The position numbers were made by a program, and so were the translations under genes. From contig OZ219753.1 of the NCBI GenBank assembly GCA_964291315.2, forward strand, positions 1,920,001-1,984,000: a DNA stretch of 64,000 nt. Reading direction: 5' to 3'. The notes under the pieces are model-generated. The model saw only the letters and a program-made list of their open reading frames with translations. It ran no database searches and had not been told where the DNA came from. Positions 1 through 64,000 of the stretch are shown here, piece after piece. Every line of letters starts with the position of its first letter. The stretch's first letter is position 1. Origin of the DNA: Candidatus Poribacteria bacterium. Its GTDB lineage: Bacteria; Poribacteria; WGA-4E; WGA-3G.

Positions 1-2
1 CA

Positions 3-1433
3 ATCCGTGCCCTGGGCAACCCGCTTATCCAGACACCCGCCCTCGACCGTCTAGTCCGCGACGGAACAAGTTTTACCTCTGCCTACTGTCCATCTCCCGT
101 GTGTGTCGCATCGCGCTGCAGCTTCCTGCTCGGACAATGGCCACATCAAACCGGATGTACAACCAATTCACCCATGCCTCAGGATCGAACCTCGCTGATG
201 GAATTGCTCAACGAATCAGGCTATCAGACCCACGGTATTGGTAAAATGCATTTCACGCCACAAGGGCGCAAATTGTGGGGATTCGAAACACGCGACTATT
301 CCGAAGAAGGATCCGGACCAGATGACTTTACACAATTCCTACATGAAAACGGCTATGACCATGTCGTCGCACCACACGGAGAACGCAGCGAATACTACTA
401 TATCCCGCAACCTTCGCAACTCCCAGCCCGACTACACCAGACACAGTGGGTAGGCGATAAAACAATCCAATTCCTCTCGCGACGCGATACAAACCGCCCC
501 TTCTTCTGCTGGTCCAGCTTTATCAAACCGCATCCACCCTTTGAATCACCAGTGCCGTGGAACCGACTCTACCGCACCGTCGAAATGCCGCTCCCATTCC
601 TGCCACCCGACTATCAGCATCTGCATACTTACTGGAACCGACATCAAAACCGATATAAGTATCGGGACCAAGGACGAGATATGAATCTCCTGCGCACTAT
701 GCGGGCAGCATACTACGCCGCCATCTCTTTTATTGACTATCAGGTCGGACGAATTCTTGAATATCTCGAATCCACGAAAATCTTAAATAACACGCTGATC
801 GTCTACACATCAGACCACGGCGAATTGCTCGGCGACTACAACTGCTACGGGAAACGCGCCTTCCTTGACGCAGCCGCCCGAATCCCGCTACTCGTCCGAT
901 ATCCAGAACGTTTCCAACCACACACACAGTGCGACACACCGACCAGTCTCGTAGATGTACTGCCTACCTGCCTCGCTGCAGCCGGACTACCCCCGCAAAC
1001 AGAGCAGAGCGGCACAGACCTCGCAGATATCGCCAACGGAAAAGCACAACGCGAAGCTATCATCGGACAACTAGCACAAGAAGCCACCGGACTCTATATG
1101 TTCCTGACAAGCCAATATAAATATATCTATTCCGCTGCAGACCGTCAAGAGTGGCTCTTTAAACGTTCCCCAGGCAGACTCGATGAACGAAACCTCGCCG
1201 GAAATCCAGGATACAGTAGAATTCTCACAGATTACCGAAAACGCCTGATAGAACAATTCCGCAACGAACGTTACGAACGCCCGCTCAACGGCAATACTTG
1301 GCGAGACTTCCCACCACCTGCCGAACCTGAAAACCCCGATGCTGACCAACTGTTTCAAGACGGACGTTCCGTGAGCGATCAGTTCCCTCAAGGCTATTCC
1401 CCCAACATTGACACACTTAGACCGCAGTCTTAA
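3..1433 (+). CDS. Sulfatase (choline-sulfatase-like), 5'-truncated by the window edge
   Basis: Frame is open from base 3 (IRALGNPLIQTPALDRL...SPVCVASR). Has the formylglycine CxxSR motif, GKMH, and TSDHGE. Confidence 0.9.
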   Translation: MRALGNPLIQTPALDRLVRDGTSFTSAYCPSPVCVASRCSFLLGQWPHQTGCTTNSPMPQDRTSLMELLNESGYQTHGIGKMHFTPQGRKLWGFETRDYSEEGSGPDDFTQFLHENGYDHVVAPHGERSEYYYIPQPSQLPARLHQTQWVGDKTIQFLSRRDTNRPFFCWSSFIKPHPPFESPVPWNRLYRTVEMPLPFLPPDYQHLHTYWNRHQNRYKYRDQGRDMNLLRTMRAAYYAAISFIDYQVGRILEYLESTKILNNTLIVYTSDHGELLGDYNCYGKRAFLDAAARIPLLVRYPERFQPHTQCDTPTSLVDVLPTCLAAAGLPPQTEQSGTDLADIANGKAQREAIIGQLAQEATGLYMFLTSQYKYIYSAADRQEWLFKRSPGRLDERNLAGNPGYSRILTDYRKRLIEQFRNERYERPLNGNTWRDFPPPAEPENPDADQLFQDGRSVSDQFPQGYSPNIDTLRPQS

Positions 1434-1441
1434 GGTGAATC

Positions 1442-2782
1442 ATGCCAATCCGTGACTCTCTCAAGACATTGCTCTCAAAGACAGCATGGCACGCCTACAA
1501 TACCTACCGCCAAGGCGTAAGGTACAACCACCAACTTTCACAAACAGCAACGTTGTTGAATGGGGCACGCGAAACAATCATGACGTTTCAGGCAGAACGC
1601 CTCAAAAAACTCCTTCGACACGCATACCGGACAACCCCATATTACCGAGACCTGCTTAAAACAGAAACACCAGACATAGCCCAGATCCCACCCCTCGAGA
1701 AACAGCACATCCGCGCGCATCTAGACCGCCTCTGTTCGGAAACCTTCACTGCGAATCAACGAATTAAAAACGCCACCGGCGGCTCAACAGGAACACCCCT
1801 TACCTTCTATCAAGATAGATACTACTGGAATCAACGAAACTTAAGTGTCTACTACTTCGACCAATGGGCAGGCTGGAACTTCGGTGAACCGCAACTAGTC
1901 ATCTGGGGAGCCCCCACAGACCTAAAAAACGACGGACACTGGAAACATCAACTGAGCAAATTCTGGCGAAACCAATATTGGCTCAACGGCTTTCACCTCA
2001 CAGACGAGGCAATGCAAACAACGTTTGACAATATGCACCAATACCGACCACAAACAATCCTCAGCTATCCCTCTTCGCTCTATCAATTCGCTAAATTTCT
2101 CTCCGATAACCACTTGAAGCCGAAGTGGAAATTGAAAGGGATTATCGCTTCAGCCGAGATGCTCCATTCGCATTACCGCGAATTAGCGGAAACTGTTTTT
2201 GAAACGAAGGTCTTCAACCGATACGGCGGAAGAGAAGTCGGATTAATCGCCATGGAATGTACTGCAGGCAGGATGCACCTCAACTGCCGGGACCTCTACG
2301 TTGAAACAGACAGCCACACGCCATATAACGCACCAGGTGATGTGCTGATAACACAGCTCAACAACTACGTGATGCCTTTTATCCGCTACCGAATTGGAGA
2401 TATTGGCGTTCTCTCTGACGAAAGGTGTCCATGTGGCAACGAATCGCCTGTTCTAGCCGACCTACTCGGGCGCTCCACGGCAACATTCCAAACAAAAACC
2501 GGCACGCTGATACACGGCGGTTATTTCACCAAACAGTTCTACCACATCACAGGAGTGAATCAGTTCCAGCTCATTCAAGAAACCCTTCATCGATGCCTCT
2601 TGAAACTGGTTATTAACGAAGCGTGGACACAGGAAACCCGCCGCTATCTCGTCGAGAGTATCCAAAACGTGCTGGGGCCGGATGTTGCTGTCAGTATAAC
2701 GTTTGTGGATGAGATCCCACTTTCCGATTCAGGCAAACGAGAATTCACGATTTCAAAAGTCTATACGGATACGAATCGCTAA
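1442..2782 (+). CDS. Phenylacetate-CoA ligase family / CapK-like adenylate-forming enzyme
   Basis: TGGSTG P-loop, YGGRE, MPFIRYRIGD, and C-terminal SGK lysine motif. Confidence 0.8.
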   Translation: MPIRDSLKTLLSKTAWHAYNTYRQGVRYNHQLSQTATLLNGARETIMTFQAERLKKLLRHAYRTTPYYRDLLKTETPDIAQIPPLEKQHIRAHLDRLCSETFTANQRIKNATGGSTGTPLTFYQDRYYWNQRNLSVYYFDQWAGWNFGEPQLVIWGAPTDLKNDGHWKHQLSKFWRNQYWLNGFHLTDEAMQTTFDNMHQYRPQTILSYPSSLYQFAKFLSDNHLKPKWKLKGIIASAEMLHSHYRELAETVFETKVFNRYGGREVGLIAMECTAGRMHLNCRDLYVETDSHTPYNAPGDVLITQLNNYVMPFIRYRIGDIGVLSDERCPCGNESPVLADLLGRSTATFQTKTGTLIHGGYFTKQFYHITGVNQFQLIQETLHRCLLKLVINEAWTQETRRYLVESIQNVLGPDVAVSITFVDEIPLSDSGKREFTISKVYTDTNR

Positions 2783-5202
2783 ACATCCATCCTGCTACAG
2801 AGCTCCCGAAGCGTCGCGACACGCGCCGTGCCACCCGGCAGATACGCCAAAATCAAGCCATCAATCGGTAGACTACGGTCGGCGACAACCCCCGTGCTCC
2901 GCTCCGCTGTCACACCTTTGGAAAGAAGTAGATAGAAGGTATCCTTCTTCCAACCCGGAGTCGTAAAAAAATTTCCCTGCCCCTTTGAAATAACCACATC
3001 CGCCTCTACCACGGCATTGAAAAACTCAGCCGTTCCATGATACAGATTCGTCCCAATTGTCTTTGCCCCTGACGATAGCAACCGCACCTCTCCATGCTGA
3101 ATAGCCGTCTGAAGCTCCCGAAATTGCGGGTAACCCGCTATTTCATGCAAATCCGCAACCGTTGCATCGTTGCTAGCGTTCTCCGCTTTTCCAACAACCG
3201 TGATACGATGTCCACATGCCAAGAGGTCCTGAATGAACGCAATATCAAAGATCACTTCACCATCGTTATCGACAAGCCAGAGAATCGACTGCGCGGATCC
3301 GTCGATAACCCTCTCCCGGAACACTTCATAACAGTCTATAGCAAAAGGGGCATCCACCGCCGCCCGCAGCACCTCCGAAAAGTAGTCCGGATCCGCCTTT
3401 AACCGCTTCATAACCCGTTCACTGTTGTAATCAACGATATTTCCAGTGATAACCAGTTTGAGACGTTGCACCCAGTCGTCGCCCCAAAACTCCGGGAGCA
3501 GTTCCAGGGCAGTCTGCCTCGCCCTACGTTTATCGTGGTGGTAAGGGTTCGGATTGCCGCTATGAAGCGTTACCATCTCGAAAACGCTTCCCCAAATCTC
3601 TTCAGACGTGAGAGATTCAATCAGATACCCACCGTCGCAGCGGCGCATATCCAATAACGTTCGAACCGCCTCACACATAACCTCCTGGAGCTCCGGTGCG
3701 CGGGCTGCTCGCGGAATCAGCTCTGTAGCACTGTGCGACAGCACATGCTCACGAAGCTTCTCCCAATCCGGGAGTCCCCTCTTTTCACCAAACGTGAAGA
3801 TCCCCGGGATATACCCAGGTGACACAACCTCATCAAAAAGCAGCTTCGGTACCGAGGGCGGGGCTTCCGCCCGCGGTACACCCAGCGTTTTGTCCATCAA
3901 CGTCATACCCGCAGGAATTACAGTGCCGCGCGCCACAACCGACGATAGCTGAACGCTGCCCCCAACGTTTACCGCATCAAATCTAGAATCTTTAATCCAA
4001 CTCGCAGTCGCAAGACCCCGCACCGGGTCCGTGAGCACCTCAGGCAACCGGCTTGCCTCAAAGAGGGTATCGTTTGCAGAAACGTCCTTCAATCCAACCG
4101 ATGTACCTACCCGAGTCGCACCAAGCAGCGTCACATCTTCAAGTCTGCAATAGTCGCCAATCCGCACGTTCTCACCCAGATGCACCCGACCGATGAAATA
4201 GCACGCTGTCCCAATTTCAACGGACTCGCTCCCCAACATTATCTGTGCATCCGGATGAACGCGCATCCCCTTCCGAGCCAGAAACTCCCGCGTTCGTTCA
4301 AAGACAGCTTGCTCCCCCGCTAAAACGTTCGACCAGCGGTTCACGCCCGACAACACTTCGTCACGATAGATAAAAGCGTGCGTTTTCAACCCATCCTCAT
4401 AGCAGTGCCGAATGAGATCCACATGATGACGTTCGTTATTCCGATTCGCATGCGGTTGTAACCGATCTATTCTCTCTAACAAGACATCTTTGCGAATGAG
4501 CGTAATGCCGGTATTGGTATACGCTTCATCGTCGCACCACAGAGTCCACATGTCCTGTTTTTCTCCCACCGTCATATCGTACCACTCTTTAGTCCCGGTG
4601 AGGTTTCCATCCATGTCAAAGAACAGAGCGCCTTTGTCCACAACAGTTTCAGGGACTTTCCCGCATAAAGTGACATCTGCTCTGGAGATAAAGTGGGCGA
4701 GGAGGGTTTGTGCGAAAATCTCTCTCTCTAAAAACGGTTCATCCCCGAACGAGACACCAATCCATTCAGCGTCCGATTCACGGAGGAGCGGAAGCGCTGC
4801 CCGTAACGCCCCACCCGTCCCGTCCATCTTTTCTTGGACACAGAAAACCGCGTTCGAACCTAACAACCGCTCTGCAGATTCGCGACCCTCAATTCTAGCT
4901 GCCATCTCTGGATTGATAACTATAATATCCGGGCGAGTCCCCGGCAGATACCGGCGAGAACGTTGAAGCATATTCTGCTCCCCAAATGTGATGTCCAACG
5001 TCTTACTCAAACGTCCAGTGGGATCGATACGGGTGCCCTTACCCGCCGCCAGCACCACCCACTGAGGCGTAAGCTGATTCTTAAACGCATCTGTCGGAAG
5101 TGAGGAAAGGAAAGTTTCAAGTGTCTCTATATCTGCCTCGATCGCCTCAAGTGTGTCTTCTAATTTGCAACCGAGCAGGTTCTCAAGAAAGTCTGTTTTC
5201 AT
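2779..5202 (-). CDS. GlmU-like nucleotidyltransferase fused to a C-terminal ARMT1/DUF89 metal-dependent phosphatase domain
   Basis: N-terminal VLAAGKGTR and GTGGAL, a hexapeptide-like middle, and C-terminal GNIVDY, DNDGEVIFD, NDAT, ISKGQGNF. Confidence 0.75.
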   Translation of the reverse strand: MKTDFLENLLGCKLEDTLEAIEADIETLETFLSSLPTDAFKNQLTPQWVVLAAGKGTRIDPTGRLSKTLDITFGEQNMLQRSRRYLPGTRPDIIVINPEMAARIEGRESAERLLGSNAVFCVQEKMDGTGGALRAALPLLRESDAEWIGVSFGDEPFLEREIFAQTLLAHFISRADVTLCGKVPETVVDKGALFFDMDGNLTGTKEWYDMTVGEKQDMWTLWCDDEAYTNTGITLIRKDVLLERIDRLQPHANRNNERHHVDLIRHCYEDGLKTHAFIYRDEVLSGVNRWSNVLAGEQAVFERTREFLARKGMRVHPDAQIMLGSESVEIGTACYFIGRVHLGENVRIGDYCRLEDVTLLGATRVGTSVGLKDVSANDTLFEASRLPEVLTDPVRGLATASWIKDSRFDAVNVGGSVQLSSVVARGTVIPAGMTLMDKTLGVPRAEAPPSVPKLLFDEVVSPGYIPGIFTFGEKRGLPDWEKLREHVLSHSATELIPRAARAPELQEVMCEAVRTLLDMRRCDGGYLIESLTSEEIWGSVFEMVTLHSGNPNPYHHDKRRARQTALELLPEFWGDDWVQRLKLVITGNIVDYNSERVMKRLKADPDYFSEVLRAAVDAPFAIDCYEVFRERVIDGSAQSILWLVDNDGEVIFDIAFIQDLLACGHRITVVGKAENASNDATVADLHEIAGYPQFRELQTAIQHGEVRLLSSGAKTIGTNLYHGTAEFFNAVVEADVVISKGQGNFFTTPGWKKDTFYLLLSKGVTAERSTGVVADRSLPIDGLILAYLPGGTARVATLRELCSRMDV

Positions 5203-6669
5203 TCAAGTATTGTTCTCTAATTCTGTCTGGATATTCTGAAATTGAGCCAACGTTGCCTCTAAATTCTCAGTAATCTCTGCTATTAAGACCTCCGGAGCCG
5301 GAAGGTCTACCGCATCTTCAGCCGCATCCTCATTTAACCAGAAAATATCAAGGTTGACATGCTCCCGCTCAATAAGCTCCTGATAACCAAACGCACGAAA
5401 TCGCTCTGTCTCCATACGCGCGCCGCGGTCCTCCGGTCTATAGACAGAGATAAAATCTTGCAAATCCGTCTCTTGCAGCGGATTCGTCTTGAGCGTAAAA
5501 CGTTTATTTGTGCGTAAATCGTAGATCCAAAGCTTCTCTGTCCACGGTTCTTCGCGCGCCGGCCTCTTATCGAAAAAGAGAACGTTGGCTTTGACACCTT
5601 GCGCATAGAAAATGCCGGTCGGCAGACGTAAAAGCGTATGCACATCAAATTGATTGAGCAGCTGATGCCGAATCGTCTCTCCCGCACCCCGCTCAAACAG
5701 CACATTATCCGGCAGCACCACAGCGGCGCGCCCATCTGTTTTCAGGAGAGTCTTGATATGCTGCAGGAAGTTGAACTGCTTATTTGACGTCGTCGCCCAA
5801 AAATCATCACGTTCATAAGTCGACGATGTAACCCGCCGCTTACGCCCCTCAGCACTGATCGAAATGCTGCTCCTATTCCCAAACGGCGGATTGGTCAGCA
5901 CAATGTCATAGCGAGCCCCTGTGTCGCGACTCAGGCTATCCGCAGTCGTTATGGGACTCTCGCTGCCACCAACACCGTGCAAATATAAATTCATCACACA
6001 CAGGCGAACAACATTATCCACGATGTCTGTGCCAGCGAAGGTGTTAAATCTAAGAAATTCTTTCTGCTCACGCGTCATCCTACTGCCATAATTCTCGGAG
6101 ATATAGTCGCGCGCCGCAAGAAAAAAACCACCCGTGCCACACGCAGGATCACAGATAGTCTGCATCGGCACCGGACGCATCACAGCCACCATCGCTTTGA
6201 TGAGCGGGCGCGGCGTAAAATATTGACCCGCCCCGCTCTTCGTATCTTCAGCATTTTTCTGTAGAAGCCCCTCATAAATCGTGCCTTTAATGTCCGCAGT
6301 CAGCCCGCTCCAATTCTCCGCATTGATAAGACCAATAAGCCGCTGCAGACTCGCAGGAGTCTGAATGCGATTCTGCGATTTCCTGAAGATGACACCCAGT
6401 AACCCCGCCGCATTGCTCAATTCGCTTAGAATTTTAACATACTGCGTCTCTAACGCAGCACCGCTCTCCTTGAGCAGGCTCTCCCAATCCAAACCTGCTG
6501 GAATTGTTGAACGCTTATTGAAAGGCGGTTTGGTCTGTTCATCAGCAAGTTTCAAAAATAGGAGATACGTCAACTGTTCAACGTAATCTCCATAACTCAC
6601 CCCATCATCTCGAAGCACGTTACAGAAATTCCAAAGCTTTTGAACAATCGTAGCCGATTCATTTGCCAT
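5203..6669 (-). CDS. hsdM: Type I R-M methyltransferase subunit
   Basis: GQYFTPR, DPACGTGGF (motif I), NPPF (motif IV). Confidence 0.95.
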   Translation of the reverse strand: MANESATIVQKLWNFCNVLRDDGVSYGDYVEQLTYLLFLKLADEQTKPPFNKRSTIPAGLDWESLLKESGAALETQYVKILSELSNAAGLLGVIFRKSQNRIQTPASLQRLIGLINAENWSGLTADIKGTIYEGLLQKNAEDTKSGAGQYFTPRPLIKAMVAVMRPVPMQTICDPACGTGGFFLAARDYISENYGSRMTREQKEFLRFNTFAGTDIVDNVVRLCVMNLYLHGVGGSESPITTADSLSRDTGARYDIVLTNPPFGNRSSISISAEGRKRRVTSSTYERDDFWATTSNKQFNFLQHIKTLLKTDGRAAVVLPDNVLFERGAGETIRHQLLNQFDVHTLLRLPTGIFYAQGVKANVLFFDKRPAREEPWTEKLWIYDLRTNKRFTLKTNPLQETDLQDFISVYRPEDRGARMETERFRAFGYQELIEREHVNLDIFWLNEDAAEDAVDLPAPEVLIAEITENLEATLAQFQNIQTELENNT

Positions 6670-6720
6670 TTTTTGTGATAATTCTCCCTCAGTTGCCGGG
6701 GGCAGTGTGTATAATAATTT

Positions 6721-7044
6721 TCATGATTCAGACGAATCACAATCTGTCAAACCATTTTGATTTTGGTACTCAGCCAGCACAGCGGCTGCAATATAGTCAT
6801 CGTGCCGTTCACCGATATCCGTAACATCAGCTTGCAACGTCCCTGCCAACGCAAGCAACGGATCCGGGTCATCTTCCGACCCCTTAACCACCCGTATCTC
6901 CGGCGGAAATGCGACATCTGACGTAGCCATATCACTCCAGTTAAGCGTCCCCGCAAGTGCAAGGAGCGGATCGGTCTCTACTGTCTGTCCCAGTGCCTCT
7001 TCCCGTTTGACCCTACGCATCTGATCCATTCTATTTTCCCTCAT
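6721..7044 (-). CDS. Small hypothetical protein with a duplicated DPLLALAGTL motif (antitoxin-like)
   Basis: 107-aa ORF co-oriented between hsdS and hsdM; ends ..DIGERHDDYIA.. Confidence 0.55.
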   Translation of the reverse strand: MRENRMDQMRRVKREEALGQTVETDPLLALAGTLNWSDMATSDVAFPPEIRVVKGSEDDPDPLLALAGTLQADVTDIGERHDDYIAAAVLAEYQNQNGLTDCDSSES

Positions 7045-7126
7045 CAGTAGTAACTGTCATCATTCAGTGAACGACTTCCCAATCATACAACTTCATTTTA
7101 ACACAGACATTCAATTCAATGCCATG

Positions 7127-8419
7127 TTAATGTTCTGTCTCCATTCGCGCCAGAATCCGCTCTGCCGGCTCATCTGTCGAATCCTGCGCAACGAGTTCAC
7201 CGGAGAACGCGTGCTGCAAAATAGACCGCCGCAAACGTTCAGCACGCGTCAGCTCTGCCGTGATGGTCGCTTCAACCTCATCAGCAGCTGAAAGGCATCG
7301 CTCAACTTCAGAGAGGATGTGCTCTTGCTCTGCCAGTGACGGAAGTGGAATCTCAACTTTCAACGGAAAATTACGAGAGATACCACCAACAGTAGCTCCT
7401 CGAAAATCTGAAAGGATCTCTTGCTGCCCGTTGCTACTAAAAAGATAATAAAACACGAATTTTGGGAAGGCAATCTCTGAGTCTACCCGCACAATAAACA
7501 GATGCTCATTAACCGCAGCCTCTTCATATGGGAAATCGCTATCAACAAAACTGGTTTTCCCAGTTGTTGCTCCATCTTTCACAACGATAATGTCGTTTGG
7601 GTAAATACGTCCTCTGTTCAGTGATTTAAAAAACGCTGCAGGAATATATCTTATTTTTTCAAAGTTAAAACGGCCATCTGCATTTAAGTGTTCGCCGCCA
7701 AGGCTGGGTATTCCTTCAAGAATTCCACGGACTCCGCCTCGTGGGCGTGAGCCACTTTCAAGCGTGATGCATTCACTCAACTTCATGCTTTGCCAAGCCC
7801 CTGTGTGTGCTTCCCGCCATTCCTTCGTCAACGCTCCTTCGAACGCAGCTTTGAGGATCGACCGCCTATACTGCTGCAGCTGCACTTGCACGTTTTTGAG
7901 GCAGGCAACCGCTGCGTCTAAGTGTGTAAAGAGCACCTCTAGCTTGGATACAATGCGACGCTGCTCCGCCAGCGGTGGAAGCGAAAAAGTGAATTTTCCT
8001 AAAGCGTTCCATGAAGTCCTTGGAAGCGTTATACCTGACGATGTCGACACAGCGTAACGCCTGAAAGACCGACTGTGGAGAAAATAGACCAGAAATCTCG
8101 GGATCACTTTTGAATTAGCAGTCAAAACTAGAATATCGGTGGAGCAAACACCTTCTATCTCAGCAATAACCACTTTATCTAGATACGGCCTCAATCTACC
8201 ATACAAAACATCATTAGGATAAAAACGAGCTTTCACACTTCTTACCTCCGAGGCATCGCCCCAACGTTCCAGATAGCTCACCCCTGAATCAATATGCTTA
8301 AGGCCTACAAAGTTTAAGCGCCCGCTCCTCTCCTCAGGTTGCATGTTCTCACGCCTTAAATTAACTATCTCTTTGAGTTGGACGGTTTCCCAATGATCCG
8401 GCGAAATCCGTTTGTTCAT
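7127..8419 (-). CDS. hsdS: Type I R-M specificity subunit (two TRDs)
   Basis: Repeated LPPLAEQRRIV / LPSLAEQEHIL and SILKAAFEGAL / SILQHAFSGEL conserved regions. Confidence 0.95.
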   Translation of the reverse strand: MNKRISPDHWETVQLKEIVNLRRENMQPEERSGRLNFVGLKHIDSGVSYLERWGDASEVRSVKARFYPNDVLYGRLRPYLDKVVIAEIEGVCSTDILVLTANSKVIPRFLVYFLHSRSFRRYAVSTSSGITLPRTSWNALGKFTFSLPPLAEQRRIVSKLEVLFTHLDAAVACLKNVQVQLQQYRRSILKAAFEGALTKEWREAHTGAWQSMKLSECITLESGSRPRGGVRGILEGIPSLGGEHLNADGRFNFEKIRYIPAAFFKSLNRGRIYPNDIIVVKDGATTGKTSFVDSDFPYEEAAVNEHLFIVRVDSEIAFPKFVFYYLFSSNGQQEILSDFRGATVGGISRNFPLKVEIPLPSLAEQEHILSEVERCLSAADEVEATITAELTRAERLRRSILQHAFSGELVAQDSTDEPAERILARMETEH

Positions 8420-8555
8420 CGTGTTCCGCTCCCGTTCAACCGTATCTGTATCAACATATTTCTTGATGTCTTTTCCCTCTTTTCCACTATTTGCAATTTC
8501 ATTTGCGATTGTGATAATCTCCTCTATACCTACTTTTCTGCCACACAGAGAGAAA

Positions 8556-10967
8556 TCAAGAAACCAAGCTCTCGGTTAGATCCTTTAAGAGAGCATCTAA
8601 ACCCTCCCCAAAAAGCTCATAGATTTTCGCACCGTTCCCCAACTCTACAAAAGGCGGATCCTCAAAGTCGGACCTCCGAATATCAAGCGAAGTGGCAATA
8701 TGATCCCGTATCATCCCCAGCCACTCTCTTTGTTCATCTGTGATGTTTTTCCCATGCAACCATTCAACAAAACGACGATTCACCGTCTGCCTGAAAGGCT
8801 CCAGAAAACCGTTCTCTCCTACGGCATACCGCACGAGAGAAATAAGATCCATACGCTGCTCCGTATCTCCGCGAACGTTTTCTGGATACCGTCTTTTGTA
8901 GGCCAACCATACCGCCTCGCGACTCAAACTGTTTGAATGCCCTTGCAAAGCCTCCTCTAACGTTTTCAAGTTGCCCTCGCTTAGCCGCCCGCTCGCCCCT
9001 GGCACCCTACACAGAATTTGCAACGCTGATAATTCCGCTACATTTTCATTAATAAACGCTTTAAAGGCGTGCAGCACCGCAGCCACCTGCGTGAAACTTT
9101 GATCGTCAAAACCGGCGCCAATCACCCGATCCTCGCTAATATCGTCAATTAACTGGTCCGGATCTCTCCTCGGTACGTCGCTTGCATCAGCTGGAGGCGG
9201 TGCATCCGAAAGCGGTTGCGAATCCGTTTTGACAGACTCAATGACACCGACAGCATCAACAACGATAAAATGCGTCTTGCCAACCGCATCACCCGTGACA
9301 GCCCGCAAATCGTCACGACTAATGACGCGCACCCCGCGCCCAATCATCTGCTCAAAATAGCCGCTAGAACGCACAACACGCATAAAAACCAAACATTCAA
9401 GCGGTTTTATATCCGTACCCGTAGAAATCATATCCACACTCACCACGATCCGCGGATTTAATTGTGTCCGAAAACTTCTGATCAAATCCTCCGGCCTATC
9501 GCTCTGATACGTAATCTTTTGGCAGAACGCATCCCCCTTCGCGAACACCTCCCGAACAATACCCACAATATCCTCGGCATGCGTATCGTCTTTCGCAAAA
9601 ATAAGCGTCTTCGGAACAATACCTCTGCTCGGGAAAAGGTCACTAAAAAGTTTATCCTTGAACGTCTGAATCACCTTCCGAATTTGGTCTACGGCAACCA
9701 CATCCCGATCCAACTGGTGCCCCGTATATTCAACATCAGCATCCAATTCATCCCAATGGAGGCGACGGCTCTCCTTCTCTCGCCTTGCCACATAATGCCC
9801 GGCTCCAACCACGCCGCCGCTTCGTGTAATCTCGGTCTGAATCTGATAAACGTAGTAACCAACATTTACATCGTCTGCAACCGCCTCCTCATGCCGGTAT
9901 TCATAAACAAGGTTGTGATCAAAAAATCCGACAGTCTGTCTATACGGGGTTGCAGTGAGTCCAATGATAAACGCGTCGAAGTATGTGAGCACATGCTGCC
10001 ACTTCCCGTAAATAGAACGGTGACACTCATCCACGATGATAACATCGAAGGTATCCATCGGAATTGACGGATTATACGCAACCTCCAGCGTCTGCTCGTC
10101 TTCATGTTCAAACGCAGAGGCCTCCTCAGCGTCTGTTTCGTACGTGGTTTCCCCTTTTAACATGGCGTAGAGACGTTGGATAGTCGTGATACAGACCGCA
10201 GTGGCCTCATCAATAACGTTGCTGGAGAGGTGTTGAACGTTGTAAAGTTCCGTAAATCTTCTGCCATCGTCAGACGTTGTATAATTCTCGAACTCGTTGA
10301 GCGTTTGTCTACCCAAGTTCCGCCGGTCTACAAGAAACAACACCCGTTTGACCCCGGCGAATTGGATCAGCCGATAGGCGGCAGTCACAGCAGCGTGTGT
10401 TTTCCCGCTACCCGTCGCCATCTGGATTAACGCCCGAGGCCGCGACTCTTTTAAAGAGACTTCAAGCTGCGTTATCGCCTCAAATTGGCACGCTCTCAGC
10501 GATCCTTTCTCTAACGGCGGTAAATCCGCCTTAAGTCTCTCCCGAAGAGTCCTCGGCTCAACCGCCCGACGAGACAACGTATCCGGGGTATGGAACGTGA
10601 ATACCCGGCGCGAATTCGCATCTGGATCCCGAACATCACAGAAGTAGGTCTCAACGCCCGTTGACGCATACGAAAACGGCACATTAGCAAAACGTTTTAA
10701 GCCATCCGGTAAACTGGCACGATACCGAGCCGCCTGCTGAATGCCCCCACTGAGCGTTGTCCCCTCCGCTTTCGCTTCTATAACGCCCACAGCAGTCCTA
10801 TTGATAAAAAGCAGGTAATCCGCTCGATAACCGGATTTCAACGGATACTCGCGCACCGCAACCCCACCCGCAGCAGCCGGGGCACACCCAGCATAATCTT
10901 CTATCAGCCATCCCGTAGCTGCCAGCATACTGTCTATCTTATCTCTTGCTTTCTCTTCAGGAGTCAT
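8556..10967 (-). CDS. hsdR: Type I R-M restriction subunit (EcoEI/EcoKI-like)
   Basis: ADYLL..VIEAK nuclease motif, MATGSGKT Walker A, DECH, QMIGRG. Start placed at MTPEEKARDKID. Confidence 0.92.
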   Translation of the reverse strand: MTPEEKARDKIDSMLAATGWLIEDYAGCAPAAAGGVAVREYPLKSGYRADYLLFINRTAVGVIEAKAEGTTLSGGIQQAARYRASLPDGLKRFANVPFSYASTGVETYFCDVRDPDANSRRVFTFHTPDTLSRRAVEPRTLRERLKADLPPLEKGSLRACQFEAITQLEVSLKESRPRALIQMATGSGKTHAAVTAAYRLIQFAGVKRVLFLVDRRNLGRQTLNEFENYTTSDDGRRFTELYNVQHLSSNVIDEATAVCITTIQRLYAMLKGETTYETDAEEASAFEHEDEQTLEVAYNPSIPMDTFDVIIVDECHRSIYGKWQHVLTYFDAFIIGLTATPYRQTVGFFDHNLVYEYRHEEAVADDVNVGYYVYQIQTEITRSGGVVGAGHYVARREKESRRLHWDELDADVEYTGHQLDRDVVAVDQIRKVIQTFKDKLFSDLFPSRGIVPKTLIFAKDDTHAEDIVGIVREVFAKGDAFCQKITYQSDRPEDLIRSFRTQLNPRIVVSVDMISTGTDIKPLECLVFMRVVRSSGYFEQMIGRGVRVISRDDLRAVTGDAVGKTHFIVVDAVGVIESVKTDSQPLSDAPPPADASDVPRRDPDQLIDDISEDRVIGAGFDDQSFTQVAAVLHAFKAFINENVAELSALQILCRVPGASGRLSEGNLKTLEEALQGHSNSLSREAVWLAYKRRYPENVRGDTEQRMDLISLVRYAVGENGFLEPFRQTVNRRFVEWLHGKNITDEQREWLGMIRDHIATSLDIRRSDFEDPPFVELGNGAKIYELFGEGLDALLKDLTESLVS

Positions 10968-11036
10968 CGCACAGTTCCGGTAGGCGCACACCCAACCTTT
11001 ATCTGCTAACATGAAATACGGGCAAGGCAGCTCTTT

Positions 11037-11061
11037 TGTAGCATAACCTGTTAGGTTGGAC
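11037..11061 (+). repeat. GTAG-type REP-like palindrome
   Basis: tGTAGCATAACCTGTTAGGTT; same family as the copies at 13.1, 29.4 and 49.0 kb. Confidence 0.55.
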
Positions 11062-11143
11062 AATTTACCTGCTAACCATAAGATAGGGGCAGGCAAAAGC
11101 ATAGAACAGAGAAACCCGCCCCTATCCGCCCACTTAGGCATCT

Positions 11144-11899
11144 TTAAACATTACACACATCAAACGCATGCTGCATCGCCTCAAACGCATCGCCCTTCGG
11201 GCCAAACTCATGCCCAACGTAAAGCTCATACCCCGTATCGACGATCGCACGCATCACAGCCGGATAGTAAATCTCTTGCTCGTCATCGAGATCGTGACGA
11301 CCCGGATTACCCGCTGTATGATAATGCCCAATGTATTCACTATAGTCCGTGATGTTCCGAATGAGGTCGCCCTCCATGATCTGCATGTGGTAGATGTCGT
11401 AAAGCAGCTGCGCCCGCGGCGAACCAACCCCTTTACAAACCTCAACGCCCCATGCTGTCTTATCGCACTGATAATCCGGATGGTTAACCTTACTATTGAG
11501 CAGCTCAATACACAGGTTGATACCCTTCTCTTCAGCAGCTTTCGTAACGCGGGACAAGCCCTCTATCGTGTTATCACGACCCTCTTCTTCCGACCTGCCC
11601 TCCCGGTTACCAGAAAAACAGATGAGCCCCGGAATATCGTTCTCCGCTGCAATATCAATATTTCGAAGAAGCTCATCTTCAATCCGAGCATGGTTACTCG
11701 GATCGTTTAAGCCCGACGGAAGCGAAGCGTGACCCACTATAATCGCAACACGCATCCCATGATCCTTCACCACAGGCCAATACTCTGCAGGAAGCATCTC
11801 AACCGATTTATAACCGATCTCAGCAGCTCGCTTGATAACCGCAACAGGATCCCTGCCACGACTGAAACCACCAAAACAGATAGACTGATTAATTGGCAT
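11144..11899 (-). CDS. Hydroxypyruvate isomerase-family TIM-barrel protein
   Basis: ELLNSKVNHPDY, LLYDIYHMQIMEGD, HYHTAGNPGRH. Confidence 0.85.
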   Translation of the reverse strand: MPINQSICFGGFSRGRDPVAVIKRAAEIGYKSVEMLPAEYWPVVKDHGMRVAIIVGHASLPSGLNDPSNHARIEDELLRNIDIAAENDIPGLICFSGNREGRSEEEGRDNTIEGLSRVTKAAEEKGINLCIELLNSKVNHPDYQCDKTAWGVEVCKGVGSPRAQLLYDIYHMQIMEGDLIRNITDYSEYIGHYHTAGNPGRHDLDDEQEIYYPAVMRAIVDTGYELYVGHEFGPKGDAFEAMQHAFDVCNV

Positions 11900-11998
11900 A
11901 ATCCCCTCTTTCTCTCTTACGCTTAAATCAAATTAAAAAAATTAGAAGGCATGCTCCGGCCCGCTGCAAGCGCAACGCCTCATGCCTACGTGTTATCT

Positions 11999-12964
11999 CT
12001 ACAGGTCTACCGCCTTACCCGTCCGGAAAGACGTGCTCGCTGCAAGCATAATGCGCAGCGTCTCTAACGCATCGCTATACGGAGATAGAATCTGTGAACC
12101 ATCCCCACTCTTCACAGCATCAATGAAAACACGATCCCGATCCTGACCGCCCTCGTTAGAAAGCGACTCCGTCTCGCCCCCGCGATTCACATTGTTCGAG
12201 CCACCCACAGTGACAACCAATCCACGCGTGAACACCTCAAGGTGAACACGACCGAAACCTTCCATCGCGCAACAAGAAGCGATGTTCGCCACAGCCCCAT
12301 TTTTAAACGCAATGTTCACCATGCTGATATCGTCCACATCGTAGTTCTCCACATGCGTCATGCTACCGCTCGCAGCGACACCGTGCACAGTTTCACCATC
12401 ACTGCCAACAAGGAAACGCGCAAGATCAAAAATATGCGTCGTCTGCTCAACATGCTGACCACCCGACTGCGCACGAACACGCCACCACGGCGTACCAGGC
12501 ATCCCGCCCATCCAATAACCGAGCGCACCCAGAACCTGCGGCTGATCTTCAAGCAGCGCCTTCGCATGCTGAGCATTGCCACCATAACGCCAATGATACC
12601 CAACACTCGTGATCACACCGCTCCGCTCAATGTCTTCGTTGATAATAAGCGCGGGTTCTAATTCACTGTGAATCGGCTTCTCAATGAACATCGCAACGCC
12701 TTGTTCACAAGCAATCCGCTCCTGTTCACCATGCGCAAAAGGCGGCGTGCAAATGTAAACCGCATCCAGATCCTCGCTCTCATACATCACACGATAGTCA
12801 CTGTAAGCATTCCCACCAAATTCCGCAGCACGCTGTTTCGCACGCTCCTCGGAAATATCGCACATCGCAGAAAACTCAACATCCTCAAAATTATCCTTAA
12901 GATTACGCATGTGCGCACTTGCCATACCGCCGGTTCCAATAAAACCGAGTTTCACTTTATCCAT
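11999..12964 (-). CDS. Gfo/Idh/MocA oxidoreductase
   Basis: GFIGTGGMA Rossmann fold and FIEKP motif. Confidence 0.9.
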   Translation of the reverse strand: MDKVKLGFIGTGGMASAHMRNLKDNFEDVEFSAMCDISEERAKQRAAEFGGNAYSDYRVMYESEDLDAVYICTPPFAHGEQERIACEQGVAMFIEKPIHSELEPALIINEDIERSGVITSVGYHWRYGGNAQHAKALLEDQPQVLGALGYWMGGMPGTPWWRVRAQSGGQHVEQTTHIFDLARFLVGSDGETVHGVAASGSMTHVENYDVDDISMVNIAFKNGAVANIASCCAMEGFGRVHLEVFTRGLVVTVGGSNNVNRGGETESLSNEGGQDRDRVFIDAVKSGDGSQILSPYSDALETLRIMLAASTSFRTGKAVDL

Positions 12965-13080
12965 ATTTTCTCCTTAAAAATGTAGATAGTTGGAAAAATC
13001 CCTAAATTTTCAAATATAGTTTAGCAAACGCAGCGGTTATATAGCAACTATTTTTTTCAGGTTGTGCTATAATACTTTAA

Positions 13081-13238
13081 AATAACGTGAGTTTGAAAAA
13101 ATGTGAATCGGGTTTTCTTGTAGCATAAGCTGCTCGCGTAGCATAGACTGTCCGTCTGTGCCTCTTTAGTTTCATTCTCTTGGGCAAGAGACCCTTCATC
13201 TAAAGATGAACCCAATAATTATCACGCTCGCGTTTAAA
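13081..13238. repeat. MITE-like intergenic element containing REP copies and hairpins
   Basis: Imperfect terminal inverted repeats (TAACGTGAGTTTGA / TCACGCTCGCGTTT) enclose GTAGCATAGACTGTCCGTCTGTGC and two short hairpins. Confidence 0.4.
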
Positions 13239-13290
13239 TAGGCTGTCGAACCGGCAGCCGATCCCCAAAAACCAAACATGGAGGAACACA

Positions 13291-14085
13291 ATGAATTTCA
13301 AATTTGGATATAGCACGTTACGCTGGCAAACCCCAGATTTTGAGGAACTATTGACCCAACTCAAAGACGCAGGTTGGGACGGCTGGGAGATGCGTCAATC
13401 CTTAGATTGGGTCGGAACACCGCAACGTATCCGACAAATATGCAACAATGTCGAGCTACCCATCGCTGCCGTGACCGCACGCGGGCTCCCTATCGATAAA
13501 AACAGAGAACAAATGGAACTCAATAAGCGACGTATCGACTTCGCCGCAGAAGTCGAAGCAGACTGCTTCATGTTCATGGGCGCAGCAAAACCTAAAAACC
13601 GCCCAGTGAATAACACAGACCTCGCCGCACTCGCCGATGTCTCCGAAACATGGGCAGAATACGCCGAACAATACGGACTACACGTCTGTTATCATATACA
13701 TACCAACACCACCGTCGATTCCATCGCACACTGGGCAAAATACATGAGCCTCCTCCGAAAATGTAAACTCTGCATAGACGTATCACACTCCGCCCTCTGG
13801 GGATATGACCCCATCGAGTCCATTCACCGTTATAGCGATGCCCTCGTCTACGTCCACCTTCAAGACTATTGTAACGTCACCGGCGGCAAAAACCACACAC
13901 CTTACGAAGTCAGCTGGGTCGACATCGGCACAGGCACTGCCATGGATTTCCCTGGCATCATGTCTACACTTCAAAAACTCAAATACGACCGATGGATTAC
14001 AGCATGCCCCGGACAAGTCGAAGAACGCTCGGACATCGAACGCATGAGAATCAACCGCGAGTACCTACGCCAATTGGGCTACTAA
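13291..14085 (+). CDS. Sugar phosphate isomerase/epimerase (xylose isomerase-like TIM barrel)
   Basis: GWDGWE, YHIH, LCIDVSH, YVHLQD, DIGTG; GGAGG RBS. Confidence 0.8.
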   Translation: MNFKFGYSTLRWQTPDFEELLTQLKDAGWDGWEMRQSLDWVGTPQRIRQICNNVELPIAAVTARGLPIDKNREQMELNKRRIDFAAEVEADCFMFMGAAKPKNRPVNNTDLAALADVSETWAEYAEQYGLHVCYHIHTNTTVDSIAHWAKYMSLLRKCKLCIDVSHSALWGYDPIESIHRYSDALVYVHLQDYCNVTGGKNHTPYEVSWVDIGTGTAMDFPGIMSTLQKLKYDRWITACPGQVEERSDIERMRINREYLRQLGY

Positions 14086-14232
14086 TCCCTATATCACCAG
14101 CAGCACTCATAACCACCATGCTCCGAACCTACACTATTACAAGCATTCAAGGCAGCTTCTCAAGCCGGGAATACAGTGCCAAATACCGAATAAAATTCTG
14201 AAAACCCAACCCACCCATAGGAGATAAAGTGT

Positions 14233-16053
14233 ATGAACAAACCAGCGGCAGAAATCCGCTCCATTCTGGCAACCGATTGCGGCAGCACAACAACAAAGGC
14301 CATCCTCATTGAAAAACGAGGAAACCAATATCAACTCATCGTCCGCGGCGAAGCACCCACCACTGTCGAAACCCCCGTCGAAGACGTAACAGCCGGCGTT
14401 ATCAACGCCATCACTGAAGTCGAGGAACTCGCCGGACGAAAACTCCTCCATAAGGGCGGCATCCTCAAACCCCAACACGGAGACGAAGGCGTCGATATTT
14501 ACATATCAACCAGCAGCGCCGGCGGCGGACTCCAAATGATGGTAGCAGGCGTCGTACGAAACCTCACAGCAGAAAGCGCCGAACGCGCCGCACTCGGCGC
14601 AGGCGCAATTGTCATGGACGTTATCGCCTCCAACGACAAGCGACTCCCACACCAAAAAATAGAACGCATCCGACACCTACGCCCCGACATGCTACTCCTC
14701 TCCGGCGGCGTTGACGGCGGAACAACCTCACACGTCGTCGAACTCGCAGAAATTATCGCAGCCGCACGCCCAAGACCCCGATTGGGCAACGCTTATGAAC
14801 TCCCACTCATCTACGCAGGAAACAAAGACGCACGCCAAGCCGTCCAAGAACGACTACACAACCTGATGACCCTAGAGATTGTGGAAAACCTAAGACCCGT
14901 CTTAGAACGCGAAAACCTCATGCCGACTCGCCATAAAATCCAAGACCAATTCTTGGAACACGTCATGGCACACGCCCCCGGCTACAAAAAATTAATCCAA
15001 TGGACAGACGCACCAATTATACCCACACCCGGAGCCGTCGGCGAAATTATACAGACCGTCGCCGCACAACAAAATATCGCCGTCGTCGGCGTCGATATCG
15101 GCGGCGCAACAACCGACGTCTTCTCTGTTTTTAAAAACCAAGCAGATCAACCCATCTTTAACCGAACCGTCAGCGCCAACCTCGGCATGAGCTACAGCGT
15201 CTCAAACGTCCTCGCCGAAGCCGGCATCCAAAACGTTCTCCGCTGGGTACCCTTCGATATTGAAGTCGGCGACCTCCGAAACAGAATCAAAAATAAAATG
15301 ATCAGACCAACCACAATCCCACAAACCTTGCAAGAGCTCATCCTCGAACAAGCAATCGCACGAGAAGCACTCCGCCTCGCTTTTCAACAGCACAAGCAAC
15401 TCGCAGTCGAATTGCGCGGCGTCCAACAACAACGCACCATCTCCGAAGCCTTCGCTCAAACCGAAAGCGGCCAAACCCTCGTCGATATGATCGACCTAGA
15501 CATGATCGTCGGAAGCGGCGGCGTCTTATCACACGCACCCCGCCGTCAACAAGCCATGATCATGATGATAGACGCTTTCCAACCCGAAGGTATAACCCGC
15601 CTTGCCGTCGACAGTATCTTCATGATGCCCCAACTCGGCGCACTCGCACAAGTCAATCCCGAAGCCGCTACCCAAGTCTTCGAACGAGACTGCCTCGTCC
15701 ATCTCGGCACTTGCATCTCCCCCATCGGCACCGGCAAGCCAGGAGAACAGTGTCTCTCTGTCGAACTCAACCTCCCAGGGAAACCCCCTATCGTTCAGGA
15801 CGTACCTTACGGCGAAATCCAGCTCTATCCGCTCGAATCAGGTCAAAAAGCAGCAGTAAAACTCCAACCCGCACGACGATCTGACCTCGGCGCCGGGAAC
15901 GGCACCCAAATCGAGACAGAAGTGATCGGCGGCGTTGTCGGAGTAGTTATTGATACCCGCGGGAGACCCCTCGAAATCCCAACCGATTCCAATCAGCGAG
16001 TCACACAGCTGACAAAGTGGCAAGCCGCATTAGATGCATATTCCTCACCCTAA
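14233..16053 (+). CDS. GlmL/MutL (methylaspartate mutase accessory) family ASKHA ATPase
   Basis: TDCGSTTTK, SSAGGGL, VDIGGATTDV. Confidence 0.8.
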   Translation: MNKPAAEIRSILATDCGSTTTKAILIEKRGNQYQLIVRGEAPTTVETPVEDVTAGVINAITEVEELAGRKLLHKGGILKPQHGDEGVDIYISTSSAGGGLQMMVAGVVRNLTAESAERAALGAGAIVMDVIASNDKRLPHQKIERIRHLRPDMLLLSGGVDGGTTSHVVELAEIIAAARPRPRLGNAYELPLIYAGNKDARQAVQERLHNLMTLEIVENLRPVLERENLMPTRHKIQDQFLEHVMAHAPGYKKLIQWTDAPIIPTPGAVGEIIQTVAAQQNIAVVGVDIGGATTDVFSVFKNQADQPIFNRTVSANLGMSYSVSNVLAEAGIQNVLRWVPFDIEVGDLRNRIKNKMIRPTTIPQTLQELILEQAIAREALRLAFQQHKQLAVELRGVQQQRTISEAFAQTESGQTLVDMIDLDMIVGSGGVLSHAPRRQQAMIMMIDAFQPEGITRLAVDSIFMMPQLGALAQVNPEAATQVFERDCLVHLGTCISPIGTGKPGEQCLSVELNLPGKPPIVQDVPYGEIQLYPLESGQKAAVKLQPARRSDLGAGNGTQIETEVIGGVVGVVIDTRGRPLEIPTDSNQRVTQLTKWQAALDAYSSP

Positions 16054-16251
16054 GGCAACCTTCTAGCAATTCCGTAAATTTATTTTATTTGACAAATTTT
16101 TATTAAAAATATAAGATATGCGTGTAATGTGGAAATTTTCCACTAACCTTTGAAAAATACCAGATGTTTTCTGGTTTAAACCCCTCGGTGAATCCAAATT
16201 TTGCTTAGGTTCACCAAACTGTATTACAAAACGCAAAGGAGACAAATTTTA

Positions 16252-17085
16252 ATGAAAAGCTTTTATCTATGGACAATAGGAATCGCCACGATCCTACTAC
16301 TCCCTATCGCAACCTTACAACCCGTATTCGCACAAGCAAACGATATCGTCGGAGGCCCCTTGAAAAAAGACGAACTCATGGAAGACCCACAACCCAACGC
16401 TGACGGCCAGAGAGAGAGTCACAATGACGTTGATACGTGGATTACCAAGTGGTACGGCCCCGACGGCAATTACGAAAACAATGGAGGGTTTCCCGCCTCC
16501 GCACCCAAAGACCTGATCGACGAAGGCACTGGCGGTAAATTGACGCAAGTCAAACTTTCCACAAGTGCAGGATTACAGCTCACCCAAACCGTTGATATGA
16601 AATGGAAGGGAGCGAACGGCGGAACTCGAAAATGGACCGTCTTTGAGCTCGACCCCGCAGACGGAAACAACATGAACCGGGGCGGTCCCGTAGATAACAT
16701 TGACACTTATGGGATTATCGTCCTTAACTCGCCTGCCGCCCAAAAAGCCATCATGTCCCCCGCACACGACGATCACGCCCAAATTTGGATCAACGGCGAA
16801 AAGTGGTACAATAACTCCAAATGGACAGGCGCAGCACAAACAGTGCTTCACAACGTCGAAATTGACTTGAAAAAAGGAGCTAACATCCTCCTCTACCGAG
16901 TCGGCGAATCAGGCGGATCCGCTTATATCAACCTCCATTTTGATGAAGACACCCACAAATCCGTTAAAATCTATCCAGACAAATCCGACGACCAAGACAG
17001 CTTCTTTCAAGAAATCCAAGGAGTACTTGATGTCGAACCGAAAGGTAAGCTCACAACCGTTTGGGCAGACGTTAAACGGAAATAA
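16252..17085 (+). CDS. Secreted hypothetical protein (beta-sandwich-like), paralog 1, with C-terminal KLTTVWADVK tail
   Basis: AGGAGA RBS, signal-peptide-like N-terminus, high similarity to the next ORF. Confidence 0.75.
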   Translation: MKSFYLWTIGIATILLLPIATLQPVFAQANDIVGGPLKKDELMEDPQPNADGQRESHNDVDTWITKWYGPDGNYENNGGFPASAPKDLIDEGTGGKLTQVKLSTSAGLQLTQTVDMKWKGANGGTRKWTVFELDPADGNNMNRGGPVDNIDTYGIIVLNSPAAQKAIMSPAHDDHAQIWINGEKWYNNSKWTGAAQTVLHNVEIDLKKGANILLYRVGESGGSAYINLHFDEDTHKSVKIYPDKSDDQDSFFQEIQGVLDVEPKGKLTTVWADVKRK

Positions 17086-17125
17086 AACCGAAAAGCGCCC
17101 TATTTTTCAGCTCACCATAATTCGC

Positions 17126-17155
17126 TTGACAAGCTGACACATAGGACGTTATAAT
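17126..17155 (+). promoter_or_regulatory. Sigma70-like promoter followed by an inverted repeat
   Basis: TTGACA-18bp-TATAAT, then the hairpin GTTATAAGGCGCT-gtttg-AGCGTCTTATAAC at 17161-17191. Confidence 0.6.
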
Positions 17156-17272
17156 AACAAGTTATAAGGCGCTGTTTGAGCGTCTTATAACCGAAAGAAA
17201 ATTAGGGAGCAACCAACGCAACCTAATTATGTCTAACCTTTAATCAATCTAAAAAAAGGACGTAGTACCAGA

Positions 17273-18106
17273 ATGAAAAGATTTGATACCTTAGCACTCA
17301 CAATCGTGACGGTCTTCGCGTTAAGTATGACCTTATCACACCTCGCATTCTCACAGGCCAACCTCATCCAGGGCGGACCGCTAGCTGAAGACATGCTCCT
17401 AGAAGACCCCGAACCTAACGCCGACACACAGAGAGAAGACCGCAGCGCCGTAGACACCTGGATCACCAAGTGGTACGGACCCGACGGCAACTATGAGGAA
17501 AACGGCGGCTTCGCAACTTCAGCACCAATGGACCTGATCGACGAAGGCACCGGCGGCACACTCAACCAAGCATCGCTCTCAACCCTCAATGGACTCCTCA
17601 TGACGCAAGACATGGTCGTGGAATGGGGCGACGACCACGGCGGCCCAAGAAACTGGTCCGTTTTTGAAATCGACCCCACCGACGGAAATAACATGAACCG
17701 TGAGGGACCCGCGGATAACTTCGATGGATACGGGATTATCGTCATCGATTCACCCAGCGATATGACTGCTATCATGTCGCCCGCACATGATGACCACGCA
17801 CAAATCTGGATCAACGGCGAAAAATGGTACAACAACTCCCGATGGACAGGCGCAGCACAAACAATCCTTCACGATGTCGAAGTTGAATTGCAAAAAGGTG
17901 CCAACGTTCTCGTCTACCGACTCGGCGAATCAGGCGGGTCTGCATACTTGAACTTGCACTTTGATGCCGCAACAACCGATGCGGTTACCATCTATCCACA
18001 CGATGCAACCGATCAAGCCAGCTTCTTCGACGAAATCCTCCCACTGGCTGCCGTCGAAGCCACCGGAAAACTAACCACTACCTGGGCAGATATCAAACGC
18101 AAGTAG
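17273..18106 (+). CDS. Secreted hypothetical protein, paralog 2, with C-terminal KLTTTWADIK tail
   Basis: Shares VDTWITKWYGPDGNYE and MSPAHDDHAQIWINGEKWYNNS with paralog 1. Confidence 0.75.
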   Translation: MKRFDTLALTIVTVFALSMTLSHLAFSQANLIQGGPLAEDMLLEDPEPNADTQREDRSAVDTWITKWYGPDGNYEENGGFATSAPMDLIDEGTGGTLNQASLSTLNGLLMTQDMVVEWGDDHGGPRNWSVFEIDPTDGNNMNREGPADNFDGYGIIVIDSPSDMTAIMSPAHDDHAQIWINGEKWYNNSRWTGAAQTILHDVEVELQKGANVLVYRLGESGGSAYLNLHFDAATTDAVTIYPHDATDQASFFDEILPLAAVEATGKLTTTWADIKRK

Positions 18107-18127
18107 ATATCTTCTCCTATTTTTCGC

Positions 18128-18157
18128 AGGCGCGCTCACACAGCGCGCCTTTTTTGT
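18128..18157 (+). terminator. Rho-independent terminator
   Basis: AGGCGCGCT-cacac-AGCGCGCCT followed by a T-tract. Confidence 0.75.
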
Positions 18158-18272
18158 TCTCATGTCCAAATCGCGCACAACGCTTGACAAATGCAAATCA
18201 ATACGTTAAAATATCTTCCAGCCAATCCACACAACCAACAAGCACACGCGCAAAAACAACAGGTGACACCGC

Positions 18273-18902
18273 ATGCAGAACAAGTGGCTCATAATTTACG
18301 CCTCGATCCTCTTATCCACCGCCTTGATCGGATGGGGCAGCGGATGGACACGCTTCGTGAAAACCGGCAACGAAGCATATTCGCACGCACGTTACGACGA
18401 AGCACATACCGCTTTTCAGCAAGCAACCCTTGAAAACACCGACAACCCCATTCCACCTTACAACCTCGGCACCGCACTCTATAAAAAACATAGATTTCAA
18501 GAGGCAACCCGCGCATTTCAGGAAGCACTCTCAAGACACAGCACGCAGACCGAAGACCTCCCACATCTCGCGGATATCTATTACAATCTGGGAAACGCCC
18601 AATTTAAAATGGGCGACCTCAGAGATTCCATCGAATCTTACAAACACACTCTCCGATTGAATCCACAAGACACCGATGCCCAATACAACCTCGCATTGGC
18701 ACAGCAACTCCTCAGACAGCAGGCTGAAGCACCACAACAGCAACCGAACGAAAAGGCTGCACACCAAACCGAACCCCGAAAAGGCAGCGAGGCAGAAGCC
18801 CTGCGCCACTTGGAACGTTTGAGTCAGAATGAAAATAGACTACGGCAAAAATTACTACACAAACAGAGCAAAAGTGGGCCTCGGCGTGAAAAAGATTGGT
18901 AA
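18273..18902 (+). CDS. TPR protein, BatC-like
   Basis: YNLGTALY, YYNLGNAQF, AQYNLALA TPR motifs; C-terminal KDW. Confidence 0.75.
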   Translation: MQNKWLIIYASILLSTALIGWGSGWTRFVKTGNEAYSHARYDEAHTAFQQATLENTDNPIPPYNLGTALYKKHRFQEATRAFQEALSRHSTQTEDLPHLADIYYNLGNAQFKMGDLRDSIESYKHTLRLNPQDTDAQYNLALAQQLLRQQAEAPQQQPNEKAAHQTEPRKGSEAEALRHLERLSQNENRLRQKLLHKQSKSGPRREKDW

Positions 18903-20700
18903 GCTACCCCGCGCTTTTGTAGCACACATCAGCAGTTTGCGCCGTACCACGCTGAAATGCACCAGGAAATCACCCAAAAAAACGCCTAAACCAACCTGGG
19001 CACTCCTTCTCTTCCTAACACTCCCCTTTTTGGCAGCTGCCCAACAGATGCAAAACACAGTAGCAGCGCAACCCACTGTCAATATCGCAGCCGTCATCAA
19101 ACCGCGCCACATCCAATTCGGAGAAAAGGCGCGCTTGGAACTCACAATCTCCGGGAATACCCATATCCAACACATCAAAACGCCCAAATTCAACTTTTTA
19201 CCCGCGTTCCTCGCAGTCCCAATCCACTCCCAAACCATACCACAACTCGAAGCAGACAAAATCGCCGTCTCCATGGCATGGATCTATGAACTTATCCCAC
19301 AAGCCGTCGGCGACTTCGCCCTCTCCGACATCCGTTTCGCCTATCAAGACAATCTCTATTTCGCCAACCCAGGTTCAATCCGTGTCACCGGCGCTGACAC
19401 CTACCACGAAGCCTCAACCGGCGGCGTTCACCGCATCGAAGTCCAAGTCGATACCGAAAAACCGTACCTCAACGCCCCCTTTAACTATACCTTCCGCTAC
19501 CTCTACACCACCGTACTCCCCACTCGCGACACACTAACCCCGCGACTGCCAACGTTTCACAACTGCTCCCTCGGGAAATCGCAAAAACCACCCTTATATA
19601 CACGCAACGTTCGCGGGAAAACATTTTGGGTCAACGAACAAACACACACCTTATATCCACAGAAAACCGGACTGATAAACCTTCAACCCGCCGAACTGCT
19701 ATTGCCGCTACCGCAAGCACACAAAATCTTGAAAACCGAACCCTTGACGCTGAACGTGCAACCCATACCGGAAACAGGCAGACCCGCAAACTTCAACGGC
19801 GCCATCGGCGAATACCAAATCTCAGCCCAACTGGAACGCGGACGAATAGAAATCGGACACGCACTCACGCTCACAGTGCATATTGCCGGACGCGGCAACA
19901 TGCAGACAGTCACACCCCCTGAATTGCCAACACTCCCCGGAATCAATGTAAGCGGACCCAATTCCCAAACCGCCGATACATCTGATCTCACGCCTACAAG
20001 CCGAAACTACGTCTATACGCTAACACCAAAACGAATTGGAACACTGCGGATCCCGCCAATTCTCTATAGCTACTTCGATCCGAACCGCGCAACGTATGCA
20101 ACCACGCAGACTGCCGAGATCCCCCTCTCTGTCTATACCGATCCGACGCGTGTGGATCCGAATACCATCGAAAACGACGGGAGAGCTTGGAAAGTCTGGA
20201 TCGTCATCTTAATCGCGAGCGCCCTCTTAATCGCACTGCTTGTCGGATTCCTCCGATATCGTTCGAACTTGAAAATATTTTCAAGACGGGTTGCAAGCCA
20301 CCTGATTGGAAAGACTCCATCCGACCCCGATAAAACGACAGAGATGGAAACCGACACACCAGCAGCACAAGCACAACAGACAATCGCCGCTCTCGCTTCT
20401 ACCAACACCACCACACGCGAAGCAGCTGCGTTCACACATACGCTCACACAAACGCTCTATCGCTACTTAGAAAGCACACTGCCACTCTCACAACCCAATA
20501 TAGAGACCCTTCAACAGATAGGCACACACGCACACGTTGCCAACGATGTCCTAGAGGAATTGGTCGATCTCTTAAAGAAGTGTGACTACTATCGATTTGC
20601 CCCTGTACCGCTCAGTAACTACGAACGGGATACCCTCATCACTCGCGCTCAAGCCATCATCGACCATATTGAAAACCGCCAAAACGCTCATAGCAAGTGA
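18829..20700 (+). CDS. BatD-family protein (true start probably downstream)
   Basis: FNGAIGEY, AGRGN, YSYFDP motifs, a C-terminal TM helix, and position directly after the BatC-like gene. Confidence 0.7.
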   Translation: MKIDYGKNYYTNRAKVGLGVKKIGKLPRAFVAHISSLRRTTLKCTRKSPKKTPKPTWALLLFLTLPFLAAAQQMQNTVAAQPTVNIAAVIKPRHIQFGEKARLELTISGNTHIQHIKTPKFNFLPAFLAVPIHSQTIPQLEADKIAVSMAWIYELIPQAVGDFALSDIRFAYQDNLYFANPGSIRVTGADTYHEASTGGVHRIEVQVDTEKPYLNAPFNYTFRYLYTTVLPTRDTLTPRLPTFHNCSLGKSQKPPLYTRNVRGKTFWVNEQTHTLYPQKTGLINLQPAELLLPLPQAHKILKTEPLTLNVQPIPETGRPANFNGAIGEYQISAQLERGRIEIGHALTLTVHIAGRGNMQTVTPPELPTLPGINVSGPNSQTADTSDLTPTSRNYVYTLTPKRIGTLRIPPILYSYFDPNRATYATTQTAEIPLSVYTDPTRVDPNTIENDGRAWKVWIVILIASALLIALLVGFLRYRSNLKIFSRRVASHLIGKTPSDPDKTTEMETDTPAAQAQQTIAALASTNTTTREAAAFTHTLTQTLYRYLESTLPLSQPNIETLQQIGTHAHVANDVLEELVDLLKKCDYYRFAPVPLSNYERDTLITRAQAIIDHIENRQNAHSK

Positions 20701-20786
20701 GCAGATACTAAAATCAGCAGTTAGAATCAAATCTGCACTATAGCAACTCTTAACACTTTGACAACACCCGAAAGGAGTCATGAAAA

Positions 20787-21293
20787 ATGGAAATACTCTC
20801 ACTTTTTGTTCTCTGGTTGCACGTCATCGCTGCCGTTACCTGGATCGGCGGCAACCTCATCTTAGCCACAGTAATTGTGCCACACTTCAGGCAGAACCTA
20901 CCGCCTGTCCAACGCATCCAACTGCTAACACAGATAGGCAAACGTTTTGAACCCATCGTGTGGGGCTGTGTCGGTATCCTGTTTTTTACCGGTATTGTTA
21001 ACATCTTCTCTGCTGTAGACCTCACCTCTCCCGATGCACTCTCAGGCGCGTTTATGCGGACACTGCTTATCAAGCTCGGACTCTTCTTCCTGCTGGTTAT
21101 CCTTACAGCACTACACGGCATGCTCTTCGCACCGCAACTGTCCGCTGCAATTGAGAACTTGGACCCAGACGCAGAGGAGCTACCGCCCGAACTTAAACCC
21201 CTCCGGGCGCGAATGGCAATAGTATCCAGTCTGATGGGCGGCGTCTCCCTACTCGTCTTGCTCGCCGCAGTCGCCCTCCGCATGGGAATCTGA
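20787..21293 (+). CDS. CopD/DUF4149-like membrane protein
   Basis: WLHVIAAVTWIGG and about four TM helices. Confidence 0.65.
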   Translation: MEILSLFVLWLHVIAAVTWIGGNLILATVIVPHFRQNLPPVQRIQLLTQIGKRFEPIVWGCVGILFFTGIVNIFSAVDLTSPDALSGAFMRTLLIKLGLFFLLVILTALHGMLFAPQLSAAIENLDPDAEELPPELKPLRARMAIVSSLMGGVSLLVLLAAVALRMGI

Positions 21294-21382
21294 GCTATAC
21301 CGATCAGCTATCAACAACCCGTAATTCACACTTGCCGCAGGCGAGGTCTACCTCCCTCGCCTGCTAACTTGGAGATAACCTG

Positions 21383-22135
21383 ATGCGAATCAAAATCCTC
21401 GCTGATGTTAAAGGCGGACTCACGCTCCCGATCAACTACAACCACACCCTCACCGGCGTTATCTACCATTACCTTGCCGAATCCGACCCAAAATACGCCA
21501 ATTTCCTACACAAGAAGGGTTACGTCAACGAGCGCAAACAGTTCAAACTCTTCACCTTTTCGCAGCTCATGGCGGAACACAGAAGCCTCATCGGCGACCG
21601 AATCCACTTCGGCTCAACCTTAACCTGGTACGTCTCCTCTCCGGTAGAGACCTTCCTACACCACTTCGCCAATACGCTGCTAACGGGGGGCACCTTGAAC
21701 CTAGGAGAACACCGGCTGCCAATCAAAAATGTTAATGTGCCTCGTACACCGCGCTTCCAACCACAGATGCGTTTTCGGTGCCTCTCCCCGATGGTAATGA
21801 CCACCGTGCGTGAGCGAGCCGGAAAACGAGTCATGCACTACTGCCTCCCGGACGACCCCGCATTCTCCGATCTCGTCCGTCAAAACCTAATTCGCAAGCA
21901 TGAGGTCATCCACGGCCGTCACCCAACCGATGCGACCTTCACCCTCGAATTCGACAAGAATTACATCGCTAGAAGACACGGGCGCGTCACACGTCTCGTA
22001 GACTACAAAGGTGTCAAAATCCGGGGGATCTTATGTCCACTGACTATTTCTGGCAGTAGGGCATTGATTCAAACCGGCTACGAGTGCGGCTTCGGCGACA
22101 AGAACAGCGCCGGCTTCGGCATGGTAGAAGTCTAA
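21383..22135 (+). CDS. cas6: CRISPR endoribonuclease Cas6
   Basis: FKLFTFS and C-terminal Gly-loop GFGDKNSAGFG. Confidence 0.93.
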   Translation: MRIKILADVKGGLTLPINYNHTLTGVIYHYLAESDPKYANFLHKKGYVNERKQFKLFTFSQLMAEHRSLIGDRIHFGSTLTWYVSSPVETFLHHFANTLLTGGTLNLGEHRLPIKNVNVPRTPRFQPQMRFRCLSPMVMTTVRERAGKRVMHYCLPDDPAFSDLVRQNLIRKHEVIHGRHPTDATFTLEFDKNYIARRHGRVTRLVDYKGVKIRGILCPLTISGSRALIQTGYECGFGDKNSAGFGMVEV

Positions 22136-22147
22136 ACAAATTTTAAT

Positions 22148-22176
22148 TTGTATTAAATGGGTAAAGGTTGTATAAT
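22148..22176 (+). promoter_or_regulatory. Sigma70-like promoter for the cas8 operon
   Basis: TTGTAT-17bp-TATAAT, then AGGAGG RBS. Confidence 0.55.
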
Positions 22177-22211
22177 ACATATGTTACATTTTTGAAAGGA
22201 GGTTAGGCTTC

Positions 22212-23624
22212 ATGCCAATCTATGAAAAACTAATGGGAAATCCATTTGTTGATGCCGGGGTATCTGGTATCTGTGAATGGTTGGGACGCAGTGTCCAACC
22301 GGAACAGATTACTGAAAAGGATCTTGGGAAAATTGTCGACGAATTCCTTCCTATGGCGACAAACTGGGAAAAGTGGACTTCAATTTTCACAATAAACCAT
22401 CCATTGACAAACGGTAGAAAGAGCGAGCGTGTGCCACAGTTCAAGAGAAGACTACTTGGATACATTGACCAAACTATAGAGCTCGGAAAAGTTGGGGATT
22501 GTATGGGATGTGGTAGACGTGATGTAGGTGAAACACCTTTACTTGACAGAACAGGAGCTCCTTTAACAGGCGGGAAGAATAGTAACTTTTTCCCGATCTT
22601 TTCAGAGGGAGCCGGTTATTGCGCCGCTTGCAGCTTTGCGATCCAGTTCTTACCTCTTTCCTTAGTTGCGACTGGTAGTAGTGGTGGCAGATTCCTAATG
22701 CTTCACTCCCAGTCTTGGGAACTTATGCAGGTTTGGACAATATGTTGTCTCAAAGGTTTTCGACAACAATACACTCAACAAAAATTGAGCAGCTGTTTTA
22801 AGCCTAATTATGAAAATTCTCGCAACGGTCTGTTTTACATGGTACGAGAGATGATTATCGAACTTGAGGAAAGGCAGCTCGATGACGAAATCGATAAAGA
22901 TGTATCCATGGAGGTCTATTCCTTTACAAATAACAATCAGTACCCTGGTATCGATATTTTTTATATCCCATCTTCAGTCTTTAAATTTCTGTGTCAGGCT
23001 GAACAGAATCCCTATAAAGAGGACTGGCACAGAATTGTCAAAATCGGTTATGGAAAAGGGAGACCTGAAAAACACTACCAGAAAACAAGAAACCTTGTAT
23101 ATGAGTATTTATTAGAAGACAGATCTATTCGTGGTTTTTTTCTCAATCGACGAGAACAAAAATCACGCGGAAATTGGAAATTGCTCTCTCTTTACTTAAT
23201 GGAGGTAAGAAAAATGAAGCCAGCACGGATTGAGAAAATCAAGCAGGTCGGCGATTTAATTGCAGAAAGTATCCGTAAATCTGAAAAACGCGGCAAAACG
23301 AGACTTGGGAATCTTGCAGACGCCGAAACGTACGCCGACTGCCGCAAAGCTTTATTACGCATCGTTGAAGATAGAATTCGGCAAAAAGAAGCTGAACCCT
23401 TATTTTCATTCGATGATTGTGTCGAACATATTTTCATTTCAGACGATGATATTGTAACTTGGAGCGACGAATTGGATGATGGTGAACTAGATGATGAACA
23501 AAAAGAACAGTTCATGCATGCTGTGAGCGATAACGTCACGTTTTGGCGTGAGACTCGCGACCTATTACTCTTTCGGATTTATGAAAAACTTCACAACTGG
23601 TTAACTGAACAGGAGGAAGATTAA
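22212..23624 (+). CDS. cas8b1: Type I-B large subunit Cas8b1/Cst1 (CxxC-CxxC)
   Basis: GNPFVDAG, CMGC...CAAC zinc motif, position between cas6 and cas7. Confidence 0.8.
   Translation: MPIYEKLMGNPFVDAGVSGICEWLGRSVQPEQITEKDLGKIVDEFLPMATNWEKWTSIFTINHPLTNGRKSERVPQFKRRLLGYIDQTIELGKVGDCMGCGRRDVGETPLLDRTGAPLTGGKNSNFFPIFSEGAGYCAACSFAIQFLPLSLVATGSSGGRFLMLHSQSWELMQVWTICCLKGFRQQYTQQKLSSCFKPNYENSRNGLFYMVREMIIELEERQLDDEIDKDVSMEVYSFTNNNQYPGIDIFYIPSSVFKFLCQAEQNPYKEDWHRIVKIGYGKGRPEKHYQKTRNLVYEYLLEDRSIRGFFLNRREQKSRGNWKLLSLYLMEVRKMKPARIEKIKQVGDLIAESIRKSEKRGKTRLGNLADAETYADCRKALLRIVEDRIRQKEAEPLFSFDDCVEHIFISDDDIVTWSDELDDGELDDEQKEQFMHAVSDNVTFWRETRDLLLFRIYEKLHNWLTEQEED
23214..23624 (+). CDS. cas11: Putative internally translated small subunit Cas11 (in frame within cas8)
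   Basis: GGAGGT at 23201-23206 lies 7 nt before an in-frame ATG (MKPARIEKIKQVG..), giving a 136-aa helical product. Confidence 0.6.
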   Translation: MKPARIEKIKQVGDLIAESIRKSEKRGKTRLGNLADAETYADCRKALLRIVEDRIRQKEAEPLFSFDDCVEHIFISDDDIVTWSDELDDGELDDEQKEQFMHAVSDNVTFWRETRDLLLFRIYEKLHNWLTEQEED

Positions 23625-23626
23625 CC

Positions 23627-24652
23627 ATGTCTAAGCACCTTATTGGATTAACCCTAATTGATGCGCCTTATTCCGCGTTGAACAATGATGAAGAACCAAG
23701 GAATAGCCGGTATGATAATCAAGTTGTTGTCAAAACCCTTAAGAAAGGACGTAGGCTAGGTATCTATCCCTATGTTTCCGGGCAAGCATGGCGGAACTGG
23801 TGGCGGACCACACTTGTGCATGAGTTTGACAATTGGAATAATTCACCGATTGAGCGCGCAGACAAAGTTGCCTATACTAAGGCTGATCCCGTAACATATG
23901 ATGACGACGATGTGTTTGGGTATATGCGGGCGGAAAAAAGAGAGGACACTGATGTGACAGTAACTCGTTTATCGCCCCTTAAATGTTCCCCCCTTATCTC
24001 CATTTCTCCACAAATTCCAACGAATGATTTTGGAGTCATGGCCCGCCAAGACGGTGATCCTGTACCTTATAAACACCAATTTTACTCTTGTGTTTTACAA
24101 GGCATCTTTTCCTTAAATCTCGACGCAGTTGGTGTGTTCTCAGCTATAAACAGAACAGGCTATAAAAATATTCTCCACAGCTATATTCCAACTATTGAAG
24201 CCGCGCATGGAACAAGAGAGAATGAAAATTCCCCGTGGGTTCTCCCCAAAGAAACTCGCGTTCGGCGTTGTAGACAAACCCTCGAAGCACTTCCTATCCT
24301 TACGGGAGGGGCTAACCTGACTTCACACCTCACTGACGTTACACCGAAATTGATCATTCTATCGGTGCTTAACGGCGGCAACCACCCCTTCATGAACCTG
24401 GTTGTCGAACGAGACGGAGCAGGACAACTCAGTCTTGAGGCACTCCGCGAGGTCGTTAACGATTATGCCGACCGCTTCTGTGATGCAATTTACATCGGCA
24501 GACGCACCGGATTTATGGATGAACGCCATACCGATCTGACTGAATTCGCAAATGACACAGCTCTCCCCTGCGATGTGGTTTACGATACGCCCAACAATGT
24601 CATCGCCCAACTTTCACAAACGCTAGAGAACCACATCGGAGATTCGCCATGA
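23627..24652 (+). CDS. cas7: Type I-B Cas7/Cst2/DevR
   Basis: YPYVSGQAWRNWWR, DDDVFGYM, TRLSPL. Confidence 0.9.
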   Translation: MSKHLIGLTLIDAPYSALNNDEEPRNSRYDNQVVVKTLKKGRRLGIYPYVSGQAWRNWWRTTLVHEFDNWNNSPIERADKVAYTKADPVTYDDDDVFGYMRAEKREDTDVTVTRLSPLKCSPLISISPQIPTNDFGVMARQDGDPVPYKHQFYSCVLQGIFSLNLDAVGVFSAINRTGYKNILHSYIPTIEAAHGTRENENSPWVLPKETRVRRCRQTLEALPILTGGANLTSHLTDVTPKLIILSVLNGGNHPFMNLVVERDGAGQLSLEALREVVNDYADRFCDAIYIGRRTGFMDERHTDLTEFANDTALPCDVVYDTPNNVIAQLSQTLENHIGDSP

Positions 24653-25443
24653 AAGTAATTCGGGTTCATCTCACCGGTTGGGTCGCGTCTTTTCGGAATC
24701 CGCTATTTATTAGCGGATTCCAACCGACGCTCCCTTTACCGCCACTCTCGACACTCTATGGATTGCTTACCGCTGCAAAAGGGGACTGGATTACACCACA
24801 TGATGCCAAAATCGGGTTTGTCTTCCAAAGCAACGGGAAAGGGGTTGACCTAGAAACTGTCTACGAGTTTGACCAAACTTTGAGCCCAAAATCTAGGATA
24901 AACCAGCAGCAATCTGGCTCCGGGTCTTCAAGAACGTTCTACTCAATGTCTATGAAACCTAACATAAAAAAACGTGAATTTCTTGTCGATCCCCAACTTT
25001 ATCTCTATAGCCCAGAAATGTGGTTACAAGAAGCATTTGAAAGACCATACTATCCCATACTATTAGGACGATCCTCTGATCTGGCAACTGTGAAATCCAT
25101 AGAGAAAATTGAGTTGGAAAGCAGAACGGAAACAACTTATCGAGACACAATAGTACCCTTTCCTGATCCGCAACTTTATGGACAAATGCTGGCACTCCCT
25201 ACGCACTTCACATCAGAGATACCTCGTAGACCCTGCGGCACCCGCCCTTACTACCTCATAACGGAACCGATTCCGTACACCGGTAATGTATTACATGACC
25301 CTGACATGAATTGGGGAGTCTATCTGCACCAACGCATTCCAGGGGAGTTTGTGATCCCAACTCTTCCAACGAGGAGACCTGTTGACAAAAACCATTCAGT
25401 TCCCGACCTGAACGGAGAACAGATGCCGCTCTTTGACTACTAA
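24649..25443 (+). CDS. cas5: Type I-B Cas5
   Basis: ASFRNP..QPTLPLPPLSTLYGLL and ILLGRSSDLA. Confidence 0.9.
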   Translation: MKVIRVHLTGWVASFRNPLFISGFQPTLPLPPLSTLYGLLTAAKGDWITPHDAKIGFVFQSNGKGVDLETVYEFDQTLSPKSRINQQQSGSGSSRTFYSMSMKPNIKKREFLVDPQLYLYSPEMWLQEAFERPYYPILLGRSSDLATVKSIEKIELESRTETTYRDTIVPFPDPQLYGQMLALPTHFTSEIPRRPCGTRPYYLITEPIPYTGNVLHDPDMNWGVYLHQRIPGEFVIPTLPTRRPVDKNHSVPDLNGEQMPLFDY

Positions 25444-25461
25444 TCAATTGGAGGAACTTGC

Positions 25462-27714
25462 ATGTCCATGCTATTGGCAAAGAGTCTTCCCAAAGTGGAA
25501 ACTCTTCACGAACACACAGAGAATTGCCTTGACATATACAACAGCCTCAAAGAACGAATGCCGTTCTTAGCTGAAATTGCAAAAAACCCTGATTTCTTTA
25601 ATCACCTCTTTTATGCCGTTGCACTACACGATTTCGGAAAAGCAGCGACGGGATTTCAAAAGCAACTTACCCATCGTAAGCAATGGAACTACCGCCACGA
25701 GATTCTCTCCGCTGGGTTTGTTGCGGGGCTTCAACTCCACAAATCAGAAAAAGAGGCAATCGGACTTGTCATTTTAACGCATCATAAAGACGTTGATACC
25801 CTCAGACATACCTACCGCCATTATCCTGAGAATATTGAAGGATTTCAAATCTGGCAAGAGAAAATCGAAGAATTAGAAGAACATTGGGAACAGTTAATGA
25901 TAATTCAGAAACAAGTGACTATTTGGTGCCCCATGGAAGAATGTTTATGGACCCCAGTCGCTTCAACTGACCAACTTGTTAACGGTTACCAACATTTTCT
26001 ACTGCCTTATCGTAAGGATAAAAGAAAGACTGAAAGAACCGGTGAAAGGACTTCTTTACACAGCACATACGGCATGCTCCTCCGCGGATGCATGATCGCC
26101 TGTGACCATCTCGCTTCAGCCGGAAAAAACGAAATCCATACCGCACTCGACAACATGGAAGCAAACCTTATACAACACCTCGAAAATAGAATGACAGAAA
26201 GAGGACAACACTTTCAGGACTGGGAGGACTTTCAAAAAACCGCCAGCCAAACAACCACACAACTCATGCTCTCCGCACCAACAGGATCCGGCAAAACCGA
26301 AGCCGCACTCCTCTGGTCACATAAAAACCAGTCTGAAACACTCGGCAACCGTGTTTTCTATGTTTTACCCTACACCGCAAGCATCAATGCCATGTATAAG
26401 CGCATAAAAGAAATTGTATCTGACGAAAAAATCGGTATGCTGCACGGCAAAGCCTCCTACTTCGTTTATCAGCAGCTCGCTGACAAAAGTTGTAACTACC
26501 GAGAAGTCGCAGCCGAAGTCCGAACGCAGCAGAACCTGACCAAAAAAATCTGTCGCCCTTACAAGGTCCTAACCCCCTTTCAGCTCCTGAAAGCCTTCTT
26601 CGGGATCCGCGGCTTCGAAATGCAAATGGCAGAAATGTCTAAAGGGCTCTTTATCTTTGATGAAATCCACGCTTACGACCCGCACACAACCGCCCTCATC
26701 TTAACAATGATGAAGAGACTCAAGAATGACTACGGCGCAAAATTCTGCATCATGACCGCTACAATGCCACACTTCCTCAAACAGAAAATTAGCGAAGTAC
26801 TTGGCGAACCTACACAAATTGAAATGGCAGCCGAAGAACGCGATAAATTTACACGCCACCGGGTGCAATTAATAGATGGAAACATCCAAACTACAACTCC
26901 CTTGATTCGAGAACGCCTCACACAAGGAAATACGGTATTGGTCGTTTGCAATACTGTCCGCCAAGCTCAAACCATGTTTAAAGAATTGCGGGACGTAAGC
27001 GACAACGCAAAAATACTTCACAGCCGATTTATTCTAAAAGACCGCGAGCGGATTGAAAAAGAACTCGATAACACCAATTTACTGGTAGGAACACAAGCAG
27101 TGGAGGTATCGCTGGATATTGATTTCGACTGCCTCTTTTCCGAACCCGCACCCATCGATGCCCTCATCCAACGTTTCGGTCGAATCAACAGAAAACGCCA
27201 AAAAGGAATCTGTGATGTCTACATCTGCAAAAACGGAGGCGAAAACGATCACTTCATCTATTCCACACAAAGAATTCAACGCACCCTAAACGCATTGAGA
27301 ACTGTAGACACCCTGCACGAATCCAAAATTCAGAACCTAATTGATGCTGTCTACTGCAAAGGTTACAATGAAAAGGAACAGGAGAAATATGACAAAGCAG
27401 AACAAGCGTTCGATCACCACCTGAAAAACATTTTTCCCTTTATCGAGGACAAATCCGGACGGGACGAATTTGGGGAACTTTTCAAAAGCATCAGTGTTGT
27501 CCCCTCTATTTTTGAGAACAATTACTTAGCTCATATCACAGCGAAAGAGTATTATGAGGCCATGGCTTATGTGGCACAAATTCACGCCTATCAATTTAAA
27601 CAGCTGCGTCAAGACGGGCAACTCTATGAACTTAAAAAGCAATGGTTCACAAAACTTGACTATGATGAAACACTCGGTCTAATTTTAGAAAAACACAGCA
27701 CAAATATTTTATAG
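25462..27714 (+). CDS. cas3: Cas3 HD nuclease-helicase
   Basis: LHDFGKA HD domain, APTGSGKT, DEIH, QRFGRINR. Confidence 0.95.
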   Translation: MSMLLAKSLPKVETLHEHTENCLDIYNSLKERMPFLAEIAKNPDFFNHLFYAVALHDFGKAATGFQKQLTHRKQWNYRHEILSAGFVAGLQLHKSEKEAIGLVILTHHKDVDTLRHTYRHYPENIEGFQIWQEKIEELEEHWEQLMIIQKQVTIWCPMEECLWTPVASTDQLVNGYQHFLLPYRKDKRKTERTGERTSLHSTYGMLLRGCMIACDHLASAGKNEIHTALDNMEANLIQHLENRMTERGQHFQDWEDFQKTASQTTTQLMLSAPTGSGKTEAALLWSHKNQSETLGNRVFYVLPYTASINAMYKRIKEIVSDEKIGMLHGKASYFVYQQLADKSCNYREVAAEVRTQQNLTKKICRPYKVLTPFQLLKAFFGIRGFEMQMAEMSKGLFIFDEIHAYDPHTTALILTMMKRLKNDYGAKFCIMTATMPHFLKQKISEVLGEPTQIEMAAEERDKFTRHRVQLIDGNIQTTTPLIRERLTQGNTVLVVCNTVRQAQTMFKELRDVSDNAKILHSRFILKDRERIEKELDNTNLLVGTQAVEVSLDIDFDCLFSEPAPIDALIQRFGRINRKRQKGICDVYICKNGGENDHFIYSTQRIQRTLNALRTVDTLHESKIQNLIDAVYCKGYNEKEQEKYDKAEQAFDHHLKNIFPFIEDKSGRDEFGELFKSISVVPSIFENNYLAHITAKEYYEAMAYVAQIHAYQFKQLRQDGQLYELKKQWFTKLDYDETLGLILEKHSTNIL

Positions 27715-27806
27715 GGAATCTTACACTTTGCACCAAACTATAGTGGGTTTTATATGGGACAAACTCATTATTCTGAGGTGTTTTTCTACCCTAAAAGAGG
27801 CACACA

Positions 27807-28316
27807 ATGCAAAACCCAGAATATACCAACATCACCGGCACAGCCATTAACTATCTCTACGTCTGCACACGCAAACTCTGGCTCTATCAACACCATCTTG
27901 AAATGGAGCATACCTCCGAAGCTGTGAACCTCGGACAGCACCTTCACGAACAGAGCTACACCCGTGAAAAACGCAGAGAATGGCGTATCGACGACCTCAT
28001 CCAAATAGACTTTGTCGATAAACACGGCGTCCTTCACGATATCAAGTCCGGCCCAGCGATGGAAACCGCACATATCATGCAGCTCTGTTATTATCTGTAT
28101 CTGCTAAAACAGAAGGGCGTACCCAACCGGAAAGGGGTCATCAACTATCCACGCCAACGCCGCACCACAGAAGTCGAACTCACGCCAGAAAGAGAACAGG
28201 AACTCGAAACCGCCATTGAAAAAGTGAACCACATCGCCACGCTGCCAACACCACCCCATGCCGACTACATGAAAATATGCAAGTCATGTAGTTATCAAGA
28301 GCTCTGTTGGAGCTAA
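27807..28316 (+). CDS. cas4: Cas4 exonuclease
   Basis: CTRKLW, QLCYYL, C-terminal CKSCSYQELC Fe-S cysteines. Confidence 0.93.
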   Translation: MQNPEYTNITGTAINYLYVCTRKLWLYQHHLEMEHTSEAVNLGQHLHEQSYTREKRREWRIDDLIQIDFVDKHGVLHDIKSGPAMETAHIMQLCYYLYLLKQKGVPNRKGVINYPRQRRTTEVELTPEREQELETAIEKVNHIATLPTPPHADYMKICKSCSYQELCWS

Positions 28317-28412
28317 AGCGAATAAACACGCGCGGTGTGCTGCCCGCAATATAAACGCTGGCGCACAACTCTTAGCACTTATTCTTATAGCTATGCATCA
28401 AGGAAACAAATT

Positions 28413-29408
28413 ATGTCACGCAACTACTACATCACTCAACCCGGCAGCTTGCGACGGAAAGATAACACACTTTATCTACAACCAGAGCAGGCTCCTCGTA
28501 TCCCCATTCCCATAGAGGATGTCGACGCACTCTACTTCTACGGGGAACTCGACCTCAACACAAAGCTCCTTAATTTTCTTGCACAGAAGCACGTCGCCTT
28601 TCACGTCTTCAACTACTACGGCTACTATTCCGGCAGTTATTATCCGAGAGAATATCTCAATTCCGGTTCGCTTCTCGTTAAACAGGTGCAGCATTATGAA
28701 AAGAGGACCAAACGCATGTCACTCGCTCACGAGTTTGTCGCCTCCGCGGGATTCAACATGCTGCGAGTCTTGCGCTATCATACCAATCGCGGTAAAGATT
28801 GCAACCCACAAATCCAAACAATAAAAAAAATACTCACAGAAGCCCGCACCGCGAAAAATACCAACGAATTGATGGGATATGAAGGCAGCATCCGAGACCT
28901 CTACTATACCGCTTTCAATACCATCCTTACCTTACAAACACCCTTGCAAACCCGCACACGGCGCCCACCCGATAACCCTATTAACGCCGCAATCTCCTTC
29001 GGCAACTCCCTGATGTACGCCGCCTGTCTAACCGAAATCTATAGAACCCAGCTCAACCCAACCATCAGCTTCCTACACGAACCCGGCGACAGACGATTCT
29101 CCCTCAGCCTCGACCTCGCAGAAATCTTTAAACCCCTGATTGTCGACCGTATCATCTTCCGACTCTTCAACCGAAAACAGCTCAACGAATCAAAACACTT
29201 TCAAACCGAAGTCGGAGCATGCTACCTCAATCAAACCGGACGCAAAGTGTTTATCGCAACATTTGATGAACAGCTCAAGCAGACCATCTCACACCGAAAA
29301 TTGAAACGCCACGTCTCCTATCAACGCCTTATCCGGCTCGAGTGCTATAAACTCATCAAGCACCTCATGGATATAGAGACCTACCAAGCCCTTCGACCGT
29401 GGTGGTAG
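28413..29408 (+). CDS. cas1: Type I-B Cas1
   Basis: LRRKDNTL, YYGYYSGSYYP, NAAISFGN, FSLSLDLAEIFKP, C-terminal WW. Start at MSRNYY. Confidence 0.95.
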   Translation: MSRNYYITQPGSLRRKDNTLYLQPEQAPRIPIPIEDVDALYFYGELDLNTKLLNFLAQKHVAFHVFNYYGYYSGSYYPREYLNSGSLLVKQVQHYEKRTKRMSLAHEFVASAGFNMLRVLRYHTNRGKDCNPQIQTIKKILTEARTAKNTNELMGYEGSIRDLYYTAFNTILTLQTPLQTRTRRPPDNPINAAISFGNSLMYAACLTEIYRTQLNPTISFLHEPGDRRFSLSLDLAEIFKPLIVDRIIFRLFNRKQLNESKHFQTEVGACYLNQTGRKVFIATFDEQLKQTISHRKLKRHVSYQRLIRLECYKLIKHLMDIETYQALRPWW

Positions 29409-29423
29409 AAACAATCCGATGCT

Positions 29424-29534
29424 TCTACCATACCTTGTTAGTCTGTGCGTCTATTAGCCTTGTAGCATAGACTGTCAATCTGTGTATCTATTAGCCTTGT
29501 AGCATAGACTGTTAGTCTGTGCATCCATAGCATC
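29424..29534 (+). repeat. Three tandem 37-bp units, each with a GTAG-type REP palindrome, between cas1 and cas2
   Basis: tGTAGCATAGAC-tgtta-GTCTGTGC plus a short spacer, starting at 29424, 29461 and 29498. Confidence 0.8.
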
Positions 29535-29554
29535 ACCATAAGGAGCTACCGATA

Positions 29555-29818
29555 ATGTATATCATTCTCGTCTATGATATTCAAACCGATCGCGTCGCAA
29601 AAGTCTGTAAGTATCTGCGACAACATCTCAACTGGATCCAAAATTCTGTTTTTGAAGGACACTTAACCAAAGCCCAGCTCGCGCGCGTCAAATCTGGGTT
29701 AGCCGCACTCACCGATCTCGAAAAAGATTCTATTATTATCTATCAACTCCGCGATGCACGCTGGATGAATAAAGAGGTGATGGGTGTAGATAAGAACCCT
29801 GCCACCAACTTACTTTAA
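29555..29818 (+). CDS. cas2: Cas2
   Basis: MYIILVYDI, WIQNSVFEG, DSIIIY. Confidence 0.95.
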   Translation: MYIILVYDIQTDRVAKVCKYLRQHLNWIQNSVFEGHLTKAQLARVKSGLAALTDLEKDSIIIYQLRDARWMNKEVMGVDKNPATNLL

Positions 29819-29979
29819 ACGCGTTTTTAGCCAGAATCTAACCGCTAAACCTGCTGTCGACCGCTCTTAATTGCCTGCCTCGCGAGAACAAATCCTCCAT
29901 GGTGTTTAACGGAAAAGCAGAACCGACCTTGGCACCATAAAGAGCAGTCAACCTGCCAGCAATTTTGCACGACCGGCGG

Positions 29980-30129
29980 TTGACACGGTGCTTACGGATC
30001 GAGCGGCATATATACGTAGCTTTCATAACCTCTTTATCGAACCAATATGGAACAAAACAAGCATTGATCGAACCCATCAAAACCCACCCGGCCAGCCACT
30101 TTTAATAGAGGCCAGCGTGAAATCTAAAA
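29980..30129 (+). repeat. Degenerate copy of the CRISPR leader with two degenerate repeats (mini-array)
   Basis: TTGACACGGT..GGATC..GCTTTCATAA mirrors 30137-30186. Repeat-like sequences at 30032-30058 and 30099-30129. Confidence 0.6.
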
Positions 30130-30136
30130 AATAGAC

Positions 30137-30166
30137 TTGACACGGTTGATAAGGATCTAGTATAAT
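30137..30166 (+). promoter_or_regulatory. CRISPR leader promoter
   Basis: TTGACA-18bp-TATAAT ending 22 bp before the first repeat. Confidence 0.7.
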
Positions 30167-30188
30167 ATATTAATGGCTTCCATAAAGC

Positions 30189-32402
30189 CTTTTAATCGAA
30201 CCAGTATGGAATCGAAACTATTAGCAAGCGTTTTAGGCGGTATTGTGTGCGAAATACTTTTAATCGAACCAGTATGGAATCGAAACGCAGTTGACAGGCT
30301 TCGTAAAGCTTTTGGATTTAAACTTTTAATCGAACCAGTATGGAATCGAAACACACCGGATGCTTATTATGCATTGTTAGAAGGTCTTTTAATCGAACCA
30401 GTATGGAATCGAAACCTGTATCCGCTATCCTAAAAATACCACGCATATCCGACTTTTAATCGAACCAGTATGGAATCGAAACCTGTGTGCGGGGATCAGG
30501 TCGATCGAGATAGCGTTCCTTTTAATCGAACCAGTATGGAATCGAAACTCGCGACACTTTGCTAGCAGTAGAGAGCATGCGTGACAACGACTTTTAATCG
30601 AACCAGTATGGAATCGAAACTGTGGTCATCGTGTCGAAGTCACGATGACAAGCGGAAACTTTTAATCGAACCAGTATGGAATCGAAACTCTTTCTAAATC
30701 CTTTTTGAATGGTGCCCCGCCGTTCTTTTAATCGAACCAGTATGGAATCGAAACGGGCTTTACTGGAACGGTGTCTGTTGTGAGAGTAGTCTTTTAATCG
30801 AACCAGTATGGAATCGAAACCTTAGAATCACGTGAATAACCCAACGGCATCTCAAACTTTTAATCGAACCAGTATGGAATCGAAACTTTTGAATGAGGCC
30901 CCGCCGTTTCGGGCGGGGCGGGGCTTTTAATCGAACCAGTATGGAATCGAAACGAGGTTCAACTTGGCAGGTTTAGGCGTTTTCAAGCTTTTAATCGAAC
31001 CAGTATGGAATCGAAACAATCCAACTTCCAATTCTACGGGGAGACTATCCCCGCTTTTAATCGAACCAGTATGGAATCGAAACCTCCTCGAACCCACCAT
31101 CACCATCGCTGACGATGCACTTTTAATCGAACCAGTATGGAATCGAAACGTTTCTCTAGCCAGCGCAGGCAATCTATCCGAGATAGCTTTTAATCGAACC
31201 AGTATGGAATCGAAACTAGTGGTATCGGCTCTATAACTCGTCACGCCTTGCCTTTTAATCGAACCAGTATGGAATCGAAACTGAACAACGATATATTAAC
31301 TGGCAAATAATCTAACCCTTTTAATCGAACCAGTATGGAATCGAAACCTGGCAAGAAGCGATTTCACAATTAGGGTTGGACCCGCTTTTAATCGAACCAG
31401 TATGGAATCGAAACGATGTTATGCCTACGGAGCAACGTTGGCAACGACACTTTTAATCGAACCAGTATGGAATCGAAACCACCGCTACTGCGGAATACAG
31501 CACCCCTTCCTTAACTTTTAATCGAACCAGTATGGAATCGAAACTTCAGTATCGGGTCGAAGGTAGATCAGTTTTGCTGGCTTTTAATCGAACCAGTATG
31601 GAATCGAAACTCGGCAACGGTGGATAACAACACAGTTTATCTTTACCTTTTAATCGAACCAGTATGGAATCGAAACTCGGCACGCCGTTTGTTTACACCA
31701 AGACCTCGCCTTCTTTTAATCGAACCAGTATGGAATCAAAACCGCGATAACCTTTCGCATCTTTCCACCAGAAATCGCTTTTAATCGAACCAGTATGGAA
31801 TCAAAACGATACTCATTGAGTGTGATACCGCGGTTCTTCGCTTGCTTTTAATCGAACCAGTATGGAATCAAAACTCGTCTAACTCATGTGCTTCGACGTA
31901 AGCATCCACTTTTAATCGAACCAGTATGGAATCAAAACTTGATACGAAGATCAATTGCTTCTGTGAAGGAAAATTCCTTTTAATCGAACCAGTATGGAAT
32001 CTAAACGCAAGCCAGTAATTAATAAATGCTCGATCAGATCCACTTTTAATCGAACCAGTATGGAATCAAAACCTGATCTTCACAGCCAAGTAGCAATCCT
32101 ACTAATGCCAACTTTTAATCGAACCAGTATGGAATCAAAACGATACTCATTGAGTGTGATACCGCGGTTCTTCGCTTGCTTTTAATCGAACCAGTATGGA
32201 ATCAAAACAAGTATGTGTTCGGTGGTCTCCCGTCTGTACCTCCTTTTAATCGAACCAGTATGGAATCAAAACATGCAACGAACGAGTCTAACACAACCTC
32301 CATAATCTTTTAATCGAACCAATATGGAATCAAAACTTAAAACCCTGCACAGTAGTTCCGGGCCGTATCCCATTTTTAATCGAACCACTATGGAATCAAA
32401 AC
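30189..32402 (+). CRISPR. CRISPR array, 34 repeats and 33 spacers (33-42 bp); repeat CTTTTAATCGAACCAGTATGGAATC(G/A)AAAC
   Basis: Repeats counted by hand. Orientation on + from the leader promoter, the 3' ATCGAAAC handle, and degenerate distal repeats. Confidence 0.97.
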
Positions 32403-32569
32403 AAGGTTCACTTAGTCAATCAAATTGGAGCAACCGCCGTTTCAGCAAAACTTTCTACTTAATCACGCTATTTTATAGCAAATAATGCACATCAAATCGG
32501 AACCCGTGTAGGATCAAAACGCATCGCCTACTTCTATTCCTTAGCGGTCTGGAAATACCAACTTTTCAC

Positions 32570-32599
32570 TTGACAGCGCTAACCCATAAATGCTATTAT
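32570..32599 (+). promoter_or_regulatory. Sigma70-like promoter for the csm operon
   Basis: TTGACA-18bp-TATTAT with an extended TG. Confidence 0.5.
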
Positions 32600-32694
32600 A
32601 TTTAATAACGCCAGCAGCTATCTCAAACACGCAAACATTCAGCCGATTAAACCGTAAAAATTACAATTAATAACTGCAACAGACCGCCACACAA

Positions 32695-35419
<2,725 letters not shown>

Positions 35420-35429
35420 GGAGACTTAG

Positions 35430-36257
35430 ATGCCAAGTATTCAACTGCAAGGTAAAATTTTTCTGAAAGGCACAATTAACGCACTCACCGGTTTACATAT
35501 CGGTGGAAATTCCGGAGAGCTGGACATCGGCGGCATAGATAACCCGATCATACGTAGTGCATTCAACCGTCAACCCTACATCCCCGGCTCGTCTTTACGA
35601 GGAAAGATGCGCGGCTTACTTGACCGACATTTCAACAACCCTCTCGAAAAACCAGTCGGCAGAGACGTTCGAGTACATGAATGCCAAACGCCAGCGGATT
35701 ACAACGCATGCCCGGTTTGTCAAGTCTTCGGGGTCGCTCCCATACGGCAGTTGCGTGGAAAGACGATGCCGACACGCCTCATCGTCCGAGATACCTTCTT
35801 AAGCTCAAACGCTCTGGAGTCCTTGGACAAAGCAGATACCGATACGGATTTCACCGAGATCAAAACCGAGGTCGCTATTGACCGAATTACCTCCGCTGCC
35901 ACACCTCGCCAACAAGAGCGCGTTCCAGCCGGCACAACCTTCGGCCCCTTTCAAATAGTCCACAGCCTCTATACACAAAATGAGACCGATTGGAAAAATC
36001 AACTTCAAGCCGAACTTCAGTACCTTGATACCGTTCTCATGGGCATGGAACTCTTAGAGGATGACTACCTCGGCGGCTCCGGCTCCCGTGGCTACGGGCA
36101 GATCGCCTTTGAAAACCTAAGCATGACCTTCAAATCTCGTGAATGTTACGAAAATATCCACGTAAAACCGATAACCCTCGCTGACACCGCAGATGTTCAA
36201 ACGCTCCGTCAATCCGACTACACAGATCAAATCCTCAAGACCATCTCTGCTGAATAG
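35430..36257 (+). CDS. csm3: Csm3 RAMP
   Basis: TGLHIGG, GGIDNP (catalytic Asp retained), PYIPGSSLRGK, YLGGSGSRGYG. Confidence 0.95.
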   Translation: MPSIQLQGKIFLKGTINALTGLHIGGNSGELDIGGIDNPIIRSAFNRQPYIPGSSLRGKMRGLLDRHFNNPLEKPVGRDVRVHECQTPADYNACPVCQVFGVAPIRQLRGKTMPTRLIVRDTFLSSNALESLDKADTDTDFTEIKTEVAIDRITSAATPRQQERVPAGTTFGPFQIVHSLYTQNETDWKNQLQAELQYLDTVLMGMELLEDDYLGGSGSRGYGQIAFENLSMTFKSRECYENIHVKPITLADTADVQTLRQSDYTDQILKTISAE

Positions 36258-36265
36258 GAACGCCC

Positions 36266-37390
36266 ATGGCGACTGATATCATCTACCGTTTAAACTTCAA
36301 AAATCAACTGCATCTCGGGCGTAGCTCTGGGCCTGCGCAGGAAGGTAAGCTCGGTTTGGAGAAAACCGAAACCTATATTCCGGCCGACACCCTCTTCTCA
36401 GCGATCTGCCAGATGTGGTCGACTTTTTACGACCAGGAAAGTCTCACCAGCTTTCTCAACGGTTACACGCAACACAATGACGCTTTACCGCTCACGCTGA
36501 CATCAGCGTTCCCTTTCGCCGGCGATGTCTATCTCTTTCCAAAGCCGTTGACACTCCGGCAAAGTGAAGATACAACTCAGAAAATAAAAGCGAAAGCGCA
36601 GAAAAAAATTAAGAACCTCCAATTCGTTTCCGGCAACCTCTTTCACGCTATCATTTCCGGCCACACGCCAACATTCACCAAAGACAACTGCTCCATCGCT
36701 ATTAACCTTAGCGGCGAGGAAATCTGTCCAGCGAATAGCGAAAGGGCATGGATCACTACCGAAGAGAAAGAAAAGTTGGCAGAGACGTTATGTCCTAGCA
36801 ACAAAAATAGAAAAGACGAGCTTAATATCTGGACCACTCACATCCGGCCGCGTGTTACCTTGGGCAGTCGAAATTCCGGATCTGAGATATGGCGTGTCCA
36901 AACCGTCCAATTCAACACCGAATGTGGACTCTGGTTCGCCGCACAATTCGATACTGACGACACACAACAGAAATTTGAGACCCTGCTTCGCATACTCGCA
37001 GATACAGGCATCGGCGGCGAACGCAACGCCGGATACGGCGCATTCCATTTTACGAAAACGACCCTTGAAATGCCCAAAGTGGAGACAGCAGACCATTTCG
37101 TTACGCTCTCACCCGTATCTCCGAAGTCTCCACAACAGCTAGCACAACTTCTCACTGGCAATATCGCTTACACGCTCAACCCACTAACCGGATGGATAAG
37201 TAACACCGGAACCGCCACACGCCGAAAACAGGTTAACATGTTCACCGAAGGCTCTGTCTTGCACACCAGCGACGCACAGGTAGGCCGATTGGTCAACACG
37301 TGCCCCGATAACTGGGAGCATCCTGTCTACCGTTATGGTTACGCGTGGCAGATCGGTATCAGAGGAACGTCCGATGAAACAGAAGTATGA
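36266..37390 (+). CDS. csm4: Csm4 RAMP
   Basis: ADTLFSA, SAFPF, GIGGERNAGYG, MFTEGS, HPVYRYG. Confidence 0.93.
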   Translation: MATDIIYRLNFKNQLHLGRSSGPAQEGKLGLEKTETYIPADTLFSAICQMWSTFYDQESLTSFLNGYTQHNDALPLTLTSAFPFAGDVYLFPKPLTLRQSEDTTQKIKAKAQKKIKNLQFVSGNLFHAIISGHTPTFTKDNCSIAINLSGEEICPANSERAWITTEEKEKLAETLCPSNKNRKDELNIWTTHIRPRVTLGSRNSGSEIWRVQTVQFNTECGLWFAAQFDTDDTQQKFETLLRILADTGIGGERNAGYGAFHFTKTTLEMPKVETADHFVTLSPVSPKSPQQLAQLLTGNIAYTLNPLTGWISNTGTATRRKQVNMFTEGSVLHTSDAQVGRLVNTCPDNWEHPVYRYGYAWQIGIRGTSDETEV

Positions 37391-38561
37391 ACTCCACGTA
37401 ATTACGCCCGTCCATGTCGGCTCCGGCGAAGTATTGAGTCACATAGACGGTTGCTATGCCAACGGCAGATGGTATCATATAGACCTAGACAAAGTATTAG
37501 CTGATCCCAGCACTGATCTCAACGCCTTAACATCCCAAATGGCGCAGCGCGACTTCCGATGGGAACGCTACCTTAAACAACATAACACCGATTTAGCAGA
37601 ACTCTCTGCCTACAGTCTTGCTTGTCCACAAAGTCCAGAGCAGGTAGAAATCCGGGAGGCGATCAAAACGCTCGGTTACCGACCCTATATTCCGGGTAGC
37701 ACCCTCAAAGGCGCAATCCGAACTGCACTGCTAGACGAGATTCTCCATGTAGACGATAATGTGTACTACAAAAGTCAGAACCACTTAAAGACCTTAATTG
37801 TTCGAGGACCACGGGGCAATCCCAGAAATGAAAAACCCGCCCAACGAATAGAGGAACTGGCTTTCGGTAAAGACCCGAACCACGATCTCCTACGTGCCTT
37901 GCACGTCAGCGATACCGCCCCGCTCAACAGCGACTCCCTCGAAATCGGCACCGCATGGACCCTTACGCTCGATCGCAATGATCAACTCGTGCAGAAAATA
38001 GAGCGCGGCCGGGAGTACAAGAATTTTATCCAACACATCTCCCCCGGACAGCAACTGACGTTCTCACTTAAGATTGACGACCTTCTTTTCCGTGAGCGCG
38101 AGAGAAAACCACTCCATTATAGCGATGCACAAGAAAAAATGCTGAAAAATATTGCAAAGGTTTGTCGTTCCGCAACGGCCCAACTGATAAACGACGAGTT
38201 GGAATTTTTTGAATACTATAAGCTCCCAGAAATTGCGAACTTTTATGATAAGCTGCGTAGTTTAAATGATATGATTCCAGGGGAGGCGTTCCTGTTGCAA
38301 ATCGGCTGGGGCACAGGCTACCATACCAACACCGTCACATCTCTATTTGCACACAACGCACCGACAGAGCCAGACAACGAAGAATCCCCTGAAACCCTAC
38401 CATGGATGGATTTGCGAGAACGCTTTAAATTAGGCGCAAGCCGTTCTCAACGAGGCCGGTATGATCCTAGAGAATTCCCGAAAACGCGACGCATCCTGTA
38501 TCGTGGACGAAATCCGATCGAGCCTCCCGGGTGGGTCAAAATCTCACCACTTGAAGATTAA
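37374..38561 (+). CDS. csm5: Csm5 RAMP
   Basis: ITPVHVGSG, PYIPGSTLKGAIRTA, LQIGWGTG, PKTRR. Confidence 0.93.
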   Translation: MKQKYELHVITPVHVGSGEVLSHIDGCYANGRWYHIDLDKVLADPSTDLNALTSQMAQRDFRWERYLKQHNTDLAELSAYSLACPQSPEQVEIREAIKTLGYRPYIPGSTLKGAIRTALLDEILHVDDNVYYKSQNHLKTLIVRGPRGNPRNEKPAQRIEELAFGKDPNHDLLRALHVSDTAPLNSDSLEIGTAWTLTLDRNDQLVQKIERGREYKNFIQHISPGQQLTFSLKIDDLLFRERERKPLHYSDAQEKMLKNIAKVCRSATAQLINDELEFFEYYKLPEIANFYDKLRSLNDMIPGEAFLLQIGWGTGYHTNTVTSLFAHNAPTEPDNEESPETLPWMDLRERFKLGASRSQRGRYDPREFPKTRRILYRGRNPIEPPGWVKISPLED

Positions 38562-38599
38562 AACACAAAACTATCTTTGGCCAAAGGAGCAGTACCTGG

Positions 38600-39832
38600 A
38601 TGAAGAAAACATTTGTAACCTTCCTCGGCAGAGGACGAGAGAATACAGAAACCGGATATAGAGAAACAACCTACCAATTTCCAGATAACTCCCAGGAAAC
38701 GACAGCTTTTTTTGGCTTTGCATTGGCAGAATATATAGGTCCAAATCGCACCATCATTTTGGGCACCCGGAGCAGTCAATGGGGAATCCTAGTGGAGCAC
38801 CTTGCAGATGCAGGTGGAAAAGAAGATGCCCGCCTCGAACTCATGGACGCTGAAACACGAGGAGAAGTTGAACAGCGGCACCTGGACGCAGTCACAGACC
38901 TGATGTGCAGCGCTGTCAATTACGAAATTATTGCACGCCTGATCCCATTTGGAAAAAATGAGGATGAACAGTACAAGATACTAGACGTTATTGCAGACAA
39001 CGTCCTCGAAGGAAATATCGATTTCGATTTGACACACGGGTTTCGGCATTTTGGAATGATCGGTTTCCTATCCGCTTTCATGCTGGCGCGCGTTCGCGGA
39101 CTTAATGTGAACAATTTGTGGTACGGCGCGCTTGACATGACTCAAAATAACATCACCCCGGTGCTTAAGTTGGATGGTCTCAACAGGGTCCGCCAATGGC
39201 TGGACGCACTCAATCGATTCGACGCCACTGGAGATTATAGAATATTCGGATCGCTCCTCACAAAAGATGGGGTAGCACCACAGGAAACGAAGCATCTTGA
39301 AAACGCTGCCTTCCACGAACGGACGTTCAATCTGCCTGCCGCAGCCGCTGAGATCCGTAAATTCAAACCCGCGCTCAAAACCGATCTCACCGGAGCATCA
39401 AGACTCTTTCAACAGAAATTGGCAGACCGTCTCAGATGGGCTGACTGGGATAGTCTTTCCGAGCAGCAGGCAGAGCTGGCACGTCAATATCTCGGGCGTC
39501 GTGACTATGTCCGCGCCGCACTTTTCGCTTGGGAAACGCTTGTCACGCTGGCGTGTAAAAAGAACGGACTTGATCCTGAAGTCATAAGTGTTCGAATGCA
39601 ACAAAGTGTGCTAAGCGAACTAAGCAAACTAGCGGACGAAAAACGCCAAGCAGGTAAGATCCTCAATCAGATTCGCAACGCATTGGCGCACGGTAACCAA
39701 TCTCAGGAAATCCAAGAAATATTCGCAGACGAACAAAACCTGCGCGCAGCGCTACAAAACGCCTTTGAATGCCTTTTCCCAAAACCTACCAGAAGTGGAA
39801 AAACAGGTAGGAACCAAGAAACAAAAGATTAA
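38600..39832 (+). CDS. csx1: CARF-HEPN cOA-activated ribonuclease (Csx1 / TM1812 family)
   Basis: TFLG, DLTHGFRH CARF motif, YGALDM, HEPN RNALAH. Confidence 0.85.
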   Translation: MKKTFVTFLGRGRENTETGYRETTYQFPDNSQETTAFFGFALAEYIGPNRTIILGTRSSQWGILVEHLADAGGKEDARLELMDAETRGEVEQRHLDAVTDLMCSAVNYEIIARLIPFGKNEDEQYKILDVIADNVLEGNIDFDLTHGFRHFGMIGFLSAFMLARVRGLNVNNLWYGALDMTQNNITPVLKLDGLNRVRQWLDALNRFDATGDYRIFGSLLTKDGVAPQETKHLENAAFHERTFNLPAAAAEIRKFKPALKTDLTGASRLFQQKLADRLRWADWDSLSEQQAELARQYLGRRDYVRAALFAWETLVTLACKKNGLDPEVISVRMQQSVLSELSKLADEKRQAGKILNQIRNALAHGNQSQEIQEIFADEQNLRAALQNAFECLFPKPTRSGKTGRNQETKD

Positions 39833-40355
39833 GGATCACCACACACCAGCGCGCAAACCGCTTTTGCAGCCGCGGAAACAGATAGATAGACGCAGCAAGC
39901 ATCCCCACCCGTTCTGTTGCTCCAACAATCCCCGCATAGTGCCCTCTATCCCAATACGAAATCGGACTTTCAAACATAAAATCAGAAATCGGGAAAAAGT
40001 GACGATGCCCATCATCGTGGTGCGTCAAGAAGTCAAAAGCGCAGTGGATCAACATACTCCACGCAAGAACCGTCAACCCCTCAGACTGCAGTAGATAATA
40101 CCCGATTCCCAATAGAATCAGGATCAACGGGACAGCGTTGAAGGTATCAAAGAAATTGTGCCACGCCCTCATAAAATAGCGAGTGCCCCACAGCTCTCGT
40201 TGCGGTGTATTAAAGATAAATGTTTCTACTACAAAGAAGATGAATAGCGGCACATCTGGCAACACCGCACCCGCGAAGGCGTAAGAGTGGCGGCGCGGTT
40301 TGCCTTGCCTTGAGAGAAGCGCTATGTTGAGAATAGCGTGTGATTGCGTATGCAT
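39786..40355 (-). CDS. Membrane protein, metal-dependent hydrolase-like
   Basis: HxxxH, GAVLPD, HCAFDFLTHHDDGHRHFFP. Confidence 0.6.
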   Translation of the reverse strand: MHTQSHAILNIALLSRQGKPRRHSYAFAGAVLPDVPLFIFFVVETFIFNTPQRELWGTRYFMRAWHNFFDTFNAVPLILILLGIGYYLLQSEGLTVLAWSMLIHCAFDFLTHHDDGHRHFFPISDFMFESPISYWDRGHYAGIVGATERVGMLAASIYLFPRLQKRFARWCVVILNLLFLGSYLFFHFW

Positions 40356-40470
40356 CGTTACATCACAAATCAATCGGAACTTCGGAAACCTTCGCGGTTA
40401 TGTAGAACAGGCTCTAATCCGGCTTTTCATTCAGTTCGGTATCACAGAGAATGGGTTTGTAATCGCCACT

Positions 40471-41829
40471 TCACAGATGCCAAATCTCACTCTTAAATGG
40501 AGGGAATAAACAGTCTAACAGCACCGCGGGCGCCGTGCCTTTCGTCCAGCAATCGACGAAATGAGAGACCAACTCCTCCGTCCGGCACCGTCCACAGAGG
40601 AGATGCAGGAAGCTGAGATCAGGGAACGCCGCGTCCCCGTCTTCAATGTCTTCAGGGGTCCAGCGGGTGAGTCTGCTCACGCACCCCCGTTCAAATATGA
40701 AATGGATACCGCTTCGATAGAAACTGACCTTGAGTTCGCCTGTGTAGCCCTCTGCAACAGTTCCAATCAGGTGTTTTTCGAGGGCAGGTCGGATGTGCCG
40801 TAAAAATGTTATCAGATCGGGCACCCGGATATACCAAGAATACGGTAACGCTCTCCGGACAATAGCTTTAGGGAGGACACTATAAATTGTATGCTCGCGT
40901 CCGAGCATGAACTGGATCCCTGTCGCCTCCGAAGCCTTACTTTCGAAGACCACCGGTGTCGCCCTCGCCTTCTTCCACAGTGCCCGCAATAACGACGCCA
41001 CCAGGTTTAAATAGCCAACGCCCGGTTTCAGTTCGAGTCGCATAACAACAAAATGAGTGCCGCTGTCCTTGCCCTCGCCATAACCATCGTAGCACCACTG
41101 TAGATGCTGCACATAACCGAGCCGTGTCCCTTCCATATCCTCAATGAGCAGCCATTCCATCCGCGCACCACTGTCGGCAGACCGGCCGTTGAATTCATAT
41201 TCCCAGAGCCCGGGGCTCCGCGGACATGCAAACACTTGAGACTTAATTGCATGTGCATAGAGGTCTTGAATGAAAACGTTGTCCGCATCCATCCGCGGCC
41301 TGAGTCGACACGTCTCTGTCTCACCGCTTCTCAAAGCCGGAATGTGCATCCCATCGATGAGCAATTCCGCTTCCATATCCAGGGTCATCTCATATCCGAA
41401 CATTCGATAATACCACGGTATCCCAGTGATGCCTTGCATCAGTTGTCCGCGCGCCTCGCTCAAAGCATGAATTACCTCAAACTGCTTTCGAACCAAGCCG
41501 CGCCTGCGGTACCCCGGTTCAGTAGCAACAAATTCAGGCTGCCCCACCTCGAACGGAATGCCGCTATAGGTCCACGTCTGTGAGATGAGGCAAACGGAGG
41601 ACACAATTTGACCCGTTCGGATATCTTCAACAACGGTGAAATCGCTCGCTTTGCAGGTGGGATGATCTCCAGACATCAGGTCCCGGACGTTCGGACCGGT
41701 ATCCGCAGCTTCATGCTGCCGGACATTGAACTCAGCGAGCACATCCGCATCATCCCGTGTGGCAAATCGCAGTCTTAAGGCATCGCCGAGATCTATCGGC
41801 ATTTCTGAGAGAATACACTTTTTTGACAT
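40471..41829 (-). CDS. GNAT (Eis-like) acetyltransferase
   Basis: VATEPGYRRRGL acetyl-CoA motif, YYRMFGY. Confidence 0.8.
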   Translation of the reverse strand: MSKKCILSEMPIDLGDALRLRFATRDDADVLAEFNVRQHEAADTGPNVRDLMSGDHPTCKASDFTVVEDIRTGQIVSSVCLISQTWTYSGIPFEVGQPEFVATEPGYRRRGLVRKQFEVIHALSEARGQLMQGITGIPWYYRMFGYEMTLDMEAELLIDGMHIPALRSGETETCRLRPRMDADNVFIQDLYAHAIKSQVFACPRSPGLWEYEFNGRSADSGARMEWLLIEDMEGTRLGYVQHLQWCYDGYGEGKDSGTHFVVMRLELKPGVGYLNLVASLLRALWKKARATPVVFESKASEATGIQFMLGREHTIYSVLPKAIVRRALPYSWYIRVPDLITFLRHIRPALEKHLIGTVAEGYTGELKVSFYRSGIHFIFERGCVSRLTRWTPEDIEDGDAAFPDLSFLHLLCGRCRTEELVSHFVDCWTKGTAPAVLLDCLFPPFKSEIWHL

Positions 41830-41991
41830 TCACATTTTCCATAATATAGCTTCAAACAGATTGTATCATAGAAATTATATTGCATCAAATAGAAAAGGCG
41901 CACAGATAGTAAAGACGAGATACGGACACCCCGCCTAAACCCTCAAAAAACCAGTGAATACTTTGCAGAATATTGGTATAATAAGCAGAAG

Positions 41992-44673
41992 ATGAAGTTT
42001 ATACCGCAGCGGCCCGCACTCTATTTTCTGATTCCATACCTGCTTGGAATTGTTGCCGGTAGATGGTCGGCTATTCCGTTCCTCTGGCTCTGGCTCTCCA
42101 TCCTCTTCAGTTTTATCGGTAGCATTGCGACGAGAAACCGGAGACGTTGTCTCTCTTATGTACTGCTTCATCTCGCTGTTTTCGCAGGCGGTATGCTACG
42201 TTTCGAAACGGCCGCTGTCTCGCCAATCCCCAACCACTTTTACGATGAACCCATCAGTTTTTCAGGGACCACCACTTACCAACCCGAACGCGGCACAGAG
42301 TGGGCAGAATGTTATGCAGTTGGCAAACTTCAGCTCTTATCGGATCCGTCGCAGCAGGTGAAGGCGAAGGTTTTGATCAGGTTCCAAGAATTAGTGCCGC
42401 TCCGCTACGGTAAACAGATAACCCTCACCGGCGTTCTCCGAGAACCACACGGCAAACGGAACCCAGGCGGGTTCGATTACAAAGATTACCTCGCAAGACA
42501 GAAAGTCACCGGCATCCTCAACGTCATAGGACTTCTACGGATAGGCGAACAAGGCGGACTCCCGCCCTTGCGTTGGATAGAGACGCTCAGAATCCAAACG
42601 GAACACGTTATAGATCGCATCTATCAACGCTCTCAACTGCACGTCGAACTACTTAAAGGCATTTTACTCGGCAAACGGAGCGACATACCCTCAGAAACCT
42701 TGGAAGCCTTCCGCAATAGTGGAACAGTTCATGTGCTCGCTGTCTCCGGGCTACACGTCGGACTCGTCGCCCTGTTCTGTTACTTCGGTCTCTCAAGATT
42801 CCGATTACCACCCAAAATTCTCTACCTACTCACAATTGTGGCAGTCTTGATTTACGCCTGTCTCATCGGTTTCCGCCCCTCAGTTTTTCGCGCCGCGTTG
42901 CTCACAGTTCTGTTCTTCTTCGCGAAAATTATAGACCGGGACACCGATCTTTACAATCTGTTAGCGTTTTCTGCGTTGGCACTCCTTCTTTTCAACCCGC
43001 TGCACCTATTTGATGTCGGCTTTCAATTGTCCTTCACAGCAGTCCTCTCCATTGTGTACTTCGTCCCGAAAATGGAAAAACCGTTCCAGCACTTCTGGAA
43101 AGAGACAGAACTAGCATCCGAAGGGGTTCTCGCCCTTCTCGCAAAATTGCGAAACGCAACCGTTAAACGGCTAATACTCTCATATAACGCTGCTCTTTAC
43201 AATCTGTTAGCGTTTTCTGCGTTGGCACTCCTTCTTTTCAACCCGCTGCACCTATTTGATGTCGGGCTTCACTCGTCCTTCACAGCAGTCCTCTCTATTG
43301 TGTACTTCGCCCCGAAAATGGAGAAAATGTTGCAGCACCCATGGCAAGAGACAGAGCAAACGTCCAAAGTGGTTCTCGCCCTTCTCACAAAGTTGCGAAA
43401 CACAACCCTTAAATGGCTAATACTCTCTTATCTCGTGACGTTCGCAGCGCAAATTGGAACGGCACCCGTGATCGCCTATTTCTTTTTCCGCACGTACCCA
43501 TTGGGTATCGTCGTCGGCCCCTTTGCAGTTGGCCTCGTATCGATCATTGTTGCTATCGGGATCGGATCAGTGTGTATCGGTCTAGGATGGATTCCGCTCG
43601 CGAAGCTCCTCGCCCCCTTCAACCACGTTGTTATCTCTATTTTCTTGGCACTCATCGGGAGCTTTGCACAAGCATCCGGGGTCGTGAAAATAGCACCCCC
43701 GACATTTGGAGACTTTGTCCTCTACATCGCGGTCTGTTTAGGGTTAGCACATTGGCGACAGATCCGTCAGCACCGCCGAATCGCAAGCCTCATTGGACTC
43801 TCCGTTCTAGCAATTTGGGTTTGGGATGCTGCTCTTCACGAGAGGGGCAGGCTGCTTGAAGTCATAACGCTCGACGTCGGGCAAGGCGATGCCACTGTCG
43901 TCCGGTTCCCTGACAACCGGACAATGCTAATAGACGGCGGCATCCGGCGCATCTATTACGACGAGCGCAAACAGAAAACAGTCAACTATGACGTGGGCAA
44001 ACGAATTATTGAACCATATCTCGATTACCACGGCATCCGAAAACTCGACATGGTCGTACTCACACACCCCGACATCGACCACGGCGGCGGACTCGAATAT
44101 ATTTTAGAGCACTTTGAAGTCTCACGGCTCCTCGGCATATCCGATATGCCGATCGATTCTCAAACGCATCAGAACCTCCGCGCAATCGCCAAAGCCCGCA
44201 ACATCCCTTATGCGTTCCCTTATGCCGGAGAGATTCCGCTAACGCCGACAGCTACATTAAATTTGCTCCATCCTATAGACGCAGAATCTACCAACCTATC
44301 GGATAAAGACAAAAATGACGATTCCCTCGTCATCAAACTCTCCTACGGTGAGGTGGACGTTCTCTTTACAGGAGACATCGGCAAAAGCGCGGAAGCCCGA
44401 CTCATCGCCTCCGGACAGAATCTGCGATCAGAAATTCTCAAGGTCCCACACCACGGAAGTCGAACATCGAGCAGCGCCGCCTTCTTAGACGCTGTCCAGC
44501 CCCGCCACGCTATCATTTCGCTCGGCAAAGGAAATCGATATCAGCTCCCGCACCCTGAGGTAGTAGCCCGGTATCAGGAACGCAACTGCCAACTCTGGCG
44601 AACGGACGAAGCCGCATCGATTACCCTCCGCACCGATGGAGCTCGTTGTTGGATCGACGGCTTAAAGCAGTAG
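41992..44673 (+). CDS. comEC: ComEC/Rec2 DNA uptake channel with an internal duplication
   Basis: NPGGFDY, HVLAVSGLHV, DVGQGD, THPDIDHGGG, KVPHHGS. Confidence 0.93.
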   Translation: MKFIPQRPALYFLIPYLLGIVAGRWSAIPFLWLWLSILFSFIGSIATRNRRRCLSYVLLHLAVFAGGMLRFETAAVSPIPNHFYDEPISFSGTTTYQPERGTEWAECYAVGKLQLLSDPSQQVKAKVLIRFQELVPLRYGKQITLTGVLREPHGKRNPGGFDYKDYLARQKVTGILNVIGLLRIGEQGGLPPLRWIETLRIQTEHVIDRIYQRSQLHVELLKGILLGKRSDIPSETLEAFRNSGTVHVLAVSGLHVGLVALFCYFGLSRFRLPPKILYLLTIVAVLIYACLIGFRPSVFRAALLTVLFFFAKIIDRDTDLYNLLAFSALALLLFNPLHLFDVGFQLSFTAVLSIVYFVPKMEKPFQHFWKETELASEGVLALLAKLRNATVKRLILSYNAALYNLLAFSALALLLFNPLHLFDVGLHSSFTAVLSIVYFAPKMEKMLQHPWQETEQTSKVVLALLTKLRNTTLKWLILSYLVTFAAQIGTAPVIAYFFFRTYPLGIVVGPFAVGLVSIIVAIGIGSVCIGLGWIPLAKLLAPFNHVVISIFLALIGSFAQASGVVKIAPPTFGDFVLYIAVCLGLAHWRQIRQHRRIASLIGLSVLAIWVWDAALHERGRLLEVITLDVGQGDATVVRFPDNRTMLIDGGIRRIYYDERKQKTVNYDVGKRIIEPYLDYHGIRKLDMVVLTHPDIDHGGGLEYILEHFEVSRLLGISDMPIDSQTHQNLRAIAKARNIPYAFPYAGEIPLTPTATLNLLHPIDAESTNLSDKDKNDDSLVIKLSYGEVDVLFTGDIGKSAEARLIASGQNLRSEILKVPHHGSRTSSSAAFLDAVQPRHAIISLGKGNRYQLPHPEVVARYQERNCQLWRTDEAASITLRTDGARCWIDGLKQ
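42949..43430 (+). repeat. In-frame 246-bp tandem duplication inside comEC
   Basis: CTTTACAATCTGTTAGCG... occurs at 42949 and 43195. Confidence 0.9.
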
Positions 44674-44701
44674 ACACATCAGACATATCACAAAAAGCCG
44701 T

Positions 44702-45793
44702 CTATAACGACGGGGCTATAGCAATACGCGGTGACTTCTGATTCATCGCATCCATAAAAGCAGTGTTGATCTCTCCTAACGGATACGTCTTTCCGATCAG
44801 CTCCCCGAACGGGTAGCGTGTACGGACCTCTTCCACAAAACCGAGCGCCTTCCCAAGGGCGGTATGATGATAGTTATGAACGCCTCGAAACGTTATGCAT
44901 TTTGTGACAATCTGGTGGGCATCAACAGAGATATGGGCGTTCGGATAGACATAGCCAAGTGTCAAACAGCGCCCACCGATCCCTAACCATGTTATCAGGC
45001 TCGGGATCCCAATTGTCGCACCGCTGACTTCTACGCCGAGATCCGCGCCCCGGCCGGCCGTAAGCTCTTTCAAAACCGCATCTATCTCGGCAACGGAGGT
45101 CTCGTCTGGATTGAAGGTGTGTGTCGCGCCGAACTGCTTAGCAATCTGTAAACGTTCGTCGTTGGTATCTACAACTGCCACACGCGTGTATCCATTTTCA
45201 CGGAGATAGCATGCCGCATAGATACCGAGCATACCAGCTCCATGAATCACTGCTGTCTCGCCTGATTGGACACCGATAGCCGTCAAACCGTTTACCACAG
45301 TTGCAAGCGCACAGTTGACAGGAACAGCCTCTCTGTCCGTCACTGCATCCGGGATACGATAGACGGCTGTCCCCGGGCGCAATAGGATATGCGTAGCAAA
45401 ACCGCCCGATAAGGCAGAAGCCCCCTCACTACGCCCATGGCCATATTTGAACATCGTCTCACACTTCTGTGGTAGGTTCCGATCAACACAGTAATAGCAC
45501 GCACCACAAGCAGTTGTGAGACTCCACGTAACCCGATCCCCTTCCTTTAGCTTGCCCCCGGTTGCAGAACTGAGATTCGTCGGGGCCGCAACCGTCCCAA
45601 CCACCTCATGTCCGAGCACACACGGTGTATCGGCACCGCGGCGACCCAGAAAAGTGTGAAGATCGGAACCACAGATAGTTGCAAGCGAAACCCGGACAAC
45701 AACATCGTTCGCGGTGGCAGCGACAGATACCTCACTCGCCTTAAAAGGCACGCCTGCCCCGTGAAAATGTAGAACCTTGGCAGATATTGGCAT
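44702..45793 (-). CDS. Zn-dependent alcohol dehydrogenase (resembles the phosphonate-catabolism-associated ADH family)
   Basis: ICGSD, LGHE, CGACYYC..LPQKC, GAGMLG. Confidence 0.8.
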   Translation of the reverse strand: MPISAKVLHFHGAGVPFKASEVSVAATANDVVVRVSLATICGSDLHTFLGRRGADTPCVLGHEVVGTVAAPTNLSSATGGKLKEGDRVTWSLTTACGACYYCVDRNLPQKCETMFKYGHGRSEGASALSGGFATHILLRPGTAVYRIPDAVTDREAVPVNCALATVVNGLTAIGVQSGETAVIHGAGMLGIYAACYLRENGYTRVAVVDTNDERLQIAKQFGATHTFNPDETSVAEIDAVLKELTAGRGADLGVEVSGATIGIPSLITWLGIGGRCLTLGYVYPNAHISVDAHQIVTKCITFRGVHNYHHTALGKALGFVEEVRTRYPFGELIGKTYPLGEINTAFMDAMNQKSPRIAIAPSL

Positions 45794-46035
45794 TATGTTA
45801 ATATCCCTTTTATGACGATCAGTCATCGAAAACCATCAACAATTGATTGGTGTCTCTTAGAACGTTTATAATACCCACAACGCCTCCTGATCCCTAAAAA
45901 TAGAGCACAACGAAACGACCTGACAGCTGAAACTGATCGCTAATAATCACTTTTAATTTGACAAACAGAGACGCTTCACGTATCATATATTACATTACAC
46001 ACTATTCGGAAAACATAGAGGACAAAACGAAAAAC

Positions 46036-46911
46036 ATGAACAGAACTGCCGAGGTGCTTATCGAAGCCTTGCCTTATATCCGCCGGTTCTACGATCGGCG
46101 GATCGTTATCAAATATGGCGGTGCCGCTATGGAGGACGAGGAACTGATCCACTCCGTCATGCAGGACATCGTTTTAATGAAATACGTCGGCATCCGGCCA
46201 ATTATCGTCCACGGCGGTGGACCCCGAATCACAGCATGGATGGATAAACTCGGGAAAGCACCTGAATTTGTGCAAGGATTACGGGTAACCGACGCCGAAA
46301 CCGTCGAAATCGCTGAGATGGTACTCGGATCCATTAATAAAGAAATTGTGTCACGCATCAATCAGCACGGCGGAAAATCCATCGGACTCTCCGGAAAAGA
46401 TGCCAACCTCATTTTAGCCGAGAAACAGCAGACGCAAATCACCAATGAAAATGGACAACTGGTACACGTCGACTTAGGATACGTGGGGAAAATTATTGGA
46501 GTCAACACCGAAGCAATCATCGCACTCGACAAGGCGGATTATATACCTGTCCTCACACCCATCGGCGGGGGAGCCGATGGACAAACCTATAATATTAACG
46601 CCGATACGATGGCAGGCGAGGTCGGAGCAGCCTTCCAAGCCGAGAAATTGATCGTACTGACAGATACCCGCGGCATCCTCCGGGATCTATCGGATACCAC
46701 CTCCTTGATTCCGACGATCCGTCTGCAAGAGATAGATCAATTCATCAAGGAAGGTTTCATCGCAGGCGGTATGATCCCTAAGATAGAGGCTTGCACAACA
46801 GCACTTAAGGGCGGTGTCTATAAAACACACATCATTGACGGAAGGATTCCGCACTCTCTGCTGCTCGAGATTTTCACCGAGGGCGGTATCGGAACAGAGA
46901 TCGTTCGCTAG
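46036..46911 (+). CDS. argB: Acetylglutamate kinase
   Basis: VIKYGG, VHGGGP, NINAD, GGMIPK, LLLEIFT..GIGT. Confidence 0.95.
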   Translation: MNRTAEVLIEALPYIRRFYDRRIVIKYGGAAMEDEELIHSVMQDIVLMKYVGIRPIIVHGGGPRITAWMDKLGKAPEFVQGLRVTDAETVEIAEMVLGSINKEIVSRINQHGGKSIGLSGKDANLILAEKQQTQITNENGQLVHVDLGYVGKIIGVNTEAIIALDKADYIPVLTPIGGGADGQTYNINADTMAGEVGAAFQAEKLIVLTDTRGILRDLSDTTSLIPTIRLQEIDQFIKEGFIAGGMIPKIEACTTALKGGVYKTHIIDGRIPHSLLLEIFTEGGIGTEIVR

Positions 46912-47011
46912 ATGTGGCAGAGGCAGTGGACAAAGCGGAAAAAACTTGCAGCAAACCTTACAGCCTATTTTCAGACGTATAGAAGCGCGGCTAGAAAACC
47001 GCGCTTAAACC

Positions 47012-48016
47012 CTAGCGCTCAGGACGCGCCGGGATCCCCGTTTCTGCAGATTCGTAGATCAGATCCATCAATTCAGATTGGATAATCCCATTTAGCGGAC
47101 TCGTACGAGACTCGGCTCTGCCTAAGATCGCGTCAATGAAATTATCATCCGGCGATCCAGCCGACATATCGTCCGTAATCGGCGGCGGATCTAACGCCTC
47201 ACCGCCTTTCCAGACCCGAATCCAGCCACCGCTCCAACCGTCAACTTCAATCCTGCCATTCTCAAAGACCAACGCCATGTGCGTCCCGCCCGGGCTTGGA
47301 CAATTGCCGCTCACCGCCATCGCAGCGAGAACACCATTTTCAAACTTGACATTAATCGAGGAGTTGATGTCCACTTCACGTCCCTGCTTATCTGTGTAAG
47401 CATAGACTTCAGCAACTTTCGACTCGACTGCCCAGCAGAGGCTATTCAGCAGGTGTGCCCCACTGTCATAAGCCTGGCCGCCGCCAGAAAGCTTCGGGTT
47501 CTGCCGCCACGTCCCTGTCGTGCCACCTTTCCAACCTTGCGTAATGTAGCCGATCACCAGCTCCAGCTTGCCAAACGCTCGGCTACGGATAACCTCGCGC
47601 GTATAATAGAAATTCGGCGTGCAGGGCGTGTTATAACCAATCGTGAGAGTCAACCCCGTCTCTTCCACTTTCTCTGCAAGAACGTACGCATCTTTAGAAG
47701 AGGTGACCATCGGTTTCTCCATTAAAACATGGCAACCCGCTTCAAGCGCCTGCATGCCCTGCTCAAAATGCAGGGTGTGCGGCGTAGAAATAACCACCGC
47801 GTCCGGAGAAGTCTCTTTAAGCAACCTACCGATGTCGTCATAAGCACCAGGACGCGGGCTCAGATCGGATAAGTTCCGATCAATATAGCCGTTGGCGATG
47901 TCTGTATTCACATCGCAGGTGCCGACAATTTGCACATCAGGGTTTGCATTCATTCTTCGGGCGTGCCCCGAGGAGTTTCCACCGCATCCAATCATGGCAA
48001 GTTGAATCTTCGCCAT
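47012..48016 (-). CDS. Gfo/Idh/MocA oxidoreductase
   Basis: IGCGG, TPHTLH, MEKP. Confidence 0.9.
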   Translation of the reverse strand: MAKIQLAMIGCGGNSSGHARRMNANPDVQIVGTCDVNTDIANGYIDRNLSDLSPRPGAYDDIGRLLKETSPDAVVISTPHTLHFEQGMQALEAGCHVLMEKPMVTSSKDAYVLAEKVEETGLTLTIGYNTPCTPNFYYTREVIRSRAFGKLELVIGYITQGWKGGTTGTWRQNPKLSGGGQAYDSGAHLLNSLCWAVESKVAEVYAYTDKQGREVDINSSINVKFENGVLAAMAVSGNCPSPGGTHMALVFENGRIEVDGWSGGWIRVWKGGEALDPPPITDDMSAGSPDDNFIDAILGRAESRTSPLNGIIQSELMDLIYESAETGIPARPER

Positions 48017-48057
48017 ATGTTCCTCCTTCTTGTCTCTTACTGTGTGTGCCCCGAATC

Positions 48058-48876
48058 CTAAACAACGGGGCTTTCATACCTAACATTTGATAGATCGGCA
48101 ACGCTGATCGCACCATCACCGAACACCCTCGTAAAAGTGTGTCCATGGTGCGACTTCGTTTCACCATGCATATAGCAGACGCTGAACGCCCGCCGTGGTA
48201 TGTCTGTATCGTTCGTCCCAGAACTATGGAGCATCCAATTGTGGAGCAAAACCACTTCCCCAGCCTGCAACTCCATCGGCTCCGGTGTCGCCTTCGCAAC
48301 GATGTCGTCAATCTGTTCCTGTGTCAGGAAACCCGAACCGTTTGAAGGATTAATAAGCCTTTTGTGTGATCTCGGAATGATGCGTACACAACCGTTCTCA
48401 ATCGTTGCGGGATCCAGAGCGGTGTAGACGGTAATCCGGGGGTCGCGATCGAGATCCCGCCATCTATCTTGATGCCATGTCAGCTGTGTTCCTTCATGTG
48501 CCGGTTTATTCATAAACATCGCTCGGAAACAAGCGACAGGCGTCACGGGGCCGTAGATCTCTGCACAGACCTCTTGAAAAATCGGTTTCTGCAAATACCC
48601 TAAAAAAATCGGATCCAGTTCCAGGTTCTGAATTTTCCGATACAGCAACGTCGGCCCCTTGTGTCCTTTGGACTGCGGCCCCGGTGAATTTTTCCCAGGC
48701 TCTCGGTCGAGCTGCATCATGATCTGCTCATAATCGAGCGGCGCCTTGCCGAGCATGATGTCGTCCATCCGCTGCTGAAGCTGGGCAAGTTCATCCTCGG
48801 TCGCAACCTGCCCGATACGGACATATCCATTTTCCCAAAAATGTTCCCACTGTTCGTCTGATATATTCTGCTCCAT
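48058..48876 (-). CDS. Phytanoyl-CoA dioxygenase (PhyH) family
   Basis: WHQD...H facial triad, ENGC. Confidence 0.88.
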   Translation of the reverse strand: MEQNISDEQWEHFWENGYVRIGQVATEDELAQLQQRMDDIMLGKAPLDYEQIMMQLDREPGKNSPGPQSKGHKGPTLLYRKIQNLELDPIFLGYLQKPIFQEVCAEIYGPVTPVACFRAMFMNKPAHEGTQLTWHQDRWRDLDRDPRITVYTALDPATIENGCVRIIPRSHKRLINPSNGSGFLTQEQIDDIVAKATPEPMELQAGEVVLLHNWMLHSSGTNDTDIPRRAFSVCYMHGETKSHHGHTFTRVFGDGAISVADLSNVRYESPVV

Positions 48877-48998
48877 GCTGAGCCTCCCCATCATCTCATG
48901 GTTGTGACCTTGAATTATAACACACATTTCAATAAGAAAAAAAGCAAATTCTGATCGCGCCACGCGCTCGGTTCGGACTCCCCTTACGAGCAGCTCGC

Positions 48999-49117
48999 CT
49001 AGACTGTGCGATAGCGCTTGCAGCATAACCTGTCAGTCTGTGCCATAGCACTTGTAGCATAGACTGTTAGTCTGTGCATATGCGATAGCGCTTGCAGCAT
49101 AAACTCTCAAGATATGC
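48999..49117 (+). repeat. Cluster of GTAG/GCAG-type REP palindromes
   Basis: GCAGCATAACCTGTCAGTCTGTGC, GTAGCATAGACTGTTAGTCTGTGC, GCAGCATAAAC.. Confidence 0.7.
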
Positions 49118-49264
49118 AAGTTTCCTCTTACCCAAAGCCGAACCAAACAATCACCAAACCCACGCTATTGTAGATCGCCCCGAAACATAGACACAATAAC
49201 AGAAGCCAGAAGTCATTCGGAAGGCGCACGTAGCTCCTGAGGATACCGCATCAACTTTCCATTT

Positions 49265-50638
49265 TTATCTAAGGATGTTAAGAGCCTTGTCAACGGTGGC
49301 TTTCACATCCGCATCGCCAGCTTTCTCAGCCAGCCTTCGCGCCGTGTAGAGGTCCTGTTTCGCCTCTGCCTCTCTATTTAGTCTCACCTTGCTTACTGCG
49401 CGGTTGTAGTATGCTATTGCGTAATCGGGTTTTATGCGTATAGCCGCATCGTAGTCAGCAATCGCAGAAAAGTGCTGACCAAGTTTAGCCTTCGCTATTC
49501 CACGGCTGACGTATGCGTATGCGTCATCAGGTTCTATGCGTATAGCCGCATCGTAGTCAGCAATCGCAGAAAAATGCCGACCCAGGGCAGCCTTCGCATC
49601 TCCACGCCAGAGGTATGCGTATGCGTCATCAGGTTCTATGCGTATAGCCGCATCGTAGTCAGCAATCGCAGAAAAGTGCTGACCGAGGAGATGCTTCACG
49701 AATCCACGTTGGACGTATATGAATGCGTAATCGGGTTTCATGTGTATAGCGGTATCGTAATCAGCAATGGCGGCAGAATATCGGCCAATATTGTACTTTG
49801 CCATTCCACGTCTGATATATGCGTATTCGTTCTCGGGCTCTATGATTATAGACAAGTTGTAAAGGGCAATTGCCGCGGCATAGTCTCCTAGCTCGACCTG
49901 TTGATTGCCTCTTATCAAGTAGGTCTCCGCGGATATCCCGGAACTGGCACTCGACAAAGGTTTCACTGGGCCTGTCTTCGCAAGGAGCCGCCTGAGGTAC
50001 TTGGAGGGAATCGCAAAGTTGAGATTCTGGCCACCTTCTAGGGTCATGAATGAAACCCCGATCACCTCACCGCGCGCATTCACAACCGGGCCGCCGCTAC
50101 TCCCCGGGGAGATAGGGGCGGTCATCTGAAAACGCGTTTTGGCAGCACCCCCGCGTCTGCTGCTGATAAGCCCATCCGAGAACGTGCCTTCTAAACCCTT
50201 CGGGTTGCCACACACATAAACCGCATCCCCTATTCTCACGTTCTCGCTGTAACCGAGCGCGAGCGGTCTCATACCGGACGCTGTGATCTTTAACAGTGCA
50301 AGGTCGTTCGCCTCGTCCGTTGCCACGACCCCTTCGATGGTGTATTCCGTATATTTTCCGACCCGCGTTGCGGTGCCGCGCCTCGTGCCTTCGATGACGT
50401 GGTAGTTGGTCGCGATCAGGTTCCAGCGCACACAGAACCCGCTGCCGTAGCTGACAGTGGCACCGGTCGCGTCCTGCATCTCCAAGGAGACAGTGGAAGC
50501 GAGGACCTTGTCAGCAATCTCTGGTGTGGTTTGGGCAAGAGCAGGCGTTAAGGCTGTAGAGCAGATGAGCAATAGCACCGGTAGCCACGCTCGTAGGTAG
50601 ATGTTCGGACACCGTTTAGCTTGAGATCTGGTATTCAT
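49265..50638 (-). CDS. Trypsin-like serine protease with C-terminal TPR repeats
   Basis: ATNYHV / NDLALL / PGSSGGP catalytic triad; 34-aa TPRs encoded by near-identical 102-bp repeats. Confidence 0.9.
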   Translation of the reverse strand: MNTRSQAKRCPNIYLRAWLPVLLLICSTALTPALAQTTPEIADKVLASTVSLEMQDATGATVSYGSGFCVRWNLIATNYHVIEGTRRGTATRVGKYTEYTIEGVVATDEANDLALLKITASGMRPLALGYSENVRIGDAVYVCGNPKGLEGTFSDGLISSRRGGAAKTRFQMTAPISPGSSGGPVVNARGEVIGVSFMTLEGGQNLNFAIPSKYLRRLLAKTGPVKPLSSASSGISAETYLIRGNQQVELGDYAAAIALYNLSIIIEPENEYAYIRRGMAKYNIGRYSAAIADYDTAIHMKPDYAFIYVQRGFVKHLLGQHFSAIADYDAAIRIEPDDAYAYLWRGDAKAALGRHFSAIADYDAAIRIEPDDAYAYVSRGIAKAKLGQHFSAIADYDAAIRIKPDYAIAYYNRAVSKVRLNREAEAKQDLYTARRLAEKAGDADVKATVDKALNILR

Positions 50639-50925
50639 ACAATTTTCTCCGTTTGGGTCTCCTTGTATTAATGTGAGTGTGATAGATGGCACACTTTTTT
50701 CTTTCTCTAAAGAGAACAACTTTGGTATAATAACGCTGTTATATTTTCTCAAAAGAGGTTATCTCATGTGTATTATATCACTTTTCCGCAAAATAGACAA
50801 CTTTTTTCTTGCATCTGATGGTATAATAACCTATAAACGTGGACATACGAAAGCAGACCGATTCACCTCAAAACGCTTGCGATTTTAATAACCAATTGCA
50901 GGAGAAACCGAAACCCTTTAGAAAT

Positions 50926-51654
50926 ATGCGTACCCTTCAGTTATTAGTAATCTCCGTTCTGGTATTCACACAGGCGCTGTTGTTGAATTCAGAAGGGAGC
51001 AGCGATCAATTTACCTTCGTCCGATTGAAATACGGCGGAAAACTGACACGGCGGAGCAGCTGGAAAGTGGACTGGCCCGCCTCCGACCGGAATTTCATCT
51101 GGCAACTGCGCAAACAGACAAATATCGACGCTGCACCGCGCGAGAAGATTATCGACGTGGGTGCAGCCGAGCTGTTCGCCTATCCGTTCGCCTATATGCT
51201 AGAGGTCGGAAGTCTTAGACTCAATCAACATGAGGCAGCGAACCTCCGAGAATATCTGCTACGCGGCGGGTTTATCCTTATCGACGATTTTCACGGCGAG
51301 CGCGAGTGGAAACGGTTTTACACTGAATTTAAGAAAATTTTCCCAAAACGCGAACCCATAGATATCCCCATATCTCATCCCATCTTTCAATGCTTTTTCA
51401 AAGTTAACAAACTCATTCAGGTACCAGGCCTCCGTTCGCTCTTCAACGGACGCACCTATGAGCGATTCGACGGCCATCCCGCATACTGTCGTGGAGTCTA
51501 TGACGACAACGGGCGCCTCATGATGATGATTAACTTCAATACAGACCTAGGAGACGCGTGGGAACACGCCGCTGAACCCGCCTACCCGCGGGAATACTCC
51601 GATATGGCACTCAAAATGGGAATCAACGCAGTCATCTACGCCCTAACTCACTAA
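50926..51654 (+). CDS. DUF4159 domain protein
   Basis: LREYLLRGGF..DDF, HPIF, NTDLGDAWE, terminal YALTH. Confidence 0.75.
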   Translation: MRTLQLLVISVLVFTQALLLNSEGSSDQFTFVRLKYGGKLTRRSSWKVDWPASDRNFIWQLRKQTNIDAAPREKIIDVGAAELFAYPFAYMLEVGSLRLNQHEAANLREYLLRGGFILIDDFHGEREWKRFYTEFKKIFPKREPIDIPISHPIFQCFFKVNKLIQVPGLRSLFNGRTYERFDGHPAYCRGVYDDNGRLMMMINFNTDLGDAWEHAAEPAYPREYSDMALKMGINAVIYALTH

Positions 51655-51764
51655 GCCACATTCAGTTAAACTTTTCACGTCCGTCGATGTCTAAAACATA
51701 ACATTTTGGGGGACAGATTCCCGTATAAAACTCACCTACCCAAAATCACGGAGGGAATAAAAAT

Positions 51765-52538
51765 ATGCTGACGCGCAAGCAGAAGATACACTTTTATGAA
51801 AACGGCTATATCTCTATACCAGGGGTCGTGCCACGCTTGATGGTAGATGCAGCACGACAGTCAATCAATCATTCCATCGGGGCAGTAGGAATGCACCAAG
51901 GCGACTTAGAACGGTTCCGCGCACAATCCTACTGCAATGAAATTCGTGAGGCACCCGAGATCGTCGGTCTCTTCAACAGAACACCGGTCCACCAAATCGC
52001 TGAATCGTTGATGGGGGCAGGAAACGTCCAATCCCCCAAATCCGCTCAGATAGCACTCCGATTCCCCGCTCCATTACAAACAGACCCAAAAGAACCAGGC
52101 GGACATCTCGACGGACTCGGAAGCGGCACAAACGGCATGGCAAAAGGAATCTACCGACGCGGGTTTACCGCACTCGCCGTCGTGTATCTCGCAGACGTCC
52201 CAGAACCGTATAGCGGGAACTTCACCGTCTGGCCAAGATCGCACAGATTTTTCGCCGAATACTTCAAAAAGGAAGGACATGAGATATTAGAAAACGGGAT
52301 GCCGAGAACCAAGCTGCCCGAGGGACCGAAGCAAATCACCGGTAAAGCCGGAGATGTCGTCCTGACGCATCACCAGATCGTCCACTCAGCGGCACCAAAT
52401 GCAGCAGCAGATATCCGCTACGCTGTGATTTTCCGCCTGCGCCACATCGACTGTGAACAAAACGGCTATGACGCTTACACCGATATATGGCGAGAGTGGC
52501 CAGGAATCCAAGAAGTAATTGCCGGAAGCAACGCTTAA
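51765..52538 (+). CDS. PhyH-family dioxygenase
   Basis: HLD, GNFTVWPRSH, AGDVVLTH..VH. Confidence 0.8.
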   Translation: MLTRKQKIHFYENGYISIPGVVPRLMVDAARQSINHSIGAVGMHQGDLERFRAQSYCNEIREAPEIVGLFNRTPVHQIAESLMGAGNVQSPKSAQIALRFPAPLQTDPKEPGGHLDGLGSGTNGMAKGIYRRGFTALAVVYLADVPEPYSGNFTVWPRSHRFFAEYFKKEGHEILENGMPRTKLPEGPKQITGKAGDVVLTHHQIVHSAAPNAAADIRYAVIFRLRHIDCEQNGYDAYTDIWREWPGIQEVIAGSNA

Positions 52539-52717
52539 CCCGAGAAAATAAAAAGGGCGGTGCTGTGCACCGCCCACTACTTCCGCCTAATCTCCATAAG
52601 TACGTTTAACTTTTCCATCCAACCGAGCGACAAGAGGGGATCCCTTGTCATCCACAACATCGGTTTTTCCGAACCAGTCTTAATACAGATCAGCACCTCA
52701 CAAGAGCCACACCACGT

Positions 52718-53230
52718 TTAAGAACCATCCGTTAGAAATTTTTCCAAATAGAACACATCACAGTACCTATCCGCAAATCTTACATGTTTTTGGGCCACAC
52801 CAATTTTCTCAAAACCGAGATTACCATAAAATCGGAGCGCCCGCGTATTCTCTGCCAAAACCTGAATAGCAATCTTCTCGAAGCCCCTCGCTTTTGCGAA
52901 CCTAAAAGAGGCTTCAGCCAGTGCCCGCCCAATCTTATACCCACGAAAATTTGCAGCTATCCATGTCCCCATTGTTGCAACATGCCGCATTGAATCGGTA
53001 TAACACCCCAAACCGTCCGGTTCGATAACTTGGATACCGACAATCTCATTATCTACCTCAGCAACAAACATCGCACTCCGTCGACACAACCCTTTAATAA
53101 AGGCATACTCTTCCTCATCTGTGAAGGTGTTCGTTAGTGCAGTATATCTGGCTTCAAGAATAACCGAGTTCAGTACAGCTGCCACCGGCTTCGCATCGTC
53201 CGGGACCGCCTTTCTAATCGTAACTTCCAT
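52718..53230 (-). CDS. GNAT acetyltransferase
   Basis: FRGYKIGRAL, NTRALRFYGNLGF. Confidence 0.85.
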   Translation of the reverse strand: MEVTIRKAVPDDAKPVAAVLNSVILEARYTALTNTFTDEEEYAFIKGLCRRSAMFVAEVDNEIVGIQVIEPDGLGCYTDSMRHVATMGTWIAANFRGYKIGRALAEASFRFAKARGFEKIAIQVLAENTRALRFYGNLGFEKIGVAQKHVRFADRYCDVFYLEKFLTDGS

Positions 53231-53272
53231 ATCCGCACATCTACCTCAGGAAATAGTATATCGGAAAAACGC

Positions 53273-54031
53273 TTAAATCGTAGGCATCACATTTCCACCG
53301 CAAACCGGGATATAAGCACCCGTGATGTAACTAGCCAGGTCTGAGGCGAGGAAAAGCACAACATTAGCGATTTCTTGGGCAGTACCCCGCCGTTGCATAG
53401 GAACCTCGCTCCAATAATGTTCGTCGGACACGCCGGCCTCACTTTTTTCACTGAGTGTCCAGCCAGGGGCAACCTGATTAACAGTGATACCATGTGCACC
53501 TACCTCTTTAGCAAGCACCCTCAGAACACCGTCCATGCCTCGCTTACCTGATGTATACGCGCCCTGCCCCTTGAAATTCTGCATCGAGCATTCCGTATTA
53601 ATGCCGATCACGCGCCCCCAACCCGCTTCAATCATTGCAGGTACAAACGCTTGAGACATGTAGACATTGTGCAAGACACATGATTGGAACTGACTTTCGT
53701 AGTCCGCTGGAGATTGCTCCAAAACGGAGGTCCAGGTATACTGGATAACAGCGTTATTAACAATGATGTCGACTCTACCTAATTGATCCAAGACCACATC
53801 ACGCATCCCATTTATCGAGCGCTGACTGGTGACATCTGCTTGTACAGGAATTGCGCGCCTACCTCCACCAGAAATTTCATTTTGCAGGTGGAGTGCGGTC
53901 TCTTCATCTCGATAGTAGCAGATTGCGATATTCGCTCCCGCTCTCGCCAAGGTCCTCGCCATCACGCGCCCTAACGCCCCCGAGCCGCCTGTAATTACTG
54001 CAACTCTATTATTAAGATCAATCGGAATCAT
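53273..54031 (-). CDS. SDR oxidoreductase
   Basis: TGGSGALG, NNA, YTSGK. Confidence 0.9.
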   Translation of the reverse strand: MIPIDLNNRVAVITGGSGALGRVMARTLARAGANIAICYYRDEETALHLQNEISGGGRRAIPVQADVTSQRSINGMRDVVLDQLGRVDIIVNNAVIQYTWTSVLEQSPADYESQFQSCVLHNVYMSQAFVPAMIEAGWGRVIGINTECSMQNFKGQGAYTSGKRGMDGVLRVLAKEVGAHGITVNQVAPGWTLSEKSEAGVSDEHYWSEVPMQRRGTAQEIANVVLFLASDLASYITGAYIPVCGGNVMPTI

Positions 54032-54043
54032 TTTCCCTCCATG

Positions 54044-54841
54044 CTACTTCTGATCTCTTCGTAAAAAGTCAGTCGGTATACGAGACATCGGGTAATTCGC
54101 AGCCTCGTCCCTAGTCGCAACAGCTTCCGGTATCCCCTGATCCCAATAGTCCGGGACAGTGTTAGGCCGACTATGCCATGCCAAGATTAAGGTGCGCCGA
54201 ACATCCGTCCGATTTTGATGAGCAGCGTGTAAAATCCGAGCATCCGCCATTACCAACGAACCCGCTTTCGCCAAAACATCTACCTGATCCGGATGATCAC
54301 TGAACATAACTGGATGGTCAGCATCAATGAACCGCGCACCCTGTTCATGTGCAGGTACTAATATGTCGTGCAAATCGATGCGCTTGCGATGCGTCCCCGG
54401 AATAACTTTTAAACAACCATTTTCCGGCGATGTATCAGTGAGATAATAATTAAGAAAAATCGTCTGAGGCCACGGCGCACAACTGAGCGGATCATTCCAG
54501 CGCATCCAATCTTGATGCCAATAGAGAGGAGGGCCCCCAGGCTCCTTCGTGAGAATAATGATCCCGCCAGAGGACACAAAATCTCCGAAACCGAGCTGTT
54601 CAAGAGCATCACGAGACGGACGCCATTCCAGCAACCTTTGAATATACCGATTGTCTTCACCGCGAACGTTGACATGCTGCCCTTGATAGATAACGTCCTC
54701 CGGCGCCACATGTCCAGCGATGAGCCGTTCTGACTCGTCCCGTAGCTCTTGTAAAAACGCTTCTGTCAAAATACCGTCAACAACGCAGAACCCCTCTTCA
54801 ATCATCTGTTCTCGTTTTTGTAATGCGACTCCTGGGATCAT
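54044..54841 (-). CDS. PhyH-family dioxygenase
   Basis: WHQD, ENGCLKVIPGTH, ILHAAH. Confidence 0.88.
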   Translation of the reverse strand: MIPGVALQKREQMIEEGFCVVDGILTEAFLQELRDESERLIAGHVAPEDVIYQGQHVNVRGEDNRYIQRLLEWRPSRDALEQLGFGDFVSSGGIIILTKEPGGPPLYWHQDWMRWNDPLSCAPWPQTIFLNYYLTDTSPENGCLKVIPGTHRKRIDLHDILVPAHEQGARFIDADHPVMFSDHPDQVDVLAKAGSLVMADARILHAAHQNRTDVRRTLILAWHSRPNTVPDYWDQGIPEAVATRDEAANYPMSRIPTDFLRRDQK

Positions 54842-55057
54842 CGCTTGCTCCTTTAGGTATCAAAAAAACAGTTCTGAAGTTAATTGCTGTTCAATGTAAG
54901 TCTATGTTATTCTATACGAAGGTGCAGGAGAAAACAAGATTTTTTTAGTGTGTTCAATCGGTTTCCGCTTTATGAAGTAGGGCTTTGGGAAATCAATGAG
55001 TCTTGACTTACGTTAATGTCTTTTGTTATACTTCCACAAATAGCTGAAAGGAGAAAT

Positions 55058-55951
55058 ATGGAACGCACACTGTTAATTCACTCCGAAATGCCTGAACTTG
55101 ATAAGGAACACGGCTTCTCAAATATCAACGGACCCTCCTTGGTCCGGGTGCCCGAATGGGTAGAAAACCCGCTGGGGCGATACTATCTCTATTTCGCACA
55201 CCACCGGGGTGCTTATATCCGGCTGGCTTACGCCGACGCAATCGAAGGCCCTTACACCGTCTATCGCCCCGGGGCACTACACAGAGACGCTACTGTTTTC
55301 CGCGGATGTGACCACATCGCCTCGCCAGACGTACACATAGACGCACAGAATCAACGCTTTTTCATGTACTTTCACGGAAACCCACGGAGCGGACAAGTAA
55401 CCAGTTGGGCAATCTCTACCGACGGCGTGAATTACACCGCCTCAAACACAATGGATAGGCGAAACAGCTCTTACTTCCGGGTCTTTTGGTGGAAAGGACA
55501 CCCGTACGCAACCTATCACGGGTGGATAGGTCGCGCAGAAACACCTGAATGGACAGCACCTTTTATACAGCGAGATACCCCCCTCTTTCCGCGCAAATCT
55601 CCAGAAGATAATACCGGTTTCCCACGCCATACAGCGAATCTTTTAAAAGGCAATATTTTAACTGTCTATTACTCGCTCTACGGAGACAGCCCTGAACGGA
55701 TCAAGAAAAGCACCGTGCAGTTGACAACTGATTGGAAAGACTGGCACCCGTCTAAGCCGATAGAGGTTATCGCCCCAAAATACGATTTCGAAGGAAGCAA
55801 CCTGCCGATTAAGCCCTCAACAGGAGGGTTAGATCGAGAACCGGTGCATGAACTCCGGGATCCAGCCATCTATTGTGAGAATGGAAAAACGTGGATGCTC
55901 TATTCTGTTGCCGGGGAACAAGGGATTGCGGTCACGCAGCTGACTGATTAG
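55058..55951 (+). CDS. Hypothetical beta-propeller glycoside hydrolase-like protein
   Basis: YYLYFAHH, HIASPDVH, LRDPAI. Confidence 0.6.
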   Translation: MERTLLIHSEMPELDKEHGFSNINGPSLVRVPEWVENPLGRYYLYFAHHRGAYIRLAYADAIEGPYTVYRPGALHRDATVFRGCDHIASPDVHIDAQNQRFFMYFHGNPRSGQVTSWAISTDGVNYTASNTMDRRNSSYFRVFWWKGHPYATYHGWIGRAETPEWTAPFIQRDTPLFPRKSPEDNTGFPRHTANLLKGNILTVYYSLYGDSPERIKKSTVQLTTDWKDWHPSKPIEVIAPKYDFEGSNLPIKPSTGGLDREPVHELRDPAIYCENGKTWMLYSVAGEQGIAVTQLTD

Positions 55952-55994
55952 CCAAACTGAACCCAAATCCCCCGTACATAAAAAGGAGAACACC

Positions 55995-57206
55995 ATGAAC
56001 GTCAAACCGAAAACCATCTTCACCGGCGATAACCTACAGATCATGCGCGGCATAAATAGTGAATCCGTTGACCTTATCTATCTTGACCCGCCTTTCAACA
56101 GCAATGCCAACTACGCTGCCCCCATCGGCTCACAAGCCGCAGGGGCGGAGTTCAAGGACACCTGGACGCTCAAAGATGTAGACATCACTTGGCTCGACCT
56201 CATTGAGACAAAGCATCCCGCTCTCAACCGTGTTATCCACGCTGCAATGGTAGACAGCGATAAGGCATACCTCATCTACATGGCAGTCCGGTTACTGGAA
56301 ATGGAACGCGTCCTCCGCAAAACAGGCTCTATCTATCTACACTGTGACCCTACAATGTCGCATTATCTGAAACTGGTGATGGACGCTATTTTCGGAAGAA
56401 AGAACTTCCGTAATGAGTGTGTCTGGTGCTATAAAGAAAACGAAACAGCAACCAAATGGTTTCCCCCAAAACATGATGCTATACTATTTTATACGAAAAA
56501 CAGAGATAGTGAATACACCTTCAACATTGTCCGTTCAGGTATAACTGAATCACAAAAAAAGAGATACAATATTATAGACGAGAACGGTGACAGATGGGCA
56601 AATATGAAGGGTAAGATGAGAAAACTAAATCCGAAAGGTGCAAAAGTTCGGGACTGGTGGGAAATACCGATAGCACAATCGCCTGAAAAGACAGGATACC
56701 CGACCCAGAAACCGCTCAAGTTGTTAGAACGCATCATCAAAGCATCTTCAAATGAAGCTGATGTTGTCTTCGACCCCTTCTGTGGCTGTGCGACAACCTG
56801 TGTAGCAGCAGATAGGCTGCAGCGCAACTGGATAGGTATTGACATCAGCCCGAAAGCCGCAGAGCTAGTCGTCAGGCGCATAAAGAACGAGCAAGGCCTG
56901 TTCCAAAAGATTATTCAACGAACAGATATTCCTAAACGCACAGATTTAGGTAACATACCGCGATACAATAGCCCTCAAAACAAAACAGAGCTATATGGCA
57001 AACAAGAAGGATACTGCAGCGCATGCGAAGAACACTTCAAAATGCGACATCTTGAAGTTGACCACATCATCGCTAAATCCGTGGGAGGCACCGATCACAT
57101 CTCTAACCTCCAACTCCTTTGCAGCAACTGCAATCGCATAAAAGGCAACCGAAGCCACGAAGACCTTCTCATCAAACTCAAAAGCGAAAGGGCTAAGAGA
57201 AAGTAG
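55995..57206 (+). CDS. Beta-class DNA methyltransferase-HNH endonuclease fusion, copy 1
   Basis: DLIYLDPPF (motif IV) precedes the TRD and YPTQKP..DPFCGCATT (X/I). C-terminal CxxC..VDHI..GG.D...NLQLLCxxCN HNH domain. Confidence 0.88.
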   Translation: MNVKPKTIFTGDNLQIMRGINSESVDLIYLDPPFNSNANYAAPIGSQAAGAEFKDTWTLKDVDITWLDLIETKHPALNRVIHAAMVDSDKAYLIYMAVRLLEMERVLRKTGSIYLHCDPTMSHYLKLVMDAIFGRKNFRNECVWCYKENETATKWFPPKHDAILFYTKNRDSEYTFNIVRSGITESQKKRYNIIDENGDRWANMKGKMRKLNPKGAKVRDWWEIPIAQSPEKTGYPTQKPLKLLERIIKASSNEADVVFDPFCGCATTCVAADRLQRNWIGIDISPKAAELVVRRIKNEQGLFQKIIQRTDIPKRTDLGNIPRYNSPQNKTELYGKQEGYCSACEEHFKMRHLEVDHIIAKSVGGTDHISNLQLLCSNCNRIKGNRSHEDLLIKLKSERAKRK

Positions 57207-57214
57207 AGAACACT

Positions 57215-58417
57215 ATGAACGTCAAACCGAAAACCATCTTCACCGGCGATAACCTACAGATCATGCGCGGCATAAATAGTGAATCCGTTGACCTTATCTA
57301 TCTTGACCCGCCTTTCAACAGCAATGCCAACTACGCTGCCCCCATCGGCTCACAAGCCGCAGGGGCAGAGTTCAAGGACACTTGGACGCTCAACGATGTA
57401 GACATCACTTGGCTCGACCTCATTGAGACAAAGCATCCCGCTCTCAACCGTGTTATCCACGCTGCAATGGTAGACAGCGATAAGGCATACCTCATCTACA
57501 TGGCAGTCCGGTTACTGGAAATGGAACGCGTCCTCCGCAAAACAGGCTCTATCTATCTACACTGCGACCCTACAATGTCGCATTATCTGAAACTAGTGAT
57601 GGACGCTATTTTCGGAAGAAAGAACTTCCGTAATGAGATTGTGTGGTGCTATAAGTCAGGCGGTGCAACATCAAAATACTTCGCTAAAAAACATGAAATT
57701 ATTTTGTTTTATAGTAAAAATAATGCTTACAAGTTCAACCCGATCAAAGAAAAAAGTTATCAAGGTATTGGATACAATACAGGAAATAAGAACGTGACTC
57801 TGTATGAAGATGAACATGTAAATACTCTGGGACCACATACATTGGTAAATCTCAAAGACTGGTGGGAAATAAGAATGTTAGCCACATCATCTAAGGAACG
57901 AACAGGTTACCCGACTCAAAAACCACTAAAATTACTTGATCGGATCATCAAAGCATCTTCAAATGAAGGGGATGTTGTCTTCGACCCCTTCTGTGGCTGT
58001 GCGACAACCTGCGTCGCAGCAGATAGGCTGCAGCGCAACTGGGTAGGCATTGACATCAGCCCGAAAGCCGCAGAGCTAGTCGTCAGACGCATAAAGAACG
58101 AGCAAGGCCTGTTCCAGAAGATTATTCAACGAACAGATATTCCCAAACGCACAGATTTAGGTAAGATCCCACGATACAACAGCCCCCAAAACAAGACAGA
58201 GCTATACGGTAAACAAGAAGGATACTGCGGGGGATGTAGAGAGCACTTCCAGATGCGACATCTTGAAGTTGACCACATCATCGCTAAATCCGTGGGAGGC
58301 ACCGATCACATCTCTAACCTCCAACTCCTTTGCAGCAACTGCAATCGCATAAAAGGCAACCGAAGCCACGAAGACCTTCTCATCAAACTCAAAAGCGAAA
58401 GGGCTAAGAAAAAGTAG
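57215..58417 (+). CDS. Beta-class DNA methyltransferase-HNH endonuclease fusion, copy 2
   Basis: Same architecture as copy 1 with a different central TRD. Confidence 0.88.
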   Translation: MNVKPKTIFTGDNLQIMRGINSESVDLIYLDPPFNSNANYAAPIGSQAAGAEFKDTWTLNDVDITWLDLIETKHPALNRVIHAAMVDSDKAYLIYMAVRLLEMERVLRKTGSIYLHCDPTMSHYLKLVMDAIFGRKNFRNEIVWCYKSGGATSKYFAKKHEIILFYSKNNAYKFNPIKEKSYQGIGYNTGNKNVTLYEDEHVNTLGPHTLVNLKDWWEIRMLATSSKERTGYPTQKPLKLLDRIIKASSNEGDVVFDPFCGCATTCVAADRLQRNWVGIDISPKAAELVVRRIKNEQGLFQKIIQRTDIPKRTDLGKIPRYNSPQNKTELYGKQEGYCGGCREHFQMRHLEVDHIIAKSVGGTDHISNLQLLCSNCNRIKGNRSHEDLLIKLKSERAKKK

Positions 58418-58425
58418 AGAACACC

Positions 58426-59619
58426 ATGAACGTCAAACCGAAAACCATCTTCACCGGCGATAACCTACAGATCATGCGCGGCATGAACAGTGAATCCGTT
58501 GACCTTATCTATCTTGACCCGCCTTTCAACAGCAATGCCAACTACGCTGCCCCCATCGGCTCACAAGCCGCAGGGGCAGAGTTCAAGGATACCTGGACGC
58601 TCAACGATGTAGACATCACTTGGCTCGACCTCATTGAGACAAAGCATCCCGCTCTCAACCGTGTTATCCACGCTGCAATGGTAGACAGCGATAAGGCATA
58701 CCTCATCTACATGGCAGTCCGGTTACTAGAAATGGAACGCGTCCTCAGCAAGACAGGCTCTATCTATCTACACTGTGATCCCACAATGTCGCATTACCTC
58801 AAGCTTACAATGGACGCTATCTTTGGTAGGAAGAACTTTCGCAATGAGATTGTGTGGTCATATAAAACAGGTGGCGCGAGCAAAAAAAAGTTCTCAGAAA
58901 AACACGATATAATCCTATCCTACAATAAATCTAAAAGATTTACATTCAACCCGCAAAAAGAAAAATCATATACAAAGAGTAAATCAAGACAACCAGGTAT
59001 TGTCAACTACGGTGGAGGCACATCCGAATTCTTTAAGGATAAACAAGGTGTTTTCAACTATGTAAATATGCGTGATGTCTGGGAAATAAGTTATGTAGGA
59101 TCAACATCACCTGAGAGAACAGGCTATCCGACACAGAAACCCCTTGCACTCTTAGAACGCATCATCAAAGCATCTTCAAATGAAGGGGATGTTGTCTTCG
59201 ACCCCTTCTGTGGCTGTGCGACAACCTGTGTAGCAGCAGATAGGCTGCAGCGCAACTGGGTAGGCATTGACATCAGCCCGAAAGCCGCAGAGCTAGTCGT
59301 CAGACGCATAAAGAACGAGCAAGGCTTATTCCAGAAGATCATCCATCGGGCAGATATTCTCAAACGCACAGATTTAGGTAATATTCCCCGATACAACCAC
59401 CCTAGAAACAAAACAGAGCTATATGGCAAACAAGAAGGATACTGCAGAGGATGTAAAGAACATTTCAAAATGCGACATCTTGAAGTTGACCACATCATCG
59501 CTAAATCCGTGGGAGGCACCGACCATATCTCTAACCTCCAGCTCCTTTGCAGCAACTGCAATCGCATAAAAGGCAACCGAAGCCATGAAGACCTCCTCAC
59601 CAAACTCAAATCAGAATAA
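58426..59619 (+). CDS. Beta-class DNA methyltransferase-HNH endonuclease fusion, copy 3
   Basis: Same architecture with a third distinct TRD. Confidence 0.88.
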   Translation: MNVKPKTIFTGDNLQIMRGMNSESVDLIYLDPPFNSNANYAAPIGSQAAGAEFKDTWTLNDVDITWLDLIETKHPALNRVIHAAMVDSDKAYLIYMAVRLLEMERVLSKTGSIYLHCDPTMSHYLKLTMDAIFGRKNFRNEIVWSYKTGGASKKKFSEKHDIILSYNKSKRFTFNPQKEKSYTKSKSRQPGIVNYGGGTSEFFKDKQGVFNYVNMRDVWEISYVGSTSPERTGYPTQKPLALLERIIKASSNEGDVVFDPFCGCATTCVAADRLQRNWVGIDISPKAAELVVRRIKNEQGLFQKIIHRADILKRTDLGNIPRYNHPRNKTELYGKQEGYCRGCKEHFKMRHLEVDHIIAKSVGGTDHISNLQLLCSNCNRIKGNRSHEDLLTKLKSE

Positions 59620-59703
59620 CCGCTTTTTCGGTGATCCCAGGATCGATACTGTTTTTCGACTCGGCAAGCCGGTAGCTATCTTCCAAAATTGAGCGAACCG
59701 CGT

Positions 59704-60810
59704 TCATCGTTTATCCTCAAATAGATGCAACGGCGCACTCGGGGATTCCGTGAGACGCCGCCGGGCCTCTTTACAATATTCAGCATTAATATCATAACCG
59801 ATATAATGCCTACCCAACCTCTTACAAGCAACTGCGGTTGACCCGGAACCCATGAATGGATCTAGCACTAATGCACCAGAAGGCGTGAGGAGGTGTAGGA
59901 ACTCTTCCACAACTTCAACCGGATAGATTGCCGGATGTTTATTCCCTTTAACGGTGGCCACTGATGTTTCAATTACATCTCGCTTGAGTCTATTACCGTG
60001 CATCCGAATAATTGTAAATCCTTTGTTTCTTAATTGCAGGGTGCGTCCGCCTAACTGTCCACCGAAGGGCTCTGAATGAATACCCCGAATTTTCATCCGA
60101 AAACTATGTGTCTGCCCTTGCATTACTTCTTGGATGACTTCCGTGAGCTCACGCCGCGCAAGCGTTTTTTCTGCTTCAGACAAATCAGATTCTGCGATGA
60201 GTTCAAAATAGCGCTGCCCGACCTTAGTACGCGCTTTTTTACGTGATTGCTTTGGGGCCCGCTCTTTTGCTAAGAAAGCGTTCGGATCATAGAAATAACC
60301 GCCTGATTTGACAAAGTGAAAAAACGGTTCTGTGCTACTAACAAGACGGCGACGAAATTGGCGCGGAGTCGGATTCCGTTTAACCCATGTGACCTCGTTT
60401 ACCAGTTTAACCAGACCTGTCTCCGTCGCAGCAATCGCAAACCGGTACGGGGCAAGCAGTAGGTTACTATCTTCATATTTGTCCCCTATATTGAAAACAA
60501 TACTACCGTCTTTTTTCACAACCCGCACACACTCGTGGAAGAGACGGAGCAATGTATCAATATATGCCTCAACATCACTTTCGTTGCCGATACCGCCACC
60601 ATAATCGCGCTGTTGAAAATACGGCGGAGAAGTAATTACCAATTGAATACTACAACCAGGTAGCTTCTGGATGAGTTCAAGGTTGTCACCGCACAGAATT
60701 TCGTCTATGGGAACGGATTTGTTAACATTTCGGGTATTTTCAGATATGTCCGACATAACATTTAAGATTGTTAATGTTTTAAGAACGTTTCTCAATGAGT
60801 CTTCCGACAA
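59704..60810 (-). CDS. Solitary beta-class site-specific DNA methyltransferase (SPPY, probably N4-C)
   Basis: VITSPPY, HPAIYP, VLDPFMGSGST. Confidence 0.88.
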   Translation of the reverse strand: MSEDSLRNVLKTLTILNVMSDISENTRNVNKSVPIDEILCGDNLELIQKLPGCSIQLVITSPPYFQQRDYGGGIGNESDVEAYIDTLLRLFHECVRVVKKDGSIVFNIGDKYEDSNLLLAPYRFAIAATETGLVKLVNEVTWVKRNPTPRQFRRRLVSSTEPFFHFVKSGGYFYDPNAFLAKERAPKQSRKKARTKVGQRYFELIAESDLSEAEKTLARRELTEVIQEVMQGQTHSFRMKIRGIHSEPFGGQLGGRTLQLRNKGFTIIRMHGNRLKRDVIETSVATVKGNKHPAIYPVEVVEEFLHLLTPSGALVLDPFMGSGSTAVACKRLGRHYIGYDINAEYCKEARRRLTESPSAPLHLFEDKR

Positions 60811-60961
60811 AAAAGATGAGAACGCCGAGCGTCAGGAACCCCATTTCAACGCCCATTGCTTTGGCTTCACTATAATCAAACGGATTGACACATCCCAAAT
60901 AGAGAGCTGCCCCTAAGCACACTATCCCCATCAGTTCCAGAGTCTTACCGATATAATACAC
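60779..60961 (-). CDS. Small two-TM membrane protein
   Basis: GGAGAA RBS before GTG; two hydrophobic helices. Confidence 0.5.
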   Translation of the reverse strand: MYYIGKTLELMGIVCLGAALYLGCVNPFDYSEAKAMGVEMGFLTLGVLIFFVGRLIEKRS

Positions 60962-61049
60962 GACTTCTCCAATGCTATTGGCTACTATTCGATAAGACTG
61001 TAGGGCAAATTTCCGCAACACCCTACAGCCACAAGCCCACAATAACGAA

Positions 61050-61760
61050 CTAGTACAGGCGCTTGATGTGTCCCCACTGCACCAATTTTTGTTGTTTGTT
61101 CGGTTCAAGCCTTGCTGTAAAAATCAAATCGGGAAGAAAATCGTTTTCCTCTGTATAACCCTCTGGACCCCAACCGATCTTATTTTGCAAGTTCCCACCA
61201 TCAACATCGTAGTACGCAATATCAAAGCCGATACTATTCCCTTTTCTTGAAATACTGTCAAGCCGGAAACTCAACTCACAAGTTGTTCCATCATTGCCCC
61301 ATGCCACTCGAGTCAACGGATACTTTAGCGCGTCCATCTCCTTTTGAATCGGAATTTCAAAACGGTAGAGAGCATCCTTTCGCCCAGAGTGGTGTGGATC
61401 TATGTGAAGAATAATGTGATCTTCACGAAGCAGTTTTATTTTACGCGTCTCAAATCGGTCATCCATTACTTTGATAGCAATATAAAGGAAACCGTTCCTC
61501 CAAACCGCTGCAAAGGAACCAATGAAATCAGAGGATTCAGGCAAATACTCTCCCGTCACCAGATCTTTGTCTAATTTTCCAGGTGTCACTTGCTCCCAGA
61601 CCGGATCATCGAGATACCCATCTACGATAGGCGCAACCGAAACAAGATCCGCGTTATATTGAAAATTTTGAAGATTCGCATCCGTGACATGCCCTAATAC
61701 ATAAGGCGCTGTCAGCAGCAGAAAACCGATTAGCGCTAATATATGTCTATTAAGTTTCAT
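61050..61760 (-). CDS. Secreted CBM9/DOMON-like domain protein
   Basis: GGAGG RBS, signal peptide, PIVDGYLDDPVW, LYIAIKVMDD, IGFDI. Confidence 0.65.
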   Translation of the reverse strand: MKLNRHILALIGFLLLTAPYVLGHVTDANLQNFQYNADLVSVAPIVDGYLDDPVWEQVTPGKLDKDLVTGEYLPESSDFIGSFAAVWRNGFLYIAIKVMDDRFETRKIKLLREDHIILHIDPHHSGRKDALYRFEIPIQKEMDALKYPLTRVAWGNDGTTCELSFRLDSISRKGNSIGFDIAYYDVDGGNLQNKIGWGPEGYTEENDFLPDLIFTARLEPNKQQKLVQWGHIKRLY

Positions 61761-62155
61761 GAATTCCTCCTTTTTAGGATAATTCGCGAGACAGGACTTG
61801 CTAAGACGAAGTCCGCATCTCTCATTTTCTTCAACCTCTCTCGCCAGAGGATTCAATAGTTTTTATGTTGTAATTCTTACCACTGTCTATTGTCAACATG
61901 TGTTGGAAATATCTATTCTAGGGATCATTAACAGTTTTGTTATAACCGCGGCATTACATTAAAAGTATATCTTAAACAAGACGCTTTATGCAATTAAAAC
62001 GCAATTAAAATTACACTCGGCAAATACAAAATGCTTGAATTCATGCATTTTTACAAATTCGGTTGAAATCTCGGGCAAAATCTGTTATACTTTATAATAG
62101 TTTTTGAAATCGCGTTTTCGTCCGAGACCAGATTATAATAGAGAGGCAATTGGTT

Positions 62156-64000
62156 GTGAATAAAAATACAAGAAGCATGGTGATTTGGTGGCTCGTTATT
62201 GCCGGAATCGTCGTTTTCGGCATCTATCAGCTATTCAACCGCAGAGACCCTGTCTATCAACTGGCAACCTCTGATTTTCACCAGTACATAAAACGAGGAC
62301 CAGACCTATTTGATGGGTACCTGGTTTTAGATCAAGAATGGATTAAGGGACGTTTTCATACAGACAGTCTAACGCAAATTCGAGGCGATATCCTCAGAGA
62401 CGTGCCACCTCAGGAACAAGAAACCCATTTCCCTTCAAATTGGGAAGGCGAATTTAGATCGAGTCGTGACGCAATCGATGACTACGCCCTTCAAGCAAAA
62501 CTTGATGAATACGGGATTGCCTATGATGTCAAACCCCCATCCAAGTTCCCACAGGGATTGATTATCTTCGGGACTACCATCATACCACTTCTCATCTTCT
62601 TAGGGTTGATGATCTTCCTGTCACGCCAAATGCAAGGAAGCGGAAACCGCGCACTCTCCTTCGGCAAAAGCCGCGCAAGACTCCATTCCGAAAATCATAA
62701 AAAAATAACCTTTGAAGATGTTGCCGGCGTTGATGAGGCAAAAGACGCTCTCGAGGAAGTCATCGAGTTTCTTAAAGCACCCAAAAAATTTGAACGCCTC
62801 GGCGGTAGAATCCCAAAAGGAGTGCTATTAATGGGACCCCCAGGCACAGGGAAAACGATGCTAGCACAAGCCGTCGCAGGAGAAGCGGACGTTCCATTCT
62901 ATAGCATCAGCGGCTCTGACTTCGTCGAAATGTTCGTCGGCGTAGGTGCCTCCAGAGTCCGGGACCTCTTTGAAACAGGAAAGAAAAACGCACCCTGTAT
63001 TATTTTTATAGATGAACTAGACGCTGTCGGCAGACACCGCGGCGCCGGAATAGGCGGCGGACACGATGAACGTGAACAAACTTTAAATCAACTCCTCGTT
63101 GAAATGCAAGGATTCGACGCATCCGAAGGCGTGATTCTTATAGCCGCAACAAACCGACCAGACGTGTTAGACCCCGCCCTCCTGCGACCCGGCAGGTTCG
63201 ACCGGCAAATCGTCGTTGATCTCCCCGACGTCCGCGGCAGAGAGGCCATTCTTAAAGTACACACAAAAGAACCTTACAAACTCGCAGAAAATGTCAACCT
63301 GGAAATCCTAGCAAAGGCAACACCAGGATTCTCCGGGGCCGATCTTGAAAATATGGCAAACGAAGCCGCACTCCTCGCCGCAAGGTGCAATAAAGAACAT
63401 ATTGATATGATCTGCTTCGATGAAGCCAAAGACCGCGTACTTATGGGACCCGAACGCCGAAGCCTCGTAATTAGCGCCGAAGAACGACGCGTTACCGCCT
63501 ATCACGAAGCAGGACACGCCCTTATGTTACATTTTGTACCAGAAAGCGACCCTAACTACAAGTGTACAATCGTCCCGCGCGGCAGAGCACTCGGCGTCAC
63601 AGCAAAACTTCCACTCGAAGAACGGCATAATATGAGCAAAAAGCGACTCCTAGCTCACATCATTTTCGCCCTCGGAGGACGCGTCGCCGAAGAAATTATC
63701 TTCGGCGAACAAACAACAGGGGCACAAAACGATTTTGAGCAGGCCACAAGCCTCGCACGACGGATGGTCACCCAATGGGGGATGAGCCACATGGGACCCC
63801 TAACCTTCGGAAGACGCGACGAACAAGTCTTCCTCGGCAAAGAATTAGCCGTCCATCAGGATTACAGCGAAAAAACCGCTATTGAAATTGACAATGCCGT
63901 TCACGATATCGTCATGGAGTGCTACAAAAAAGCATGGGAAATCTTGGAAACCAACCTAGACGGATTGAAGCTGCTAGCGGACGCACTACTAGAACGCGAA
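62156..64000 (+). CDS. ftsH: ATP-dependent zinc metalloprotease FtsH (3'-truncated by the window edge; absent from the ORF track)
   Basis: GTG start after GAGAGG; [50 protein letters not shown]. Confidence 0.95.

Follow-up and report, generated by a model that had tools for sequence, protein, structure and literature searches.

What is the function of three consecutive genes that resemble each other closely at both ends and differ strongly in the middle? The question is raised by the window, a 64,000-nt stretch of Candidatus Poribacteria DNA, in which three genes lie head to tail on the plus strand: gene 1 (55995..57206, 403 amino acids), gene 2 (57215..58417, 400 amino acids), and gene 3 (58426..59619, 397 amino acids). 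[quoted passage not shown] We propose that the trio are paralogous single chains, each joining a methyltransferase, a replaceable recognition segment, and an HNH nuclease, and that they act as compact one-gene restriction-modification units. We put the probability of this reading at roughly 55%.

As a sequence-only reading of this DNA had reported, the three genes are about 400 codons long and separated by 8-nt spacers. The TAG stop of gene 1 is followed by AGAACACT (57207..57214); the second spacer, between genes 2 and 3, occupies 58418..58425. AGAACAC[C/T] lies directly 5′ of all three ATGs, which are 1220 and 1211 nt apart, and the trio contains 300-nt direct repeats of 98–99% identity. The same reading had described the conserved ends as nearly identical even in DNA. 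This description is exact for the 5′ part, where the first 423 nt differ at five positions between genes 1 and 2 and at 23 between gene 3 and either of the others, but the 3′ part is only about 90–93% identical (37–51 differences over the last 495 nt). Promoter and terminator scans at the trio gave results no better than shuffles.

In beta-class methyltransferases, a catalytic (D/S)PP(Y/F) motif precedes a variable region, which is followed by the AdoMet-binding FxGxG motif. The aligned trio follows this order, with DPPF (residues 31–34), a variable block (residues 142–232), TGYPTQKP, FDPFCGCATT (FDPFCGC at about residues 259–265), and finally CxxC...DH...N...CxxCN. DPPF is kept in 65/65 aligned relatives. 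Matches to Pfam N6_N4_Mtase (PF01555) had E values of 1.2e-45, 2.2e-47, and 9.9e-49 for genes 1, 2, and 3 (157–167 bits; curated cut-off 26.7). Over residues ~1–300, the best sequence and fold matches were the beta-class m6A enzymes M.MboIIA, M.BceJIV, CcrM, and M.RsrI; type III Mod proteins were also among the matches. With the gene 2 model (pLDDT only 66.6), Foldseek retrieved the same four enzymes at E values of 9e-16 to 1e-13, although sequence identity within the fold alignments was only 20–23%. The DPPF motif and the adenine-specific NCBIfam neighbors, all of which scored below cut-off, suggest that the product is m6A.

The HNH domains span residues 341–386 of gene 1 (57015..57152; identified by Pfam, alignment, and residue conservation), 338–383 of gene 2 (58226..58363), and 340–385 of gene 3 (59443..59580; Pfam). 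They match PF01844 with E values of 9.1e-14, 7.1e-14, and 2.9e-14, respectively (52–53 bits; cut-off 21.4). The CxxC...CxxC zinc ligands and the catalytic D-H...N...N are present in all three genes; in gene 1 the residues are C341, C344, D356, H357, N371, C376, C379, and N380. The D-H pair is kept in 64/65 aligned relatives. Among 82 diverse representatives, the D was found in 82, the H in 80, the first N in 81, and all four cysteines in 82; the module of conserved linker and zinc-finger HNH is joined to an N6_N4 methyltransferase in 66 of 82 representatives of at least 200 amino acids. The Pfam matches and this residue conservation (64–65/65 and 80–82/82 relatives) bear out the initial view that a beta-class amino-methyltransferase is fused to an intact-looking HNH domain. 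For the C-terminal 105 amino acids, the nearest profiles were NCBIfam IscB (E 1e-11) and PADLOC PtuB (E 1.3e-8) and Cas9 (E 9e-8), all with scores far under the respective cut-offs (42–45 bits, compared to 175 for IscB). Likeness to these HNH domains was about equal to likeness to a type II restriction enzyme (REase_II).

Between the conserved ends lies the presumed target-recognition domain, at residues 142–232 of gene 1 (56418..56690), 142–229 of gene 2 (57638..57901), and 142–231 of gene 3 (58849..59118). The position of this divergent interval agrees with that of the target-recognition domain in beta-class enzymes, as had been proposed. Across the trio, the segments (91, 88, and 90 amino acids) are 34–45% identical in protein and 28–65% identical in DNA: the gene 1 segment shares 34–38% identity with the other two and the gene 2 segment 36–44%. 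Between genes 1 and 2, segments are 36–38% identical and flanks 97–99%. A divergent interval of ~85–90 amino acids had been noted; its extent and divergence stand for the central ~90 amino acids, but the first ~35 (W..YK...F..KH..IL.Y.K) are semi-conserved in the alignment, so the hypervariable core is about 45–55 amino acids.

Comparison with foreign proteins inverts these identities. The trio segments are 72–84% identical to segments of proteins whose catalytic scaffold is only 43–78% identical. For gene 1, the segment is 72% identical to those of P0271, P0272, and P0274, and the N-terminal scaffold only 52–55% (52% for P0272); for gene 3, the values for P0277 are 81% and 44%, and for gene 2, the segment and flanks of P0002 are 84% and 78% identical. 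Moreover, the N-terminal scaffolds of the 120 closest homologs form one cluster, while their segments form 25–28. These inverted identities are what the postulated exchange of specificity cassettes would predict, and they support the modular movement of recognition segments among scaffolds that have diverged.

The nuclease also varies. Tails at the 80 best genome loci were HNH in 73 cases and T5orf172 in six, with one cut by a contig end. The gene 3 segment type is also paired with a C-terminal Mrr_cat nuclease (64–72% identity between segments). Judged from these sequences, the nuclease module is replaceable, with the same scaffold or the same segment joined to an HNH, T5orf172, or Mrr-type domain.

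The fusion family has a very large membership, drawn from many bacterial phyla and one archaeon. A genome search revealed eight fusions in the 4.4-Mb genome of the window. When relatives were searched for tandem arrays, as the sequence-only reading had proposed, the same design was found in at least seven other genomes, with four copies in G013, three in G061, and two in G069; in these three arrays, flanks are 81–96% identical and segments 23–55%. Multi-copy loci make up 5/80. In our literature search, we found no paper on a beta-class methyltransferase-HNH fusion architecture, and none that reports DNA cleavage, a methylated motif, or a phage phenotype for any family member. When the whole trio proteins were compared with PADLOC-DB 2.0, the best 25 of 89–95 matching families were MTase_II, MTase_III, or orphan methyltransferases, with no fused or restriction model among these 25.

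Taken together, the fusion genes are probably a family of mobile one-gene restriction-modification units. Each trio protein would methylate its own motif on host DNA, and, through the same recognition segment, its nuclease would be directed to incoming DNA on which the motif is unmethylated, as in a compact, type IIC-like unit. The proteins are probably dimeric, as are the solved beta-class methyltransferases CcrM, M.BceJIV, M.RsrI, and M.MboIIA. The array could have arisen by tandem duplication and recombination, with foreign recognition segments imported or the flanks homogenized by gene conversion, and the outcome would be three specificities on one scaffold. A broader version of this proposal, which we advance tentatively and hold at rather less than even odds, is that the fusions form a minimal modular restriction-modification class of ~400 amino acids in bacteria and archaea, comprising a beta methyltransferase, a plug-in segment, and a plug-in nuclease (HNH, T5orf172, or Mrr), carried in part as IS1595 cargo, with arrays serving as a re-assortable library of specificities. 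Several considerations weigh against restriction-modification. The 25 best PADLOC families match only the methyltransferase part, and the HNH tail is about as close to PtuB, Cas9, and IscB as to a type II restriction enzyme. Eight fusions in a 4.4-Mb genome would be a heavy load if all restrict, the sparing of newly replicated host DNA is unexplained for a 400-amino acid enzyme with neither a translocase nor a second site, and IS1595 carriage is equally compatible with a purely selfish role.

Such a selfish role, in which the genes are mobile methyltransferase-nuclease cassettes whose nuclease helps the element itself to spread or be retained instead of defending against phage, is unlikely, though the most probable of the alternatives. 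It could operate through homing-like cleavage of sites that are empty or unmethylated, or through post-segregational killing that stabilizes IS1595-type transposons. Among 146 immediate neighbors of relatives, IS1595 transposase was the only recurrent family (13 by Pfam, 14 by clustering). The transposase adjoins the fusion gene in 14 of ~78 loci, in 11 of the 14 directly upstream on the same strand, and 26–38-nt inverted repeats with GGGAATTAT-like ends surround transposase and fusion gene at three of five loci tested (L052, L068, and L105). Relatives from many phyla, one of them a Nitrosopumilus record, are 42–65% identical, which suggests frequent transfer. The trio itself is strain-specific cargo, and its hotspot is empty in eight same-genus genomes. 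It lies in an island (55952..60785) between a conserved gene for a 311-amino acid protein of no known family and genes for a small membrane protein and a CBM9 protein; in the eight genomes, the two flanking genes are 267–305 bp apart, and one empty site (L117) aligns to 60786–61026 of the window. Otherwise, methyltransferases, transposases, and defense-like genes occupy this hotspot. The island also holds a convergent fourth N6_N4 methyltransferase gene on the minus strand (59704..60810; 368 amino acids, SPPY motif, E 2.3e-47), which has no nuclease domain. Relatives carry DNA 77% identical to it at this site, in some cases next to a gene for a 384-amino acid protein of no known family that is missing in the window.

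Against the selfish alternative, tblastn gave no IS1595 transposase hit in the whole genome of the window, and no IS1595 was found within 6 kb at 55 of the 73 HNH-tail loci. The window also contains no forward GGGAATTAT-like end, and this, with the lack of IS1595 hits in the genome, argues against the trio being cargo of an IS1595 transposon. Homing leaves the upkeep of many recognition segments on one scaffold unexplained. By the established view, selfishness and defense are also compatible for restriction-modification genes. The remaining neighbors among the 146 were one known restriction enzyme (RE_XamI) and housekeeping genes; the expectation that these genes stand alone thus agrees with the lack of a conserved partner at their immediate borders.

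A second alternative, which we consider quite improbable, is that the proteins are epigenetic or repair methyltransferases, with the HNH domain acting as a nickase or DNA clamp and the array diversifying methylation rather than restriction. The HNH would then play the role of the additional C-terminal DNA-binding domain of CcrM, which is among the best fold matches. This possibility gains from the resemblance of the tail to the HNH domains of IscB and Cas9, which are single-strand cutters, from the absence of a restriction partner and translocase, and from the occurrence of the same recognition segments on plain methyltransferases of 253–289 amino acids that have no nuclease. However, the catalytic and zinc-binding residues are kept in nearly all diverse representatives, and the genes lie in a variable island rather than at a conserved housekeeping site. 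The presence of three unrelated folds, HNH, T5orf172, and Mrr_cat, at the same C-terminal position points to selection on cleavage rather than binding.

That the trio is an assembly artefact, with alleles that co-existing strains carry at one locus joined end to end, is extremely improbable, since the window lies within a ~3.26-Mb contig of a four-contig genome, a 156-nt piece in X4 spans a gene-end/gene-start junction (57089–57244), and similarly built arrays recur in at least seven other genomes. As an artefact would allow, the repeats are nearly identical across 420 nt and the array is not spanned in full by any public contig; run X3, in which single bases vary and 57187 is joined differently, to 55979 across 39 other letters, reveals that strain variation exists. 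Alleles would share the depth of one locus, and yet segment word depths were close to those of single-copy flanks in both X1 (2955, 2963, and 3303–3353, compared to 3073 and 3333) and X2 (765, 988, and 986, compared to 886 and 938), with the caveats that depth in contigs is an unreliable measure and that the runs may represent the source sample itself.

A fusion with both methylating and cutting activity would represent a new enzyme class and, to our knowledge, the first single-chain restriction-modification enzyme built on a beta-class methyltransferase; we know of no smaller single-chain design. With at least 25 recognition-segment types on one scaffold, the family offers a natural test bed for the encoding of DNA specificity, and its segments might yield new enzymes that cut or nick at specific sequences. 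Defense finders in current use would score the family as methyltransferase only, so symbiont-type genomes, reportedly rich in orphan methyltransferases, may hide many restriction units; the genome of the window, with its eight fusions, is an example for reannotating such orphans. Carriage by IS1595 offers a concrete path for transfer of these units between phyla. Should the tentative modular-class proposal be true, one short locus would confer multi-target immunity that could be quickly re-aimed.

How does the trio compare with known systems? Type IIG/IIL enzymes are about 900–1000 amino acids long. Their chain runs from an N-terminal PD-(D/E)XK nuclease through a gamma-like methyltransferase to a recognition domain at the C terminus; the trio proteins, in contrast, combine a beta-class methyltransferase, a central recognition segment, and a C-terminal HNH in ~400 amino acids, a layout that sets them apart from the MmeI-like group. 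The resemblance is in the principle: according to the portions consulted of three papers on type IIG/IIL enzymes such as MmeI and BpuSI, one chain unites a nuclease and an m6A methyltransferase with a lone recognition domain, and specificity is altered through that domain (PMC4752239, PMC2582602, PMC3185434). That known single-chain enzymes are mostly gamma-class, as first supposed, accords with the part consulted of a 2025 preprint in which REBASE-annotated type IIG enzymes are exclusively of the non-beta, gamma-like class (10.1101/2023.12.13.571470).

Type III Mod proteins, such as EcoP15I Mod and Mbo45V Mod, share with the trio a beta-class m6A methyltransferase, conserved termini, and a central variable recognition region, which strains swap by allelic exchange of mod genes. 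In type III systems, however, a separate Res helicase-nuclease is encoded beside mod, whereas in the trio the nuclease is fused and there is no ATPase. We found no res or helicase gene beside the trio, which sets it apart from type III systems, and none among the best 25 of 145 families matched by the 146 neighbors of relatives. The solved beta-class enzymes CcrM, M.BceJIV, M.RsrI, and M.MboIIA have no nuclease domain, in contrast to the HNH-bearing trio. The HNH domains of IscB, Cas9, and Septu PtuB have the same CxxC...DH...N...CxxC layout, a likeness at the domain level only; unlike those systems, the trio lacks a RuvC domain, a guide RNA, and an ATPase partner. Finally, type I hsdS cassettes also place alternative recognition modules side by side and swap them by recombination between conserved flanks. 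These cassettes encode separate S subunits, often as inverted repeats with a recombinase, whereas the trio consists of whole enzyme genes arranged as direct repeats, with no adjoining recombinase.

Three open reading frames lie head to tail on the + strand: gene 1 (55995-57206, 403 aa), gene 2 (57215-58417, 400 aa) and gene 3 (58426-59619, 397 aa). The spacers between them are 8 nt long, and AGAACAC[C/T] directly precedes every ATG. Searching the window for repeats revealed direct repeats of 300 nt with 98-99% identity, spaced 1220 and 1211 nt apart. Tandem Repeats Finder reported no repeat at the trio, because its longest searchable period (500 nt) is shorter than the unit. Neither promoter-like sites (10 found, 8.8 expected from shuffles) nor terminator-like sites (4 found, 6.0 expected) were better than those of shuffled sequences. 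All three proteins match the Pfam families N6_N4_Mtase (E 1e-45 to 1e-48) and HNH (PF01844, E 3e-14 to 9e-14). The sequence-only reading, which had proposed three head-to-tail copies with this 8 bp spacing and these periods, each joining an amino-methyltransferase to an HNH domain, was thus correct on both points.

In each protein, DPPF is followed by the variable block, TGYPTQKP, and FDPFCGC. Motifs of beta-class enzymes follow this order, and in that class the variable block between them serves as the target-recognition domain. The best solved relatives by sequence were M.MboIIA, M.BceJIV, CcrM, DpnA, EcoP15I Mod, and M.RsrI. Foldseek searches with an AlphaFold model of the gene 2 protein (pLDDT 66.6; prediction of the variable block was poor) recovered CcrM, M.BceJIV, M.RsrI, M.MboIIA, and type III Mod (E 9e-16 to 5e-11). 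The C-terminal 105 aa consist of a conserved linker and a CxxC...DH...N...CxxCN motif; by profile, their closest matches were IscB and Cas9 HNH domains, PtuB, and one type II restriction model, all well below the family cut-offs. The PADLOC model PDLC03339 (399 positions) was considered as an HNH-inclusive model and rejected, as the tail gives no match to it on its own.

Both predicted catalytic centers are conserved among the relatives compared. DPPF is kept in all 65 aligned relatives, as are the HNH aspartate, both asparagines, and all four cysteines, with the histidine present in 64. Among 82 diverse representatives of 50% identity clusters, the aspartate and each cysteine occur in 82, the histidine in 80, and the two asparagines in 81 and 80 (plus two with histidine).

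The three proteins are 83-85% identical when aligned over their whole length. Divergence along the genes is very uneven. Genes 1 and 2 differ at five positions in the first 423 nt, while gene 3 differs from either at 23, mostly clustered beside the variable block. The last 495 nt contain 37-51 differences, distributed in patches. Across the central ~270 nt, identity falls to 28-65% for DNA and 34-45% for protein. These variable segments (56418-56690, 57638-57901, and 58849-59118, all + strand) have a G+C content of 0.35-0.39, compared to 0.47-0.50 in the flanks and 0.487 in the window, which may reflect either foreign origin or a composition rich in lysine and asparagine. A second, small variable patch (~57000-57040, 58210-58250, and 59430-59470) lies in the first zinc knuckle of the HNH domain (CSACEE, CGGCRE, or CRGCKE) and in the adjacent end of the linker, and it is where differences between the 3' halves of the genes concentrate. 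The variable segments also contain poly-A tracts, A8 in gene 3 (58884-58891) and A7 in gene 1 (56558-56564). Such tracts can drive frameshift switching in mod genes.

Comparison with foreign proteins revealed that segment identity is decoupled from scaffold identity. While genes 1 and 2 share flanks that are 97-99% identical, their segments are only 36-38% identical. The gene 2 segment is 84% identical to that of the homologous protein P0002 (flanks, 78%), and the gene 3 segment is 69% identical to that of P0021 (flanks, 75%). The gene 1 segment is 72% identical to those of P0271, P0272, and P0274 (N-terminal part, 52-55%) and 66% identical to that of P0275, a plain methyltransferase of 259 aa (N-terminal part, 56%). 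The gene 3 segment is 81% identical to that of P0277, where the N-terminal part is 44% and the C-terminal part of the methyltransferase 52% identical. Among the matches listed, the 120 closest homologs form a single cluster by N-terminal scaffold (70% identity) and 25-28 clusters by segment. In ordinary divergence, the catalytic core would be better conserved than the recognition segment. Here the order is inverted, which means that segments moved between scaffolds, as had been proposed from the DNA alone. An equivalent wording would be that flanks were homogenized around old segments. Synonymous sites in the trio flanks are nearly identical, which shows that the latest exchange or homogenization event here was recent.

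Proteins with the methyltransferase-HNH architecture are numerous, yet undescribed in the literature searched. Among 5.8 billion proteins, at least 8000 relatives were found, with every scored candidate passing. Among the matches listed, PF01555 and PF01844 occur together in 120 of 120, and the few with source names are Candidatus Poribacteria proteins called "hypothetical protein" or "DNA methyltransferase". At E ≤ 1e-3, the linker and HNH module alone matched 9409 cluster representatives, a number that drops to 703 at E ≤ 1e-10; 66 of the 82 representatives of at least 200 aa carry an N6_N4 methyltransferase. In the ESM Atlas, several clusters of 56-87 members have both domains in 96-100% of members. 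Relatives are encoded by 595 of 604 pattern matches in species-representative genomes. The best 80 of these (42-65% identity) have titles naming Acidobacteriota, Chloroflexota/Dehalococcoidia, Poribacteria, Alpha- and Gammaproteobacteria, Rhodothermales, Longimicrobiales, Opitutales, Cyanobacteria, Bacteroidia, Spirochaetia, and one Nitrosopumilus; judging from the names, we take many of these lineages to be sponge-associated. Of 101 genomes in the phylum of the window, 68 have a match at E ≤ 1e-60.

The genome that contains the window (4.4 Mb) has an unusually large methyltransferase complement, with 71 matches to a beta-class query. Eight of its genes are methyltransferase-HNH fusions, the trio and five solitary copies, and their variable segments (88-165 aa) all differ, with 22-46% identity. 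Outside chromosomes, the fusion is rare. At least 80% of its length is covered in none of 46 matching plasmid records and one of 60 matching records from cultured phages. Among the best 80 viral contigs, three hold the whole fusion, a few more reach residues 371-383, and the others match the methyltransferase part only. Since the whole fusion is so seldom found in these records, we rejected a mainly phage- or plasmid-borne origin.

The fusion has no conserved partner gene. Among 146 immediate neighbors of 80 loci, the sole recurrent family was the IS1595 transposase (13 by Pfam and 14 by clustering, 11 of the 14 directly upstream on the same strand); the remainder were one RE_XamI and housekeeping genes. 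Five loci were tested for inverted repeats; in three, repeats of 26-38 nt whose ends are GGGAATTAT-like bracket the transposase and a fusion gene directly behind it. The cargo is a methyltransferase-HNH fusion in two of these IS1595-family elements (L052, 4936-7416; L068, 4893-7508) and a methyltransferase-T5orf172 fusion in the third (L105, 4924-7732), where another IS1595 copy lies ~4 kb downstream. Evidence for these elements consists of the long inverted repeats only, as ends located by 9-mer search were discarded because such words are too frequent by chance. No IS1595 transposase was found in the whole genome containing the window. A selfish or addiction role of the fusions is a rival explanation that we consider unlikely.

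The trio itself is strain-specific and occupies an integration hotspot in its genus, the gap between a 311-aa gene and small membrane and CBM9 genes. Among 31 same-genus genomes, including that of the window, the 311-aa left neighbor is present in 31 and the right CBM9 gene in 29. These two genes are 267-305 bp apart, with the site empty, in eight genomes and 0.75-12.7 kb apart in the others. The island in the window covers ~55952-60785. A fourth N6_N4 methyltransferase (59704-60810, - strand, 368 aa), with an SPPY motif, is convergent to the trio. Cargo in relatives (loci L111-L128) includes an N6_N4 methyltransferase of 345-359 aa with 77% DNA identity to this gene. In three genomes (L111, L112, and L122), the counterpart adjoins a 383-385-aa protein without a Pfam family, which could be its restriction partner; the window lacks this protein and has the trio in its place. 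Further cargo includes Uma2, TnpB, DDE and other transposases, and large AbiEi-like proteins. At one site (L113 in genome G101, 164-4008), the N6_N4 methyltransferase is split (159 + 164 aa) by an IS1595 insertion that brings, besides the transposase, genes for a C5 cytosine methyltransferase and for a 252-aa protein of no assigned family.

The search for tandem arrays in related genomes that the sequence-only reading had suggested was successful. We found arrays of four copies in genome G013, with housekeeping genes on both sides, three in G061, and two in G069, with flanks 81-96% and segments 23-55% identical. Behind the G069 array lies a defense-type gene whose 503-aa product contains an Apea-like HEPN domain (L030, 7220-8728). 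Five of the 80 genome loci are multi-copy. Three of these have HNH tails (L075, three copies; L077, four; L033, two). In the others, a five-gene array (L106, 4735-11727) and a three-gene array (L098, 12-3728), the N-terminal part is 52-57% identical to the trio scaffold and a C-terminal T5orf172/MUG113 domain replaces HNH. The last L098 copy lacks a tail by Pfam, yet tail fragments were matched by tblastn.

Among the best 80 genome loci, the tail is HNH in 73 and T5orf172 in six; a contig end interrupts one. The gene 3 segment type was also found on methyltransferases (480-506 aa) that end in an Mrr_cat or restriction-endonuclease-fold domain; one of these proteins, from Brachyspira hyodysenteriae, bears the name "DNA methyltransferase". 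Methyltransferases of one kind thus bear three unrelated nuclease folds at a single position, and we regard this as the strongest comparative argument for retention of the tail to cut DNA. Both HNH and T5orf172 are listed among nuclease domains of m6A restriction-modification systems in PMC4738411. A nickase or epigenetic role of the fusions, which we consider unlikely and slightly less favored than the selfish role, is another alternative.

The modular anatomy, two conserved active sites, stand-alone genetics, mobility, and hotspot setting are established. Our preferred reading, to which we give a probability of roughly 0.55, is that each protein is a one-gene restriction-modification unit in which a single segment has a dual use. 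The recognition segment would steer protective m6A methylation and also direct HNH cleavage to unmethylated sites. Each fusion protein would probably work as a dimer, as solved beta-class enzymes do, and the array would supply three specificities.

The trio is probably not an assembly artefact, an explanation that we consider highly improbable. It lies on a contig of ~3.26 Mb, and a piece from run X4 spans a gene-end to gene-start junction; contigs from the sequencing runs are fragmentary, and none covers the whole array. In two runs that contain 80-83% of sampled words, word depth over the pieces specific to each of the three segments is about that of the unique flanks, with the caveats that depth measured on contigs is unreliable and that these runs may be the source sample. 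Run X3 shows sequence variants and, in one contig of a related population, an alternative joint, in which 39 other letters connect a gene end (57187) with sequence 5' of gene 1 (55979). This hints that the array differs between strains, and the joint suggests that another strain has its copies in a different order or has one more of them.

No published methyltransferase-HNH fusion was found in the literature that our search covered; as REBASE, subscription journals, and preprint supplements lay outside it, the fusion may have been catalogued earlier. Among known systems, type IIG/IIL enzymes are closest to the proposed one-gene unit in mode of working, but the trio does not fit their architectural definition, in which the nuclease is N-terminal and of PD-(D/E)XK type, the methyltransferase gamma-like, and the recognition domain C-terminal. 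One study describes REBASE type IIG enzymes as exclusively of non-beta class (10.1101/2023.12.13.571470; see also PMC4752239), in agreement with the earlier statement that known single-chain enzymes are mostly gamma-class. The nearest counterparts of the trio methyltransferase are type III Mod and the small beta enzymes of type II. Unlike type III systems, which have Res, the trio is without Res.
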